Assembly (NCBI GenBank): GCA_976226885.1
Contig: OZ320314.1
Span: forward strand, 31,000,001-31,064,000
Length of the DNA: 64,000 nt
Direction: 5' to 3'
Origin: Iphione sp. A-MEVVRFRX5
Taxonomy: Eukaryota
Shown: one piece after another, positions 1 to 64,000 of the stretch
Layout of the letters: every line of letters begins with the position of its first letter
Numbering within the stretch: position 1 is the first letter of the stretch
Position numbers and translations under genes: made by a program
Notes under the pieces: generated by a model
Told to the model about the DNA's origin: nothing
Databases searched by the model: none
The model's input: only the letters and a program-made list of their open reading frames with translations

Positions 1-633
1 GTTTCAGAGCAGAATAATTTTAGGATATAAACAATGTTCCTGTACGCTTCATAAGGAAAAAAAATCACACACAAAATAGATGATACAAAATTTGTGCACA
101 ACGAGGAGATTAAAAGGGGTTATAAGGAATAAGAAGAGGAGAGGCCTTGTCAGCACCATCAGGAAATATCGTTGGCTCTTACACACAGGCTGAATGGGAA
201 TTTTAATGTATATATATGAATGAGCAAGTTAAACAAAACCCAACAGTGCGGTAAAACAATTACAGTCATTGACGCTATATATTAATCTTCAATTTAGCAG
301 GTGGTGGGTGAACAATAACATGTCGACTCAGAGACATTACACAATAATTTATTGCATATCTCAGCTGTGAAGATCCAAAACCAGCGGAGGACAACACCAA
401 AATCTCTGCGCGTCTTCTTAATTAATATCATTTGCATTAGGCCTACTAAACTATATCCGCTTTTCATAAACCCTACTAACCCTGACCTTCCTGGTAATGA
501 AACTTTTGCTTTTTTGTTTTGTGAGTAAAATCTTCAGAATAAATAATGCTACAGACCCATAAAATACACTTTCCTTTAAATAAAGCCTAAAGAGGGAACA
601 CATGAACAGACATAACCTATCATCACCATGTAA

Positions 634-941
634 GGCGCTGTTCACATGCATCCTGACAAAAAATAAGTCCCCGCATGTGGGTCTGGAGTTACCACCCACA
701 GTGTTCAGTAGTTAATTGCTTCCATATGGTCTACAGATGTCTGTTTACTATTGCATTCTATGGAATGCGCATGCAGATCCAGAGAATATCCATGCCACAC
801 AGTTTGAAATCCAGATCCACATGCGGATGCAGACAAATCCGCCTATATCTGAATGCTACAAGAGATCAGAATGGGTGTAAAAATGTCTGCACCTGTCTCC
901 GGAGGTGGAGCAGAAAAATCAGGATGCATGTGAACACCACC
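634..941. mobile_element. PIF/Harbinger-type MITE (308 bp) with TAA target-site duplication
   Basis: The left end GGCGCTGTTCACATGCATCCTGA (634-) and right end TCAGGATGCATGTGAACACCACC (-941) are imperfect inverted repeats with a 17-bp exact core. TAA lies at 631-633 and 942-944. GG termini plus a 3-bp TAA TSD are hallmarks of Harbinger. Confidence 0.85.
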
Positions 942-2829
942 TAAGGAAGGCAAATTGAAACCTTCAATAATCCAACTATCTTGTGGAGGCCGATCCCAGA
1001 ACATCAAGATCAGTGGCAAACGTAGTTACAATAGTGTCCTGGACACAGTATTACGAGTGTCTTCACCCAAACTGCCAAAATCGAAAATAGGTACATGGAT
1101 ATGGGAAAATTGAATATTTTGCAGTGGACTTAAACGTGTACTGGCTGAGAAAAAACAGTTAAACCATACCGTGACGAAGTGCAGATTGTATGAAATCCAC
1201 GGCCAATATGTAGGATCCCATGAATTACACGCACCTGATTGTTCTATTATAAAATAAATGCTTATAAAGGCATTTTATGTGCATCTACCTCTGTGTTTCT
1301 AAATAACACACATAATTATATGAACCTCCTTATATTCCATGATAAAATCTTTCATCAAACTATGGAATAAAGGGACTCCAAAGTTGAATAAATATTGCCC
1401 GAATGGTCTGATGGCTGATATGATGAGGTGCCTCCACGTAACCTTGGAAACTGAGGTTTGAGCACGTGGCCGTGTCTATGGGGAGTCTGCGTCCCATCCA
1501 TAGGCGGTTATTGACAGAGGGTGTCATCTAACAATAAACGAGCCCAGTTGAAAGAGAAATTCGTGTAGACGAAGGGTCTGTGTTCAAGCCTTTTTAAATC
1601 GAGGGCTCGTTCCTGGCTTGACGTCAGCGAATGAAGCACTCTCTACAATGGCTTGTATAAAAGCCAGTGCCGTTACCGTATACGAAGTGAAAGGACACTT
1701 AACTCGAGCTTATCCCCACTTATGTCTTTATAAATACAATGTGTCACATAAACAAACTGTTCATATCAAGTGCATTGGTTTACCATTTGTAATCTTCCGT
1801 GCAATTAATACAAACATGCCACCTTTCATAAATCAGTACTTCTAAGACCAAACACATGTTTGGTATCAGCGCAGTATTCATTATTTCCCCCTTTCTGGTT
1901 ATTCTGATATTGGAATCACTTGTGTTATGTAGCCTAAAACCACATCATTATTTACATGTATTTTTATATTATTCATGGTATATAATATTTCACTCTTCTG
2001 GTATTTCATTCTATGCTCACTATTCTATGCTTAATATCAAATACAAATATGAAACTATTAATACCTTCAATATGCTGTTGTCAATTGCAGTAGCGGATCA
2101 ACTCTTAAATATTAAAACTACATGTAGTTATATTTTCCTGTGAAATTTATTAAAGTATTCATATTTCACTTAAAACATATAAGCTTAAATGTTTACTAGC
2201 ACATTAACATGTATAACAAACACTTCAGTGTGAGTCACACACTATATGAAGCACACACGTACCAATAACGTACTAAGATCAGCATAATTTTTCAAATAAT
2301 GTGGAGGAAAATAGCATGACATAATAAATCTTGAAACTTGAAAAAAAGATGTTCAACATTTATGAATGAATACAAATTGTGAAATAATGTTCAAATACAC
2401 ATTGTGGAGTAATGCTAAATTTTCATGTACATGTGCAGCATGTAGCATGATTGGTGGCCAGGGGAGTGCTATGAAAATCCTTTCTGTTGGGGCATGCATG
2501 TCCGTGTACATGTAGCATGTTCATCATAAAATACCGCAGTAGATCAGCATATAGTACCTATTGAAAATGTGTTTCTTGTAGGTAAAACATGGTGGAATGG
2601 GACTTTTCCAAAATGAAACTTTAGTCTAGGAACACAATAGAGAATATTTTCTTTGCTATGAGTTTTGTAAGCCATTTGATTCACCTCAATGAGGACTAAA
2701 AATGACATCTATGTCTTCGGAAAGGCTACCACAACTCCGCATAGCGACGAATTGGTAGTAATAAAAACACACCGTATCTGAAAACAAACTTGGGCTTTAC
2801 AAGAAATTACCACAATGTCAGAAAGCTGT

Positions 2830-3250
2830 AATGATGTCTTTGAACGTCTCAGTTTGTGTCATTTGTGACTAGTCTAAGGCAATACCCTGGTGTACCTATT
2901 GAAAGTTTTGTCTCTTGCCACAATGGTCACCGTTTCTCAGAGCAACTGTACCCGTTACCTGCTGTCCTGACTGTGACCATATCATCTATTATCCATAGCT
3001 ATATGGCCCATCTCTTCCTGCGCAAACACTTGGGCTGGACATCCATGTGTGCCTTTCTATCTGTATGGATCTTTTGGAAATGGGGTGGTGTTCCAATTTT
3101 TGCATTAATGGATCTGTATGGCAAAAGTGGGATTAATGATTCATTTGTAATTCCGTCTCTCTCCTGCTGATCTCATACTGCAACTATATACGCAGGTGTT
3201 GTGCATACGCCGTATACATGGATATCTCCTCAAAATCCTACGGTGATGGC
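2830..3250 (-). pseudogene. Degenerate 3-prime fragment of a non-LTR retrotransposon ORF2 (RTE-like)
   Basis: Minus-strand frames give ITNESL, RRKRWA, GHIAMDNR and TVRTA in order, resembling the RTE C-terminal RWAGHIARxxDNRWT motif. Several stops and frameshifts are present. Confidence 0.35.
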
Positions 3251-3985
3251 TGTAAAGCGTTTAGGTTGTGTATCCAAAGCGAGGATTATTTCAGTATCAC
3301 TTATACTAATAGATTAAAATGTCAAAGAAGACATCTTGTGATTACTTTTTTATGCCAACGTGGTTCTCCACTATCTTAAAATCATTCAGTACCTCAATTA
3401 GCTACATATTAATAACAGTTTCATTTCCTTGCTCATTTTTAACTTTAGGCTTTTGTATTCGGTTTCGGTAATTATTCATTTTCTGCCAAGGCAACGACTC
3501 TGAAAGCCTGAAGCTACGAAAAAGGTTTTAACAAACCTCCTGGAAGTCCTCAGTGGAAAAGGCCGGTCTGAATTAAGGACCCATTTTCTAGCTGAGCAGG
3601 TTAAAAAGTATGTTCTGTCCTTTTTTCTCGCTGCACTATGTTAAGGACGAAAAGGAAACCGACGAAGGATGTGCAGTTGTTATGTGTCGTTTCAGAATGA
3701 GCCCAATCTTCGCACCCGGTGGCTTAAGCAACAGTCCTAATTTTGGTTATAAAGAAACGCTTATTTAACAGCACACTTGTGTTCAACGCATGCACCATAT
3801 TAGGTGACGTCGTGCTAGCCTGTCTGGTCTTAGGTTTTTCATACGATAATTCGTCTCAGGAAAGAAATGTCTGTACTGCACCGAACTAAAATACTGTTTC
3901 TAACGGTGCATTTATATTAAATTATAAGAGACTTGATAGCCCATAAAATAACACTTTCAAAGTAATGTCATATATGACCACAGTA

Positions 3986-4155
3986 CAGTGGAGTCTCTAT
4001 TTACAACCACATCGTTTTGTGACCATTCTCTATTTCAGACCACCTGAGATGGGTACCAAAATGCTGATTTCTATACATTTGATACTCTATTTACAACCTC
4101 TTTATACAACCATTTGAGCTTGGTCCCAAGTGGTGGTCGTAAATAGTCTCCACTG
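3986..4155. mobile_element. Tc1/mariner (pogo/Tigger-like) MITE, CAGT..ACTG ends, TA TSD
   Basis: The left end is TA|CAGTGGAGTCTCTATTTACAACCAC and the right end is GTGGTCGTAAATAGTCTCCACTG|TA. These are inverted termini flanked by TA on both sides. Confidence 0.8.
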
Positions 4156-6889
4156 TATATCATAAAAATCAGGTCCGACAAATGGATCAGATAGATATTT
4201 TTGACGTACTTGTGTTTGTATAATATTTAAATATGGATATCGTTCATGTAAAGACGAGGCAAAACCAATACTTTGACCCAGTGCCGCCTTGGAGTCTCTG
4301 ACGAAAAAGAGGATATCATAGTTTACACCAAAATGGCAAGGAAAGGTATTATACTTGTACTGGTTAAAGCGTATGAATCCTGACAACCCACAAACCCGGA
4401 CAGCGTGGAATCTAAACCTTTAGCGGGCAAGCACTTATATTTCAATATTTCTGTGTGTTCCTCCACAGAAATATACACGGGCACCTTTAAATACAGTAGC
4501 GAAGATCAAGGGTATAGGAAATTTAGACCATCGAAGGAAAGGTTAGAAAATAATCAGCACGTTCATATCAGACCATTCAAGAGAAACGTACATTGGAATG
4601 AACTTTTCAGCCTGTGTGGTATAGGCCAACATTTTGTCCAAGGCTGAAGCTAAAAGATTTGTTATGGGCTGGCAGGTCAGCCGATTATGGATTTATCTAT
4701 GTGGATAACATGTGGGGAACTAGCTAAGTCCAACTGTCGAGGACACACGACAGATGAAGAGTGGTAGGCCACCGACATCAACCCATGTACACGTAGGACA
4801 GTATCTGCAATGGTCAGTCTCCAAATGGATCGCACATACACACGTAAGACAGTATCTGGAACGAGCAGTTTGCAAAGAGATCCAAACGAAGAGACTCCTC
4901 ATTTAGCACAGACATGTGTAAATATGAGAAAAGAGGGAAGGTCGATAAGCTGAATTGGAAACGATACTTAAAGACGAGACGATTCGGCGTTGGCTGGTCT
5001 GTTATAAGGCAAGTGCCAATGGAGAGGCCCGCGTCGGTAGATATAAACACATGTTCAAACTAACTGCGGGGTGGGGGACAGAAGTTCTCATAGGACTCAG
5101 GTCTCAGTAATGTCAGGCGCAACAACCTATACTGGGCAGTTTCACACGGACAAACATGTAACAAGGCGATTGATACTGCGAGGAAGGTAGGAACGAGCCT
5201 TTGAAAGGTAGACGCTGACCCCACCTTGGGAGGGACCAGAAATGTTCACGTCAGACGGATTGTCACGCCATCTATGGGGACGGCATGACGTTTACCAAAG
5301 CAGACATTTTGACATATCGGTATTGTATCGCGGGTAAAGCCATATAGATGGCTTTCACACAATATTTCAGAGGACGGGGCTGCAAATATTCTCTTTATTC
5401 GAACGACTTACCAATACTAAGGCTTCAAGCTGAATGAAGAAGAATGGCAAACATCCTCACCCCCGAAAATGATGAAATAGTTTTAGCACGCAGGACGATG
5501 AATGACCGAGTGTGGGCAGGTACCAGGGTCTTCACAGAAGATCAAGCCGCAACCCTGACAGGAGGAGGGGCTTTGAATAATCCCGACCAAATGAGGTTTC
5601 AGCACGCCACAAGATGTAGCGCAGTTGGATCGTGGGGTCAGCTAGCAGTGAAGAAGCGAAGCTGCTGTCATGAAAAATAGCCATCTTTTGCATGCACCTT
5701 ATGAGCAAGACTTGCAAATATCAGGCCATTTATTTACATTTGACATAGACGGATACATCTCTAGGAATGGTCAGCGTTGCCTCATTGAAAAAAAAGAATA
5801 AGATGGAAGTGAGGCGAACGGACATCGAACCGACATCGCGCAGAAGTAACACGAAGGGCCATAGAGCAAAAAAAAGAGAAAAACTTGAGAAATGGTGCAT
5901 CGCTCGCACACAAGACCCTACATGGACCTTAATGCGTTGACATCGGTACAGTATCGATGCCGAACGTACTTAATATGCGGCGTATCGACAGGGGAAACCT
6001 GAGAAAGTCGACACACCCTTGGGAGTTGAGACAGAAGGCGGGAAGAGGAGGACTGTACTGCCAAAACGTACGAGGCACGACACGTTGTGCGCCTGACACA
6101 GGTCGTATACGGGACTGCCACATGTCCACAAGGGCCGGCAGGCAGGGTGCGTGCACTCACATAGGAATACGTGGCCTGGGTGGGTGTTTCTCGACTACAG
6201 TTGCCATCAGAATCACCGCCACCACCTGGGGGCGATCTGTCTTATCTACATCAGCCTACTAGGCAACCACGGCACTGTGTTTAAAGCAGCTCCGCAAGAA
6301 ATGAGACTTATTGTGTCTGGAATGGTGTGTCGTATGAGTGCTGCTTATGGAGACTCACATGGCACCGGTACCATAACGAAGCCCCCACTTAATTCTTCAT
6401 AAGAGAGACTGTCCTACAGAGGAGGGGGGGGGGGGGCTAAGGGGCAAATCCACGTCTTCCTGAGAGACAATAAGTCACTACATAAGTCGGAGAAGGCCCT
6501 CCAGGACTTAGTGCCAGACGGCACCAAAGGGGCTTCTGCTATGCAAGCAAACAATCAGACAGCGCCATAAACAGGCACAGTCAATAAGAGAGTGGCAGAG
6601 CACAAACGGTCCCTACATTAGCAGACTGCAGGCCGTTTCTCATGCTCGACGTTCCCCCCCCCCCCCCCCCCCCATGCGACTTGGCAGATGGATGGGCAGC
6701 CGATGAGCGTAGCTTGGTGTAGAGACAGGGAGTCCATCGTGAGAAGTAAATTGAACTTTATTTCTTTTACATGACCTCTGCTGTAAAAGAGGCGTTTACA
6801 TCCAGACGCTCCTTGCCTGACACGTTTTTTTTATATATGTGGATGTGTTAATCAGAATAAATACCTCTATATGTGATTAGATGTACATA

Positions 6890-7135
6890 CAATAACATGC
6901 TTGTAGCCCTCTAACACCTTTTAAATACTTCAATGATATTTAAAGAAAAAAATTAATAGTTTTGACATCTTGGTGTATAAGCGTATTCAGCTAACATATT
7001 TAATGTCATCTCACTGAAAGTGTTAATGGTGTACCCTTTTCAATCAGTATCAACATTTTAACAGGTTTAAACCTAAAATCTCATTCATAGTGTGTGCGTG
7101 ACAAATTGATAGATATAAACTGAATTTTATTATCA
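6890..7135 (+). repeat. Copy of an old AT-rich dispersed repeat family
   Basis: It aligns by eye with 11010-11210 (ACATGyTTrTAGCCyTCTAAyA..AAATACTTyAAT..; TTAACAGGTT). Shorter inverted copies lie near 2130-2215, 12950-13040 and 47490-47560. Confidence 0.55.
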
Positions 7136-7927
7136 GCCAATGTAAAAGTTCAACAGGGTTGACTAGTGGTGGGAATTATATGGCCAAATAATGTACAGCT
7201 ACCGTTCTAGCACCTCTTCGACATAACTAAATGTATGTGAATAAAGCTCGTTCATTCTTTGTGTTCAGGATACATTATTATTACCACGTAAGCAGACAGT
7301 ACCGATCATGCCTACCAAACCATAACATTATTGAAAGTTCAGGACCGATATTGCCTACTTACAGGGTGCGTTGTGCGACGCCTACCAATCTGTCTAAATC
7401 ACTGGATATGAACATGTTTTGCCCCGTTCAAAGCGTTATGTATGGGCTCACTAACCAGCTAGCGCCGGCAGGAACGTCTATACATACTCCACCTACGGAA
7501 TGAGAGCGTTGTTCTGGATTAGGTAAGGGCAATCTGAAATTCTATCGGCTGTTTCATGAATAATTCACCACTAGGCCCCCCTATAACGGGTTAAGAAGCA
7601 TGACGTGATTATCAGGACTGCTGTTCTTACAGGGAACTACAACGGTACGGTCACAAGGGAGAGGCTGTCCCATCATGCTGTCCGTTAGTACATGCCAGAA
7701 AGCCCAAGGTAGGACCTAAATATCGCGGGCTGAATGAAAAGGGGAAAAAAGAGAGACGCAGGAGAAAAGGAGAGAGTGACAAAGAGACAGAGAGAGACAT
7801 ACGATTGGGTGAAGAGAATGACAGTAAATGAAAAAGAGGGGGAGATATGGGGAAAATCGGGTGAAAGTAAAGGGAAAAAGAATAAAGACGCGGGAAAGTC
7901 AACGAATAAGAGAGACATGAGAGAGAC

Positions 7928-7929
<2 letters not shown>

Positions 7930-7996
<67 letters not shown>
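7930..7996. repeat. (GA)n microsatellite inside a purine-rich low-complexity tract (~7725-8330)
   Basis: Directly visible uninterrupted AG run. It explains the spurious LSLSLS ORFs on the minus strand. Confidence 0.97.
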
Positions 7997-7999
<3 letters not shown>

Positions 8000-10900
8000 G
8001 GTAAATATAAGAGAAAGCAAAAAGTGAGAGAGAAAAAAATAAAGGGGGTCGCAGTGAATAAAAATATGGCAGACTGAGAGATGAAGAAAATGAAAGTGAA
8101 TGAATGAAAGTGAGAAAAAAAGAGAGAGAGAGAGATTGGGGTGAGGGGAGTGACAGTGAAACGGAGACAGAGATGCGGTGAAAAGGGTGAAAGTGAGCGA
8201 ATGAAATAGAGAGGAAATAAAAGAACGAGAATGCGAGAAAAAATGAGAGAGGGAAGGAGGGAGGAAGGGAGTGCTTTTAACAGTAAAAACGATGTGGTAC
8301 TGCGAGGCAACAAGACAGACATAGCTACATGAATGTATAGAATGAATCGAAAGAGGAAAACAGATTTATTGACAAATGAGCTGAACATATATGCATGGAG
8401 ACAAGGTTTTTCATTCGATGCTTATCTAGCCTTTTAGTGTAACAGGCAGCGCTAAAAGCCTAATGAGGAGGAGTACTTGATGTAGCTAACTAAACATCAA
8501 ATGATAATCTATAGGTTGAATCTTACGTAAAGCTTTCCTGTTCTCCATATATCAAGCTACTAATAAATGTTCTTAGTTTAACCACATATATTGATGTGGG
8601 ATGGCTGGACTGGGAGCAAATCCATCATAGCTATAGAAGTGCAGGGCTCTAATATATTTCCTTGCAGGTATAATTCGCACTTTATGATTACATACGTATG
8701 ATTCTACACTGGTTGCATGAGCTTCAGGATGTGGTCACTAACGAATCGTATTTAAGATGAAATGTGGATGATCCATTTTGTCAACTAAATAGTGCTGTTA
8801 CTAGCCGTTCTGGCTGCCTTCAGGTTACTGCGACTGATAAAGGCTACTTCTACATAAACATTCGAAACCGTGTCTTTCCAGATTCAAGTAATATTTCAGC
8901 TGAAGGCTATCAAGCTACAACATAGAGACAATTGCGAACTGTTGGCCAACCGCAAAGGAAAGTCTTGGTCAAAGTATTTTTTCCACAATTTGTATCTTGT
9001 TACTGTGGTAACATCCAGCGCAAAGATCATTGCGTCCAGCCATTGTGTATCATTATACAGATGTTTTGACAACATGGCCAGCATAGCACCAAACGGCACT
9101 AATTCTGTGAAAGGCTGTATATACACACGTATGTATATACACACAAACATATATGCAACGTTCGGCTCTTTTCATGAGCATTACGAGGCAGGTGCACCGG
9201 GTCTATATGAGACTGATGCACTTTACTGGGGAAACTTTTCTTCCGCCTCTATTTTATGCTTCAGCAATCGCATGACAAATAGCCCCGTTCGCTGTCAGAA
9301 CAAATACCCTGCGCATCCACAGGCATTAAATTACCAGCCACATTCACGCACCGCTTCCTACTCGCTCTCACTTAATGGTTGGTTCTGAGCGATAGAAGTG
9401 CTCTGTCTACTGAACTGTAAGGGAATATGATCGCTATGTTCCTATTAAATTGCAACTTTGTCTTACTTCCGGTATCACCGAGTAAAATGCGAACCCCAGG
9501 AAATAAAATGATGTGTTTGAGACATACAACGATGCTATTTTGTCATGTTGACAAGTCAACGTCTTACCGACAAAATAATTTAAAACCTGGTTATCTCTGT
9601 CATGCAGTTTTATGCCGCAGGAATAAATGTCTTTATATTCTCAGTTCTCACATCAACTGGCGTAAAGTATGATGCATTGCTGTTACAAATGTAAATCTCT
9701 CCCTGGGTCAGGACAGGATAACACTCCGTAATCTCTGATGAAAATAAATTCTATGAGAATCTTAACCTTGTAGTTATTTGTTTCTAATTCACTTGGATGG
9801 GAAATTCTGTGAATTTGGGATTTTCATCTTGCCAATCCGCCGATGTATGGCTGTGCCATTCATCGAACGATTCGCTGACTAGTTTCCCTGCAAATCAAAA
9901 ATGGAGCTACCCTGCCAAATTTAGTTTAATATTTTTGGTCGGGACAGCATTTCTCTTTAAGATAAACGGCTGTTCTTGATCTCTTTGGAAACCTGAGCAG
10001 ACTTTGGCATACGGGTGGAAATACAGGTAGCAGGATCTGACTGATCAGTCAGAGCGATCGGTTAAAAAGCCAGGTCGGGACACAGCAGAGACCAGCCCGA
10101 AAGCTCCAATCTTGTCGGTCGTTGTAACCATCTTCAGTCCAATACTGCCAGGGATGCCGTCCACATACAACAAGGTTAATTTAATCAGTGTGCTTGGCAA
10201 TGGTCCTGGTAGACAGAAGCCTGGAAGCCTCATCAATGACAGTCTTCCTTTCCAGGACAGAATATCTTCTTTTAATGAGACAGTGGCAATGAATGCGACA
10301 CAAAGCCATAATTCCTTATTTATTACTGTGAATTTGTCGAAGGATGCTATAGAATAAAATACATGAAAAAATGATAATTGATCACTTTCATCATAAATCC
10401 TGCTTTGGAGGCATCTGTTTATATAACGTAACTATATATTGTTGTCTATCAGCTGGACAATTGTTTGTGTATAAAATGCCAAAGACAGTTCTTCCCAGAA
10501 GTATTAATTGTCTAGTCACGATAGACATACTTATGTATAGTTTCTATAGTATCATGAGGAATATTATCTTTCTTCGTACTGCTGCACTGTCCTCCTAGCT
10601 CGATCCGACATTTTAAAATGCTCTGTTTCTTTTGTATATAAAATGGCCTGTTTCCTACTGCAGGTGGTCCACACACCTCAGGCAGTAATTGGTCGCTCAT
10701 GCATTCCTCCCAGGGCAGAGATGATTATCCGCTGAGCTGGTGCTTCCAGCTGCTTTCCCGTGGTGCCTATGGCGGCATTGACGTCCAGGGAGGCAATCAA
10801 ATTTCTATCCTACAATCAGACGCTGATGGATTATATGTTGAGATGGGAAAGGCAATTTAGTCCAGCATGAACTCCGCAAATATATTCATTAAAGCACCTG

Positions 10901-11009
10901 TTTTCTGCTACACTGCACAAACAGCTGCCTAGTTCTAAATATGCTTGGTCTTATGAATGTCAATGTGTAAGCAAACATTAAAGCCAGTATTTATTACAAG
11001 GGTTAATGG

Positions 11010-11210
11010 ATTAACATGTTTATAGCCTTCTAATAGTTTAAAATACTTTAATAGTGTTTACATGAAAAGATAAATGGGCTTAGTATCTAAATGTTTCGGT
11101 TATGCAATAAGTATAATCAAAACCAGCTCATTGAAAACAAATGATTTAGTATTTCTATTCGGTATCAATCATTAACAGGTTAATACTGAAAATATTTTCA
11201 CAGTGTAGAA
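11010..11210 (+). repeat. Second copy of the AT-rich dispersed repeat
   Basis: Colinear similarity to 6890-7135. Confidence 0.55.
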
Positions 11211-11889
11211 AACAGCACATCTGTAGGAGCATTAAACATGTGACTTGTATGTGAATCCACAGTCCCTAGGAAATGGTATATTTTGCAAGGATGCACACGT
11301 AACATTACAGAAGCCAGTGAATATTCGCTGGCGTCTCGATTACATCCTCGAAGATAAGCTTGGACATGCTGAAATGTAGAAAGAGTCGACTGACCCTAAA
11401 TATTTAACAGCTTTAAATTACCCAGTTTCGCCATATTATGCTCCTGTTGGATGGCGCCATAGACTTCGATGAAATTAACTGTCAGTCCGGGAAGACATTT
11501 TTTTCCATTTCTTTAAAAGACGCCCTCTCCTTCCTTTGCTTTTTAGAAGGTTTGCCCGATTTTTGTTCGTTTCGTGTACTACCGTTCAAAAAGAAGAAGG
11601 CCTCTGATTTGGGAGCTGCTGTAGCCAATAAAGTTAAAAGATGATGGAGCAAGAAATTATGCAAGAAGAGAGCATGTGTTGTTAAGGTGATGATTAATCG
11701 AGATAACCGATGAAAATCATTTCTTCAGGAGTGGTCCCATCTGTGAGTAACGAAGAATGATTATGTAGATAACCTCTCGTTGTCTGTCGATGGAAATATT
11801 GCAGCCATCTTCAAAAACGCTATCCTAATCCATATTTTAAAAACTGCATGTGTGAATATCAGAACAGTGGCTGGACACCACTATAAGCA

Positions 11890-11987
11890 CAGTGGAAAGC
11901 CACCTTAGGGACGTCTCCAAAGGGATGTCTCAAGTAGGGACACTTTGGGACAGAACCAAGATTGTCCTGATTAGAGCCTTTCTACTG
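11890..11987. mobile_element. Short CAGT..ACTG MITE (Tc1/mariner-like)
   Basis: CAGTGGAAAG ... CTTTCTACTG|TA, with the left TSD mutated to CA. The internal GCCTTAGGGACGTCTCC-like segment recurs near 37628-37655. Confidence 0.6.
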
Positions 11988-14329
11988 TATTCGCAAATGT
12001 TATCAATTTTGAACTAGTCAGTGTAGTAAAAACTGCTAAATCAAGGCATAAAACCAAACGCCTGAGGATGGCAAGCCTCTACGTTAGAGGCGATGTCTTC
12101 TTCTCGACGTATGCAAAACAAACAGAGCCACTAAGTCGTCTATACCTGGCATGTCACCAGCCTCTACATTTCCTGGTACACTGTACCCCTATTACGGCTA
12201 TGGAGAGTTTCTATGTCATGGAACCTTCCCGTTATTCATCATTACCGAGTCTCTCAAAATATATGTATATACCTTATTCGTAACACTTACTATATAAAAC
12301 ATTGCCTGAAAGTAGTCAAACCATGGGAGAAGATCTTATGTGTATGTGACTTTTTCAAAACCTCATGATTTATTTGCTCTCACATGATATATTCATCTTT
12401 TTTTAGAATAATAGATACTACTATGTGTTTTAAGGTAGAAAGCGGAATATAGATGAAACCAGAAAAAAACTCTGGCACTACTTTTTCAGTTGGGTGTAAT
12501 ATTACTACTCATGTCTGTCCAGTCAAGCAGAATCAAGGGTTGTAAATGCAGGGCAGTCTGGACTTTAGCTTCTTCTCCCTATCTCGGACTACCCCAAACC
12601 ACTCACACCCTTATTGACCAGAGCAGGCACCGAAGGTGCGTGTACTCTTCAAAAGAGTTATTGTCTCCCTATGAAAGTGCTAGTAGTATTTTAAAATTTT
12701 AATACCACAATTTCTTGCAACAAGATATTGCAGCCCTGTAGAAAGATTTTCGTCTCTTGAACAAGGTCACTCTGGAAGAGTCCTTCAATAATAATTACTA
12801 ACCAAATTGGTAATGATATATTTGTCCATTTTGAGCAAATAATGGTAGAGGTTTATCTTTAAATGGATCATCCTACATTGTAAAATACATTTTGAGTTTT
12901 AACGTGTTAATACCATATACAAACATTTAATAAGCTGGCGTCGAATGTAGCGGCTGCAGAAACCAGTGTTTTCTAGTAAATATCATTAAAGTAATTTCAA
13001 ATTGTATGAAGCCTCAAACATGCTTATGTATATTGATTTTTTTAAACACATGCACCTGTTAATTTTTATCATTACATTCATGTGCATACTGAACATGTGT
13101 TTGGGCAGTGTAGCAAACGGTACAATGTTTATTTCTGTAGGAATGTCTGTGGACAGTGGTTACAACCTTTCGTCTTAAATGTTTTTTTATTCACTCTTAA
13201 ATACCCCCTAGAAAATCCACATGTGCCCTATTGACATCGCTACAGTCTCGATAATTGCCTGCACCTACCATCCGCCCAGGCTTGTGGAATAAGCCCCATC
13301 CGCCGTGCTGCCCTGTCTCCCAACTCTCTATTTACTCCCACCACATCACGCCCTTTTCAATCTCCCAGTCTTCATAGCATCACCTTTTCTCCCACTCTTT
13401 CCACAGCACGTGTCGTGCCTTTCCCTAAGTCTCCCCCCCCGCGTCAATAGCCTTGATGGAACCAGATGTTTCGTGACTGCTGTGGATATTTCATTACCGA
13501 GGTCTCCTGGACCTATCCTCACCGATGATTCTCCTAAGAGCTGGCGTTGGTCGTCTGGGAGACAGAACGAATGGACGTATATATGGGGCGCCTGCACCTG
13601 CTGCTAGAACGTAATAATACTTGCTCATAATGAGATACAGCAGGAGGGCCGACTGGCGAGCCTCTCCTCGTGTCACTGGAGGACCTCACTGTCTAGGTGT
13701 GGGTGGGTAGTGTGATCTTATACATTGTTATAAAGAAGAAAAATATGTATGTCTGCAATTCGTGTGGACACTTAAGACTCACCGTAAGGCCATAAGAATG
13801 GTTATATGCCTCTGCTGGGGAATCTTCACTAAAGGGAAATATAATATTGCATAAGCTTCTACAGCAGATGATGCACGGAAATATCAGCATGGAATCATTT
13901 TGAGAAAATTATGGAACAGAGAGACTAGCTGAATATTTTGCGACATAAATGGATCAAACGAATTTACAGGACTGCCTATACTTGAGTTACAAGGAAGAAG
14001 ATCTACATGTATTACCAGGGAGCCATCCCTAGCCCCTGATGCAGTGACACATATTTTTGCCATTTGCAGCGGGCGGGGCTAGTGGTCAGAATGACAGCCG
14101 ATGTGTGTATTAAATATGTGTAGCCAACGTATTAAAGATTATTCCCACAAAGTTTGGACAGTTTTTGTTAGGGATTTATGAAAGTGTGGTTGCTGAAAGA
14201 TGACACTTTTAAGATGGTTCACAGACTTTACAGTGAAATGCTTCCTTCCGAATGACGCTTTTGCATGAATAAGAGACACCATGCCTGCCGATGAGTGGAT
14301 GGGTCCATTGAACCTTGCATATTAGAAAC

Positions 14330-14700
14330 AGCTCAGCTTTGTTCGCTCACCATCAGTAAGATTACTTCTAAGGGGGAGAAATGATAAGTAGAGAGCCACA
14401 CTTTGTGATTTTGATAATGTCTCATAATACGTATGTGGTATGTTGTGTATGGTTATATGGGAAGCTGTCCAAAATGTTGTTTGGTTGGTCGCACGTTAAT
14501 GGCAAGGCTTTTCCGTGTCTTAGGGCTGTTAAATAGTTAAGCGAGTCAGAAAGCTTTTGGCAAATGACACAGAAAGCACCAGTGATGATAGACCCCTGTT
14601 CATTCGAATGCATTGTCATCGTGTTAAACTTGAGATAGAGGTTTAGCCATTTAGTCGATGGCATATAGAACTCTGTACAATTCACGTGTCACTGTACACG
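14330..14700 (-). pseudogene. Degenerate APE-like endonuclease of a LINE (CR1/L2-like)
   Basis: ORF 14422..14685 has FYMPS (cf. YRPP), IITGAF (cf. IIxGDFN) and TCDQPNNILD (cf. PTRxxNILD) in the canonical order and roughly canonical spacing. Confidence 0.45.
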
Positions 14701-16277
14701 ATTTAATCATGATGTTGCACTAGTTATCATGGCAATGAATTGCGACATGCCCCTTGCAAACCAACGAGAGTTTGCATGTAGTGCGATAACGGCACCAACA
14801 TGCGCCAACCATCATACTGTGGCGTTTTACAGTAACTATCTATGTATGTCAACAAAGATCCAGTCTGAATTGTATTCGTGACAAGTTACTTTCGAGTAAA
14901 GAACCTGACATAGGTTACGGTAACAGCTTCAAAATTAATTAATAAAATTAGAGACATTATTTTGTTGACCCTTTAAAGAGGAGTAGTGGGCATTGTCATT
15001 GTAGACGTATACGCACATGTGCTACAGGAATATATATTACAGAACGCTTCCTCTATCAACTTTGACAAAGGTTTCAACTTTTAGTATAACACAAAGTTAT
15101 TGATCCCATTGGGAATTTACCAGTCACCTGAAACCAATGGTTTTGCTTCTCTAAAGAGTCACCTTTATTTACTATAGAAGAAAGAGTTGCCCACACTATT
15201 GGCCCTAACCAATTGATCTGAAGCTGATTCCTTCTGTTACAGACAGAGTTAACAATGACAGCTAGTTCCGCATACAGACAAACAACAAGTAAAACATCTT
15301 GTCGAACAAATACGTGTACACATGCTGATGAGGCAGCATCCTGTCCGCTTGACAGCAATGATTGAGCAATTTTGTTTTGCAAAGTCATAGCTGACAAGAA
15401 GTTGTTGAATACTGTTAACGTCCTTTGAATAATAATGATATCATTTAGGTGTCCGATGTATTTAATGCAACCAATCCATTAGGGAGGAAGGATTCTTCTT
15501 GTTCATAAATAAGTATTTTTCTATAAACATTGCTTATTCATTCCCGCAACATCAAGTTTCGGTAGAAGTTCTCTAAGTTCACAGCTTTGCAGGGAATAGT
15601 AATTAGGTCACTGGCAAGCACCCCCCTAACATATTGCATTGTAGTGTAAACGTTTATTTCTGAAGATGATGCTACATATAAAATGTATAGTCTCCAGATC
15701 GTAACACAAGATTATGTGAAAAAATAATAAGATGAATTAATGTTATGTGCACCAATACCATGCAGCTCATTATTGAAATTAACTCTTATGTACGCATACA
15801 TAATGGGGGGATAATATTACAGTAAAAGTAAACAGTATTATCTTATGACAACTCAATCTTCCAGTCAAACCAGTATCAATATCAATTCAAATAGATATGA
15901 AAAAATATCTATATATTCAGATCAGAGTTTGTTCAAGTCAAGGCAAAACAAAGCAAAGCGAAGCGAAGAAAGGACACTATTCTGGACTGAGTAATAAAGA
16001 AACATCGTTATGATCGGTAATGCACACATTCCTGTAGGTTCGGTAGGTCGGTGGTATAATTTTTTTTATTTTTCATTTTTTCTATGTTAAATTTTACTTA
16101 AAGAAACAAATTAACATGGTATCATATGATATAATGCTTAGATCTTCATGAAACTTAGATTAAATGAAAGCTACTAATGTAGGCAACAAAATGGTATATT
16201 GCAGATGTCTCTACCATGATTCATTCTAAAGTTATAAACAAAACAGTAAAAAAATAAAAAGATGCCAATGGCTTCAA

Positions 16278-16328
16278 TGTAGGGTCGGTCGGGTTACCGG
16301 AAACACATACATTTTTTTTCTAGGCCTT
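16278..16328 (-). mobile_element. Terminus of a non-autonomous DNA transposon (TAAGGCC..GTGTTTCCGGTAACCCGACCGACCCT)
   Basis: A near-identical ~45-bp terminus occurs in the opposite orientation at 58975-59021. The superfamily is not established. Confidence 0.55.
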
Positions 16329-16619
16329 AGGTATATGCACCTCAACGAAAGTCAGCACATACACTAGTCATCCTTGAGCACAAATACAAATGCATGCAGC
16401 ACCTCAAACGAGGTCCACTGCCTACTCCGAATTTTTAGTCAAAAATAATACTTTCAATTAATGAATGCATTACTATCTAACGAAAATAAATAAATAACGT
16501 ATGCCTCAACCGAGGTCAGTAGTACCATTTCAGCCCAGTAAAGTATCCATAAGCAGGTTGTACCTCAACCGAGATCTGCAACCCTTACCATTTATAAATC
16601 TATGGTGCCCTCCAATTTT

Positions 16620-17260
16620 CTTTGGTTAACTTATTGTAATATAACATCATGTTATACTTAATTTCATATGTTGAGTCAGTCAGAATAATATCTGTTGGTA
16701 GTTTGTTCCACAAAACAATTTTACAGTATGATGGAGACTTTCTAAATTTCTCAAACTTCGCTTTTGGGATTTTTCGCACATGAGACACACATGATCTGAC
16801 ATTTTCACGACGGCTTAAACTTCTCACACTACCGAGGGTTTTGTAACTTGTTGAGTAAGGTACATTAAGAATATAGAACGTAGATATAATGTCAAAGACT
16901 GCCACCAGATATGATAATTACTGTGTATGGGACTAGTCAGAATAGATTACAGTACACGTTCCAGCTACAGTCGGTCGGTTAAGCGGTATTGTCAGTCATG
17001 CGGTCGGCGTTTATGGAAGGATCACTGTAGTGGCACCAACAGACATCTAAAATTCTACTTTAGGAAAATGGAGGAAGCTCGATGTCAGTTCAACATATAA
17101 GACTGGCAAGGCTTAGAATTCAGCTTGCCAAGAGCTGTTCGATCCCAAGTTTTGAAGCGATCCCAACCTCGTTAAAGATTGTATCACCTATAATTATCAA
17201 TATAATCACTGCTCTTTGTAGTCTCAAAAAGCCATTGCAGTATGAATCTGATGAGGATCA
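16620..17260 (-). pseudogene. 3-prime end of a LINE ORF2 (L2/Crack-like), interrupted by a MITE
   Basis: ORF 16600..16905 contains FRKSPSYCKIVLWNKLPTDIILTDSTYEIK, a typical post-RT WNxLP motif. The upstream part gives RLQRAVIIL..KLG (cf. LQNRAARIIL..LGW). Confidence 0.7.
16968..17027. mobile_element. Internally deleted CAGT..ACTG MITE nested in the LINE remnant
   Basis: TA|CAGTCGGTCGGTTAAGCGG ... GGATCACTG|TA. Confidence 0.5.
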
Positions 17261-20200
17261 TTCGAGAGAAAATCGTGATTTTAATAGAAAAAAACACAAC
17301 CAAACCAAACAGTAATCAGATTACTAAATTTGATGAACTGGCGCGTGTACGAGAAATGTGTACAACTGCAGATGTTTTCCCACCGGTTCAGAATGTTCAT
17401 ATTCCCAGCAGAAATATTATAGAATAATGCTGAACTCCGTCTGCAGTATGCATTGAATAAACATTCACTTATCTCGCCATTATATTTGTTGGGAATTGGA
17501 AGGATAATGGTTCGGAACGTGTTGACTGCTTTTTCCTCCGTTTTGATTTGAAGTTGCGACCGCTACGTATGCTCTGTAAAGTCGTTTTAGGAGGAATTGA
17601 TGCTGTTTCGTGTTTGAATATTTAAATATAGGCATTCCACTGTAAAAAAGGTGATTTTATTAGCTTATTTCGCGAATTTAGTACCAAATATTATAAAAAA
17701 AGACAGCCCAAGTGGACACTTCATCGCAACCATTACGGAAGGGGTTCTAGGAAGGCTGTTTTTTCACCAAATCATGGGTGAGTCGAGATCACCCTCCTCA
17801 ATCCTCTCGTGAAGCTTCGGTGAATGAAATGCGACATTGCTTACCTTTGTATGCACAGCCGCTTTGCTACCGGAAGTTTTCCCCATTAATTCTCACAAGG
17901 TGTTTGCACCCGTTACTGTCTCCGGCACCCACAAGGTTTTATGTTTGCTTATCAAGCCTTGCCCGAGCCCCCAGTTCCACACCTTACTTGTGCATGCGTA
18001 TGCGCTTGCATGAAATCAATGAGTATTGCTTGGAAATGGACAATGCACATGCAGTGCAAGCAACTCACACAGAGCATACATGCCTCTAAGGTAAGGAAAC
18101 CTTCTCATTGATATCAACCTGCTGGTAAATTAATGCAACATTCAAGTAATGCACATGCAACACTTAATGAGCCACAGCCACACATATAGACAAAGGTTTG
18201 GTTTAGTTCCTCTGCAAATCCCTCATTTCGACTTTTGCGTAGGATTATGTGAATTAACGCATGCGTTCTAGTGAGGCTAAAATCTAGTGGGACACTCCCT
18301 CCACAACAAATCTCTTTTGCCCGCCGCCGGCCTCACTATCTCGATCTCCCTTTTCATCAATAAGTTTCGACACAAAGGTGGCCCATCACCGGACTGACAT
18401 ATCTCGGCCCCCTGAGACGATGGAGCTAGATACAAACGTCGATTTTTTGTTGCTTATACCCCAGGTTATATGAAACACACTACGCCCTTTGCTCTGCCAC
18501 AAAGTGGCCCTTCATGTCGACATTTGCACTCATGTGTAAAGCCTGAGTTCATGTATTTCCATAGGAGAGGTGATAAAGAGTATGAAGCATATAGAAATAA
18601 CCACCTCTAATGCATGTTGGCATTAAACATCACCTTGAAATAACCCATGCAAGTCATAAGAACCTAGTTTGATTTATATCAAGATTTAGGTGATAATGTA
18701 ACAAATTAGTCAGTACTTGTATTTGTATACGAATTTACCGGTATAAATAAGGTTATAAAAATATAGGTGTAGGTTATTTGGAATCAGTAAAAATAACATA
18801 TCTTTCTCAACGTAACTTTCCAATTTTTCTCGACATTTCCTGCATCATTGATATTCTAAAGATAATGTTTTAGCACCGGCGCTCATGTCACCACATTTCC
18901 AAAGTATCGCATACCAAGGAGCGGTGCTGGATTTCTATCAGTGCCGCAGTGTGTGCCCAGACGTAGCTACCTAGTTGTCATAACCATAATATGGCGAGTA
19001 TCTTACACCTTATCTTCAGCAAAATACACTTGATTCATCTGCGTTTGCCGGGGCTCTCGCAATTGCTTTGCTGATATCTGAAATGGGAATTCCGTATTCT
19101 GGATGCATACAGCCCGTACTGGCGTCTGCTGGATATATGGATCTTTTATGCTACTATGTTAACTGGTAAATGTTAACGCATTCTGTCTGAGATTCTGGCG
19201 ATTATGAATATTATGCAGCGTTTCCACATTTGGTCATTAACACAGTTTCCCTAATGTATAGCATCGCCAATGTCTTATCGAGGGACAAAGGTAGTGAAGT
19301 GTAAATGATAAGTAATTTTAATGGTAGTATCATCTTATCCAGTCATCTTGAGGAACATCCATTTGTATTGTGTGGAAAGAGATGCTGGGTTATATCGCCT
19401 ATCGCCCTCTATAGAAAGTATGGCGCCTATGACAGTTTGTTACCTGTCAAATGATCGAGTGATCGAAATCACCATCTATTTAATGAGCTTCATCTTCATT
19501 GTTATTCCTCGTTGAAACACTTAGCGTTCGCCAAATCCCATGAACTTTGCTTTGCTCGTGTTCGGTTCTGGTCCAGTCCCCGTCGCCTAGTAGTCAATAC
19601 TATTCCGAAGAATGAGTGCCAAATATAGAACATGTTTCCCTGTCGAGAACATTATCGAATCGTCCATAAAAAGTGTTATCATTCCCTGTGTGATCAACCG
19701 AGAAATATGGTTGAATGTCGCGGAGGAGAGCACTGGACAAGAGTTCAAACTCTTCCAGTATCCCTAGGTACAAGGCAGACAGGCCAGCGCAGCATTTCCC
19801 ACTTAACTCGCCTACACGGTGAACGCTGGAAGCAACGTAATTCTACAGAACACTGATCAACAGACAACAACTTCGCATGATAAGGTTAGGTTTATCTTTC
19901 CACCACAAATTCTTGTCATCACTAGCTATTCCTATTTCTTCCTACATATTTCGGGATCATTTCTTATGCTCATGCAAATTATGAAAAGGTTTGCCCCTTT
20001 TTGGGAACAGACTGCAATTGCAGATATCTTGTTAGTCGGTTGCCATTACAGATTTTGACTTCACCAGGGTTACCGAAGTCAATGTATTGCTATTTAATGT
20101 TATACTGGTTGTGCAGAAAATCTAACCATTGTGCATGCTAATAACAATTTTCCAGGGCCCCCCCCCAAAAAAAAACACTTGGCGTGATGCTGTGTAACAT

Positions 20201-20729
20201 GATAACAGGAGTGCTGATTAGTCATGGAAAGGATGTATTCGTGGTAGAAGTACTGGACTGGACCTAGAAATCTCCATTACCACAGAAAATAATAATTAGT
20301 CTGCATTTTTTTACGCACTTGGGGTATTAGTTGGACCCTTTACATGCATCCTCGGTTAAAATTGAAATAAAATGATGGAAAACACGTGGGTACAGCCATG
20401 TTTGCTGTCCTCAATTGAATTTAATCTTACCGTAAAGCCTGAATCTCTTTGGTCAACGTGTATGCATGTGTGTCCTTATTTAGCGAACGATTTAACAATT
20501 GACCCATCGCCTACAATTGGTTTACCTATAAGTGTGGTGGGGTTTTACAAATACAGATCCATGTTTACGTTTACTGCATTCAATGAAAACACTTCAAGTC
20601 TCTGTCGCAACTGCTCCATTCGCTTGACCATGAATAGCAGCAGAAGCAGCTCAAAGCTGATGTTTTAAAGGTGGATTTCTTGTTATTTTGATGTAGTAGT
20701 TTTGCTGATACAGTCAGAAAGTGATATGT

Positions 20730-20930
20730 CTATTTTGTAGGGAAAATCAAACACGACTTTGCAAAATTCGTAAGGCGTGCTAATAGATTTTTGAGTGATC
20801 ATCCTAAATATCCCTGTTACTGTGAAGTAGTAGGGTTCTTTTTTGTGTGGATAATGAAACACGAATTTGCAAACGTTGCAAGGTTTAATAATAGAATTTT
20901 TAGAGGTATTATCCTAAATACCCTTGAGAT
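20730..20930. repeat. Diverged tandem duplication, period ~109 bp
   Basis: Two copies of AAACACGAmTTTGCAAA..AAGG..TAATAGAwTTTT..ATCCTAAATAyCC. Confidence 0.75.
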
Positions 20931-22410
20931 ACACTAATATATAGTCGCATTTGAAATATAGCTCAGACAGCGCCGCAGAGAAGTTGCTGAATGCCACATT
21001 ATTTAACCTTTGTCCATAGACTATCATTAAATAGAAGAAGTAGCAGGGGAATTAGAAGTGCAAACAGATCAAGATAAATATGCCAGTCGTGTGAAGAAAT
21101 GTCATCTTAAGTTCTATTGCCTAAAGACAACGAAACAATTTGCGAGCAATTTTGATAGGAAACATTTTGCCCTATCTGATAACTCTTAATAAAGGTGAGG
21201 TACAAATGTCGTATTGCTTATCATCCAAAGCTACCATGTGAAAGAATACTGCACTAAGAGAGAACCAGAACGTTATCGGTTGTCAGTTCTGTTCATAGTC
21301 TTCCGTTTGGTTGTTTGGTGGTGTTTTTAACCACGGAAAATTGACCACACAGCGCAGTTTTGATAATACAAAGATCATAAGATAATCCATGATACAAAAA
21401 TTGTTTTATGATACTATAAACCTCGAAGCCCATCTTTCCGTTTTGGAATTCTTTTTCATTTATAACTGCCCAGTCATTTTGAATTTAAAATTATTCTTGC
21501 TGTTTAAAGTTTTTTTTTATTGATAATTGCTATTGATTCTGTTACACTCTTCTCATGGGTTGCCAGCTGAAACCTCCAGACGGAAGTACTTCACATGAAC
21601 TAGTACTGAATGCGAACTGACAGAAAGATTACTCGCTGTTTGATTAAAAAAATTAACTATGTAAATAAAGTTTGAATATATCATCACTGGAAATGTTACT
21701 CATTTCAAGGAAACCAAAGCTTACGCATGGATTACATTTGACGCTGGCATGTTGGGGACATGATGAGAAACGATAAATACAGTCATCCCTCATTTAAGGG
21801 CAATCACTTACAAAACTCAGATTCCCGACATCATACACTGCAACACGTTGCACCCTTATTATATTAGAAGGATTTATCGACCGACAGCATCCAGATAACC
21901 GAATAGAACATATACAACCAGTCTATGTCGAATAACGAGGGTCTACTGTACACGCGGAAGCCAAAATGAATTCCTGGCGAGTTATTATTGGAGCAAATAG
22001 CGTACGAGCGAGTAAATCTTTGGCTACACGGACCATATGTATCTCCTAATGCGAGCACACAAAACCGGGGACAGCTTCGCATCAATAAATGGAGATGTAG
22101 GAGGAATACGCGAGGGAGCGGGTGGGGGGATGAAGGCGTCAAGGTGGATGACGCAGTCGATGGAGGCAAATGTCCTCACTATGATATCGATCAAGAGGGT
22201 ATGATACCCAGACAGGTCTCTAGGGGTAGAGGTAGATAATCTGCATACTTTCCTAAAATGCATGGATGATCGAGATGATGAACTGATAGTTGGCCACGGT
22301 AAAAAAAAACAGAGCACGAAATAACGGTGTATCCTTATCAACAAGACATTCGTGTAAATACTTGGGACAAATGAAACAGACCTAATAAAGTAGGAGTTAA
22401 CGGTAAAGTG

Positions 22411-22490
22411 CAGTAGAACCCCTCTACAAAGGACACCCTCTATAAGGGACACCCCTCACTATGGACAGATTGGAAAGGAACCAACTCTAT
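22411..22490 (+). mobile_element. Left half of a CAGT-type MITE
   Basis: CAGTAGAACCCCTCTACAAAGGACACCCTCTATAAGGGACACC resembles the termini at 3986 and 62600. No right end is visible. Confidence 0.5.
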
Positions 22491-24408
22491 ATAATTCGAA
22501 ATATCTTATCCAATTGAAGAGCCAGGTACATCGTAACAAAGATTCATGCAACCCTGCTTACAGGCAATCCTAATAAAAGTGGCACTGGTTCATCAAACAT
22601 CCTCCCGAGCGGAGCTAATGTACAAACTGCAAGAAGGTCTCCATGAGAAAAAAAGCAAATTTTTAAAATCAAGTTAGACGTCAGCATAAAAGCCCGACGG
22701 TTAGGTTTTAATATCTACACAGTGAGTCATCAGAAAATATCTAAATACTCAATATATGAAAATCGTCATTTCTGAAAGAATTAGCCATATAGGTACACTA
22801 CAGATAGCCTGTGAGAAGCACCTTTGCTACATGCAATTAGACATATCGCTTGTGAACCGTGCACTTTAGTTCTGTGTCGTTTATACGAGGAACATGTGGG
22901 CGGGGGCGACTATCTCTCCGTTGATAACGTACTTATTTCTCTTCAGGGAAAGGAAAGCGCTGAATATTCACGAACTATCGGCAGACCATTAGGGAATCAT
23001 ATATATATATATATGCGGCGACACAGAATTCTCTGTAAACAAGCCAAGAAATAAGCAGCATATTGCATTATAAAGAAAGGATTTGTGGAGTTATTGAAGA
23101 GATCCTGAACAGATAATATTAATGTGAAATGAAAGTTTTATCATCCAGTTGGATTAGAACAGTTTTATTAACACACACACACTGTGCAAAAATAACCGCC
23201 ACTGATGTCTAAATATGTTCAGCAACACCATTGTGTTATAAAGCTATAGAATGAAACAAGAACCTTTGGCTATTGACGCGCTCTGTGGATCACCCCTTGA
23301 TTTAATCTACCTCTATTTATTCATCACAATGTTGACCATGGGAATTGGGCTACAGGGAGTGTCATCGCTTCGGACGATACAGCGTTAGATACGATGATTT
23401 ATTGATGAAGAACACACGCTTGGCAAATTCGACAATGCATTTTAACGGGTGTCTACTTACACAGAGCCCATTGAAGGCACATCTATCTTAAGAAAGCAAA
23501 AGATAATATTAAAAAGTTAAATTCGAAAACCAAAATTAGAGAATTTGACCTACATATGTTTAAGTCTAAGTGATCATCAATTGATATTGCTTTAAGATAG
23601 AAACTAGATTCAGTTATCTGAAGCCAAAGTTGACAAGCAGAATTTCCATTTTTCGTTTTGCAATTTTCCACTAATTATCTGATAAATGAAAAGCGCGATA
23701 AATAGGTGAAAGGGAGGTGTATGTGCCACGTAGTGATATTGCATATATTACATGATATGACTGCTATCATCCCCAACCTTTAACGTGGTCCAGGCGACTT
23801 GCAACCTATATAGCCATCTCATTATTACGCAAGCGTTCCATTGACCAGTAACGACCCGTCCCTCGTCAGAGGTACTATAACGTGTGGCCAGGTGGTTCGC
23901 AGCTGACTTAGTGTCCATGGAGTGGTAAACAGGAAGATTATGAACCATCATCGATGACATTATCTTAATAGAGGGCAATGTTTCCAACATCCTATCTATT
24001 GTCGACTACTACATTAATCATCACCCTCCGATGTTTTATAAGCTATGAAAAATGCGGAATGAAACATAGTAAACAAACCTTGCTATGGATGTATTATTCC
24101 TAATTACATATATCTATATGTACATATAAAGGACAAAATATTTGTATTGTATTGAAAAGGTTTACTTTCGAATGTTCGCGGTCTTATTCACCATCTTCCC
24201 TGAGAGTGCTTTAGATGGCATCCCCAGTAGTCTACCACGCTGGCCATAGAACTTAGTAGTGAATAGTTTCTACCCTTTTCTTTCTCTCTTTTTTTTACAA
24301 CTCGCGAACAGGAAAAAATTGTCGAGGGAAGTCTATTACTTAATATCAAGAGATAGGGACTATGCTGATTGCACCACAGCTGGGACGCAAAAGGCGGAAT
24401 AAGATTCC

Positions 24409-24485
24409 GTTGTCATGGTAACCATGGCCGTCATGCAAGGCCAACTGCCTGCCGGTCTGACTGACAAAAGGGTTGCCATGACTAC
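24409..24485. promoter_or_regulatory. Pair of RFX X-box-like motifs
   Basis: GTTGTCATGGTAAC (24409-24422) and GTTGCCATGACTAC (24472-24485) versus the consensus GTTGCCATGGCAAC. Function is unverified. Confidence 0.35.
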
Positions 24486-24789
24486 GAACATCTGGACAAA
24501 GTTGGAGTCGCTCCATGGCGAGCACAAAAACGAGTTCCGGAAACCGGGGAATACCTATTGATGAATGTAAATAGCAACTTCAATACTGGTGACGTCTGCG
24601 GCTGTCGCCATAAACATCCATGAATGAAAGGTTTCAGACAAGGGACATAAACTAACGTAAAGCTGCTGTAACCATTCCTTGTCCGAAGGAAGGTTCTCTT
24701 TACGTAAGCGCATGTCCGGACATACTCTGTTGTATATTCTTTTTTGTTGGATTTTTTATCAGCAGGTTCAGGAATAAAAAATGTATCTT

Positions 24790-25490
24790 GATCTATTGAC
24801 CTCGAGTTTTGACATGCATGTAAATTCGTGGAGTATATTGGAAATAGCAGCAAAAATATTTATAGATCTGACGTTGAGATTCCGTTTGATGTACCAATAT
24901 CATACGGGAATGAAGAGGCGTTCAATCTCAAGCCGAGATTTGAAAAAAAAAGTTACCATGAAAGAACATAGGTCGCCAGTGATATTGACGTCCTTCTGCA
25001 TGAGATGGCAAGGTTGAATCATGCAGATTAAACCTGAGAAATGGGTTTCGACTTGGTACCAACCCGGGGACGATGGCATTGATTTTGCTTTGGCCGCGCC
25101 TTTAAGGAGTTCATTGCTTCCGGCTTGTACCTATTCACTTTATATCGATTCTCTTTCTTGCTGAACACTTACAGTTGCCATTTTACTAATAGACATGGCG
25201 TGCAATAGAACGCACTCAAATAGCCACAGGAGAGATGATTACAAAGGCAATGTGTTGTTTGAGATTTCCCTCCTTTCGGGCGATAGAGTGTTGGATTCAA
25301 TTGACTTAGCCCGATATCATCCGCCCCATTTCTCCCATTGATTTTCGTTTTTTTTCACCTACCTGACCGGAGGACGATGGCTCTGCCTCGTTTAAAATAA
25401 TTTGCAATAGCTTATTGATCGCTGACCGTACTCTAGACTTCCCCATCCTTTTTTCTTAAAGAAGACTTGGCCGAATGTCTCTCCAAGGGA
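24790..25490 (-). pseudogene. Highly degenerate DUF3504 (Crypton/KCTD1-like) tyrosine recombinase
   Basis: Motifs in the correct order across frames: SLRKKDGEV*S..AIANYFK (25431-25460), RKEGNLKQH, RRGQ (25090-25101), EGRQY, DLCSFMVTFFFKSRL..LF..*YWY..NLNVRSI..AISNI (24975-24840) and RIYMH (24828-24814). Many stops and frameshifts. Confidence 0.5.
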
Positions 25491-26289
25491 CCAGAAACTG
25501 TATTATTATAAAGACGCCAAAATACGAATTTATACGTGATATAATCTACACAGGTCAAATCAGTGTTAATGGTAGGCTCACCTTGGATTGAATACGTCAT
25601 AGAAAGTCATAACGTAGTTAGCCTACTCGCTTCTTTCGTCAAAGATTCCAAGTTTTTTTCTTTTGTTATTGGTATTCGCTTCTATATCCGGTGCCCCCAA
25701 AACATTCCCGAGTATAGTTCATACATATATATATGCTACACTAAAGACGACATTTTTTGACCAGTTCAATAGCAATGCGTGAAAAAATGCTTTCCTTGTA
25801 CCATTGTTGTCGCTGTTTTTAAAAATGAAACAGAGCTTTCCCGACACATATGGACGGCTTATGTCTGCCCTGGAGGGACTGAGGGAGAGAAAAAGCGATG
25901 GAACGACGTGCACATGGGGTACATCAAAGGAGGCTGGAAGTGTAAGGGGAAGAAATGCAAACAACCAGCACTACTACATATGCTGGTATATGCAGTCTAA
26001 CCGTGGTGTTAGGAGGTTTCGACATAAAACTCCTTTTCTAATTGTTCACGTGAAGAAATGAAAAACAGCAACAGGGAAACCTTGAGTAAGCTTCTGATGG
26101 TGCATTAATAGTGCAGGTTTCACTGTTAGGAGTGAATTCAGGTCCGGTCAATGGTACCTGGACAGGGTTTTAGCAGTAGGACAGATATCCCCCCTAACGA
26201 AAGAATCTATTATTATTATTTCTATTTTTATTAGTGGAGTACCCACAATTTGATTAATTGCAGACATTTGTCACATTTTCTTCTGTTCA

Positions 26290-26550
26290 CCCGGCGAAAA
26301 CCATGTTTATAAAAGACAGCAATTTGTTTTCTGTGATATACACCAAGATATCGGTCCCATCTGCTTCGCGGCCCTTCTCTCTCTCCCTGATGACGAACAG
26401 CCGGGAGGAGCCATTTGGATTACAACCTACCATGACTTCGCATGGATCCAGGATGCCTGCCTCCTTCTTCAAAGAGCATCCGGCCGCTTCATAGGAGAAC
26501 TAATTTCGCTGTGGTTGGGTCCTTCCAAATAGCCCAGGGCTGGGACGTCA
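26290..26550 (-). pseudogene. Possible degenerate Myb/SANT-like (trihelix) ORF, as in the Harbinger second gene
   Basis: AIWKDP..AKL, then after a frameshift RN*FSYEAAGCSLKKEAGILDPC (cf. IWxDxxIQxxL..RNxxxYExIAxxLxxxGxxRxxxQC). Codons are GC3-rich. Confidence 0.3.
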
Positions 26551-27234
26551 TCGCTTTTCGCGCTTCGTTTTATTTTTCATTACGTTTTCAACACATTTCG
26601 GCATGGCATTGTATGATGTGCATTTTGCTTATTTTATTCTGTTCTGTTTGCTTTGTACTAACATATTATCTTCGTTGCGTGCTACAACTAGACCTATTGC
26701 ACGGATATATACTGCTAGGAAAATAGCGGTTGAGTGGAGACATTTGTGTGGCTAGTAGTATATGCAAATGGTCTCGTCACACAGGCAAAGATTTATGAAG
26801 GAACTCCACGTACAAAATGACTACTGGTCTCCACAACGGAAAGAGCGATATTGCAAGTAAAAGGTAATGTGGAGGGCAAAGGTTTAACTAAATTTTCTTG
26901 TATACGATTGGAAAACTGAGTAGCAAACAGATGTTATTCTCTATGGATGAAAGTGTTTTCTGGTTGTCTGCTGTGTTTGATGGAGTTCCTAATGGCCGGG
27001 TGTTCGTTCTCCGTAGCTCATCTATGGGAAGCCGACCTTGACCACTTCAAGCGGTGTGTTGGTTATAAACCTCATCTTTGAGGTACCGAACTTGGCGGAG
27101 GCAAGTGTGAGACTCTGTTGACATAATAGGAGTGGGATACCCTGGTTGATATATGCTGTCGTCTATAATGGCATACATAGAGAGAAAGAGAGAGAGAAAG
27201 AGATTTATTGTAATGTATGTACATGTATATATCG

Positions 27235-27394
27235 TTTCATGGAGGTTTAGGCATATTGGTAGAAATGGTGCAGTTTTTCATGGAGGTTGAGGCATAATGG
27301 TCAAAATTGTGCAGTTTTTAATGGAGGTTGAGGCATATCAGTCGAAATTGTGCAGTTTTTCATGGAGGCTGAGGCATATCAGTAGAAATTGTGT
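27235..27394. repeat. 41-bp minisatellite, 4 copies
   Basis: (C/A)ATGGAGG starts at 27238, 27279, 27320 and 27361. The unit is ~CATGGAGGTTGAGGCATATCAGTAGAAATTGTGCAGTTTTT. Confidence 0.92.
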
Positions 27395-28510
27395 GGTTAT
27401 TATACAAATCATATACAAATAAGATACAATATCTATCACGTGATAGACAGTGTCTATCCAACTGAAAACCTCCATGTCTCTATTTTACTCTTCTGTGTGC
27501 ATGCGTGGTGCAGAAAAAAAATGAATATTGTACGTTTTCTGTGAAACATATGTGTGTACCAATGTAGTCCACTTTGATGAACACCCAAGACTCTTCTGGA
27601 GGTATCTCATATTATACTGTCTGATGTATGTCCATGTCAAAATGAACACACCCCTATTCTTACCCAAAGACAGCCACATAATACCCACTGATAATGCTTA
27701 AGAATGTGCACCCCGAAATCTAAGGTGCCACTGTTATCTGTACAGTGAGACCGGTGACTGGAGAATGAACCCCAGGACATAAATATACAAGTAAATTTCA
27801 ACAGCAAATTCAGTGCGAATGAAATCAAGGTAAATATATAGGAAAGGTCAGATTGGTAGAGAAGGGACTGCCTGGCTAGGGACATCAATAAGTATTAGCA
27901 GTTATTACATTCTACTGTTTTCAATAGAGAAGTACGGAATGTATTTTATGACCACGTTTGTGTGGACAGCGTATGCCAGCCATACAACAGGAAAAAAAGA
28001 ATGAAAGTAGATGATTCCGAGTTTCATATCAAATAATGCCAAAAAATGCATGTCATAAAACTGTGAATGTGTCTAATAAACAAAATGAATGTTTGGGTTG
28101 ATTTAACCTTCTAAAGTAGAAAGTAAATAAAGACTAGCTATTTTGTATCCGAATATGATTTTTTAAGTTCTATGGTGTTACTTCTTTATATTTCAAGCTC
28201 ACTTTGTGTTTTAGCTGCTCTAGTAGATAATAGGGATAAAACACATTTCCTCATGCTATGGTTTTAAATTGCGCCAAGTTCCACCAAGAGAATAGACAGT
28301 GGCATCATAATGTGCAGCTAATGATTGCCTAACACCTCTAAAAGAAAATACTAAACAGTTCTGTCGGCAGTTATTACACTACCTATTAAAAACATTGCCT
28401 GAAAGTAGTCTGTCCCCAGTAAATCTCACCCCATACTGATGTGAGTTCAGAAAAAGATATTATTTATTGAATTCATTGATATATTTGTGAATATCACTAA
28501 GAAAGGTAAA

Positions 28511-28675
28511 GAACAAGGGATATTTTTCTGTTGAAATGGACTATCATTACCCAAACAATGATATCTCTTGCACTACTTCTTCAGCTGGGTGTAGTTATAC
28601 AGCAATGACCTTGACCTTTGAATATAAACAGATAGACACACACACAACCAGTGCAAGTGCCGAAGGCGCTTGTTC
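28511..28675. mobile_element. Small non-autonomous element (Helitron/Helentron-derived-like)
   Basis: GAACAAG..CTTGTTC inverted ends, an internal TGACCTTGACCTTTGA, a short CA microsatellite and a 3-prime hairpin CAAGTGCC-GAA-GGCGCTTG (28654-28672). Confidence 0.4.
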
Positions 28676-29505
28676 TTAAATAAAAACTTATTTTGCCTTT
28701 TATAAACCGCTGAGCACAAACCGTATAGATGAGAGTGTGATTGATTTGGAAATCACCCTACGCGAAATAATCATAGACGAAGGTGGAGAGGCAGCGTCAT
28801 GCGAAGATACAGTGTCCCTGTTTTACTTGCGTTAACTGTTCTATACTCCATAAGCAACCTAATGTACATATCATATAAATAAGGTTGATTAGTAGAGGGT
28901 TTCCAATCCACTCTATGAGACCTACTACGTCATCATGACTAGATACTTGCCTTCAATACTAGGTTACAGACATTCAGTTAAAGGTATCTAACGTAATGGC
29001 CCTTTCATTCACACAGCTACTGTCAGGCCGGTGCCCACGGGGTGGTTACATATATTACACAAATGTATTGACGAAACTGCACTTATTGTCCAGCTTGGAA
29101 TGACAAGTCAATAGAAGGGCGCAAGTGGTCACTGGTCAACCCATTCTTGGCATGGACAGTAGTAAATGTGAGATTATTGGATGACATTGTTTGCACTAAC
29201 TGGCAAACGACTGGCTGTGGCGGGCTTGCAATGGTTAACACTTGCGACAAATTTGTTCGCGGTGTGCTGTTGCTTGTTCAGGCCCATATGTTCAATTCCC
29301 TCGCAATCGAGTTCCTCCCTCCTGATGGAGCATTCCATGTGCGTAACAAAACGCAATAGGCCAACGGCTTTACGTATTTATCGGTGGAAAAGACTCAGCG
29401 TTAATAAGGTAAGAAGGATGATTGAAAGGACTCGACTATTGGCCTACTACTGGCCAACCCATTTAATAACCTGCCAGGTTAAACATTTTCTATTTTATGT
29501 ATTGG

Positions 29506-29634
29506 ATACAGCACGAGGGCGTGCATGTATGCGTTATATTGGCACGGTTTGGATTAGCTGCACGAGACGAAGTCGAGTGTGGCTAATCCAAACCGTGACA
29601 ATCTAACGCATACATACACGCCCAAGTGCTGTAT
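29506..29634. repeat. 129-bp imperfect palindrome (63-bp arms, GAA loop at 29569-29571)
   Basis: Manual pairing gives ~54 Watson-Crick pairs, 2 adjacent G-T pairs and 7 mismatches, including a tandem GA/GA next to GAC-GAA-GTC. Confidence 0.95.
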
Positions 29635-29797
29635 GTAGCTTAAAGCACGGCTCCACACGTACACATAATCAATGAACCATGACTGAAAGAACCAATAAGA
29701 ACCTCTTCATTACTTGCTTCATTAGAATATTCACATAGATTGCTTTGGTTCAAATTACAAACCCCAACCGGTACACTGCTGTCACGACGGTCTAACC

Positions 29798-31464
29798 ATG
29801 GACTTGTTGGATGTCCCAAATTTCGAGATCGAATTAGATCTATGCACTCAAGCAGATCAAATGGAAAGAGAGTACTTATCACAAACCCAAACTCAGGAGT
29901 CTAGTCAAGAAGATGATCTTGGTAGTCGATTTGCACCTGTTCAATCCGATCATGAGTTTAAGGCTTTCATTGCATCGAGGATACCCAAGAACACGCAACA
30001 ATCATCCAATTGGGCTCACAATATATACCGTGAGTGGAGAACATGGAGGAATGGTCATAGCAAATCTCCTGGTGATAGGAAATGGCCTGTCCCCGCCTTG
30101 ACCACTGAGAAGTTGGACTTATTGGACTACTGGTTGGCCCGTTTTGTAACGGAAATTCGGAAGAAGGACGGAGACGACTATCCCCCAGGTAAGCAGCATT
30201 TCATATGCCTATCTATAGCATGGGTGGGGGGGGGACCTCATATCAGGAAAGGTTTTGAAGATTTTATGTCTTATTTGTTCCAGGTACACTTACCAACATA
30301 GCCGCCTCTATTCAAAGATATATGCGGGATGTCCTGGGCAGAGCGGACATCTGGTTGTTGAAGAAGGACGGCCCACACTTCAAGGTTTTCAGAGACGCCT
30401 TGGACGCTCGGAGGAAATTGCTTATTTCTCAGGGGGTTGGCACTCAACCAACACGTGCAGACCCCATATCCATGGACGATGAAGTTGAACTCTGGGAGTC
30501 TGGAGTAATTGGATTTCATTCCGCTCAGTCATTGTCATATGCTTGTTATTTCTATAATTGCAAGCTGTTTGGTTTTCGAGCCAGGGACGAACATGCTAAT
30601 CTAATGGTCGAGCAGTTCACCTTCGGGACCGAACGAGATGGGTCACAATTTCTGCAATTCAATGGTCGTCTTGCAAAAACTGTCACAGGAAAAGTCAGCT
30701 CGAAATCCACTCCAAGGGTTGTAAAGCACTACGCTCAGCCTGAGAATGAACGATGTGTAGTCAAGATTTTTAGGAAGTATATTGCATTGATTCCCCCTTC
30801 AGGCAGGTTTTACCGTAGACCCATGGCGAACGTTAATGGCCATATAATATTCAGTGTTCAGCATGTCGGTGTGAACAAATTGTCACAGTATATGGCCTCT
30901 ATGTTCCAGTCTGCTGGGATCGACACGGAGGGCCGGAACATTAGCGGCCATTCCGGCAAGGTGACGTGTTGCACTACTCTTTACGAGCATGACTTTGACG
31001 AACAGGCAATCACCTCGCGAAGTGGCCATAGGTCCAACGCTGTGCGTTTGTACAAGAGGCCATCCATTGAGCTTGAAAAACGCATTAGTAATTCACTCCA
31101 ACCACCCCCGCCCAAAGCCACCAAGCCTGCCACCATTACTCGTCCTGAACCAACCATGAATCATGCCACCAGTCATAAACCCTCACATTCCACCCCTATC
31201 AGGACCCCACCTGTGCCCTCCCCGTCCACTAATGTAATGCCGGTCACCCCAATCAATCCGCACACATCCAAGGATCAAATCGTCCAAACAGAAATGACCC
31301 CCCCTCTCCAAGACAGCAATCACTCACTACCTCCCTCTCCCGCCCAAGGTACCATTCAAATGGCCTCTTTGATTGATCGGAAAATGTTTACGGTTGTCGT
31401 TCCCTCAGATGTTTATCAGGTCGCCATAATCAAGGACGACAAGAAGGTTGTAGTTCAAATTTAA
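29798..31464 (+). CDS. DUF3504/Crypton tyrosine recombinase, 523 aa, join(29798..30188,30284..31464); family related to the ZMYM2/3/4, QRICH1 and KCTD1 C-terminal domain
   Basis: Kozak accATGG. Exon 1 has RIPKNTQQSSNWAHNIYREW..LDYWLARFVTEIRKKDGDDYPP, which splices in frame to GTLTNIAASIQRYMR. Catalytic-type residues are R229 (FGFRARDEH), K262, H353-x-x-K356 (SGHSGK), H379 (SGHRS) and Y387 (VRLYKRP). These are followed by a Pro/Thr-rich linker and a short hydrophobic C-terminal segment. There are no stops or frameshifts. Confidence 0.92.
30189..30283 (+). other. 95-bp phase-1 GT-AG spliceosomal intron
   Basis: The donor is CAG|GTAAGC and the acceptor is TTATTTGTTCCAG|G. Removal joins the ORF at 29798 to the ORF at 30322 in frame and restores the family motif YPPxTL. 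Confidence 0.9.
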
Positions 31465-31716
31465 CTTGTTTTATATGTTTTCCTACTGTAATGTGTGTGC
31501 AATTAATCTCCTTTGCTGTATTTGATCATTTCAGCGATTCTTTAAGTCAAACAGTATTTATCCGTCTAATGCCATTCTTTTTACAGTCATAATATTGCAA
31601 TTATTCCCATTCTACCACGGTTCTTTCGAAGTATTTTTATGTCTTGCTATATTAATTATATGTACATTCTATTTATATTCATCCTGCTATTTATAATTTG
31701 TGTTTCACCCGTCATG

Positions 31717-31722
31717 AATAAA
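31717..31722 (+). promoter_or_regulatory. Candidate polyadenylation signal of the recombinase gene
   Basis: AATAAA about 250 bp after the stop codon, within an AT-rich 3-prime UTR and inside the element. Confidence 0.5.
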
Positions 31723-32229
31723 AACTCTTTTTACATTAATTCTAACTATGATTTCTTTTCCTTCCATCCAACACTCTAACAACGCTCACCCCAATGACAT
31801 ATGCAACCCACTAATCCACAGCTAACGACACCTCCGGCCCTCATGTATTCAATGCGGCAGCTTGTTTGTGTCACCTACCCACCCGTGCTGTATGCGAAAT
31901 AGTCGCACTGCACGGCTACATAGGCCTAAAGAGAAAAAAAGATGGCCGCCGTGCTTTAAATGGTAATAGTCAATTGAGAAGTTAACTTCACTTCATTGCA
32001 ATAATTGATCCTAAAATGAATAATCTATTTACTTAAAGCAGGACAATCAAAAAAGAAAATCAGAGGAAATGAATTGCAACACTCAATATTAGCCGAATTC
32101 GAGCAGGAGTGCTTTCCGCCTATTGACGGATGTGCAAGGAATGGTATTCTAAAAAAAATCGTTCTTGCAAGTGAGCATGCTTTAATCTGATGTCTCTTTG
32201 AGGCCCATTACTTTACATAAGTATGTCGT

Positions 32230-34150
32230 ATAATTTGTTACTACAAGTTTTGTATTGACATAACGTTATACACGCCACTCATACTCAAGAGGATGAGTCT
32301 ATAAAGACATAAAAGCCAAAACATACGATAACTATGCGGATTCAAATTGCTTTCGTCGCTCCTATGGTAGTTTGCGTTCTGCAGCGGTCGGAAGTCATCA
32401 TGGACTGACAACATTCAATAGTCTCCTTCACTGCAAGCACTCAGTCTAAGAAATTCAGGAAGAAAATAGTGTTACCTTCCAAGAAGGGGCTCCTGTACGG
32501 CTTCTCCTTGAAGTTGTTCATGGCGGTGCAGGGCCTGCCGTTCGCTGATGGCCGCCAACGAAAGGTCCCGCACCGGCGCGCTCACGATGACCGTCAGTAA
32601 CCGCGCGCCAAGCTGCTGTGCGGCGCCCCCTGGACAGTATGCTTGACACTAATTAACCTGGTCACGTGCCAGTCGGACCCGCGAAGCCAATTGGCACTCG
32701 CTAGGCCGATATCGACCGGGTCAGGAAATGAGTGAAGGAATGAGTCCGTCCGTCAAGCGAATCAAGCGCAGCCGTCTGACAAAGGCTGGGAAGCGTCGAT
32801 GGGGGCGGGCGGAAACTGGTCACTAAACCGTCGCATCCGCTAGAACGTCCGATCAACACTGGTAGGGGAAACTTAGGACACTTCCAATCTGCGTTCGATG
32901 GGTACGATGTCCGGCGTTGTACTGAATACAGTCCACTCGATTCAGCGTTATATTTAAGCGTCGTGGGTGATGATGCTATTCTCAGAATGCCAAACTGAGA
33001 CCTTCAGAGTAAAATCAATATGCTCCGCCGCAGGAATTGTCCGAATGTGCAATGAGTTAATATTACGTTAAGCTAGTGCAGCTGTGTTAGATTTCGGCCT
33101 GAAACATAATCAGCATTAAAAATCATTGCCACCGCATATTTGGCTTAATTGCAGTTCTTCTCGGTCCGCTCCCATCTAGTCAATACACCCTGTGAGAAAA
33201 CCCGCTGCGCTATGTTAACGGTAAAAGAAAGGATGAGATGCCGTTCCGGACGGAGCACAGGCCGTGTAGGCTTTAGTGTTGTTAGAAGCCCGTGTAAGGA
33301 GATATATCCAGCCTTCAGATTGAATACGCTGGAGAACTAAGTGGGGGCTAGACTGTTTGAACTGTGACCAAAGGGCCACTTGATGCACATCCCCTATGGA
33401 AACGTTCTTGATGGACCTTGGCTTGGCATCGCTGTTGCCAGGGCCGCCTCTTAAAGCACTATGCAATCTTGCCGAAATTCTCTGAGGGGAACCGCCTGGA
33501 AATTGAGAAACCCTTTCCCGTCCGGCTATCAGCTAGCCTTGGTGGAAGTTTCTGACGGTAACAAAATACACTTTTCGTGCCCTGTCCCCAGGCTATGTCA
33601 AACACCGAAACACTGTCCGTTGCCTTTCAGGACATAAACGGCTTTTACTGTGGTAATAAGGCACGAACCTTTGTGTGAGGCCCTCAGCAACCAACGCCTC
33701 CCAGCTTGTGGTCTGTTGCTCCGAGTGGTTCTGGCAGCGGCAAATGCAGTGCCAGAAGCAGCAGCAGAGGCTTCGGTGGCGGCTGTGTTGGCAGCTGTGG
33801 AGGTTCCGTCTGCCCTGCTGGTGGCAGCAGCAGCACCACCAACAGTGGTCAGGGCGTTAGCTTTGACGGTCCTAGAGCCGACACAGCCGGTGGGAGACCA
33901 CGGGAGACTGAGGCCTTGCTTGTCGGCTGTCCTGTGTCTGCCTGCCTGTTTGCTGACTTAGAGGAGCGGGTATCTTCCAACGTGTGATGATGAACTCGCT
34001 CGTCTTGTCCTAAATCCGTAATCCTACGGCCACCTCTTCTTGATGATAGCATTCATAGCCCAGTCCCAGCCAAAGGCCAGTCTTACTTTGTCCTCCCTAC
34101 CGAGATGCCAAAAGCAGCGGCGGCACCCGCTGGCTCAAAAAATATCTTAC
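32230..34150 (-). pseudogene. Unassigned degenerate coding-like island (possibly a decayed transposase or viral gene)
   Basis: GC-richer than the flanks, with GC3-biased minus-strand segments (AMNNFKEKPYRSPFLEGNTIFFLNFLD; IKNVSIGDVHQVALWSQF; FGWDWAMNAIIKKRWP; an Ala/Thr-rich stretch). Multiple stops are present and the identity is not established. Confidence 0.3.
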
Positions 34151-34423
34151 ATTTTGTGACTGCATGCAGTTGCCTTGACTACGCCAATCGGCAGGTTTCA
34201 GGGGAAATATCACAGTATTTTTTCCCACGACGATCCCCTTGGCCTTCCTAGCACCGTCCAGATTTCCCCGCGACTCAACACCGCCTCCCATATGCTTATG
34301 TAACACGACCTACTCTACCTACTCTGGGGAATGAATTTTGCGCCCTACCCTACTGCTACCGTATCTCTCATTATCGTCTACATAAGATACGAAAGAAAGG
34401 TCCTCAATGCGGCTCTTGGAGGT

Positions 34424-34424
<1 letters not shown>

Positions 34425-34461
<37 letters not shown>
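34425..34461. repeat. (GT)n microsatellite
   Basis: Directly visible. Confidence 0.97.
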
Positions 34462-34463
<2 letters not shown>

Positions 34464-37400
34464 AGCGATACACGATTATCTCGTTTATGAATGCGTCATG
34501 AGCGGTAAGTGTGGATCCGTCGGTGTCGCCCTGATTCTAGACACGCATATTGGAATTGACACTCAGTCCCAGCCGCCTGGTTAAAGACGTTAGCTCCAAG
34601 AGAGCAGCTCGATACCCTACAAAAAAAAAACCCTTTGTCACATGTGCTACGGACATATATAAACGATTTGTATCATATATGTTACCAATATGGATCGTTA
34701 GTCTACCGGCGAGAGATGTCCCCCCTCTGAAATTTTTTTGTCATAAAGGATTTTTTACGGGGGTGGGGTGGGAGGCAGGACTAGTGCAATCAGCCGTCAT
34801 CACCCAAAGGTTTCTCGCACGGTAAATGTTGTCTGCTCAAAAAGGTGAATCTGCTAGTTGTGGGCGATTTTCTGACGAATATGGTCTAAGCTCACCTTAT
34901 ATTTGGTCCGAGATATTGAGGGACCTTGTTCTGTTTTCTGGGCTCGGAAATGAGAGTTAAATGTGTTTGATTTGGTAGTTTCCTGTAATTGATGAAATTA
35001 CATTTGTTAAACCTTCCTGTTCACCTGCAGGCACCTTCGGGCGCGCGAAGGGCAATCGAGCTGGGATTGCTGTAACATAATATGATGGGGGGGAAGCTCA
35101 CTGACCGAATGTCCTTTTCTCTGGGAGGCAAATCCACTTAATTTCTGCCACACTTTCCAGCCTTTCCTCGTCACATTCGGCATAGTGTGCCGGTTCACAT
35201 AGAGGACAGTCTCCTGCGTGCAAAACTTTGATTAACCTACGAAAGGATGGTCTTCCTCCGGAAATTCCTTCGTTGCCTGTTCTTACTGTCAGTGGGTTCA
35301 CACAGAGCTGCGGGCAATTAAAGCTTCCTCTAAAACCTGAATCGGTTGTTACAGGAAATTACACGGAAAAGGGGCCGGGAGACCGATTTTATATTCCCAA
35401 TTTACAAGAATTACATGGTTACACATACCTTGGGCTTCACATGTAATCCGTACCTCGGATTACTTCCTTCCTATCAACTTAGCCCGAGGCGAAATATTTA
35501 TAAGGCATTGGCTCGAAAGATCCACATCGTTCTTCGTTCTTTAGGATTCTAGGACATCATGTGACGTGGACGAGCGGGGATACAGAGGATATATATTTGT
35601 CAGAGGAAAGAGGAAATTAATTGACGATAGTAAGAGCAAAGAGGCAGTGTGTATCAGAAGGGGGCGGACTGAAATTAGTTCGCCCGTCACTTTGATAACC
35701 CTACGAACATCTTCGAAGAACAAAAATATTCTCGTTTACATTTTTAATTTGATACTGAAGTGATTTTTAATATGAGGGTGGATCATTACAATTTTGCATC
35801 GGTTTTCCCTCTATCAAAAGCCTTCTTAGTATGAGGGATTCTATACTACTGGGACTCGACGTACTACTAAGGAGGAGTGTATTTTTATGGCTATCTAAAT
35901 GTTTTCTTTTCGATTTATCCACGAACTGTTTTCGATATTATTATTATTATTTAAGAAGATAAAATGTACGGTTTAGAATAATTACCTGATATTTTTAAAA
36001 AATTGTATCGGAGGTCTTTTTCAGCAGAAGGTTAAGGTCTGATACCTTATTCGATCGCAGATATTACTTTGACAGCCACTCCTCTCCACTGCCTGGAAAA
36101 TTTCATATGCAATAGGATCTACAGTTTCATTACCTCATTCTATATTCTTAATCCGTTCATGGCTATATAGCAGGATAGCTTCAGGACAATGATTCTATCT
36201 GCCGCTTGAATCATCTGCTCTTTTTGTTCGTGCTGTATATAATCGTAGCTTGGCTTAAGGGCTTTTATCTATAAGAAGCTAGTGAGCTGATACTGCATCC
36301 AAATGACAGCGCGCACTTCATGACGTATCGCAGATACTGCAGTCTCTATAATGATACATAACAACTGATACGAAGAAAAAGGAGGGCCCGTGCCTGGGAC
36401 TACGCGAGCGCTTGTGTAAAAGTTTAAAATAATTACTCTTCTTATTTAATAATAATATGTATGATTAATATGGAAATTTCCGAATCACTTGTGTTTGAAC
36501 TTATCAGAGGAAATATATGAAGGGAGACGAAATAAGACCTAGAAATAAAAGGGGAAAAGACAAGAAATAATACATAGAAACGTAAGAAAGAAAAGGAAGA
36601 GGCGGAAGACGAAGAGGGGAGCGAGGAGGCAACGGAGAGGGAAAGGAGATAGGAAATAATGAGGTCCTGCTACTAATTACGATAGGTAACCTCCAATGAC
36701 ACGATTTCGTTTTTGTTGTATGAAAGTCCAAAATCAAAACTACAGAAAAATGTCTGGAACAAAAGCTGACGAAACTAATACTGGCGAAAACAAAGGTCTT
36801 ATTTACCCCAAAGTCTTATAATATGTACAAGGTAAAAGAAAGGATGGCTATCTAAATAGTATCTCCGGTAGCAAATCCCACTCGGAAAAAAACCCAGAAA
36901 TTACTAGATGTGAATAATGCTTCCCAGACCTTACTGTACATGTATATAAAAGCAAACTCCCCCTACAAAATTCTCAAACCTGAGATACTAGCAGAGACGA
37001 CATAAAGATAACTCATGCCGCAATCATTTCACACCGTTTAACTAAAGCCATAAACAACTTGCGCGGGTATTGTATGGAACCTTCTTCTCTGAAGAGATGT
37101 ACTTTCAATCTCTTGCTATATTTATGTTCTGTGATGTATGTTCTTTCTTTAAAAAATTACAACACATACTATATGTACATAAATACACACAAGTACTAAC
37201 CAGTTCATGTCTATGCTTATGTAATGGCATGTTGACACATGTATATACATAAATATCTGTGTTTCCCGTAAGCCGTCCAACCCTAATTTCTGGATCATTA
37301 CAGCTTGTTCTAATAATTTTTTGACACCTTAGGAGGTCTTTCCGTCTTTAAGGAAAATACGTCTATTCTCGCTTTTGGATACCAAAAGTATGCAAAACTC

Positions 37401-39781
37401 CGAAGTTTGTCTTCCATGCATCCGTAGCAGTAAAGGGGCAGTAAAGAACTACATTTGAAATGTTATGCATGAATCATGGATGACGGACATGTATACGTCT
37501 CCGGGGAAACCTCGATACGATACGTCTCACAGTGCGTAAATTACGCACATATGGATATGATCCATTGTATTACAGAGAGATGGTATTTCATGTACTGCTG
37601 GAACCATGTTTGGCTGCATGTGTCACATGGAAAGACCGCCTTAGGGACGTCTCCGTCTGTTAGTGTCTTTCTACAGCTGCATGGATTCGAAGGAACCATT
37701 AGAAATCTCAGTGATGGTGTTTAGCTCTACACGTTTTTTTCTCTTACACATTTTTCTATGTTAATAGGTATCAACAGTCAAGGTATCATAGGAACGAATA
37801 GATTAATTGATTTATTAGTTTATTGCTCTATGAAAACACTCTCTTGGTGTTAACAGGAAAGGATGATATTGATATGTAAGAATAAAGGATTATTTAGCTA
37901 CTACAATCAATACCGCTTATTGAAAGTTCATAATACCAATCCATCAATATGTTAAAAGTGGAATATTTTAACATCAACGTTTAGCAATAAGTTAGTAATC
38001 CAAACCGTCGGCTGACCTACCGCCGGATATAGATGATGAGGTATTTAGTATGCATAGGTTCTTTGAGTGCTACTGAGGCAACTTATATAAAGGTCAACGT
38101 TGCAGTAAAACGGGTTGATCGTACGGAAATTAAAGTCATTTGCTAAACGACAGGTTTATGCTGAGGCACTTAATATGGTATGCTGCATGACATAAAAACA
38201 GACAAGAAATTTGCTGCTAAGGCCCGGGAAAAGCTTCGAATTGACTTCTTAAAACTGTTATACAGCTGCAGGAACATTGCGTTTAACATAGAAGAACAGA
38301 ATATTTCAACACACGATGGAAGGAGAATAAACTGTAATTATTCATTCAAAGTTAATTCGCCTTATTTGGTGGAGGCACACTATAGCGTACATACATCTAT
38401 AGGCTTATGTGGAATTAACAACATGTCTTTACCATTTTTTTCGTTTCAAACTATTGATTGTAATCCGTTTTTCAACTCTGTCTTTCAAATATTATTTATT
38501 CATTGCTGTATGGACTATTACATGTCTTAAGCGGATTTGGTATTAACGAGAAAGCATCGGGATTGTGATGTCGGCTTACGTAATTTCACGATGAGCAAGC
38601 ACCCTGCGATAGGCCCTCCCCCTGGTGTCGTAAAATGGAAGCATGAACTTAAAGAATCCTTCCTCGTGGATGAAACAAAATACGTTTTGATTTATGTTAA
38701 CCATTCTAAATGGAAAGATAACGCACCGTGTGTGTGTGTCCTGCATGCAAAGTCTAGTTAGGACATGTGATGCTTCTGGAAAGGTAAACAGGCAAATTGT
38801 GCCCCAGTGAGGTATTACCCTCGACAACATTGCTTGCTGCTGCCCTCTCTCGACTGGCGTCGGCCTGTCCCTGCCAGTAGACGGAGAGAGTGATGTATTC
38901 TGTTTGCTCGTCAGGATAGGAAATGGGGAGCGGTAAACTAATGGGTAATTGGTAGAGCAGGCAGCATTCAGTGCTCTTCTGTGCAAGCACCACGCCATAT
39001 GGTTGCCTCTAAAGGGCAAAAAGGAGGTTAAATTTATGTATAGATCTATACATGTACTTGTATTCATTTCTCACACGTCGTATAACATCTTTATCGTAGC
39101 AGAAAGCTTCAGGTAATAAACATTTTTGAAATATTTAGCTGTGCGGTACTTAAACAAACTACACGCTGCATCCGTTAAATACATCCCAATACAACCAAAT
39201 AAACACGGTTTTGCCTATGAAATGTGAGGAGGAATTAGGAAAAGCATTTTCTCTCCGCTCTCGATCGATAGGATCCTTATCAAGCCAAACCAGTTTTCAT
39301 GCATTCAATATGATTGGAAAATCCATCAATTCCCCTAATACTCATGAACAAAACCTTTCAAACTTCATGGCCAATATAATCTAAATAATGATTCATGCCG
39401 GATTTACTGACAATTTCTCACAGAAATAGGAATATGTTCATCCGAGTACATGGTTGATCAAAGTTAAATATGCAGCAGTTTTAGGTATGTGGTGCTAGCA
39501 TGATGGTTACCTAGCAACTACTAAAGAGCTACTGCAGAAAACGCTACGTGCCTGTATTTATCCTCCCAGTCCATAAATACACCCATCCAATAACTTCTGC
39601 TGCTCAATGACTCAACAATCGTATTGCCCATGGGGCGCTTTCTCGATAAGCAATCCATTACTGGCTGGGTTTTGTTACTGCATACGTTTTGCAACATTGA
39701 AAGGCAATATGAAATCTTTGTGTAGACTCGATAAAATGCTTCGAGGCCCAGACAGGATTCACTCTTGATGATTACCGTCTA

Positions 39782-40186
39782 TTATTTACCTAGCAACCAA
39801 ACAGAGTCCGTATAGCTCCTCGGTGCTATCGCAATATGCTGGGAATAGAACAGGGTAACGCATCGAATGGATGTATAAATTGATGGACAAAGCACATCTT
39901 GGAGAAATACGATAATGAAAGCTTGTTTGTTAATACATACGTCAGTGCTGGATATAAACTCGGACGAGTGAGCATATATATTAACGGATGTTCTTGAAAA
40001 TATTTCACTCCCCTCTCTCAGTGCATTTGAGGAAAACGAAATAATCCCTCTTGTTTTTGGAGTGATCGTGTATCTGCTCTTAAGGGAGAGTTGCTCTTCA
40101 AAGCAGATTGTTTTTCCTATGTATGACATACGGGTTCTGTGGTAACCATAGAAAAACAGTGCGTATATATCCCTTCCGAGGTCCAA
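39782..40186 (-). pseudogene. Possible decayed GIY-YIG endonuclease ORF
   Basis: DIYALFFYGYHRTRMSYIGKT resembles GIY-x(10-11)-YIG, here with a 13-residue spacer. A later CPSIY resembles PxGYN. The expected catalytic Arg and Glu are not evident. Confidence 0.35.
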
Positions 40187-40895
40187 TGCGTTAATAAAAA
40201 CCGCCCATTAGTCACTTCGCTAATAGCCATCTGAATCAAGGGAATATACGCGAATATACGAAGTGGACGGAAAATTCCTAACATTGTCTTTCGTGTAATC
40301 TGATAAGAACATTAATGGCCATTTTGAGATACACAGAAACTCTTTTACGAGGAAAAATGTTCCCTATCAAAATTTTATACTAGTATAATTACATTTCTAT
40401 GGCATATTTCCTTGGTAAACCAGATCGAGAAAAAAAAAATCGGGAAACTCTTTCCCTGCCAACAGGTCAAGAACCTATTGAGAAAAGCCTCTGAGTTGGA
40501 AAAAAACACCCAGGAACATATAGTAGGGGAGAAAGACAGGTATTATAGGTATCAAGGATAAATATTTAAAGACAGGAATGCATAACATGTGCAAACACCA
40601 GAGGATCACAAGCTAGTGGTAAAGGTCATGGCCTCCTGGTTCCGAAAAGAGCTCATTCCCACTGGGACCACCTCTCTAATTCACATCGCCACTGCATTTT
40701 GACTACCATTGAAAATACTCGTCTCATACATTACTGGTGCCATCAGATACAATCAGCAGGTTTTCATTTTGAGGAACACACAGGGCGGATGCGGGCATTT
40801 CTCTTTGTGATGACCAGTTTATTATAGATTTACGGTATCTGCTACAATCACCTCAGGGTTAAGGTAATTTTACGCGATTTGCATCAAGCATCTTA

Positions 40896-40945
<50 letters not shown>
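40896..40945. repeat. Compound (GT)n(GA)n microsatellite
   Basis: Directly visible. Confidence 0.97.
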
Positions 40946-40949
<4 letters not shown>

Positions 40950-43900
40950 TAAGCATTCAGGGAGAGGATAGGGATATGATTTGAGATAAAGGTCAAGAGG
41001 AGAGGCCAGATCAGCTTGTATCAAATGAGTGGCTACAACGGGCTGTTTAGGGGCTTTTGTAACATCGTAATAGAAATTGGACCAATAGAAACATGTAATT
41101 TTAAGAAAAAGTTGGAAAGCGCTTCATAAATCTTGTTGTAGCAGAGTTTTTAAGTGTTCTGCGATGGGTCTATTAGGCAAGACCAAAGGACAGCAGAAGG
41201 TGACTATTAGATACTGATTACAGGTATTTCCTACGGGCACCAACTCCTCCAGTCGGTCCTTATCGTCCATAGAGACAGCTTGTGGACGGCATTAAACCGT
41301 CCACGGTTGAAATGTACGTTGGCATGTTGGTATGTTGTGGTTCACCAGACTTACTAGTGCTCTGCAGAGAGTTGCGAGTGCTCCTCTTTCGATTAATGCA
41401 AGGCATCATAATTAGAGCAATGTTACTTTGAATTTAGTTACATGTATTGATATTTGTATAGGAGTTTTTAGTGTTCAACCGTAAGATTTGCACATATTGA
41501 CCGTCCGAGTCTATCATCTTGAAACTGAACTGGCATAGATCATATTTTTGTAACCATAATGCCCAGAAGGAATGAAAAATCACATTCACAACCTGGGTCA
41601 AATCTCGCAATTAGGACAAAAGCTGCTTACCCATAGCAAAAATGTTAACAAAAATTCAATCGGCTGAGATATTGTCACTGAAGTCTATAGTAAACAGATG
41701 GAACTATCCTCGTATAACACCCGCTTTGAATATTGATCATTCAAGTGAGAACCAATGTAAGTAGCATTACAGAGGGTGTACCGTAATTATCATCTACATA
41801 ATATAAAAAAAGGCCTTTATCAAAAACCGCGGCTGGTGCGTATCTATCAAAAACACCGGAGGAAAAAAGAAGGTAACTGACGGCAGTTTTTGCCACATCT
41901 AGACGTTGGGAACGCAGAAAAAACAGATTATCGTGTTTTTATTAGTGGGACGCGCTGTTGGTCTTGCTCATCGAAGGCTCTGTTCATGGTAGATCAGAAC
42001 TATATGAAATAGGAGATCCAGTTCACATATACATGTACCAGGATAACCAGTGACGGTGACATTTTTGCATATGTTAGACAAAACACTTGATATTTTACTG
42101 ATGGAGCAGGGCCAGTTTGCTTTTTTACTACTCCGAGTTGGTTTGAGTGCATTCTGAACATAAATAGCATGGTAGTATATCTAGATCTTTTTAAATTGCA
42201 CCACAAAAAACATATTTATTGTTGGTACATTGCAAGCAACAGTGGTTTTTTTATTTGTGCACAGCGCACATGGCAAACATGCAGGGTGAATTCTACAAGC
42301 TGTAGTTTTTCCTGAATAGGCAGGGATTTTCACCAGTGGATTTGGCGAGTACATTGGACATGCCCTCCTTCGAGTTTGTTGTTCCGCAGATGCGCCGGTC
42401 AGCGGTCGGCATCTCTCGGCTTGAACGATCGCGAGTGTGCTGGTGCTGCCACCTGTATGATCAGGATGTTTGTTGGGATACTGATCCCGAAACTGCTGCT
42501 GATACTCTTCTCATGTGTGTGGTCCCTCAATGAACTCAGTCCCTGTCCGTCACAGATCTCGCTGCATTTGCAATATTCCTGTTTATTACCGGTACAGCGG
42601 GACTTTCACTATCTTTTCAGTCCGGGAGAGGCACACGTATACAGTCTCCCTACACAAGCCTGGAGAACTTACTATTCGAGCATGTTGTGCCGTTTAGTAA
42701 CTTATGTACGACCCCCCCCCCCCTTCCTGGCATAGTGCTCTTGTTTGGCTAATAACCCTGAATTTTGTTATCTCTACTTTGGTTGATTCTGGTTTCGTGT
42801 TAGGTAACGTACATGTGGGGGCTGGCACGAGGCCCTCCCAGTAAACCTCCCCTCATCAAAGAATGGGTTCGACATTAGAACAGAATGTTATTTTAATCAG
42901 CTACAGTCATCTTGTATACTGTTTAACATGTCGTAGAAATCCTGATGGTTCGTTTGATACCAGTGCTCTCATAAGGGAACATTATACTAAAGATGTGAAT
43001 TTAAGTATTATTGACAAAGTAACTCAGTCTCCTTTGTATGTGTGATGTAATGTAATAAATGCGCAATATAAAAAAAATCTAGAGATCCTTCAAAACATCT
43101 ACCCCTGACCTCAAGGCATAATTTAGCCTTTGCCTGAGAACGCCTGGCGGCATCATTCGCACTTCTAGGGTTAAAGGGACTGGACTTTCTAGGATGGCAT
43201 GGCAACTCAGAAAAAGAATCAGACACAAATGCTAGTTTTACATGTACGCATTGTTCACACTCCTGCTATTGCATGTGTTTGCGTTTGACTGATCAATTTA
43301 TCAGTAGGAAAGTAAGTGTTAGGAACGGATGCATGTGAAGAGCCTAATTAAATTCAATATCAACTCAGTAACGCCGATGATGAGGCCGTATGTCATTTCG
43401 TCGTGCAATTAACACATACGTTGCATAAAAGACAATCACAGCTTAACTGCTTACTTGCTGTTTAAGAATATGCTCTCATTAAATCTCATATAAAACTTTG
43501 CTTCTCGTGCTTGTACCGCCCTGATTTTGACTTCGTTCTCGTCGGTTTTGACATTTAGAACCATATTTTACATTTACGCCAGAGTTTAGTGTACTTATGT
43601 ACTGAAGCTATTGTTTTAATTATGATTTTAAACCTACCCGGTGAAAACTGCGGCGGCTTTCTCCTACATTTTAAAAATGTTATTCTAAGATGTTAGCCAT
43701 ATCTATATGCAAGAAGACCCCTCCGCTGAGTTTGTGTATCCCCACCTGCGTACTGCACTGGACTTGCGACGTACATGTAACATGTAACACGTAGACAGCG
43801 TTGTACTTCTTGACCCCCTTAAGTTCATTTTGATTTATCCTCTTTGCCATTCCCTGACTCCTACACCATTAATATTTATATTTCATTTCATTTTACTTCA

Positions 43901-45343
43901 TGGTAGGAATTTATCGGAGTGCACAAATAAGCAGCCTGTCGCCGTAAATTGATACCAGCTGCTAAGAAGGTTAAGTTAGGAATCCATAATCCACTATGCA
44001 TGTACTTCTTCTTTGGTTTTCGGTTGTCCAAGGACTGCCGAAGGTGCCCTGTTCTCAAGAACTGGCACCCCTACAATACATGTACTAACGTCTACCATTA
44101 CTATTGACCAGCTATGGTTTTCTCGCTCACCGTGTAATATTCCCAGACGCTGGACTCCTGCAGCATTATTATTCTTGCCAAATCAGCGTGAACTACGATA
44201 GATTAACTAAGGGCAGGACCTGAGCAGTATAGAGCATGCGAACGACAGCTCACTCTTACTATTGTTATGGGTGTATACTGAAGTATGGCAGGCCAAGGAT
44301 GTAAGGACATTGTCGATATGCCAGCTGAGTCACACGAGGATTAGAAAGAAGGGGACCCTTGTATCGTTGGCAGGCATCCTACCAGTAGACTAAGGGCTTA
44401 AGTGGTGCATGAAAGTTAATGGTCAATAGGCAAGAAAAACGCATGAAGAAAGTGGAACAGATTGACACAACCTTCTAACACAGTAATCTTACTTGATATA
44501 CTGATATATGTATCATTACATCTGTACCAATGCTTTAAAGTAAGCATCCAGTCTGAGGAATCTTAAAAGCAACGGTTATCACAGTGCATATGTACGTTAC
44601 TGCCCGGGAGGAGCGGAAGACTGTAGATTGTGGTAGAGAGGATAGATTATCTCAGGTTGATTGTGATGTATACCGCTCGTCCTCGGGTACAATGCTAAAA
44701 ATGTATGTCGCTGCTACGTGGATGAAAAATATCACCAACAAACATTTGACATCGTTTGTAAGATTAATACTTCTGTTGCAGTATATGGTTTCTGGGCAAG
44801 GGTGAGACAAAGTGATTGGCAATTAATTTAAGGGCAAGGTCTTGAGAGCATCTTAGTGTGTCTTATTGTTCAGTATGATTAGCGCTGAGTGTATCCAGAC
44901 TGAGAAGTGATGTAACTCACCTAATTATAGGAAAACCCGACGAACTATTACCAACCGGGCTGCCAAAGCAAATCTCTACCAGGGTTAAGGAAGATCACCT
45001 TTTAATTTTTTTTTCGGCCATTCCGTGAGAATGTTTACAATTTCCTCGGACTGACACTACTGGAATAGGAACAGTAAACCTGTCTAAAACTAGTTTTTCA
45101 GTTTTCGCTCGTTCCACGAAGCTATAAGGTACTGTTCTACATCAAAACTCACATGCGAAGACAAGGTATACATTCGCGTGGCCAAAACCTGATTGTTGAA
45201 AGCTACAGAACTGAAGAGCAAGCATCAATCGTTTATACGTATATAAGGGGAGAACAGTCATAACGAACCTAATCGCATATAATCGCACATGATCACAAAT
45301 ATATACCGGATCACATGAAAAGCCGACGGTGCAGGTATCCTGG

Positions 45344-45363
45344 GCAGTTACCATGGTAACTGC
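45344..45363. promoter_or_regulatory. Perfect palindromic RFX X-box-like motif
   Basis: GCAGTTACCATGGTAACTGC is a 20-bp perfect palindrome containing GTTACCATGGTAAC. Confidence 0.4.
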
Positions 45364-48067
45364 TTGGCTGGACACCTCGGAGCGGTGACGGGTAGCCGTA
45401 GGAGTAATTGGGTGTCTCGGGAAATGTCGCCCCTTCCATCTTTCATCCCGACACGACAAGGCCCAAGTTCCCGCCCGCTAGACGGCGATACCGGGTCAGA
45501 CGCGAGGTCCCAATAATAGCCCTCGGGCGGGTGGATGTGGAAAGGGTCAGGAAAACCTGCAGGGAAAGAATTAGCTGTAGGGAGAGGAGGTTATGTGAGG
45601 GGGGGATAGTGTTAGAAAGGTCTACACGTGTAAGGAAATGATGGATAAATAGCTAGTTTGGTAGGATAGACGCAGGAAGAATGCTTCGTCCATAATATAA
45701 GGCATTTTATATAGTCCTAAGACGACGTGTGAATAGATACGGGTCTAGATTAGAGGCAAGAACGGTGTTCTTGTGACGGAAGCTTTGAATTGAAAGGACT
45801 GGGCAACAATACAAAGAAATGTACATGAGCCGTGCAAAATAAACATTCGATCGGAGGCCCTAGCAGTATTGTGTTAAAAGTGAAAATAAAACTATGAAAA
45901 GGTAACTAAGGGATGGGTACCTGTGGGTGTCTGAGGACCCGTATACTGCATGGCAATGTATCCTAGCAACGAGGGGAGCTTGTTTACCTGCCAACCTTCT
46001 CGACACAATTAATGCTACTGGGCCTCGCAGATGATCAAAATGCATTAGAGACGAATAACAGACTCAGTCGAGTTGGTCTCTCAATGTAAATAATGTATGC
46101 TCCTCAAATCGACGGACGCACCTCCATTTGATCGAGGTGCTTTACCGTATGGCTACTTTGAACTTTTCTCGACCTGCACGTACAGCTCTACCGGGTGTTC
46201 ATCAACCTCACGCTTTTCTTGCTTTTCGTTATAAAAGGCCTCACGTTATTGACTACCGGCACTCCCAAACTGGTAATTTAGAAAATCGAATGTCGAAGGC
46301 AGGCTTTCCTAATTGTTTGGGTTTGCGTTATCTTCGTCCTCCCCCGACTGCACTAATTCTCATCCTTGTGGGTAGCAATATAGCATGCTTACCTGCTCAT
46401 CAGTATGTATCAGGCTGTTAAGAAGAGAGACAGAATTGACATATACGTGTACATGTATATGAGTATTGTATATCAGAGACCTGTGCCTCAGGTCACTCGC
46501 TGGGGTCGAGAGATACTCCGGAGTGAGCGAAGTTACATCGAAACAGCATACAGTATTGCTTCGCCCTAAGCTGACCTGCCAACCCCTCCGCCTTACCTTC
46601 AAGCTCCTGGTCCGTCATACTGTTACCCCTCACAGGTGACGCATTACTCCAAGGGTCTAGCTGGGACCACACCTGTTTAAACGACCAGGTGTATACTGGT
46701 TGGGGGAGGAGCAGGAGGTAGCAGCATAGGTCCCGGCAGGCTAAGTGGTGGCAATGCTGGGCTATGGAGCGCCGTGTGTCACGTTACACGTAGTAGACTA
46801 TACATCTCTCGTATCCGGAATGTAGGTCTTAAGTACAAAAGTAAATACTCTTCAGGAGAAGCAGGAAGAGCAGCAGCTGCTATAGAGGCTTCGGAAGGGA
46901 AGTAGAACTATGACCTTTTATCATAGAATAGGCAACGAGCGGCAGTTTTAAGGATAATACTTACGCAGATACAGCAAGGCACCTGAAGCATGCAGAGAGT
47001 TTGTTCCCTCATAGCCACCCCGACTTCTTTGAAGTAACATTTATTTTACACATTGTAAGAAATAACTTGAATTGGAAGCCCCAGCGATCTGGTGCGTTGT
47101 GTTAACACGTGCTAAGTTAGATTTCAACAGACGACGGTGAAGAAGATGGCGCCACCCTCGTGATGCCCCTTTTCACCTGTTTTTGTTATGCCTTCATCGA
47201 GCCTGGCAATTCCTTAAAAAGCTTCTGGCTGATACAATCGTCGCTCATTTACGCCAATTTCGGAAAGATATCCCAAATCAATATGGGGTATGTAACATAT
47301 GCAGACAGAATGATAAAACCCACAAATCCTACTTGTTAAATCCGGTGAAAGCCCTTGAGACCTCTACACTGCTTTAGCTTACTTATTTGCAGATACAAAA
47401 TACAAATGTTAAGGTATTATTTTTTCACTAAGCAAGGGTTAATTGTAGTAGCTGCAAAAACTGTACTGTTAGGTCACAACCATATCAAAACCATTTACCT
47501 TTACCTATAAACAACATTGAAGTGTCCAGAAGTGTAAGAAGCCTATAAACATGCTCAGTCATTTTGACACATATAGATGTCATTTTTTCACTAACCAATT
47601 AGCATGTATAAATCGTGTTAGGCGTTTAAACTAAACACTTTCCTTATTTACGAGATGCCTATTTGAGCGTTGTTTAATGATGCTTAGTGGCTGGCTACTT
47701 TTCAACCCGGCATGCAGTATTCAAGTACCTCTTTCGGTGATGAGTAAGATCTTATTTTTAAGGAGCCCCTGCCATCTTTCTGCCTCCACATTCATATCAC
47801 GCCCCCTTCCATGAGTTCTTTACTTTCAGAAATTTTTACCGGCTGCTCCCCAGAGACTCTAGTTAAATGTTTTTATTCGAGTTTATAAATTGGAAACGTC
47901 CAATACTTGTTACATTTTTTTAATTACATGGTCAATTCTGTTAAAATCTCGGAAACATCGAGGCATCGACCTCTCGAAACCCTTGTATCGGGAAACTTCA
48001 CTGTCCTGTTGAACGTAAAATATTGAATCTAATTCTAACATGTACAATGACTGAACGTATTGCTAAT

Positions 48068-48273
48068 TAAGTTGTTTTAACAGTATTTCAATGATTTAGT
48101 TTAATATATAGGTTATATTATTAACTGTCATCTAGCGAACTATTTTGCAATCGGGCAATGTTTGTCAGACATTATCGCTAGCAAGTTGTTTTAACAATAT
48201 TTCAATTATTTAGTTTAAAATACACATATTTAGTTTAACATCGGGCAATGTTTATCAGACATTATCGCTAGCA
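48068..48273. repeat. Tandem duplication with indel (two units of ~90-115 bp)
   Basis: AAGTTGTTTTAACArTATTTCAAT.ATTTAGTTTAA and ATCGGGCAATGTTTrTCAGACATTATCGCTAGCAA each occur twice. Confidence 0.85.
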
Positions 48274-51200
48274 ATAAATAGTGAAAAAGAACTTTCGTCC
48301 AAGTTATGAAACATATCTGAATGGGAATGATTATATCCACCCATCGAATGGTGAGAGACCGTATAATGCAGCAGCCGTCATCATTGTCGTTGCAGTACTT
48401 ATTGCAAAAGACGCGGAAGAGATGTTCATACTGGATACAGGACATCGGCAACAGGGCAAGTTATAAAGATAAATGATCTTGGAGGCGAGCCAATTATCCC
48501 CCACCTGCCTCTTGCTAGGTGCAATCTTACCTCCGGTAGCCTGGAATACCCGGTCATTGCCACCCACAGCCGGGAGAGAGGACTTTCAACTGTGATATTC
48601 ACACCTATTATTAGATTCGATTTGTGTTACACTCCGTCACGTTTTCATACATATTATAGTAAAATGTGATCATGGGTTACTGGGTTGACAAAGTGAAGGG
48701 TGTGTGCATTTTTGCATGTGGTTTCTGTTCGAACGGTATGCTGGAAGTATAAAATGGCTTGGAAAGAATACTATTTAATGCTAGGTTACTTTACTGAGTA
48801 CTAGGATTGCGTACTTCTGTATTATACCCTGCCGGCCCGCATTCTTGATTGATGGCCTCTACTCAATGTTTGTGTAAGGTTCAAGTGATATTTGAAGGGG
48901 TACAGAGAACGTAAAATCCAGAAACAAAGAAGCACGAGGAGGAATGGAAGATGAAAGGCGGTGAAAGGGGAATCTTGTGACTTGGATGTAATTGAATGTT
49001 CAGTTCGACTTGAACAATGGAGACTGTATACTTTTATCGCGATATGTATCATTTACGGATAATATAACGAGCTCCTTACCAAAAGAAAGATTTCTAGTAT
49101 GAGATGTAGGGCGGAGGGGAGGGTGACGCAGAGAGACACACAGAATAGAGACAAAGTAATGTTTTAATAATCAAAGGTCTAATGGCACGACAAATTTGCG
49201 CTGTAGAATAATGTAGTGTGATACGATTTATCCCCCTTCATCATCTTTAATTGGGTATGTCTCCAACCACAAATTTCATGATGAAAATCATACATACTTC
49301 TCGATCCTCACACCAGGGGGCACCACCTTCCCTGGCGATACACGAGGGTCTTTTGACTCCAGCCAACTTAACAACTGAACACTTCACAGAATTGGTATTT
49401 AAGGTAATGAAACATAGATGCACTAAAGCTTATTCCAATGATCGGTCTTTAACCTCATCCAGTCTCTATCGCGTCATCTTAATTAGTACTGATTTCCCCA
49501 ACTATAGTAACGTTAACTTACGACCGCCGGTGAAAAATGTAGAATACGATCCACCTTACCTGAAAGGAAAAGAATCAGGAAATTTAGATTCATGCATTTA
49601 TATAGCATAACTTCAATACACTCTTTTCTCGTTAATAGAAAATTCATTTGTTACTATTTGTTGTAAGCTGGTATGAAAGATGAACTTAGGCCACTCGCGA
49701 AATCACACTTTGATCTCTGAAACTGTAATGATAAAAATTAGTAAAAAGGAGTGAATTTATGGTACGTATCATCTGAAACTCTAGCCTTTGACGTGACTCT
49801 TATCATTCGGTGATTTATGTGATATTGATAATAACGTTAGATTTCAGGAGATGCGCAGCCTATAGCAGTATCAAAAACTAACAACAATTGATTGGAGCCA
49901 TCACATTAAATTCTATCATCAGAGAAAGACCTAGCACTTATCCTATCGCTGCTCATCAACGGACCGACCAAACATTGGCATTTGCAATCTATCGTGCGGC
50001 TTTTGTGAGGATTTCATTCTTAAAACAGAGCAATTTAAATCTCGACTAGATCCTCCACAAACCAAAATTGAGAAGATAACATGGGGGTCACCCTGTCAAT
50101 TAATCTTTGTACAATTTAGCACTAAAAAGAAGCCATATAATTGGGTACAATTAGTCTATACTTGAGAGTGACATTTGTAGGCCAGAATATAATGAATCCC
50201 GCAGGTATTAATCTACAGGTAGCTGCAGTGCCCTCTATGGAGATCTAGCCAATAAAGAACAATCTTCGACGTAGGGACTTGTTCCATCTTCAGATGATGT
50301 GCTTGGACTGCTCTCTATTTCTCTTGAATCTACTATTGTGAGACCCTCTTTGAGACTGTTTGACGGTGAGCGGCCTAACGGGAAAAATTAAGCCTATACT
50401 AAGTCTAACAAAGACTGCACCAAGGGTCGGGTGTCTCGGGTGCTCCCTCAAATTTTGTAGGCGACCTGCTATGGATGGCTCTATGTCGGTTTCAACCGAC
50501 ATCTTGCGAATGCCTCTACTAGGGACAATACAGAGATCGGTGAAGGTGGCAGCGAACGGTAGCAGCGTATCTTAAATTTCAAGCCCTCCTGCTTCCTACA
50601 TCTGTGGGCAAGTGTCTTACAAATGATGCAACCTGAGATACCCCTGGCCACCCCCCACCCCCCGGCATCAATGACCGGTGTGTTTGCCTCTACCTTGGTA
50701 ATTAGCCTAATGATGGCGGTATGTATCCCTGGGTATAAACCATGTAGCCTGACATGTAACCTTGCAGATACACCACAACAGGCCCCGGGGATATGTGACA
50801 ATACTCTTCTGTTTTTTTACATGTAATTATATTAAGTTCCCTTAACATAAACCCCTAATTTGAATACACGCCATATTCCTATTTCCAGACCATAAGTTTT
50901 ACGAAAAGCTTACTTACGTAGTAATATAATGCATTAAACTTTACACCCTATATAAAACCTACACCGTCCCACAACACAGATATTGGCCGTCTTGATAGCG
51001 TTAAAACTGTATAGCCAGTAATTTAATACTCCAAGACCCATTAATATTTGTTATCCATGTTGCATTATAAGCCATATTGCTTCTCTAGGAGCATTTACCG
51101 GTATTCCGACAGATGCCCCTACTCTTGCAGATACATGTATAAACAAAGTGTGACGTTCACCATACATGTAGCTGCTCAAACACGTGGTATGGTGAGAAAT

Positions 51201-53132
51201 AATTAGTAGGTTCTCGGCAAATTAAACTGGATGACGTTTGTCTCTTCCACTACAATCATAACTAAATGGACTTTTACGCTTCAGATTGATGGTATTCATG
51301 GATGTTTTTAATAATGCAATGCACGTCCAGTGCTCAAGGGAAAATTACTATAGTAGAAATGTATAGTACGTCATCAAACTGAATGATATCACAGCACACT
51401 AAATGCTCTCGGAGATTCGTTTATTAAAGAGAACTCCATATTAAAGAATCGATAGAAACTCTTGTTATATGACCAGGAAAGTGCTGCCACCTGACGATTA
51501 TTGAGAGTATTAACCAAGAGACTGTAGGTGTGCTTCCCTTCACGGCAGGCCGTAGCACTTCTTGTAGTGTGTAAAACTGTATATGATTTATATAAGTGGT
51601 TGACGTTTTTTAAGCTTTGAAGCGGCGCCGACCACATGTAGTAAATCGGTGCCTTAAAAAAACAATGACAGCCAGCAGTTTACGTTCCACCAGGTCTATA
51701 GCAGAAATCTTAAATACACAAATAAAACGCCACTGCTCCCTCTTGCAGTGTATTCAAGTGCTGGCTATGAAAATATTATTTGTACAGTCAATGCATTATC
51801 TAGCCATAAATTCGTTTTAAGACAAACGAGTTGAAAAAACATGGCTACACATTTGCTTGCATGTAAAAAAAAGCATTTAAACTGTATGATAGACTCAATG
51901 CTTCAGGTCCGGCTTTTGCAATCGGCAGTTTCCCTACCCAGGGCCTTAAGAAGAACGAATTTCCCCGGACATTTGCTATCTATGTATAAAGCCTCTTTGA
52001 TTTGCTCCATCTTAGGCGGCGGGTAGTAAATAACATACAAACACCCAGTAGCATCCCAACATACAGTACGTTACACAGCATGCTTTGTGGTCTGTCAGTT
52101 AAATTATAATCGGTATATGGCAGGGCATGGGGAGTTATCATGCGACTAAGGCAAACGAAATTTTTGAACCTGGTTGACCTGTGTAAATCAACATACATAT
52201 ACATATAAATTAACAAATTACTTTGATGATTTACTATTTTTTTAAACTAATATTTTATGGGAGGTTTTGGAGTATAATTACCGTCTTAAATCGTAAACTA
52301 TACACTAAGTCCTCTTTGATGTTGTTTCCTGTAGATGTTTGTAGCATTGGTTCAGCTATATCCAAAATGTCTACACAGACCTGTATGATTTAACTCTATG
52401 CAGCTAATGTATCCCTGTGCGGCTTGGACATTTTCCACATTTTGCTTACGTTTTTATTGCTGGAACCAATAAAACCATCAAAACTTTGTTAGCCGCTGCC
52501 CACCTTTCGTTGTTCAACAAGGATCTAGGAAATGCTAATTAGTCGCTTCAACTTTTCAGGAGAAGAGAAGCTGCATAGTATCGAAGGCTCCCAGTACTAG
52601 ATCTATTCCGGTGGGCCCTCACTTTTGATTTTAATTGGTATGTCAGCTCCGTGCTATCATGTGGGGAAGGCTGACTGCCGTCCTTTGTTTTCCTGGGAGA
52701 GCAAGGAAAAGATATAACCTGGGAGAGCAAGGAAAGGATATTATGACACCTTCACTAAGACTTACTGACATATGACCACTTGATTGTACTAGTAGTACAA
52801 ACAATACCTACGTACAACAGATGTATCCACATTATCTTATTTCCGCATCGCTGAAGATGGCTCCCTGCGTGTTATGTAAGAGGCACATGTGCGTTCGAGA
52901 GCACGGCCAAATGTACTGTCACCAACATGTGGCCTTCACTTAAAACATCTTTTTGAAAGACCCCCCGTAATAAAATGTGCATTGTGAATTTTCTACCCGA
53001 GGGAACAGGGTTACGTTTGTATTTAATGTAATCCACGTGAAATTGTAATGGCATATTGGCCTAAAGGTAAGTTTTGTTAAAGGTATGTTCTGATAAAGAT
53101 ATGTTTTGCTGCATGATCGTGTAAAACCTCTT

Positions 53133-53174
53133 GATCCTCTGAAGAAGACAACCTACATGTCGAAACGTTGGGAG
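53133..53174 (+). ncRNA. Minimal type I hammerhead ribozyme of Penelope-like retroelement type
   Basis: The core CTGAAGA (53139-53145) is followed by stem II GAC-loop-GTC and GAAA (53162-53165). Then come the palindromic stem III ACGT, a GUU cleavage triplet and stem I TCCT/GGGA. AATAAA lies downstream, and AAAACCTCTTG is directly repeated at ~53123 and ~53245. Confidence 0.6.
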
Positions 53175-53929
53175 TTTTACGCCGAATAAACAACTCTTAT
53201 TACATACTGACCTCCAAGAGTTTTGATTTACCCCTGAATATATAAAACCTCTTGTTATTTAACTGAGTAATGGGTCTGTAATCACACCGTATTGGCGTTT
53301 TCCGTGTCACAAAAAAGGACGGGACAGATTGATCAACACTCTTTCATTAAGTGGCGTTTTATGTCTGAGCTCCTCCTTTAAAAACGCTTAACAATTTTCC
53401 AAAGAGTGGTATTTGAGGATTTAAAAAGCCACCCTTCCACTTCGCGGGGCACTTTGATGGCAATGGGAGCAGAAACCCTATTGGAACCGACACTCGGTGG
53501 GGACACTGCAAAATTCGTTCATGCGTTTCATTCGAATGTCCTTCCACGTCTTTAACGTTTAAACAGAATTGTAAAGGTCCGGGATCTAATCCATTAGAGT
53601 GACGTCGTCATGTGTTGTTAAGATAGCTGTGTACACGTGTGTGTCTCAGGAAAGAGCCTTTTGTTCAATAGTTAACTATGAGGCCTCCACTCAGAGCTCT
53701 ATCTTGAGCAGCATTGTTATGTCTAGCCTTTCCCAAGCAGATTGTTTTAGCGTAGCTCTTGTCGTAGACACGGGATGCTCAAATATACATACCGTTGCAA
53801 ACATAATACCTACAGTTATATAAAACCTGAATGATCCTATTTTCTTACACATCTAGAGGGGTAGATTGTAAGTTCGATAATGGAAACTAGATCTCATAGA
53901 ATGGTGCGAATGGCATCATCCTTGACGAA

Positions 53930-54700
53930 GGACATAATTATCGTGTGACATGAATAACGGAAGGTACATAGCATGTACTTTATATGTCAAAAGTTTTGGT
54001 GGAAATGTTGGTTATAAGGAGTCTGTGTTAGCATGGTTGCAGTCATACTTGTCTGACCAGCAGGAAGCTGTACAGTGTACTGCTCATCAATAAGACAAGT
54101 GCATCATGGAGTCCCTCAGGGCTACATTCTTGGTCCTTGGTTCTTCTTAATCCTGGTAAATGATATCATCGCCTGTGAATTTCCATCAAAACTAATTCTA
54201 TATGCAGATGACTTGACTATCTACAGTTGGGGTGCTAACACATTAGCTGTGGCTAAGAAGGCACAATTCACTCTTAACAAAGTGGTGCAGTGGTGTATGC
54301 AAAATGGCATGGCATTAAATGTCAGCAAGTGTAAACATCTATGCTTTGGCTGCACACTACCTTTCAAGCTTGACCTTGAATGGTGGTAAAATTGGTAAGG
54401 TATCAGAGTTTTCGTTTTGGGGTTATGCCCTTGATGAAAGATTATCTTTCAGGCAGGCAAAATTAAAAAGGATAAATTCAGTTGTATATATACTTGCCAG
54501 GGTGAAGCCCAGCCTTGATGTGGAAATCTGCTTGTTGTTATTCAATGCCTCTATCCTGTCTAGAATTGACTTTGGATTGGCCTTTGAGACAGGGGCCAGC
54601 ACATCAGTGCTGGACATACTAAATCGTTGCCGATTAGATCTGCACAGAGATGTCTATTTGGCAAGTGGATGTCATTTAGGAGAACAAATATTAGGCTGAG
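53930..54700 (+). pseudogene. LINE reverse transcriptase pseudogene (L2/Crack/CR1 group)
   Basis: VLAWLQSYLSDQQEAV, GVPQGYILGPWFFLILVND, LILYADDLTI, WCMQNGMALNVSKCK, and after a frameshift GYALDERLSF..LLFNASILSRIDFG. Confidence 0.9.
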
Positions 54701-55039
54701 AGGTAAAACCATAATGATGTTGCATGATCGAATGACCTACTATTTATTGCTGTGTTTTCATGACATGTTTTTTGCTGGAATCTACAGGGTGAACAACATC
54801 AGCAGGACTGGGGGGGGCAGACACTCAGGGTTGTGCTGCCTAAACCTACTACAAGCACCTACCAGAAAGGATTCCACTAATAAAGTGCCAAGTGATGGAA
54901 CAGCCTCGACGCAGGGACAAGGAATAAGAGAATAACCACTGTTTAAGAGAAAGCTTTGTCGAATCTGACTAAATTAAGCTAACTGGCAAAATGTCTGATC
55001 AAAGTATTCATCGAAGGACAAATGTCATTATGTAAAATG

Positions 55040-55800
55040 TTGTTAAATTAATAATCAAGAAGCCACTGGATGGATGTAACTGTTGAATGCCCTTTGGAAA
55101 TCATCCAATTGCATGGTGACGTCGATTTGCCCAATAAAAAGATTTGACTTGACTTCTTGCAATAAAACCCAAAGCCAATTGTGAAGCATGGACGCGAGAG
55201 GAGGCTGCCCTTGTTGATCGGGATTGGGGAAAGCTGCAGTCACGAAGGACATATACGAACAACGCGATTTGCATATTTAAACAAAATTGCGGGTGTTATC
55301 GAACGTGATTCATATATACTGCAGTCCTGCAATGCGGCATTTTAGGCATTCTACATTCAGTGGTATTTGGAGAAATGATGTAGTAGATTTCCGCATTAAT
55401 GCGGGTAAAACCGCCATCTATGCTCGCAATGCACTGTGGCATTTCCTTTATTCACGAATGCTACTCCGTTCGTCTAAGCTTTTGTTTCCCAAGGGAAAGA
55501 GCTCATTTCTGATGAAATTCCGTTAGAGGTCCTCCTTGAACTGTGAAGCTTGTAATGTAATAGGACACTTTTTAGGACATTTTAAGATTTCCTTGAAATT
55601 AACCTTTGTCGTGAGAGAGGTAATTATTTTGAGACAGAGGGGAAAAAGCCCATTGTTGTTAAATCCTCACTGCAAAGAGTGATTTAAAGCGATTTCCAAA
55701 GCAGGCAACAAAAGGCACGGTGGCTACCTCCAAACATAAATGTATAATGAGATAACAGCGGACTTCGAAGTCAGTAAACTATTACTCACGCTATTTCTTT
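55040..55800 (-). pseudogene. Degenerate PIF/Harbinger (HARBI1-like) DDE transposase
   Basis: CLEVAT..FKSLFAV (cf. LxxLAT..LFGV), MPQCIASIDG at 55442-55413 (cf. FPxCIGAIDG) and YMNH..LNMQIA (cf. YxNRK..SINxQ), in order. Stops are present. Confidence 0.55.
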
Positions 55801-58800
55801 TAGCATTAAAGCCTACGTTCGGTCACAATTACTATGATAGAGACAAAGAATGGCCCATGGCGCAACTAGCTGACCAGTGATCAGTGGCTGAGTAGCTCTA
55901 ACCCTGGCTAATAAAGTATTTCATTTGACTCGCCTGGTATATAAAACATTGCAGTTCGCACATGTTCTGCCTGAAGGGAGCAACGGAATGCGCATCAAGA
56001 GTGCCAATCGTACCTTCAGGTTGCTACCTTGGAATTATCATACTTAGAAATGAATGTTTTATTTTCATGCAGGATCTCGGTCACTTCATTCACTGCTCAT
56101 TCAAACTCCGGCTAAAACCTGTTCTTAATACTTAATACTATTTTCCTCATTGATTTGAAGCCTGGAAAGAAAACTGACAAATATTGACGTTCCGGGTGGT
56201 AAGAACATGCTAAGAGAATAAGGTTAAAAATCGGGGGGGGGGGAGTGGTAGACCACAACATGGCAGCTTATGGATCGAAGTCTGAGCTCGACAACAGTGT
56301 TCCGATGTGTGGGTTGGACGGCCAGGAGGAGCGATCCGGGAGCCCCTCATCTGTGTGCACCCCTGTACCTCCCGGCCTATCGGCTCCCGGGGAAGGGCAC
56401 AGTTCAATAGTCCCGTGTAGACATCTCGGAGCCAGTCTGCCGAGGAAACCCCAGGCAACGTACACATTCACGTACAAACCGAGGACCAGTGTCAACTAAT
56501 TTTACAACCGTTCGGTGGTGAATGGGATTATCTATACAGCTTTACCTCATTATGAATCAACTGCTCTGTATTATCTTCCAAATAGAATAGAATCAGTGGC
56601 CTTCGCCTAAAATTGAGCACAAATTTACATTTCTATAAGGCGAGATAAATCCTAAGAGGGTCCTGCTCTAGAAATGCATCGCTATTTACCAACATTAGGC
56701 ATTATCTACAAAGTTGCAAGGGCCCCGGTTTAATTTTGCTGCCCATGGGAAACAGGCATTGCTAGTTACCATCTATCCGGTCCGAGCTGAAACCAGTCCT
56801 CCAATTCTTTAGGTCACTGTGTGCTTGGCGTCTTGCAGCAAAAGATATATTGCCTAGCAGGAACCGTCCATGTCCCCATTTTTTCCTGCGGTTTCCTGGC
56901 AGTATATGTGCTACATGACGCGAGAAGGGAAATGTCGAGATTGGTCTCGCGAGATTGATGCAGATTGCCGAAGAGGGAGCGGGTCACATGATTGATTTGC
57001 TAGGCGACAGGAGGGGCTACGAGGTTGGTCGGAGTGTCGTCGTAAGTACCATTATAGCCGGAAAACATTTTTTTTGCGCAGGCAGGTGTTTTTCCCATGC
57101 CTCATAGAACGATGCTTTAGGGACAGTTGGTCGTGAGAACAAATAGAATTGGTTTTTAAAGTTTGTCATCCTTGGGTCATATTGGAGATTAAACAGGGAC
57201 ACCAGAGAGAAAGCTATGGACCCAAAAAGAAGTCATTAGTTGCAATGTCGCGCGGGCGTGCAATATATCATTACCAAAGAGCCAGCCTACTGCTAGTCAC
57301 AGAGGAACTCGCGATGTTATCAAGAAACTCCATCTGGCGAGAGCTGCTCGCTCAATGTCAGGAGGGCGAGCAAAATCAAATACGATAACCTTACATTTCT
57401 CCTTCGCCCTACGTCCCCTGAGTCCCTGTGCTCATTGTAAGAACTGTGACTCGGGTCATCGGTCTATTACCTACGGGCAACGGCAACGACAACAAATGCT
57501 ATGAAATAGCATGTTGTTAGGAAGCCTGACAGCCTCTGAATGAGGAAATCACAAGACACATGCTAGAACATAAGATAAGCTCGTTATAGAAATAAATCTC
57601 AGCAGCCATACATTTCGGTGGCTGATGGAATGAAGTTATCTCTGCTAATTACGTAGATCCCCAGGAGAAAAGGCAATATATTGTAATGGTCTTCACGAGA
57701 GAACTTCGAGAGTCTAAGGGAGATGAATAGACACAAGTGAGAAGGGGACGGAGGGATAAAGCCTTTTTCTTGCCCCAGGAAAGCAGCAGAAGTGATGCAA
57801 GCAGAGGCCATTATAGTTGCAAACTGGATTTAATGCCATACATAAAACAAGGCCACACAAAGAGAGCTTGATTGCAAATAAGGGCATGGTGGAAGTGAGA
57901 AGTGTGCTTTTCTGCTGTCTTTACCGAATATGTGTTAGATGCACGAATGAGCGTTTGTAATACAAATTCTCGAAAAGTATCGGGGAAATGTACTACAAAA
58001 GAAAAAAATTGTAAGTCAATTATACATTTAACTATTCTTTTTGCTCGACGGATCACATTTAGACATCCACATACTTCTCTAACAAGGGCGACATCCATCT
58101 CCACATTATTTACGAGGTAACAAGTTTGCCGTCACTTTCACTTCGTTCAATTTGCAGTGGAAATCTGTGAGCGTCTTTCTAGACTGAGTTGCTGTTCCTA
58201 ACGAGTGTTTTCGCTTGAAACAGTCGCAAACATGAGTATTTGATGAGGAAAGAGGAGGTGCTCCTAGTTCGCCTGACAGAGAAATGATATCTGTATGCGT
58301 TTGGAGAAAGTTTGGATACGATAGCACACATTGTTAGGAGGGATACTGAACACGTGTCCTGTTCCCTATACACGCAATACTTCACTGTTAGAGGGTTTCA
58401 ATTTACTACCCAGGTAGAATACAAAATGCATTTTCAAGACGTTTGAAATGGAGGACAGCTTGCATCAAGCGACGTATGGAGCGATGCAAGTCTTCATTTC
58501 ACTTCTTCACACGGAATTACCGAACGTGAGGATAGTTGGGAACGTATCCGAAAAAATGATATGACAAACGATGTTATAAAATTATGTTGAATCACTAAAA
58601 GTAACCGTATGTGCGATATTAACAATCTTTGGTACTAACCTGTGTCCGAGACGATTTCCACCCCATGCATGTTAATAGTTACGTTAACCCCAACGAAGCC
58701 TTGTAATAAAGGTCTTTGGCTTGATGAATTTGCATGTGCTGTAGAGAGCAGGAGCCAGCTGTGTGGACGCATATATAGCTATCGACACAGTGAGGTGGTT

Positions 58801-58974
58801 TTCAACAACCTCTCCAATGAAAACATCAATAGGTGCGTGAAGTGACAGCCTGCTCGTTGTAATCGAGTGAAGAGGTGTGTATGCAGCAACTGTTTGGGTA
58901 ACAACAGGAGGAAAAAGACACGCTCTAATTGAGGAGGACTAGATGGGAAACTCAGCAATAATGATAGTCTACTG

Positions 58975-59021
58975 TTAGGCCTCTTCAACGAATGTCTGTT
59001 TCCGGTAACCTGACCAACCCT
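58975..59021 (+). mobile_element. Second copy of the TTAGGCC..TTTCCGGTAACC transposon terminus
   Basis: ATGTCTGTTTCCGGTAACCTGACCAACCCT matches the reverse complement of 16281-16312. Confidence 0.55.
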
Positions 59022-62000
59022 GACTTTTGTGCCAATTGAAATTTAGGTCTTTTATTATTTTGTGAATATTTTCAGACTGGATGATGTAGTGGACTCCCGC
59101 TAGCCATCGTTTTGTTGGTCACATAATTAGCTTTGACATGATATTAACTTTATAGAGATGCATATAGGAGAAGTGATAGTACCACGACTCTCAGTAGTGT
59201 CTAGCATGTTCAATGGAAAAAGGTTTATAACCACCGAACGGTTGATCGTCTACTTTTTCAGCTTGTTACCGGGAAAAAAACATTTCTTTTATACCGTGGT
59301 GGAATCTCGCATTAATCTACGCCGCAAAATTAGACCCAAGGACAAATAAAAATATACCTAAAAGCAGGTAAATCATGAGCGCGTGCATTTATTATTTGTC
59401 CGACTGTAATAATAACCGAGGGAAGATCGATGCGAGCCGCTGTATTTTAAAAGTAAAGGGAAACTCCTGTACTTGGGATACTCATGAAGGTTGAAGGCGC
59501 TGACTTTATGTTCTCTCCCTGAAACCCACACTCTAGGGCAGTGGTCACGTGATGATAGACGACCATCATGGCGGACATCGTGGTGGAGGCCTTTCCTCCA
59601 CGGCCAGATCAGCTAGATGAATTTATATGCATGTAAAAGTATATTCGCTCTCTCGGTAAGTTCTGTCGCAAAGTTGTCCTTTGCAGCCTGAATCCAATAA
59701 CTTTAACGCAGTTGGCGAGTTGTCTAGGGTTCTCTTGTACACACGAAACTGGTTTCTACCACAATATTAAGACAGGACCACCACGTAGTGGCGATCCAAG
59801 CATGGAAACGCCTTTCTCTGGACCGCACGATGCCGCGTCGAGTCCTGCGAAATGATTGTACTTGCTTGGATAGCCACTGTAAAATGTGCTCTTGTCTTTA
59901 TTCAATCCATACTGATGAATATTTGGGGTTGATTCTACTTTCTGAAGTGTTTCTTGTAAATTATTTCAGCATTTCCACTCACAAACAGGATTGTGGAATT
60001 TCAGTCCGCTGCACATGCCCGAAATGACCCGCTGAGGATGAGCACTCAACAAAAAAGTTGACTTCCCGTTTGGGCGAGCACAACACTCTATGCAAATACC
60101 GTTTGCTTTAATAGAAATACACTTCCAAATGGCTTGGGCTAGTCAATAAGGTGTGTATATCTTTAATTTATGTTATTTTATTCAGTATTTCACTGCAATA
60201 TGTCTATTTTCATCATAATGCTTTGTTCAAAAATGAAATGGACAAAATACCACCGTTTGGGAAAAGAATGGAATGCATTTCACCTTTGACCCCATACCAC
60301 AGTTGTGGGGTACACATTCACAGAAAAGCAGAGTATGGACGGGCGGTATTGTGACGTGCATACCGCATGAGTGGGGAATAAGTAGAGGTATCCTTCAGCC
60401 TTTCACAGTGTTGATCGATCACTGACTGTCTCAGGATCTCAATAAACAAGATTTCAGTGCTATATGTGGGACATGTCAAGAGAGTATATACCGTAGCAGT
60501 CATATGCTGGTTACTGATGGAACAATGCTGAACGTATACGCCACTTAACACTGGACTTCCGCATTTTATCGGCCACTGTTGTGGGTACATTCATCGGAAA
60601 GATTGCTTTTGTTTGGCCTTTGTGATGGTCGGTACTGTAGCTTTGATGGCGGCATTCATGGACTTGGAGCAACCCGTGTTTCCTAGAATGCTGGTAGCCA
60701 TGGCGCCTACACATGCAGTAAGTCTTGTCCTGATACGATCTCATCTCTCCTTTTACGACGATGGTGAAACCATCCCACTCTCCCGTTATCCGGCAGGGTG
60801 GATTGAGTAGTGTCCTCTCCATGAATGTAAAAATGTACCCGGGATGAAAGTAACATAAGTGCGAAATTGATGCGTTACTGATTTCGTTTTTCGTTAACCG
60901 ATAGGGGACGATACTTGATTATATACTCCGTGGATATCCCCTTGTCGTCTTCTCTATTCTCACGATTTCTGTCACCAAGCGCAAAATATACAAGGGTTTG
61001 ACTGGTATTGGTGATGATGATAGGATAGTTGGCAGTGGCAAGAGATTTGGAATGACAGATATGTTAATTTCAACATGTTTGGCGATGTAAATTTGACGTC
61101 CAATGAAGGGTCAATTGACGAATCGCTGAGGCGAAAATATGCGTGCAAAAAGCAGTTAGACTAAGCGACGTTGCGTCGCAGAAAACGACGTCTGTACCTT
61201 CCCAGTCTTCGCCATTGCTGACCATGTCAGCCCCCACCATGCACCGGCTTCCCCGAGGTCAAACGTTCATGAAAACGAAGTTCACACATCACATGGCGTC
61301 TCCAAAAACTCGAAGATTTTCAGTTGTAAATAACAATGGATGTCATATAATAATGTCACATGAGGGATATGGTATACATTTATCTCCCAACCTGATGTTT
61401 CATCTATATGTAAAGCAGAACTTTCACGAATATTGGAATCAATAAAGTTCTCTCGTATGTTCTCCATAGGTCTTGGTAACTGGATCATATGCACTGCACT
61501 GAATGTGGGGAGGGACACTACTATGATGTCCAGAATTGCACTCAATAGCATTTGGCCAGCTCTTTTACCGATCTGCCTGTAAAGACCAGTGAAGCCTCCA
61601 CACTCTCCTGTGTTATCAGGTCGGAGGAATCGAGTAGTGTCCTCTCCATAGTGTCCTCTAACTTGGTAAGAATTAGAACTAATTCTGCAGTTCTTATGTT
61701 CCAAATTTGAAACGTCCGGCGATGTCTTTAGTATCAGAATTAATATAGAACTTATATTGGAGGGTTTGTATATATATTTATATACCGGTTTATATATACC
61801 GGTATCTATTCTTGTACGTAGATCGACTCATTGTATTTTGCCTCTTCGATGTTATAATCGATACTTACATCCGATTCAGTGATTCAGGTGAGACCATTTA
61901 TGTATCAATTATTCTCCAAATATTTTTATACATACATGTAATATATACGAAAATTTAACCCAGACTACTGTAAATATATGTTACCGGAATGTTTTCCCAG

Positions 62001-62599
62001 TTAAACAGAAGAAACAACCCCCACACACCAAAAAAAAACGTTTTAGGGTAAATAAGAGACGACCGTGTCTGCGTGTAGGAGGGCAGTCATAACGCCACAC
62101 TCCGTCCCTTCTTGGCGGCCCCGATATGGAATCTCGATTGGAATAATGACCCCGAAATCTAGTTACCGAGGTGCGGCAGTAAAGGTATCCTGAGGTTCTC
62201 CCAGTGGTGGGACTGTAATAACCAGGAAGTCACAAGGAGACGACATCGCGTCCGATGTTGGCTTCTCCTCCCTAGAAATTCAGTATATGGCTGATACATT
62301 GGTTGTAGTTTTTTTGTGAAGACCACTCGATGCGGAACAATACATGCACTGGAACGTCGGATGCAATGTGTATTTTTAGCCTAGCTTGTTATTCAGGACG
62401 TTTTACAGTGGACTTCTCTATCGCTGCCTGGCTGGCTATTGTTCTACATAAATGGACCCTGACTGGATTATAGACCGTACGCAGTAGCACGTTCCACTAA
62501 TAGAATCCAACAAAGCTGTCTCCTGTGCATCATGCATGGTGTGAATCTGGTACAAAATGGAATGCTCATGGATGACGTTTTGTTTCTGCAAAATACTTA

Positions 62600-62777
62600 C
62601 AGTGGAACCCCTACTTCTGATCATCCCTTGGGTTCCACCAAAAGTGGTCATATTGGCGAATATGATTGCAAATTCCGCATTTTTGATATAACAAATCAGG
62701 ATCTCTGTTCCACACTGAAGTGGTCAACTGGGGAAAATGGCTGGGAAAAGGAATCGTCAGAAATAGAGGTTCCACTG
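62600..62777. mobile_element. Tc1/mariner-type MITE (178 bp), TA TSD
   Basis: TA|CAGTGGAACCCCTACTTCTGA ... TCAGAAATAGAGGTTCCACTG|TA. Confidence 0.88.
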
Positions 62778-64000
62778 TACATAAATGGCTAGTCCAATGC
62801 ATTACATGGGTGGAGTTTTCTAGTGTTTTTGGTCCTTTTTTGGCCATCTTAAAATGATTTTCCTTTAAGGTAATTCAATATTGAAATTGAATACAGAAAT
62901 ATAGCCAAAATATCCTCGATAGGGTAGTAAAACTGTCATATCTCCCATACCTGGGCCCTCCATTCATCTGTAGTAGCTTAATATCGACCTGTCGAAAGCA
63001 CCTGATAGCTGGCTTACAGGTGGATGGCGCGCTGGCTGTTCAAATAATCAGCTATGAGTGGTTTCGTTATTTCCCCATCGGATGCACAGTTGGATATAGC
63101 ATTTCATCCCCAGTTTATTATGGTACATGGACGAGGCTGGTTCAAAGCGAAAAATCGCATCCAGAATCGGTCCCGGAGTACTGATGTGACTTTGGGACAT
63201 TTGAAGCAGATTAAATTTAAGGCATATTTGGGAGATTGGTAGTGGTTGGTGGGGTTTTAATGATTGGGTACTGCTATGTACCTTGTGCCCCCCAAAACAG
63301 CTGCTTTTCTGGTTATTTTTTGCCACAAGCAAACTTTGTGTGGCAAAAGACCTTTGAGGATATTACAGACATAGGAACAGTGTTGGTCAGTTCTGTCGGA
63401 AAGAGTTTAATGTAGCAGTACAACATATAAAACTGCTGGTTATTTCACGGTAGCTTTCTGAATGGGCACTTTTGCAAGCACATGATGTACGGGCTGAATT
63501 CGGCATTGAATGCATTATTCATGGCGATCAGAATTGGCGATTTTAGAGAAGTTTAACGACCGTAGAATACCTTACATAGAATGCTTTGTTTTTAACCGGT
63601 CGTCCTATTTCCTAATTTGACTCGCAGATTGGATAGAACTCTATAAGATCGGCATGGTTCACGGGCCTCTTGGGGTCTATCCATCATTTCATGCAATCTA
63701 CTAAAATATGCAAACACTGCATTCTTCTATCGAGGTAAAGCGGGTTATAGACATTTCATGTCTATTCCTAAATGTCTGGTTCATAAATACCAAACTGACC
63801 TGATCCTTACGATTGATAAGCTCCACAATGTTGGTGCGTTATGATTACAGCAGAAAAAAGTCCATAAACAGAAAAATCTCTAGAGACGGATTAAAGTGAA
63901 ATACTTTTTTTAACAGAGTTTGTTGATTTAGGGAAAGAGAAGTTAGGACTTAATGAAATTAACCAATTGCAATTCAAATATAGACTGGTGACTCCATAAT

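Follow-up and report, generated by a model that had tools for sequence, protein, structure and literature searches.

A probable complete CryptonA-type tyrosine-recombinase transposon in the genome of Iphione sp. and its candidate recombination sites

Background

Among the eukaryotic DNA transposons, Cryptons are the class about which least is understood. A tyrosine recombinase is also encoded by the DIRS1-type retrotransposons, which feature inverted terminal repeats and an internal complementary region. Animal CryptonA elements carry a single tyrosine-recombinase gene, interrupted by introns, whose catalytic domain corresponds to Pfam DUF3504, and no reverse transcriptase; they include non-autonomous derivatives, and their hosts comprise hemichordates, molluscs and other invertebrates. 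Termini with short direct repeats are a feature of CryptonF and CryptonS, none having been reported for animal Cryptons. As described in the searchable literature, these elements have neither terminal repeats nor resolved boundaries: terminal repeats and a C-terminal domain were reported as absent in the animal survey of Kojima and Jurka (2011, PMC3212892), and CryptonA boundaries could not be defined in the Glomhopper paper of 2026 (PMC13465315). The first Crypton seen transposing, with clean excision, is CryptonF-1_cRei, in mutation-accumulation lines of Chlamydomonas (PMC9977147); the opinion, expressed in an earlier note on the DNA studied here, that the mechanism of Cryptons is little characterised needs updating to include this active CryptonF.

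In this work, we describe an element contained in a stretch of 64,000 nucleotides, hereafter called the window, from Iphione sp. A-MEVVRFRX5 (contig OZ320314.1, positions 31,000,001 to 31,064,000). The element is a new member of the already known CryptonA type and shares the gene organization outlined above, as its lineage shares the occurrence of non-autonomous derivatives and the host range. Unlike the described animal CryptonA elements, however, the lineage features a palindrome conserved at its terminus, end sites that are short and inverted, a repeat in subterminal position and a conserved C-terminal motif of about 25 aa, along with a Lys at the position of the second catalytic Arg (Arg-II). 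This end architecture, common to the window copy and its relatives, is useful and apparently undescribed.

Results

Positions 29495-31962 of the window (forward strand, about 2.47 kb) probably hold a structurally complete, autonomous DNA transposon of the CryptonA type, with a single two-exon gene. Its limits, each uncertain by about 6 nt, were set by similarity to relatives: the sequence shared with the ends of L001, L004 and an insert within the intron of L003, all from the invertebrate ENA assembly ERZ25767047, and of L019, from the hemichordate Ptychodera flava, begins with TA(T/C)GT..T.GATA and ends just past CCGTG.T.TAA. The limits proposed earlier, 29500-31965, agree with these ends to about 6 nt. 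The element had also been presented as holding the one gene left uninterrupted amid 64 kb of decayed repeats: this gene is indeed the only ORF longer than 250 aa, but the window is nearly free of intra-window repeats, and the decayed surroundings were not confirmed. Ten other long ORFs of the window lack any Pfam match; other ORFs within or beside the element showed neither a reverse transcriptase nor RNase H nor any further domain, the recombinase being the sole element-encoded protein with a Pfam match. Within the window, tblastn and blastn detected no second copy, comparison of the flanks with each other revealed no empty site, and neither a tRNA scan nor a tandem-repeat search around the element returned anything relevant.

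The gene starts at 29798, in a context (aaccATGG) featuring A at -3 and G at +4. Exon 1 (29798-30188) encodes residues 1-130 and the first base of Gly131, including an acidic N-terminus and the start of a QRICH1-like N-terminal domain; exon 2 (30284-31464) encodes the rest of this domain, the catalytic domain, a Pro/Ser/Thr-rich linker and the conserved C-terminal motif, and ends with the stop codon. The two are separated by a phase 1, GT..AG intron of 95 nt (30189-30283), falling within the Gly codon that follows Y-P-P, and the spliced coding sequence of 1572 nt is translated into 523 aa with no internal stop. Splicing restores a YPPxTLxxI motif, found unbroken in intronless relatives, and the position and phase of the intron are the same in five loci, namely the window, L001, L003, L004 and L002 from Lingula. 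The intact, spliced 523-aa gene proposed on first reading is thus supported by an open coding sequence and by an intron kept in four other loci, and both the Kozak-type start and the poly(A) signal, an AATAAA at 31717-31722, 253 nt downstream of the stop codon, are present.

Pfam analysis of the protein returned DUF3504 (E 1.1e-18), together with weak matches to Phage_integrase (E 9e-4) and QRICH1 (E 1e-3). Three parts can be distinguished: an N-terminal core-binding-like domain, a Cre-like catalytic domain and the short conserved C-terminal motif. All the residues pointed out earlier as R-K-H-(K)-H-Y are encoded in exon 2: R229 (30577-79), K262 (30676-78), H353 (30949-51), K356 (30958-60), H379 (31027-29) and Y387 (31051-53). 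The full signature, R229-E233-K262-H353-K356-H379-Y387, is complete. An AF2 model of residues 132-411, all from exon 2, has a pLDDT of 84, and a fold search with this model placed Cre at the top (E 2e-8), followed by XerH, XerA, Tn1549 Int and IntI. DUF3504 match, catalytic residues and Cre-like fold concur in assigning the element to the Crypton (CryptonA/DUF3504) type, as had been suggested. A sequence-level search of PDB matched only the QRICH1 structure 9hjt (E 5e-17, profile); lipocalin matches in the same search were discarded as noise.

K356 was assigned to the Arg-II position by the HxxK spacing of the catalytic residues (3, 23 and 8), as compared with that of Cre, where the same residues are spaced by 3, 23 and 9. 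Lys at Arg-II weakens catalysis in some studied recombinases. It occupies this position in all of 33 close homologues and in 101 out of 135 wider representatives, 31 of which feature Arg; judging from these homologues, Lys at Arg-II is a family trait, and K/R alternation at this position is natural. Catalytic columns are about 95% conserved across family representatives, and the window protein departs from the consensus at just 3 of 63 highly conserved columns, a figure comparable to that of other intact members. Within the C-terminal motif common to the family, it carries Asp at a position where 15 out of 15 relatives have Gly.

At the left end, a terminal palindrome of 129 bp spans 29506-29634, its arms (29506-29568 and 29572-29634) being separated by a 3-nt centre. 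The arms are 86% complementary, and the single-stranded DNA is predicted to fold with an energy of -59.5 kcal/mol (z -13). Each arm contains an outer motif, X (ATACAGCAC), and an inner motif, M (TGTATGCGTTATA..). The inner part of the left arm recurs as a direct copy close to the 3' end (31885-31915, forward strand; GTGCTGTATGCGAAATAGTCGCAC..CACGGC), with 80% identity over 20 nt.

Past the palindrome, a 12-mer at 29640-29651, Z(+) (TTAAAGCACGGC, forward strand), pairs in inverted orientation with Z(-), the site at the 3' terminus, located at 31948-31959 on the reverse strand (GCCGTGCTTTAA): the two match perfectly (12/12) and are the only occurrences of the 12-mer in the 64 kb, where 0.18 would be expected. 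The inverted boundary arms noted previously are therefore real as boundary features, but the perfect inverted pair links an internal position, after the palindrome, to the 3' end, and not the two outer termini. A plain terminal inverted repeat made of the 12-bp pair was likewise rejected, its left member being internal to the palindrome, which is also carried by a non-autonomous derivative.

At 29626-29648 lies an internal lox-like site, GTGCTGTA-TGTAGCT-TAAAGCAC, with 8-bp inverted arms (7/8 matched) around a 7-bp spacer. In its reverse complement, the two arms and their order are those that joining of the 3' to the 5' end would create. The layout recurs in relatives, with 7/8 arm matches in L004, 6/8 in the L003 insert and 5/8 in L001. 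Host-side half-sites adjoining X and Z match at only 3-4 of 8 positions and were judged not meaningful.

The 5' junction (29491-29501, forward strand) forms an imperfect direct repeat with 31955-31967 (TTTTATG-TATT vs TTAAATGGTAAT), matched at about 9 of 12 positions with one gap. The corresponding repeat is a perfect 11 bp in the Ptychodera element and 9 bp, 8 of which matched, in the L003 intron insert; by analogy with these two, the 5' junction repeat is probably the crossover, or core, region.

Homologues of the window protein, 63 in number, come from a brachiopod, a hemichordate, bivalves, other assemblies and metagenome contigs, and carry PF12012 and PF25561; together with the Pfam match of the window protein, these domains relate the recombinase to DUF3504/CryptonA proteins and not to the DIRS/Ngaro recombinases. 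The family comprises 3348 representative clusters. No near-identical protein is on record among the homologues, and the exact protein of the exon-2 ORF is absent from the record. Thirteen metagenome loci show 30-61% best-segment identity; neither X nor Z motifs were found in them, nor were X, M or Z found in Lingula L002, though its gene and intron are conserved.

In L001, L004 and Ptychodera L019, the gene is preceded by palindromes homologous to that of the window, and palindrome, X, M and Z keep their position and part of their sequence despite saturated dS. The 3' subterminal M block is conserved in L001, L003, L004, L005, the L003 insert and L019. Z(+) and Z(-) co-vary across the window copy (TTAAAGCACGG / CCGTGCTTTAA), L004 (TTATACCACGA / CCGTGGTATAA), the Ptychodera element (TCACACGGCC / GGCCGTGTGA), L001 and the L003 insert. 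The conserved end sequences are probably the recombination sites of the element.

Assembly ERZ25767047 contains four paralogues, on four different contigs, with dN/dS of 0.05-0.09. At L003 3311-3907, a reversed derivative of about 600 bp sits within the intron of another copy and consists of a 3' and a 5' end of the L004 type (identity 94% and 91%, respectively). This non-autonomous derivative indicates that the family is mobile. For the window copy, dS relative to its relatives is saturated, so that dN/dS yields no age; the copy may, as suggested earlier, be young and possibly active.

Discussion

The preservation of gene and sites has to be weighed against the possibility that the copy is an intact-looking but immobile relic, in which the recombinase or the sites have ceased to function and which stayed open by chance, or was inserted recently and then silenced. 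Such a relic could explain the Gly to Asp change at a C-terminal motif position invariant in 15 relatives, a palindrome imperfect at 86%, a junction repeat imperfect where the Ptychodera one is perfect over 11 bp, and the lack of another copy within the 64-kb window. We consider it improbable: the ORF is open over 1572 nt, has all the catalytic residues and departs at only 3 of 63 conserved columns, Z(+) and Z(-) match at 12 of 12 positions, and relatives that are seemingly mobile have imperfect palindromes as well.

Domestication as a host gene kept for a cellular function, as happened for ZMYM, QRICH1 and KCTD1, is very unlikely, because the element still has its catalytic residues and its non-coding end sites, and the family lies at unrelated loci, with a non-autonomous derivative. 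Specifically, the protein retains Tyr, the two His, Lys-beta and Arg-I, while domesticated DUF3504 genes lost Tyr and the second Arg (PMC3212892); the end sites are not only conserved but co-vary; several paralogues occupy unrelated loci, the derivative being found in another genome; and Lys at Arg-II is common to relatives that seem mobile. Strong purifying selection in the family, the conserved intron position and the QRICH1 structure as sole sequence-level PDB match would be in line with domestication. Like the window protein, the known genes (ZMYM2/3/4, QRICH1, KCTD1 isoform b and KIAA1958) have both DUF3504 and QRICH1-type N-terminal domains; these syntenic, single-copy host genes lack, however, the catalytic Tyr as well as other residues, whereas the window protein keeps its active site and is encoded between transposon ends. 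We regard as least probable that the 2.47-kb unit belongs to a larger composite, for example a retroelement of the DIRS kind or Cryptons in a tandem or composite array, with the proposed limits as internal landmarks. The inverted copy of the end junction inside the element does resemble the DIRS internal complementary region, but reverse transcriptase, RNase H and other domains are absent from the flanking ORFs, relatives cease to be similar at the limits, and the non-autonomous derivative in L003 has exactly these two ends.

The reading as a complete CryptonA element invites comparison with other recombinase systems. The similarity to DIRS1 consists in the tyrosine recombinase and in an internal segment reproducing, inverted, the sequence of the joined ends; in contrast to DIRS1, the window element is a DNA element with no reverse transcriptase, RNase H or methyltransferase, and the segments that match within it are short, at 9-12 nt in addition to the palindrome arm. 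The short junction direct repeats found in relatives of the window copy recall CryptonF-1_cRei, which differs in Crypton group and host kingdom, in its 5-bp terminus (CACCG) and target (CAYCG), and in having no palindrome described; its transposition was observed, whereas the window copy is known from sequence alone. With Cre/loxP, XerCD/dif, IntI/attC and CTX attP the element shares the catalytic fold and a site geometry in which a spacer of 6-8 bp separates two short inverted arms, and its palindrome, long and imperfect, is reminiscent of the folded substrates attC and CTX attP; unlike those systems, the gene is eukaryotic, spliced and features Lys at Arg-II, and its putative substrates, duplex or folded, are defined here by nucleotide sequence.

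A mechanism can be proposed on these bases. The recombinase, bound at X and Z, would synapse the two ends and excise the element as a circle, whose 3'-to-5' joint would unite Z(-) and X(+) into a second lox-like site, opposite in orientation to the internal one. Integration of the circle would follow through conservative recombination, at a short core close to TA(T/C)|GT, the presumed crossover position.

More tentatively, this CryptonA lineage might use a long palindromic recombination site. In the circle the Z sites would flank the palindrome, giving a near-palindrome of about 160 bp with two mirror-image lox-like crossover sites; alternatively, if extruded or single-stranded, the site would form a hairpin with an unpaired central bubble, similar to integron attC and CTX-phage attP. 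Were this the case, the long palindromic site would account both for the presence, inside the element, of an inverted copy of the circle junction, similar to the DIRS internal complementary region, and for the co-variation of the sites.

Conclusion

The window copy and its relatives provide, at nucleotide level, candidate cis sites (X, M, Z, the lox-like core and the terminal palindrome) conserved among the window genome, a second invertebrate assembly and a hemichordate; an enzyme of 523 aa and about 250 bp of defined DNA thus allow a direct test of the circle model. The end structure of a Crypton is also linked to the internal complementary region of DIRS elements. If the proposed long palindromic site is real, this would be the first defined pair of recombinase and site for an animal Crypton and a compact candidate eukaryotic integrase/excisionase, whose practical value as a eukaryote-derived site-specific recombinase hinges on its activity.

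Classification and recombinase gene

The transposon lying on the forward strand of the window belongs to the known CryptonA group. A domesticated DUF3504 gene was ruled out, because the protein retains its active site and the element its transposon ends, as was a DIRS-like retroelement, because no RT is present. Its gene starts with an ATG at 29798 (context aaccATGG), is open through exon 1 (29798-30188) up to a GT at 30189, and resumes after a 95-nt intron (30189-30283, AG at 30282-30283) in exon 2 (30284-31464), which ends with a stop codon at 31462-31464; an AATAAA can be read at 31717-31722. The earlier note had described a spliced 523-aa gene with a Kozak start and a poly(A) signal, and each of these features was recovered: the joined CDS, 1572 nt long, encodes 523 aa with no internal stops, and the recombinase frame meets a stop after 167 aa if left unspliced. 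The predicted splicing has good comparative support. The phase 1 GT..AG intron, within the Gly codon following Y-P-P, occupies an identical position in three paralogues of ENA assembly ERZ25767047 (L001, L003 and L004) and in Lingula (L002), and its removal recreates a motif that is unbroken in intronless relatives (Ptychodera P0013, contigs L007 and L009).

The exon-2 product matches DUF3504 in Pfam (E 1.1e-18), as the earlier note had proposed, with a weak additional hit to Phage_integrase; exon 1 has a weak hit to the QRICH1 N-terminal domain. A word-indexed search found 63 homologues (top identity 62-65%); Lingula, Ptychodera, Mytilus and further bivalves supplied the named ones, and many of the rest belong to invertebrate assemblies and metagenome contigs. 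An exhaustive search found 3348 representative clusters. Residues 132-411, modelled with AlphaFold (pLDDT 84), had Cre as their top structural match (E 2e-8, TM 0.55), followed by XerH, XerA, Tn1549 integrase, integron integrase and human QRICH1.

All the catalytic-type residues initially listed, R-K-H-(K)-H-Y, are present (R229, K262, H353, K356, H379 and Y387; exon-2 numbering plus 131). H379 and Y387 are nearly invariant in a 33-sequence alignment, where the other four, together with E233, H234, S354, G355, G378 and R389, are invariant. The Cre catalytic layout is HxxR...[H/W]...Y; the spacing in the window protein, H-x-x-K, 23 residues to H and 8 to Y, fits it and places K356 at the second-arginine position. 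Lysine occupies this position in 101 of the 135 representatives with all sites aligned, so that K356 is no lesion of the window copy; arginine occupies it in 31, and the remaining catalytic sites are about 95% conserved. Of 63 highly conserved columns, only 3 differ from the consensus in the window protein, in the same range as other intact members. A family motif, ..VP..V..V.I.K.GK...L, lies in the last ~25 residues, after a variable Pro/Ser/Thr-rich linker; within it, the window protein has Asp where 15 relatives have Gly.

Genomic surroundings

The recombinase ORF is the longest of the window; the decayed repeats that the earlier note places around it were not confirmed, internal repeats being nearly absent from the 64 kb. 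None of ten other long ORFs in the window matched Pfam. The second longest ORF, of 245 aa with an ATG start (7651-8388, minus strand), has no Pfam match. At 27235-27393, 2 kb upstream of the element, a 41-nt unit is tandemly repeated in 3.9 copies (88% matches). Directly downstream, 32001-34000 has the highest GC of the window (0.50 vs ~0.40); a (GT)18 microsatellite comes after it, at 34425-34461.

Element ends

The left end, upstream of the gene, is a 129-bp palindrome (29506-29634) with 86% complementarity and a predicted single-strand folding energy of -59.5 kcal/mol (z -13), directly followed by a 12-mer, Z(+), TTAAAGCACGGC (29640-29651, plus strand), whose exact reverse complement, Z(-), is found at 31948-31959 (minus strand). 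The 12-mer has no other occurrences in the window; taken by itself, a 12-mer inverted pair at this distance (within 3.5 kb) lacks significance (chance expectation ~0.4, a rough estimate), and the weight of the end-site evidence lies in comparison with relatives rather than in this pair alone.

A palindrome precedes the gene in each of L001, L004 (65% and 63% protein identity to the window, dS saturated for both) and the Ptychodera flava copy L019 (56-58%). These three and the window share an outer motif, X, GATA..(C/A)ACGAG, at the outer end of the palindrome, an inner motif, M, TA(T/C)G.G.TATA, inside it, a Z motif 3-5 nt past it and, 300-630 nt 3' of the stop codon, the reverse complement of Z with a direct M copy ahead. 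Z co-varies between its 5' and 3' places: TTAAAGCACGG / CCGTGCTTTAA in the window, TTAAATCACGG / CCGTGTTTTAA in L001, TTATACCACGA / CCGTGGTATAA in L004, TTATACCACGG / CCGTGGTATAA in an insert within L003, and TCACACGGCC / GGCCGTGTGA in Ptychodera.

The inner palindrome end and Z together form a lox-like site, GTGCTGTA-TGTAGCT-TAAAGCAC (29626-29648), with arms matching at 7/8 positions in the window and L004, 6/8 in the L003 insert and 5/8 in L001. Read as its reverse complement, the lox-like site shows the arms and order of the would-be joint of 3' end GTGCTTTA to 5' end TACAGCAC; a real joint would have a spacing of ~9-12 nt, vs the 7-nt spacer of the internal site.

Similarity to relatives runs from TA(T/C)GT, ~10 nt ahead of the palindrome, to just past Z(-), and the element limits are therefore set at ~29495 and ~31962, no more than 6 nt away from the 29500-31965 first proposed. 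Junction direct repeats are perfect over 11 bp (ACAGGATTTAC) in Ptychodera, 8/9 in the L003 insert and only imperfect in the window. The Ptychodera copy (CM083797.1) is intronless, with its repeats at 2681-2691 and 4649-4659 and palindrome arms of 47 nt, 96% complementary.

Family mobility

Assembly ERZ25767047 contains four paralogues, one on each of four contigs. Within the intron of the L003 copy (contig ctg38450) lies a reversed ~600-bp element (3311-3907), flanked by AT(A/G)CGTAGT on either side, made of a 3' end and a 5' end of the L004 type (94% and 91% identity, respectively); the two host genes are only ~76% identical. The insert is a non-autonomous Crypton derivative, which shows that members of this lineage transpose and that the mobile unit includes the palindrome.

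The paralogue L005 (ERZ25767047, contig ctg38948) keeps its exon-2 ORF intact, along with the M and Z sites at the 3' end; exon 1 and the 5' palindrome were not detectable there, and the copy was probably truncated at its 5' end. On a marine metagenome contig (L020, 1346-1581), a related Crypton gene has an intron with nested palindromic repeats, whose arms measure 60 nt and 50 nt, and with repeats of CACTT.ACCCTTGTCCATAATG; this may be a MITE-like insertion.

An ORF of 1.57 kb seldom stays open past ~1-2% neutral divergence (a rough estimate), so the window copy is either recent or under selection; it may, as the earlier note inferred, be young and possibly active.

Proposed cycle

The best reading of these sequences is a Goodwin-type Crypton cycle, in which the element would be excised as a circle and conservatively integrated, with X and Z as putative recombinase-binding arms, M as a putative accessory site and TA(T/C)|GT as the likely crossover neighbourhood. 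Transposition and clean excision of CryptonF, observed in Chlamydomonas, support this cycle (PMC9977147). The long palindrome and internal site might act as a double-stranded site in which crossover could occur at either of two mirror-image positions, or as a folded attC-like or CTX-attP-like substrate, and both arrangements fit the sequence; a promoter or replication role is conceivable.

A 2011 survey detected no terminal repeats in animal Cryptons (PMC3212892), and in a 2026 study CryptonA boundaries could not be defined (PMC13465315). Our full-text literature searches, on Cryptons together with palindromes and circular intermediates, found no description of ends like those of the window element and its relatives. 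Their conserved architecture goes further than the searched literature and is apparently new.

What the first reader, a model, noticed from the sequence alone, without database searches (positions are those of the whole stretch)
29500..29651. Three-site recombination architecture: left half-site, internal lox-like full site, right half-site
Seen: the arm consensus GTGCTkTA occurs as TACAGCAC (29507-29514, left end), as GTGCTGTA-TGTAGCT-TAAAGCAC (29626-29648, inverted arms with a 7-bp spacer) and as GTGCTTTA (31951-31958, right end). The element is thus two modules, each flanked by inverted arms: the hairpin and the gene. The 6-mers just outside the terminal arms, ATTGGA and AATGGT, match at 4/6. 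Established: tyrosine recombinases act on inverted arms around a 6-8 bp spacer (loxP, FRT, dif). Inference: end-joining would create GTGCTTTA-spacer-TACAGCAC, mirroring the internal site. That could allow excision, independent inversion of either module, or release of the hairpin or gene module alone.
Basis: partly seen in the sequence, partly recalled or inferred. Interest (0 to 1): 0.8.

Follow-up and report, generated by a model that had tools for sequence, protein, structure and literature searches.

The report
Split palindrome ends of Crypton transposon
The repeated 8-letter motifs are real and belong to a conserved end structure of a Crypton jumping gene (a large DNA palindrome that is cut open when the element inserts), which gives concrete candidate recombination sites for animal Cryptons, reported so far to have no terminal repeats.

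Summary
They sit in a 2,464-bp animal CryptonA transposon (window 29496-31959) that encodes a two-exon tyrosine recombinase.

Two of the four "arms" are simply the base of a 129-nt hairpin. The other two form a perfect 12-bp inverted repeat around the gene.

The same layout recurs in at least 7 elements from other genomes and metagenomes:
- a leader (TAWGT...)
- box1, hairpin and box2
- a short spacer ending in ACTTA
- box3, then the gene
- box4, ending in TA(A)

A 592-bp gene-less derivative in a relative keeps exactly these ends.

Joining the ends with a TA/TAA overlap recreates an inverted near-copy of the internal site in 7 of 7 elements. The recreated spacer is always 2 nt longer.

So the three-site idea is largely right in its anatomy. 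Three parts are not supported:
- the comparison of flanking 6-mers
- spacer variability
- module inversion or release (orientation is fixed in 12 of 12 and 9 of 9 elements)

No circle junction or empty site was seen, so the mechanism is inferred.

First-stage notes of this scan describe the same layout on other DNA of this genome. I found no description of it in the papers searched.

The parts
29496..29505 (+). 5' leader TATGTATTGG. This is the inferred left terminus (TAWGT) and the spacer of the site that is opened on integration.
   Evidence: The alignment of 5' ends shows homology starting here and unrelated sequence upstream. The L003 versus L004-insert homology block starts at the equivalent TAYGTAGTAG.
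29506..29634 (+). 129-nt imperfect hairpin. Its base is box1 (ATACAGCAC, 29506-14) paired with box2 (GTGCTGTAT, 29626-34).
   Evidence: dG -58 kcal/mol, z -15. Homologous hairpins in 10 of 11 relatives folded have z from -6 to -18; the degenerate Lingula copy does not fold.
29561..29579 (+). Hairpin tip CACGAG-ACGAAGT-CGAGTG: a GAA triloop flanked by CGAG/CGAG, which gives tandem G.A mismatches on this strand.
   Evidence: The same tip motif is found in L001, L003, L004ins, L015, L042 and L044, and a variant in L025 and L040.
29635..29639 (+). Internal spacer (GTAGC) between box2 and the 12-nt box3.
   Evidence: Relatives have CTAAC, TTGAC and CTCAC followed by TTA, so ACTTA is conserved.
29640..29651 (-). 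Box3, TTAAAGCACGGC, the inner limit of the 5' terminal cis region.
   Evidence: It forms a perfect 12-nt inverted repeat with 31948-59 (I20). The 5' block retained by the non-autonomous L004 insert ends at the equivalent box3.
29798..30188 (+). Exon 1 of the recombinase gene (N-terminal QRICH1-like domain), followed by a phase-1 GT..AG intron at 30189-30283.
   Evidence: The spliced ORF is 523 aa.
30284..31464 (+). Exon 2: DUF3504 / tyrosine-recombinase domain plus a Pro-rich tail. It carries HSGK...GHRS...Y motifs.
   Evidence: Pfam DUF3504 at 1e-18 and a weak Phage_integrase match. 63 homologues, the best at 62-65% identity, from Lingula and an ENA assembly. Motifs.
31885..31908 (+). 3' subterminal direct copy of the hairpin's left arm (GTGCTGTATGCGAAATAGTCGCAC). 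It holds the fifth octamer.
   Evidence: 80% identical to 29526-45 (D7). It aligns with the conserved TAYGCGATATAGTC block at the 3' end of L001, L003, L004, L005 and L002.
31948..31959 (+). Box4, GCCGTGCTTTAA, the inferred right terminus (ends in TA or TAA).
   Evidence: In the L003 / L004-insert pair, homology stops 7 nt or less after the equivalent box.

Best explanation
Window 29496-31959 is one copy of an animal CryptonA-type transposon, a DNA transposon moved by its own tyrosine recombinase. The octamers are the cores of four roughly 10-12-nt boxes with consensus YCGTGnTnTA. These boxes are the outer parts of a single imperfect palindrome of about 175 bp.

In the integrated copy the palindrome is split. 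Its outer left arm (box4) ends the element at the 3' side. The rest lies at the 5' side: leader, box1, hairpin, box2, spacer and box3.

Inference: excision as a circle joins box4 to the leader at a shared TA/TAA. That restores the palindrome and creates two inverted lox-like sites that flank the hairpin. S1 is box4, a spacer of about 9 bp, then box1. S2 is box2, a 7-bp spacer, then box3.

Inference: recombinase protomers bind the boxes. Strand exchange for integration and excision takes place in S1, next to box4, with AT-rich targets that share little more than TA(A). S2 and the hairpin stay intact and serve as architectural or accessory sites.

Shown: the anatomy, its conservation, the position of the ends in a related family, and the mirror relation between S1 and S2.

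Inferred: protein binding, the crossover point, and the circle.
For: Gene: two exons encoding DUF3504 / tyrosine recombinase.

Same layout in other elements: W, L001, L003, the L004 insert and L044; 5' end only in L015 and L002 (Lingula); also in a second family (L010, L022, L031) and, for the leader, hairpin and spacer, in a third (L025, L040).

Box3/box4 inverted repeats: 12 of 12 in W, 12 of 12 in L044 (15 nt in all), 11 of 12 in L003 and the L004 insert, 11 of 12 in L022, 10 of 12 in L031 and L001. The highest scores lie within an element or family.

A 592-bp gene-less derivative in an L004 intron keeps only the 5' 115 bp (leader to box3, 91% identical) and the 3' 129 bp (94% identical) of the L003 family. 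This delimits the ends and the cis-required parts.

The junction built with a TA/TAA overlap aligns to the reverse complement of the internal site in 7 of 7 elements.

The hairpins fold with z from -6 to -18, and L025 versus L040 show a compensatory change.

Literature: tyrosine recombinases use inverted arms around a 6-8 bp spacer, and Cryptons are thought to move through a circle using short terminal direct repeats (PMC3212892).
Against: - No circle junction, tandem junction or empty site was seen for this or a closely related family, so the TA overlap and the crossover point are assumptions.
- The ends of the window copy rest on homology to another family. There is no second copy in the window and no sequencing run was listed.
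- The inferred S1 spacer of 9 bp is outside the usual 6-8 bp, and it differs from the S2 spacer.
- The sequence after box4 (TAAAT) and the leader (TATGT) match only partly.
- The conserved CGAG/CGAG mismatches and the triloop tip have no role in a purely duplex lox-like model.
- The second catalytic arginine reads lysine in this subclade.
- L042 carries the whole palindrome uninterrupted.
- The L012/L023 family has the hairpin 3' of the gene.
Confidence: 0.6

Rival explanations
1. The substrate is folded DNA, not duplex DNA. The restored palindrome would act as an extruded cruciform or a single-strand hairpin. The box4:box3 stem and the box1:box2 stem would be the two protein-binding arms, and the 8x6-nt internal loop would act as the spacer. 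This is formally like an integron attC site or the folded CTX-phage attP. The sense strand would be marked by tandem G.A mismatches.
For: - CGAG/CGAG pairs and a GCGAAGC-type triloop are conserved across families and make sense only in an intrastrand fold.
- Their orientation relative to the gene is fixed in 9 of 9 elements.
- The sense strand folds slightly better than the antisense strand in 6 of 6 elements.
- A constant 2-nt asymmetry of the internal loop is seen in 7 of 7 elements.
- Stem sequences differ between families while pairing is kept.
Against: - There is no evidence for a single-stranded stage in Cryptons.
- The energy differences between strands are small (0.3-5 kcal/mol).
- Conserved arm sequences (TAYGCGATATAGTC, three copies per element) fit duplex protein-binding sites equally well.
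- The analogy rests on my knowledge of attC and CTX, not on a test.
Confidence: 0.2
2. The boxes and the hairpin are not crossover sites. They would be regulatory or accessory elements, for example autoregulation of the promoter about 150 nt upstream of the ATG, silencing-RNA production, or maintenance of the circle. Recombination would use only the short terminal TA(A)/TAWGT repeats, as proposed for other Cryptons.
For: - Published Crypton models need only 4-6-bp direct repeats (PMC3212892; PMC13465315).
- S2 lies just upstream of the gene.
- The hairpin orientation is fixed relative to the gene in 9 of 9 elements.
Against: - The gene-less derivative keeps the hairpin, box3, the arm copy and box4 at 91-94% identity while losing the gene and any need for its promoter.
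- Box4 sits exactly at the 3' terminus in every family.
- Box3 and box4 match best within an element or family.
Confidence: 0.12
3. The pattern arises by chance or as an artefact. Two octamers come from the hairpin stem and the others are random matches of a short degenerate motif.
For: The motif is short and degenerate. One of 100 shuffles reaches 12 matches in the window. One copy lies in coding sequence.
Against: - All the excess lies inside the element.
- The repeat is really a 12-nt perfect inverted repeat.
- The same boxes occur at the same places in elements from other genomes whose coding DNA is only about 64-74% identical.
Confidence: 0.03

Closest known systems
Crypton DNA transposons, CryptonA group (Goodwin 2003; Kojima & Jurka 2011, PMC3212892)
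   Same: A single gene for a DUF3504-type tyrosine recombinase, with no other enzyme. No long terminal repeats and very short terminal direct repeats (TA/TAA; TATGT versus TAAAT). Non-autonomous derivatives exist. CryptonS termini (TATGG) resemble the TAWGT leader.
   Different: [quoted passage not shown] Here the ends carry a conserved subterminal hairpin, four boxes, a 12-bp inverted repeat around the gene, and a third copy of the arm.
loxP / FRT / dif core sites of tyrosine recombinases
   Same: Inverted arms around a short spacer. S2 has 8-12-nt arms and a 7-bp spacer.
   Different: The arms are shorter than 11-13 bp. The spacer is partly conserved (ACTTA). The second site exists only after the ends are joined and has a spacer of about 9 bp. 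The two sites flank a long palindrome. Nothing is known about cleavage positions.
Internal complementary region (ICR) of DIRS1-type tyrosine-recombinase retrotransposons
   Same: An internal segment that is the inverted copy of the joined element ends. DIRS elements also use a tyrosine recombinase.
   Different: DIRS elements are retrotransposons with RT/RNase H and long inverted terminal repeats, and the ICR is thought to work during cDNA synthesis. This element has no RT. The likeness is formal only, drawn from PMC13465315, the titles and my own knowledge.
Integron attC sites and the folded CTX-phage attP (tyrosine recombinases acting on folded single strands)
   Same: An imperfect palindrome with two boxed stems, an unpaired central region, a variable terminal stem-loop and strand-marking irregularities. 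The integrated unit is opened inside the palindrome.
   Different: Those are bacterial systems. No single-stranded stage is known for Cryptons. The box sequences are unrelated. The comparison comes from my own knowledge and was not tested.

Membership tests
Crypton (CryptonA) transposon | Encodes a tyrosine recombinase of the DUF3504/Crypton type as its only enzyme | tested here: met
   Pfam DUF3504 at 1e-18, a weak Phage_integrase match and a weak N-terminal QRICH1 match. No other long ORF lies within 29496-31959. Homologues carry the same domains.
Crypton (CryptonA) transposon | Catalytic tetrad R-H-R-Y | tested here: inconclusive
   The motif HSGK(V)T...GHRS...Y is present. By motif position, the second arginine reads K in W and in 49 of 51 protein hits that carry the motif, and R in other families among the fetched loci. 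The first R was not mapped by a structural alignment.
Crypton (CryptonA) transposon | No LTRs or long TIRs; short direct repeats at the termini | tested here: met
   Only TA/TAA (TATGT versus TAAAT) is shared by the two termini. The 12-bp inverted repeat is terminal at the 3' end only; its partner lies 144 nt inside the 5' end.
Crypton (CryptonA) transposon | Mobility: several copies, non-autonomous derivatives, defined ends | tested here: inconclusive
   Met for a related family: the L003 family has a 592-bp derivative inside an L004 intron. For the window's own family no second copy was available.
lox/FRT/dif-type core recombination site | Two inverted recombinase-binding arms around a 6-8 bp spacer | tested here: met
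   S2 reads GTGCTGTA-TGTAGCT-TAAAGCAC. The same arrangement is found in L001, L003, the L004 insert and L044. The arms are 8-12 nt, shorter than the canonical 11-13.
lox/FRT/dif-type core recombination site | Partner sites share an identical spacer (needed for module inversion or release between the sites) | tested here: not met
   The inferred junction spacer is 2 nt longer than the internal one and differs in sequence in 7 of 7 elements. The sequence after box4 differs from the leader.
lox/FRT/dif-type core recombination site | Recombinase binds the arms and cleaves at the spacer edges | not testable with these tools
   This needs EMSA, footprinting and suicide-substrate cleavage mapping.
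DIRS-type element with ICR | Reverse transcriptase/RNase H gene and inverted terminal repeats | tested here: not met
   The element has no RT ORF, so the likeness is an analogy of layout only.
attC-like folded recombination site | Recombination of one folded strand, with strand choice set by unpaired bases | not testable with these tools
   Only indirect hints were found: conserved G.A mismatches, fixed orientation, and a slightly more stable sense strand.

The most novel reading that the evidence does not exclude
Animal Cryptons of this clade use a structured-DNA recombination site. The circle junction would restore an extended palindrome of about 175 bp that folds as a cruciform or single-strand hairpin. 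It would have two boxed stems, a constant asymmetric internal loop, tandem G.A mismatches and a GCGAAGC-type cap, and the recombinase would read this fold. That would be a eukaryotic counterpart of integron attC or the folded CTX attP. The internal inverted copy of the joined ends might also be the forerunner of the DIRS ICR.
Probability: 0.2. Interest if true: 0.85.

Novelty: new variant of a known kind. Interest (0 to 1): 0.65.

Why it matters
How Cryptons move has never been shown experimentally. Their ends have been called hard to define, and animal Cryptons were reported to have no terminal repeats (PMC3212892). A 2026 paper on CryptonA elements still lists none (PMC13465315).

This analysis gives a conserved and compact set of candidate cis sites: about 156 bp at the 5' end and about 75-130 bp at the 3' end. 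A natural gene-less derivative keeps just these parts. That turns the mechanism into something directly testable through binding, cleavage mapping, mini-element assays and circle junction prediction.

It should also help curators to set Crypton boundaries and to find non-autonomous Cryptons. Finally, it offers a possible link between the end structures of Cryptons and those of DIRS retrotransposons.

Tried and rejected
- Second copy in the window: none found by blastn or tblastn.
- Public sequencing runs holding the element: none was listed, so read laying was not used and no junction or empty-site reads could be sought.
- Rfam over 29000-32500: no family.
- Tip motif in IMG/VR: 4 phage contigs without any Crypton gene, unrelated.
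- L006, L056 and L057 do not contain recognisable ends.
- Circular-contig signatures: none.
- The L017 'tandem' is a patchwork of partial repeats, not a clean head-to-tail junction.
- The introns of L001, L003 and L004 do not align, so there is no empty site for the L004 insert.
- Rejected: the hairpin as a pre-existing target or a separate foldback element. It travels with both ends in the derivative and is conserved across genomes.
- Rejected: termini at the TTAA of box3 and box4 that exclude the hairpin, for the same reason.
The left one is conserved element sequence.

Full report
**Observation**

The sequence holds all the motifs at the coordinates given. GTGCTKTA occurs 12 times in the 64-kb window, against 4.3 +/- 2.3 in shuffles. 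Six of these lie in the 2.46-kb element and the rest of the window is at the chance rate.

Its arms are 29506-29568 and 29572-29634, with dG -58 kcal/mol and z -15.

The other two arms are the core of a perfect 12-nt inverted repeat: TTAAAGCACGGC at 29640-51 and GCCGTGCTTTAA at 31948-59.

It lies in a 3' subterminal direct copy of the hairpin's left arm (D7). A sixth, at 30722-29, lies in coding sequence.

**What the element is**

Between the repeats lies a two-exon gene: 29798-30188 and 30284-31464, with a phase-1 GT..AG intron and a 523-aa product. It has a weak N-terminal QRICH1-like match, DUF3504 at 1e-18 and a weak Phage_integrase match.

Its 63 homologues all carry the same domains. They come from invertebrate genomes (Lingula, Ptychodera, Mytilus and others) and from metagenomes, and the best are 62-65% identical. 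This is an animal CryptonA-type tyrosine-recombinase transposon.

The window holds no second copy. No sequencing run was listed. All comparative evidence therefore comes from relatives in other genomes: L001-L006 by protein look-up and L007-L055 from a metagenome scan.

**The architecture is conserved**

The same order of parts is found in L001, L003 and an insert in L004 (all from ENA assembly ERZ25767047), in L044 and, at the 5' end, in L015 (metagenomes), and in degenerate form in Lingula L002:
- leader TAYGTnnTrG
- box1, TAnAnCACGAG
- stem
- tip, CACGAG-GCGAAGC-CGAGTG
- stem
- box2
- spacer ending in ACTTA
- box3, TAnAnCACGR
- gene
- a 3' copy of the arm motif TAYGCGATATAGTC
- box4, YCGTGnTnTA(A)

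Two further families follow the same logic with their own sequences. One is L010, L022 and L031; the other is L025 and L040.

Ten of the eleven relatives' hairpins folded have z from -6 to -18. The degenerate Lingula copy does not fold. L025 and L040 differ by a compensatory pair.

Box3 and box4 match each other at 12 of 12 (W, L044), 11 of 12 (L003, L004 insert, L022) or 10 of 12 (L001, L031). The highest scores lie within an element or family. Coding DNA between these elements is only about 64-74% identical, so the arms are kept by selection and are not leftovers of recent common descent.

**Where the ends are**

An intron of the L004 Crypton holds a 592-bp gene-less element on the opposite strand. 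It consists of the first 115 bp of the L003 family (91% identical) and the last 129 bp (94% identical).

- The 5' block starts at TAYGTAGTAG, 10 nt before the hairpin base, and stops at box3.
- The 3' block stops 7 nt or less after box4.

Upstream of the leader, the five aligned 5' ends are unrelated. Mapped onto the window, the element runs from 29496 (TATGTATTGG) to 31958/31959.

**The mirror relation**

I joined the ends with the shared TA (TAA in the L022/L031 family) counted once. The junction then aligns with the reverse complement of the internal site (box2-spacer-box3) in all seven elements that have both ends. The only consistent difference is that the junction spacer is 2 nt longer.

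End-joining restores a palindrome of about 175 bp, with two inverted lox-like sites around the hairpin. S1 is opened on integration and S2 stays intact.

The overlap itself is an assumption. No circle, tandem junction or empty site was available.

**What is not supported**

- The gene lies downstream of the leader-hairpin-box3 module, on the same strand, in 12 of 12 loci that hold both.
- The strand-asymmetric features of the hairpin (CACGAG on the left, CGAGTG on the right) have the same orientation relative to the gene in 9 of 9.
- Frequent inversion of either module should give mixed orientations.
- No solo hairpin or solo gene module was seen.
- The spacers of S1 and S2 differ in length and sequence. 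This argues against conventional homology-dependent exchange between them.

**Mechanism**

Best reading (confidence 0.6): the boxes are recombinase-binding arms. The circle's S1 is the site exchanged with AT-rich targets at TA(A). S2, the hairpin and the three copies of the arm motif act as accessory architecture, possibly as arm-type sites for the N-terminal domain in the manner of lambda Int (inference).

Main rival (0.2): the site is read as a fold. CGAG opposite CGAG gives tandem G.A mismatches only on the sense strand. The cap is a GCGAAGC-type triloop, which I know as an unusually stable DNA mini-hairpin. The sense strand folds a little better than the antisense strand in 6 of 6 elements. 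The internal loop is constantly asymmetric.

Other rivals: a regulatory or accessory role only (0.12), and chance (0.03).

**Known versus new**

Kojima & Jurka (PMC3212892) state that animal Cryptons showed no terminal repeats. They also state that Cryptons are thought to use 4-6-bp direct repeats and a circle.

A 2026 paper on CryptonA elements repeats this and notes that some families lack a repeat description (PMC13465315).

Full-text searches for Crypton together with hairpin, palindrome or recombination site found nothing relevant.

The element itself is an ordinary Crypton. The end architecture is, as far as these searches reach, undescribed.

First-stage notes of this scan on other pieces of the same genome describe the same idea: an internal inverted copy of the circle junction, and TTAA-IR...IR-TTAA plus a terminal hairpin. 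They are unchecked and I did not use them as evidence.

**Limits**

- The ends of the window copy rest on homology.
- Binding, cleavage, the crossover point and the circle are inferred.
- The second catalytic arginine reads lysine in this subclade.
- L042 (complete palindrome 5' of the gene) and L012/L023 (hairpin 3' of the gene) remain unexplained. They may mean that lineages differ in which side of the palindrome is opened.

Noticed in passing
window 30943-30960 (HSGKVT); loci L001-L048: By motif position, the second arginine of the recombinase tetrad reads lysine (HSGK) in the window element and in 49 of 51 protein hits that carry the motif. Other families among the fetched loci have HSGR (9 loci) or HSGH (2 loci). 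All look like intact multi-copy elements.
   Followed up: partly
L004:3311-3907 (minus strand): A 592-bp non-autonomous Crypton derivative sits inside the intron of another Crypton's recombinase gene. It consists of the 5' 115 bp and the 3' 129 bp of the L003 family.
   Followed up: yes
window 29526-29545 and 31889-31908; L003, L001, L004, L005 3' ends: A motif of about 14 nt, TAYGCGATATAGTC, occurs three times per element: once in each hairpin arm and once about 35-60 nt before box4. In the L003 family 15 nt are identical. It could be an arm-type binding site.
   Followed up: partly
window 29561-29579; L015, L042, L044, L001, L003, L025, L040: The hairpin tip CACGAG-GCGAAGC-CGAGTG is conserved across families. 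It is a GAA triloop with flanking tandem G.A mismatches, and further CGAG/CGAG pairs lie at the stem base. The same 19-mer also occurs in 4 unrelated phage contigs (L058-L061).
   Followed up: partly
L042:2157-2303: Here the whole palindrome, including both outer arms (ACACACCTAGC / GCTAGGTGTGG), lies uninterrupted 5' of the gene, and no box4 was found 3' of it. This may be a remnant junction or a lineage that is opened elsewhere.
   Followed up: partly
L012:1150-1310; L023:960-1135: In this family the hairpin lies 3' of the gene. It is preceded by a box4-like ACCGGTTATA and a TGT leader, and in L023 it is followed by unrelated DNA with a (CA)n run. L023 has the 11-nt GTTATATGTCT duplicated.
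   Followed up: partly
window 31893-31947: The window copy has about 20-25 nt more between the 3' arm copy and box4 than its relatives, including an A-rich run.
   Followed up: no

What the first reader, a model, noticed from the sequence alone, without database searches (positions are those of the whole stretch)
29506..29634. 129-bp hairpin with GAC-GAA-GTC cap and tandem GA mismatches upstream of the recombinase
Seen: 63-bp arms, a GAA triloop, a GA/GA tandem mismatch and two adjacent G-T pairs, ending ~160 bp before the ATG. Established: GNA triloops and sheared GA pairs stabilise ssDNA hairpins; parvoviral termini use such hairpins; protelomerases (TelN, ResT) are tyrosine-recombinase relatives that make hairpin ends from palindromes. 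Speculative inference: the structure could be a cruciform or hairpin-ended intermediate, a replication primer for the excised element, or a structured RNA cofactor. Its inversion would only swap the mismatches (flip/flop forms).
Basis: partly seen in the sequence, partly recalled or inferred. Interest (0 to 1): 0.75.

Follow-up and report, generated by a model that had tools for sequence, protein, structure and literature searches.

The report
Crypton transposon's conserved terminal DNA hairpin
The 129-base palindrome is real and forms the conserved 5' end of a Crypton-type jumping gene; the same odd G·A mismatches are kept on one strand in distant animals, which suggests its recombinase acts on folded single-stranded DNA, a mechanism known so far only from bacterial integrons and a cholera phage.

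Summary
Window 29506-29634 is a 63+3+63-nt imperfect palindrome (z = -14.5) with a GAA triloop, a tandem G·A/A·G mismatch and two G·T pairs, ending 163 nt before the ATG.

It is not a stray foldback. It starts 7 nt inside the 5' end of a 2.46-kb CryptonA-type tyrosine-recombinase transposon (29499-31959/60).

The same architecture recurs in eight or more diverged families. These include Ptychodera flava, Mytilus edulis and a ~600-bp non-autonomous derivative. The shared parts are:
- a 5' GT-initial spacer;
- a long hairpin whose apex is C-GA-G / short GC stem / GNA-type loop / C-GA-G;
- a 4-5-nt spacer;
- box B, whose inverted copy B' is the exact 3' terminus.

Arm sequences are randomised between families but stay paired. 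The G·A mismatches always lie on the ORF-sense strand (24 G·A against 1 T·C).

My best reading is a recombination site read as a folded single strand, laid out like an integron attC or CTXphi attP. The top-strand cleavage point it predicts (B'|spacer) matches the mapped element ends. There is no target duplication and no shared core.

Protelomerase, flip-flop and RNA readings are not supported.

The scan had already noted Crypton palindromes on other pieces of this genome. The open literature I searched does not describe them.

The parts
29499..29505 (+). 5' terminal spacer spJ (GTATTGG); inferred first bases of the element
   Evidence: By analogy with mapped ends in two related families: GTAAGG in F6 (four insertion sites) and GTAGTAG in L003/L004r. 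Homology with L001 starts here. Only one copy of this exact family was available, so the end is inferred to within about 1-2 nt.
29506..29568 (+). Left arm of the palindrome. Contains half-site H (29506-29515, ATACAGCACG) and arm box A1 (29526-29543).
29569..29571 (+). GAA triloop closed by C-G (a GNA-type DNA mini-hairpin cap)
   Evidence: The equivalent loops in relatives are GCA, GCA, GTA, GTA, ACA, GCCA and GTTA.
29572..29634 (+). Right arm of the palindrome. Contains inverted box A2 (29597-29614) and the inverted half-site (29625-29634).
29563..29577 (+). Apex module C-GA-G / AC / GAA / GT / C-GA-G. The tandem G.A/A.G mismatch sits 3 bp below the loop.
   Evidence: The same module is found in every related hairpin.
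29515..29516 (+). Outer GA of a second purine-purine tandem mismatch, opposite A29624-A29625. It is C-GA-G / C-GA-G in relatives.
29635..29639 (+). Internal spacer spI (GTAGC) between the right arm and box B
   Evidence: It is 4-5 nt in all families.
29640..29651 (+). Box B (TTAAAGCACGGC). It resembles half-site H and is complementary to the 3' terminus.
   Evidence: I7, 12/12 complementary. Conserved with co-variation in L001, L003, L004r, F6 and L016.
29798..30188 (+). Recombinase exon 1 (N-terminal QRICH1-like domain)
30189..30283 (+). 95-nt GT..AG intron
   Evidence: reading frame restored; 523-aa product.
30284..31464 (+). Recombinase exon 2 (DUF3504 / tyrosine-recombinase catalytic domain, with stop)
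   Evidence: PF12012, 1.1e-18. R98, K131, H222-x-x-K225, H248 and Y256 are invariant.
31717..31722 (+). AATAAA, the likely poly(A) signal. It leaves the last ~240 nt outside the mRNA.
   Evidence: inference
31889..31906 (+). Third copy of the arm box (A3), in direct orientation relative to A1, 54 nt from the 3' end
   Evidence: D5; 14/18 match, with 3/198 controls as good. The best match lies 38-54 nt from the 3' end in 5/5 families.
31948..31959 (+). Box B' (GCCGTGCTTTAA), the inverted copy of box B. Inferred 3' terminus of the element (31959 or 31960).
   Evidence: I7. The terminus is mapped exactly at the end of B' in F6, and at the end of B' plus one shared A in L003/L004r.

Best explanation
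The palindrome is the main cis-acting site of a CryptonA-type tyrosine-recombinase (YR) transposon, window 29499-31959/60.

Shown:
- The element begins with a 7-nt spacer followed at once by the hairpin.
- 5 nt after the hairpin lies box B. Its inverted copy B' is the element's 3' terminus.
- A third copy of an arm box lies about 50 nt from the 3' end.
- This layout is conserved in eight or more diverged families and in a non-autonomous derivative.
- Arm sequences co-vary between families.
- The C-GA-G/C-GA-G mismatches and the GNA-type loop are kept, always on the ORF-sense strand.

Inferred:
- Box B and the base of the left arm are copies of one recombinase half-site (W-T-A-n-A-n-C-A-Y-G).
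- In a circular or looped form, B' pairs with B and the left arm pairs with the right arm. One folded sense strand then presents a complete YR core site: two duplex half-sites flanking unpaired spacers. This is how integron attC sites and the CTXphi attP(+) hairpin work.
- The recombinase cuts the sense strand at the canonical place, just 3' of the half-site B'. That is exactly the mapped element boundary.
- It exchanges only that strand, and replication resolves the junction.
- This accounts for the absence of a target duplication and of any core shared with the target.
- The sheared tandem G.A pairs mark which strand is the substrate and keep the hairpin recognisable.
For: 1. The hairpin is real: (z = -14.55).

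2. The adjacent gene is an intact Crypton YR. One search finds QRICH1, DUF3504 and a weak Phage_integrase match. One search shows invariant R, K, H-x-x-K, H and Y. Searches give a 523-aa spliced ORF.

3. The same hairpin sits at the same place in relatives:
- L001 and L003;
- family F6, L006/L013/L014;
- Ptychodera flava L015 and Mytilus edulis L016;
- the mini-element L004 3311-3907, which keeps only the two ends.

4. Ends are mapped from independent insertions. F6 runs from 5' GTAAGG plus hairpin to a 3' end exactly at the end of B', with no TSD, at four sites. L003 and L004r give the corresponding ends.

5. There is structure without sequence. In the 10 positions below the apex, 70/80 cells are paired with 2-6 pair types per position, while sequence identity between families is 29%. 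Shifted controls give 24-32 paired of 72-80 cells.

6. The strands are asymmetric. In six ORF-oriented hairpins the non-Watson-Crick positions are G.A/A.G 24, T.C 1, G.T 7 and C.A 2. The sense strand folds 2-7 kcal/mol better than the antisense strand in 8/8 hairpins.

7. The two CGAG motifs at the apex lie 10-17 nt apart along the duplex but always directly opposite each other in the fold.

8. Junction constructs (last 20 nt plus 5' end) fold with B' on B, adding 7-18 kcal/mol. The joint then lies opposite the internal spacer.

9. The A3 box is consistently placed.

10. From established knowledge: YRs cleave the strand 3' of the bound half-site, at the 5' edge of the spacer. IntI/attC and XerC/CTXphi use folded single strands and a single strand exchange resolved by replication.
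Against: - No experimental or read-level evidence was available; no sequencing run was listed. No circle, single-stranded form or junction was observed.
- Only one copy of the window's own family was available, so its ends are set by analogy.
- A source of single-stranded DNA in an animal nucleus is assumed, not shown.
- Outer GA/GA motifs are sometimes plain Watson-Crick pairs (L006, L015), so not all mismatches are essential.
- The predicted duplex junction site has a 9-10-bp spacer, and the internal site a canonical 7-bp one. That would also fit a purely double-stranded multi-site complex.
- The Ptychodera copy is flanked by a 10-bp direct repeat. The single-strand model does not predict this.
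- The recombinase belongs to the DUF3504/Crypton group, not to the IntI or Xer groups.
- The families share ancestry, so the orientation counts are not independent events.
Confidence: 0.5

Rival explanations
1. The site works only as double-stranded DNA. The palindrome, box B/B' and the three arm boxes are ordinary duplex binding sites for recombinase subunits. These assemble attL and attR into an excision/integration complex, like the lambda arm sites or the three FRT elements. The hairpin never forms, and the GA asymmetry is a directional signal or a historical accident.
For: Half-site-like repeats have YR core geometry: the right-arm end, a 7-nt spacer and box B. Arm box A is conserved in sequence between families and present three times. 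Non-autonomous copies keep exactly these regions. The canonical Crypton model uses a double-stranded circle (PMC3212892).
Against: It does not explain several observations:
- The arms co-vary freely while staying complementary over 45-80 bp.
- The only conserved mismatches are the thermodynamically favoured 5'-Y-GA-R-3' tandem pairs, placed exactly opposite each other despite variable linear spacing.
- G.A and G.T fall on one strand.
- The loop is a GNA cap.

A duplex reaction with unrelated target spacers should stall, or should leave the spacer at either end. Instead it is always at the 5' end.
Confidence: 0.25
2. The hairpin is an origin or priming signal. After excision the element exists as a circle, possibly single-stranded. 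The stable hairpin recruits host primase or polymerase for complementary-strand synthesis, as the minus-strand origins of single-stranded phages and rolling-circle plasmids do.
For: The fold is strand-specific and stable, with a GNA mini-hairpin cap of the kind known from phage replication origins (my own knowledge). The hairpin lies in non-transcribed terminal DNA. Another piece of the genome carries a head-to-tail array noted by the scan (s1-325160, unchecked).
Against: This alone does not explain why box B' is the exact terminus and pairs with box B next to the hairpin. Nor does it explain why the hairpin base repeats the terminal half-site. No replication protein is encoded. It could be a second role rather than a rival.
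Confidence: 0.1
3. The hairpin is an RNA hairpin: a regulatory 5' leader, a small-RNA precursor that tunes or silences the element, or an RNA cofactor.
For: The favoured strand is the sense strand. Tandem G.A in the C-GA-G context and G.U pairs are also stable in RNA. There is a weak mir-466-like match (25 bits).
Against: The Rfam match is far below the gathering score (25 against 85 bits) and is symmetric on both strands. The hairpin starts 7 nt from the element's 5' end, so an integrated copy has no upstream promoter of its own. TATA-like boxes in L001, L004 and L015 lie downstream of the hairpin. Triloops of GNA type closed by C-G are DNA-typical, whereas RNA prefers tetraloops (my own knowledge). 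Solo and mini elements without a gene keep the hairpin.
Confidence: 0.07
4. The hairpin belongs to a hairpin-end mechanism. Either the palindrome is cut at its centre by the recombinase to give covalently closed hairpin telomeres (protelomerase-like), or it is a parvovirus-like terminal hairpin replicated by hairpin transfer.
For: Protelomerases are YR relatives that act on palindromes. One metagenomic copy (L102) has its apex module inverted relative to the rest of the hairpin, so inversion of part of the hairpin can happen.
Against: - Mapped ends lie outside the palindrome.
- The centre is a non-palindromic loop flanked by mismatches.
- There is one hairpin per element, not one at each end.
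- Orientation is fixed in all ORF-linked copies and in about 19 of 20 copies of the high-copy family, unlike the 1:1 flip/flop of hairpin transfer.
- No Rep or HUH protein and no protelomerase-specific domains are detected.
Confidence: 0.03
5. The hairpin is an unrelated foldback or MITE insertion, or a chance or assembly palindrome, that happens to lie upstream of the recombinase gene.
For: Solo hairpins of this type do occur as dispersed short elements in metagenomic animal contigs.
Against: It holds the same position and orientation relative to the gene in six ORF-linked families from different phyla. It lies inside the mapped element ends, and it is linked by sequence to box B/B' and box A3 of the same element. 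The fold z-score is -14.5.
Confidence: 0.02

Closest known systems
CryptonA DNA transposons (Goodwin 2003; Kojima & Jurka 2011, PMC3212892)
   Same: A single spliced gene for a DUF3504-type tyrosine recombinase with an N-terminal QRICH1-like domain. About 2.5 kb long. No TIRs at the two ends, no target-site duplication and no terminal direct repeats in animal members. Non-autonomous internal-deletion derivatives exist. Found in molluscs, hemichordates and other animals.
   Different: The published descriptions I could read say that animal Cryptons have no terminal repeats, and they mention no palindrome or hairpin. Here a 90-175-nt subterminal hairpin, box B/B' and a third arm box define the ends.
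Integron attC sites recombined by IntI (my own knowledge of the system)
   Same: An imperfect palindrome of about 60-140 nt acted on by a tyrosine recombinase. It is recognised by structure rather than sequence. One strand is chosen through non-paired features. Two paired boxes flank an unpaired central spacer, with a variable terminal structure beyond them. The crossover lies at one edge, so that an integrated unit carries most of the site at one end and a short piece at the other. Single-strand exchange leaves no duplication.
   Different: The host is eukaryotic and the recombinase is of the Crypton/DUF3504 group without the IntI-specific insertion. The strand markers are tandem sheared G.A pairs rather than extrahelical bases. 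There is no GTTRRRY box. There is no attI platform; targets are dispersed AT-rich sites ending mostly in ..AT. Nothing has been shown biochemically.
CTXphi attP(+) forked hairpin integrated by XerCD (my own knowledge)
   Same: Two inverted recombinase core sites separated by about 90-150 nt pair within one DNA strand to make the functional site, with non-complementary spacers. One strand exchange is then resolved by replication.
   Different: CTXphi is a packaged single-stranded phage using host Xer and a fixed dif target. Here the element encodes its own enzyme, and no single-stranded stage is known.
DIRS1-type internal complementary region (YR retrotransposons)
   Same: An internal sequence is complementary to the joined termini. 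The right arm plus box B is the reverse complement of B' plus the left arm. The two ends can therefore be brought together on a single strand.
   Different: There is no reverse transcriptase, no long inverted terminal repeats and no split direct repeats. The complementary region abuts the 5' end and forms one hairpin with it.
IS200/IS605 and Helitron subterminal hairpins
   Same: Subterminal imperfect hairpins on one strand, insertion without duplication next to a short preferred sequence, and abundant hairpin-bearing non-autonomous derivatives.
   Different: Those elements use HUH (Y1/Y2) nucleases and much shorter hairpins at both ends or at the 3' end.
Protelomerase targets (TelN, TelK, ResT) and parvoviral terminal hairpins
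   Same: A long palindrome associated with a YR-related enzyme, or a mismatch-bearing DNA hairpin at a genome end.
   Different: The ends are not at the palindrome centre, flip and flop forms are not in equal numbers, there is a single hairpin, and no Rep is encoded.

Membership tests
Crypton (CryptonA) transposon | Encodes a tyrosine recombinase of the DUF3504/Crypton type as its only enzyme | tested here: met
   PF12012 at 1.1e-18, PF25561, and weak PF00589; no other long ORF in 29499-31960; homologues in Lingula, Ptychodera and Mytilus.
Crypton (CryptonA) transposon | Catalytic residues present (R..K..HxxR..H/W..Y) | tested here: inconclusive
   R98, K131, H222, H248 and Y256 are invariant. 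The second arginine is K225 (H-S-G-K) in all nine aligned proteins, a conservative and family-wide change. Activity was not tested.
Crypton (CryptonA) transposon | No TIRs at the two termini, no LTRs and no target-site duplication | tested here: met
   (relatives with several insertion sites). For the window copy itself only one copy was available. The Ptychodera copy has a 10-bp flanking direct repeat.
Crypton (CryptonA) transposon | Short (4-6 bp) terminal direct repeats as the recombination core (fungal and stramenopile Cryptons) | tested here: not met
   Searches find none. This agrees with the published statement that animal Cryptons lack them, so it does not exclude CryptonA membership.
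Integron attC site | Imperfect palindrome of about 57-141 nt that folds as one strand with paired boxes around an unpaired central spacer | tested here: inconclusive
   The geometry is present in silico. B'/B and the arm base flank unpaired spacers of about 7 and 5 nt. Folding in vivo was not tested.
Integron attC site | Extrahelical bases that select the strand; R' box GTTRRRY | tested here: not met
   The strand-specific features here are tandem G.A pairs and G.T wobbles. There is no GTTRRRY at the boundary.
Integron attC site | Recombined by an IntI-clade integrase next to attI and Pc | tested here: not met
   The enzyme is DUF3504/QRICH1-type in an animal genome. It works like attC at most and is not a member.
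Protelomerase target site | Perfect dyad at the centre, cleavage 6 bp apart across the axis, and replicon ends at the centre | tested here: not met
   The centre is a GAA loop with GA mismatches. Element ends are mapped outside the palindrome.
Parvovirus-type terminal hairpin | Hairpins at both ends, flip and flop forms in similar numbers, and a Rep nickase | tested here: not met
   One hairpin per element. Orientation is fixed in all ORF-linked copies, with 1 inverted apex in about 20 copies of a related family. No Rep was detected.
microRNA precursor (Rfam mir-466) | Score at or above the family gathering threshold | tested here: not met
   25 and 23 bits on the two strands against a gathering score of 85 (E = 0.19-0.62).
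DIRS-like YR retrotransposon | Reverse transcriptase/RNase H genes with ITRs or split direct repeats plus an ICR | tested here: not met
   No RT ORF in the element. Only the ICR-like complementarity to the joined ends is shared.

The most novel reading that the evidence does not exclude
CryptonA transposons of animals move through a folded single-stranded DNA site. The sense strand of the element's two ends folds into an attC/CTXphi-like hairpin marked by sheared tandem G.A pairs. The Crypton recombinase performs a single top-strand exchange at B'|spacer, and replication completes the transposition. This would be the first eukaryotic tyrosine-recombinase system that uses a structured single strand as its substrate. 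It would also explain why animal Cryptons have no terminal repeats or target duplications.
Probability: 0.3. Interest if true: 0.85.

Novelty: new variant of a known kind. Interest (0 to 1): 0.72.

Why it matters
Cryptons are the least understood class of eukaryotic DNA transposons. Their ends are called "difficult to characterise", and animal members are reported to have no terminal repeats at all. No transposition mechanism has been shown, even though several vertebrate genes (ZMYM2-4, QRICH1, KCTD1) descend from their recombinase.

A conserved, strand-specific terminal hairpin with a defined half-site, spacer and terminus gives three things:
1. A practical signature for annotating Crypton ends and their gene-less derivatives.
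2. A concrete, testable mechanism, including a predicted cleavage point.
3. A possible eukaryotic counterpart of the single-strand recombination used by integrons.

If the recombinase does recognise a folded strand, it would also be of interest as a structure-guided integration tool.

Tried and rejected
- Sequencing runs for the element or its gene: none was listed. Read laying was therefore not used, and neither transcription nor circle junctions could be checked.
- Rfam: only sub-threshold mir-466-like noise.
- L007 and L008 (short contigs): no hairpin visible. L007 ends 50 nt before its ORF and breaks inside a possible hairpin.
- Lingula L002: only a short, rearranged hairpin-like remnant next to the gene. 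It was not used as evidence.
- L005: its gene copy lacks the N-terminal exon and a 5' hairpin. The hairpin 290 nt downstream of its 3' box has no gene after it.
- MAFFT alignment of apex modules (A5) was out of structural register. I therefore counted pairs on an alignment anchored at the two CGAG motifs instead of using count of structure pairs. No covariance model was built.
- Metagenome scan with the F6 apex 17-mer: most of the 120 hits are unrelated GC-rich bacterial sequences. About 25 are true hairpins, and none carries a recombinase ORF. Their link to Cryptons therefore rests on architecture and on L039, an F6 fragment.
- A search for a flanking direct repeat or TSD in the window copy found nothing convincing; the short TTTA shared between flanks is within chance.
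- The ENA assemblies ERZ25767047 and ERZ25071797 and the JGI samples Ga0126336-43 could not be assigned to species with these tools.
- No contig was taken for human and no N runs were met. The contigs labelled human-gut metagenome among the pattern hits (L024, L034, L091, L135) showed no hairpin pairing around the match and were not examined further.
Full report
**1. The observation**

The window holds a near-perfect palindrome at 29506-29634, with two 63-nt arms and 3 nt between them. The arms are 86% complementary. As single-stranded DNA it folds at -58.4 kcal/mol, against -18.3 +/- 2.8 for 200 dinucleotide-preserving shuffles. That is z = -14.55, and no shuffle folds as well.

- a GAA loop closed by GAC/GTC;
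- a tandem G.A/A.G mismatch (29564-65 opposite 29575-76), in the context C-GA-G on both arms;
- two adjacent G.T pairs (29559/29581 and 29560/29580);
- an end 163 nt before the ATG at 29798.

There is also a second, degenerate purine-purine tandem mismatch 9 bp from the base (GA at 29515-16 opposite AA at 29624-25), plus three single mismatches. It is the only long inverted repeat in the 64-kb window, and the only hairpin with this apex (0.01 expected in shuffles).

**2. The surroundings**

Downstream lies a two-exon gene: 29798-30188, a 95-nt GT..AG intron, then 30284-31464. It encodes 523 residues with a QRICH1-type N-terminal domain and a DUF3504 / tyrosine-recombinase catalytic domain. This is the signature of animal CryptonA transposons (PMC3212892).

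The catalytic positions R, K, H-x-x-K, H and Y are invariant in an alignment with eight homologues. The usual second arginine is a lysine throughout this clade.

The best database relatives are 62-65% identical. They come from Lingula, Ptychodera, Mytilus and unnamed invertebrate assemblies.

**3. The hairpin is part of the element and is conserved**

I fetched the DNA around homologues and found the same structure at the same place, upstream of the gene and on the same strand:

| Locus | Source |
|---|---|
| L001, L003 | ENA ERZ25767047 |
| Family "F6" (L006, L013, L014) | ENA ERZ25071797 and related assemblies |
| L015 | Ptychodera flava |
| L016 | Mytilus edulis |

All share one plan:
- a GT-initial spacer of 6-7 nt (in L016 the left arm itself starts with the GT; in L015 the 5' end is not mapped);
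- a hairpin of 90-141 nt;
- a 4-5-nt spacer;
- a box B of 11-17 nt.

An inverted copy of box B (B') lies at the other end of the element. In the window, B is 29640-29651 and B' is 31948-31959, 12/12 complementary.

A third copy of an arm box lies 38-54 nt from the 3' end in five of five families. In the window it is 31889-31906, matching 29526-29543.

**4. Exact ends**

Family F6 has four independent insertion sites: L006, L013/14, L009-12 and L039. Homology starts at GTAAGG, 6 nt before the hairpin. It stops exactly at the last base of B'. There is no target-site duplication and no shared core.

In the L003 family, a ~600-bp internally deleted copy is inserted backwards in an intron of another Crypton (L004 3311-3907). 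It keeps only the hairpin end and the 3' end, at 91-94% identity. It gives the ends GTAGTAG ... GGTATAAA, again without duplication.

By analogy the window element runs from 29499 to 31959/60. Homology to L001 begins just there.

The absence of terminal repeats, and the existence of non-autonomous derivatives, agree with what Kojima and Jurka reported for animal Cryptons. Neither that paper, nor a 2022 curation guide, nor a 2026 paper on DUF3504 Cryptons mentions a palindrome or hairpin. Two full-text searches found no paper linking Cryptons to such structures.

**5. What is conserved is a fold, on one strand**

Between families the arms have diverged to chance level. The 12 nt flanking the apex on the left arm are 29% identical between families. 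Yet 70 of 80 cells in the ten positions below the apex are paired, with 2-6 different pair types per position. Register-shifted controls give 24-32 paired of 72-80 cells.

The invariant parts are the irregularities. The apex is always C-GA-G, then a GC-rich stem of 2-6 bp, then a GNA-type loop (GAA, GCA, GTA, ACA, or the four-base GCCA/GTTA), then the complementary stem, then C-GA-G (T-GA-G in L005d). One or two further C-GA-G/C-GA-G pairs usually lie lower in the stem.

Along the duplex the two apex CGAG motifs are 10-17 nt apart. In the fold they are always exactly opposite each other.

In the six hairpins whose orientation is fixed by the gene, the non-Watson-Crick positions on the sense strand are:

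| Pair type | Count |
|---|---|
| G.A / A.G | 24 |
| T.C | 1 |
| G.T | 7 |
| C.A | 2 |

The sense strand folds 2-7 kcal/mol better than its complement in 8 of 8 cases.

From established nucleic-acid chemistry, tandem G.A pairs in the 5'-pyrimidine-GA-purine-3' context are sheared and nearly as stable as Watson-Crick pairs. GNA triloops closed by C-G are the classic extra-stable DNA mini-hairpins. A duplex-only binding site gives no reason for any of this.

Two near-identical F6 copies (98.7%) differ by a GA-to-TC dinucleotide swap. It turns one mismatch into Watson-Crick pairs. So the arms can be corrected against each other, yet the apex mismatch persists everywhere.

**6. No flip-flop**

All ORF-linked hairpins have the same orientation.

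A metagenome scan with the F6 apex 17-mer brought in about 25 animal-like contigs, from JGI samples Ga0126336-43 and others. They carry hairpins of the same type from at least five more families. None has a recombinase gene. They appear to be short non-autonomous or solo-hairpin elements, nearly always preceded by ..TAT|GT.

Many of these contigs stop about 30 nt past the apex, as assemblers do at palindromes.

Among about 20 copies of the main family, one (L102) has its 17-nt apex module inverted relative to the outer GA motif and the body. Partial inversion can therefore occur, but it is rare. This is unlike the 1:1 flip/flop expected from hairpin-transfer replication.

**7. Mechanism**

Box B and the first 10 nt of the left arm are versions of one motif, W-T-A-n-A-n-C-A-Y-G. 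Examples are ATACAGCACG and TTAAAGCACG in the window, and GTTAGACAATG and TTAGAACATGG in F6.

The right-arm end, the internal spacer and box B therefore form an inverted pair of half-sites. They are about 7 nt apart in the four families measured (window, L001, L003, F6), which is canonical geometry for a tyrosine-recombinase core.

If the ends are joined, B', the terminal spacer and the left-arm base form the mirror site, with about 9-10 nt between the half-sites.

Constructs made of the last 20 nt plus the 5' end fold with B' on B. This lengthens the hairpin by 7-18 kcal/mol and places the joint opposite the internal spacer.

Tyrosine recombinases cut the strand just 3' of the bound half-site. 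On the sense strand that is precisely B'|spacer, the boundary mapped in section 4.

A full double-strand exchange with an unrelated target spacer should stall, or should leave the spacer at either end. Here the spacer is always at the 5' end.

I therefore think the most likely mechanism is a single sense-strand exchange on a folded site, completed by replication. Integron attC x attI and CTXphi attP(+) x dif work in this way. The G.A pairs would act as the strand and structure marker. The left flanks (..TTTTAT, ..TTCTAT, ..ATATAT, ..TTTAA) resemble the A/T-rich end of B', as a pseudo-half-site in the target would.

The anatomy, its conservation, the strand asymmetry and the ends are shown. The folding in vivo, the single-strand exchange and the source of single-stranded DNA are inferred.

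I give this reading about 0.5 overall. That the hairpin is a cis-acting terminal site of the Crypton I hold at about 0.9. For the specific attC-like single-strand mechanism I give about 0.3.

**8. Rivals**

- **Purely duplex multi-site complex (0.25).** It fits the repeated boxes. It does not explain the co-varying arms, the opposed G.A pairs or the one-sided spacer.
- **Priming or origin hairpin for an excised circle (0.1).** This may be an additional role.
- **RNA hairpin (0.07).** This is unlikely. The hairpin starts 7 nt from the element end. It lies upstream of TATA-like boxes in three relatives, and an AATAAA precedes the 3' boxes. Rfam gives only 25 bits against a threshold of 85. Gene-less derivatives keep the hairpin. 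No RNA data were available.
- **Protelomerase- or parvovirus-like ends (0.03).** These are contradicted by the mapped ends and the fixed orientation.
- **Unrelated foldback or chance (0.02).** This is excluded by sections 3 and 4.

**9. Caveats**

- Only one copy of the window's own family could be examined.
- The families share descent, so the orientation counts are not independent trials.
- Outer GA motifs are sometimes ordinary base pairs (L006, L015).
- The Ptychodera copy is flanked by a 10-bp direct repeat and has a second palindrome near its 3' end. My model does not explain either.
- One-armed F6 copies (L009-12) all sit at one locus, so they say nothing about the mobility of a hairpin-less element.

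**10. Earlier notes and verdict**

Earlier notes of this scan on other pieces of the same genome already describe Crypton copies with a terminal palindrome or hairpin, TTAA-containing inverted boxes, and an internal inverted copy of the circle junction. My results on this window and on relatives from other genomes agree with those descriptions. They add the strand-specific G.A signature, the mapped ends and the half-site geometry.

The element is a member of a known class carrying an undescribed, deeply conserved terminal structure, so I rate it a new variant of a known kind. Interest 0.72.

Noticed in passing
L004:3311-3907 (minus strand): A ~600-bp internally deleted "mini-Crypton" of the L003 family. 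It consists only of the hairpin end and the 3' end (91-94% identical), and is inserted backwards in an intron of a different Crypton copy.
   Followed up: yes
L102 (Ga0126338_10031282), apex at about 2856 in body orientation: One copy of a high-copy hairpin family has its 17-nt apex module inverted: C-TC-G ... TGC ... C-TC-G. The outer GA motif and the body keep the usual orientation. It is a partial "flop" form, 1 of about 20 copies.
   Followed up: partly
L019, L032, L057, L058, L060, L092, L104, L106, L108, L125, L127, L129 and others (JGI samples Ga0126336-43, plus ENA contigs): A dispersed family of ~170-nt solo hairpins and longer gene-less elements shares the F6 apex 17-mer. They are nearly always preceded by ..TAT|GT. 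Many contigs break about 30 nt past the apex. At least four further hairpin families (L088, L103, L109, L134) share the same apex. The host organism was not identified.
   Followed up: partly
L015:4683-4692 and 6650-6659; L015:6511-6640: The Ptychodera flava element is flanked by a 10-bp direct repeat (CAGGATTTAC), unlike the other families. It also has a second ~120-nt palindrome, containing arm-box-like motifs, near its 3' end.
   Followed up: no
L006:5214-7145: One F6 copy is interrupted after its gene by a ~1.9-kb insertion bounded by 860-bp inverted repeats (92% identical).
   Followed up: no
L009, L010, L011, L012 (about 2369-2443 in L009): These F6 copies have a 206-bp deletion that removes the right arm of the hairpin. 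All have identical flanks (one locus, or haplotigs/duplicates), and the encoded protein is shortened to 329 aa.
   Followed up: partly
L006:3559-3698 against L013:2652-2791: Copies 98.7% identical differ by a GA-to-TC dinucleotide swap in the right arm. It converts a tandem G.A mismatch into Watson-Crick pairs, which suggests arm-against-arm correction.
   Followed up: partly
window 30286-31461 translation, residues 222-225: The recombinase clade has H-S-G-K where tyrosine recombinases usually have H-x-x-R. It is invariant in nine aligned proteins from several phyla.
   Followed up: partly
window 27235-27398: A tandem array of a 41-nt unit (about four copies, 83-88% identical) lies 2 kb upstream of the element.
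   Followed up: no
window 7921-8000 and 40895-40950; 48069-48274: Long (GA)n microsatellites at the first two sites. At the third, a pair of 40-44-nt direct repeats spaced 90-114 nt apart.
   Followed up: no
L002:3868-3935 (Lingula anatina): A short, rearranged remnant resembling the hairpin base (ATAGATAGACC ... GGTCTAT, with internal CGAG motifs) lies just before the annotated start of the Lingula homologue.
   Followed up: no
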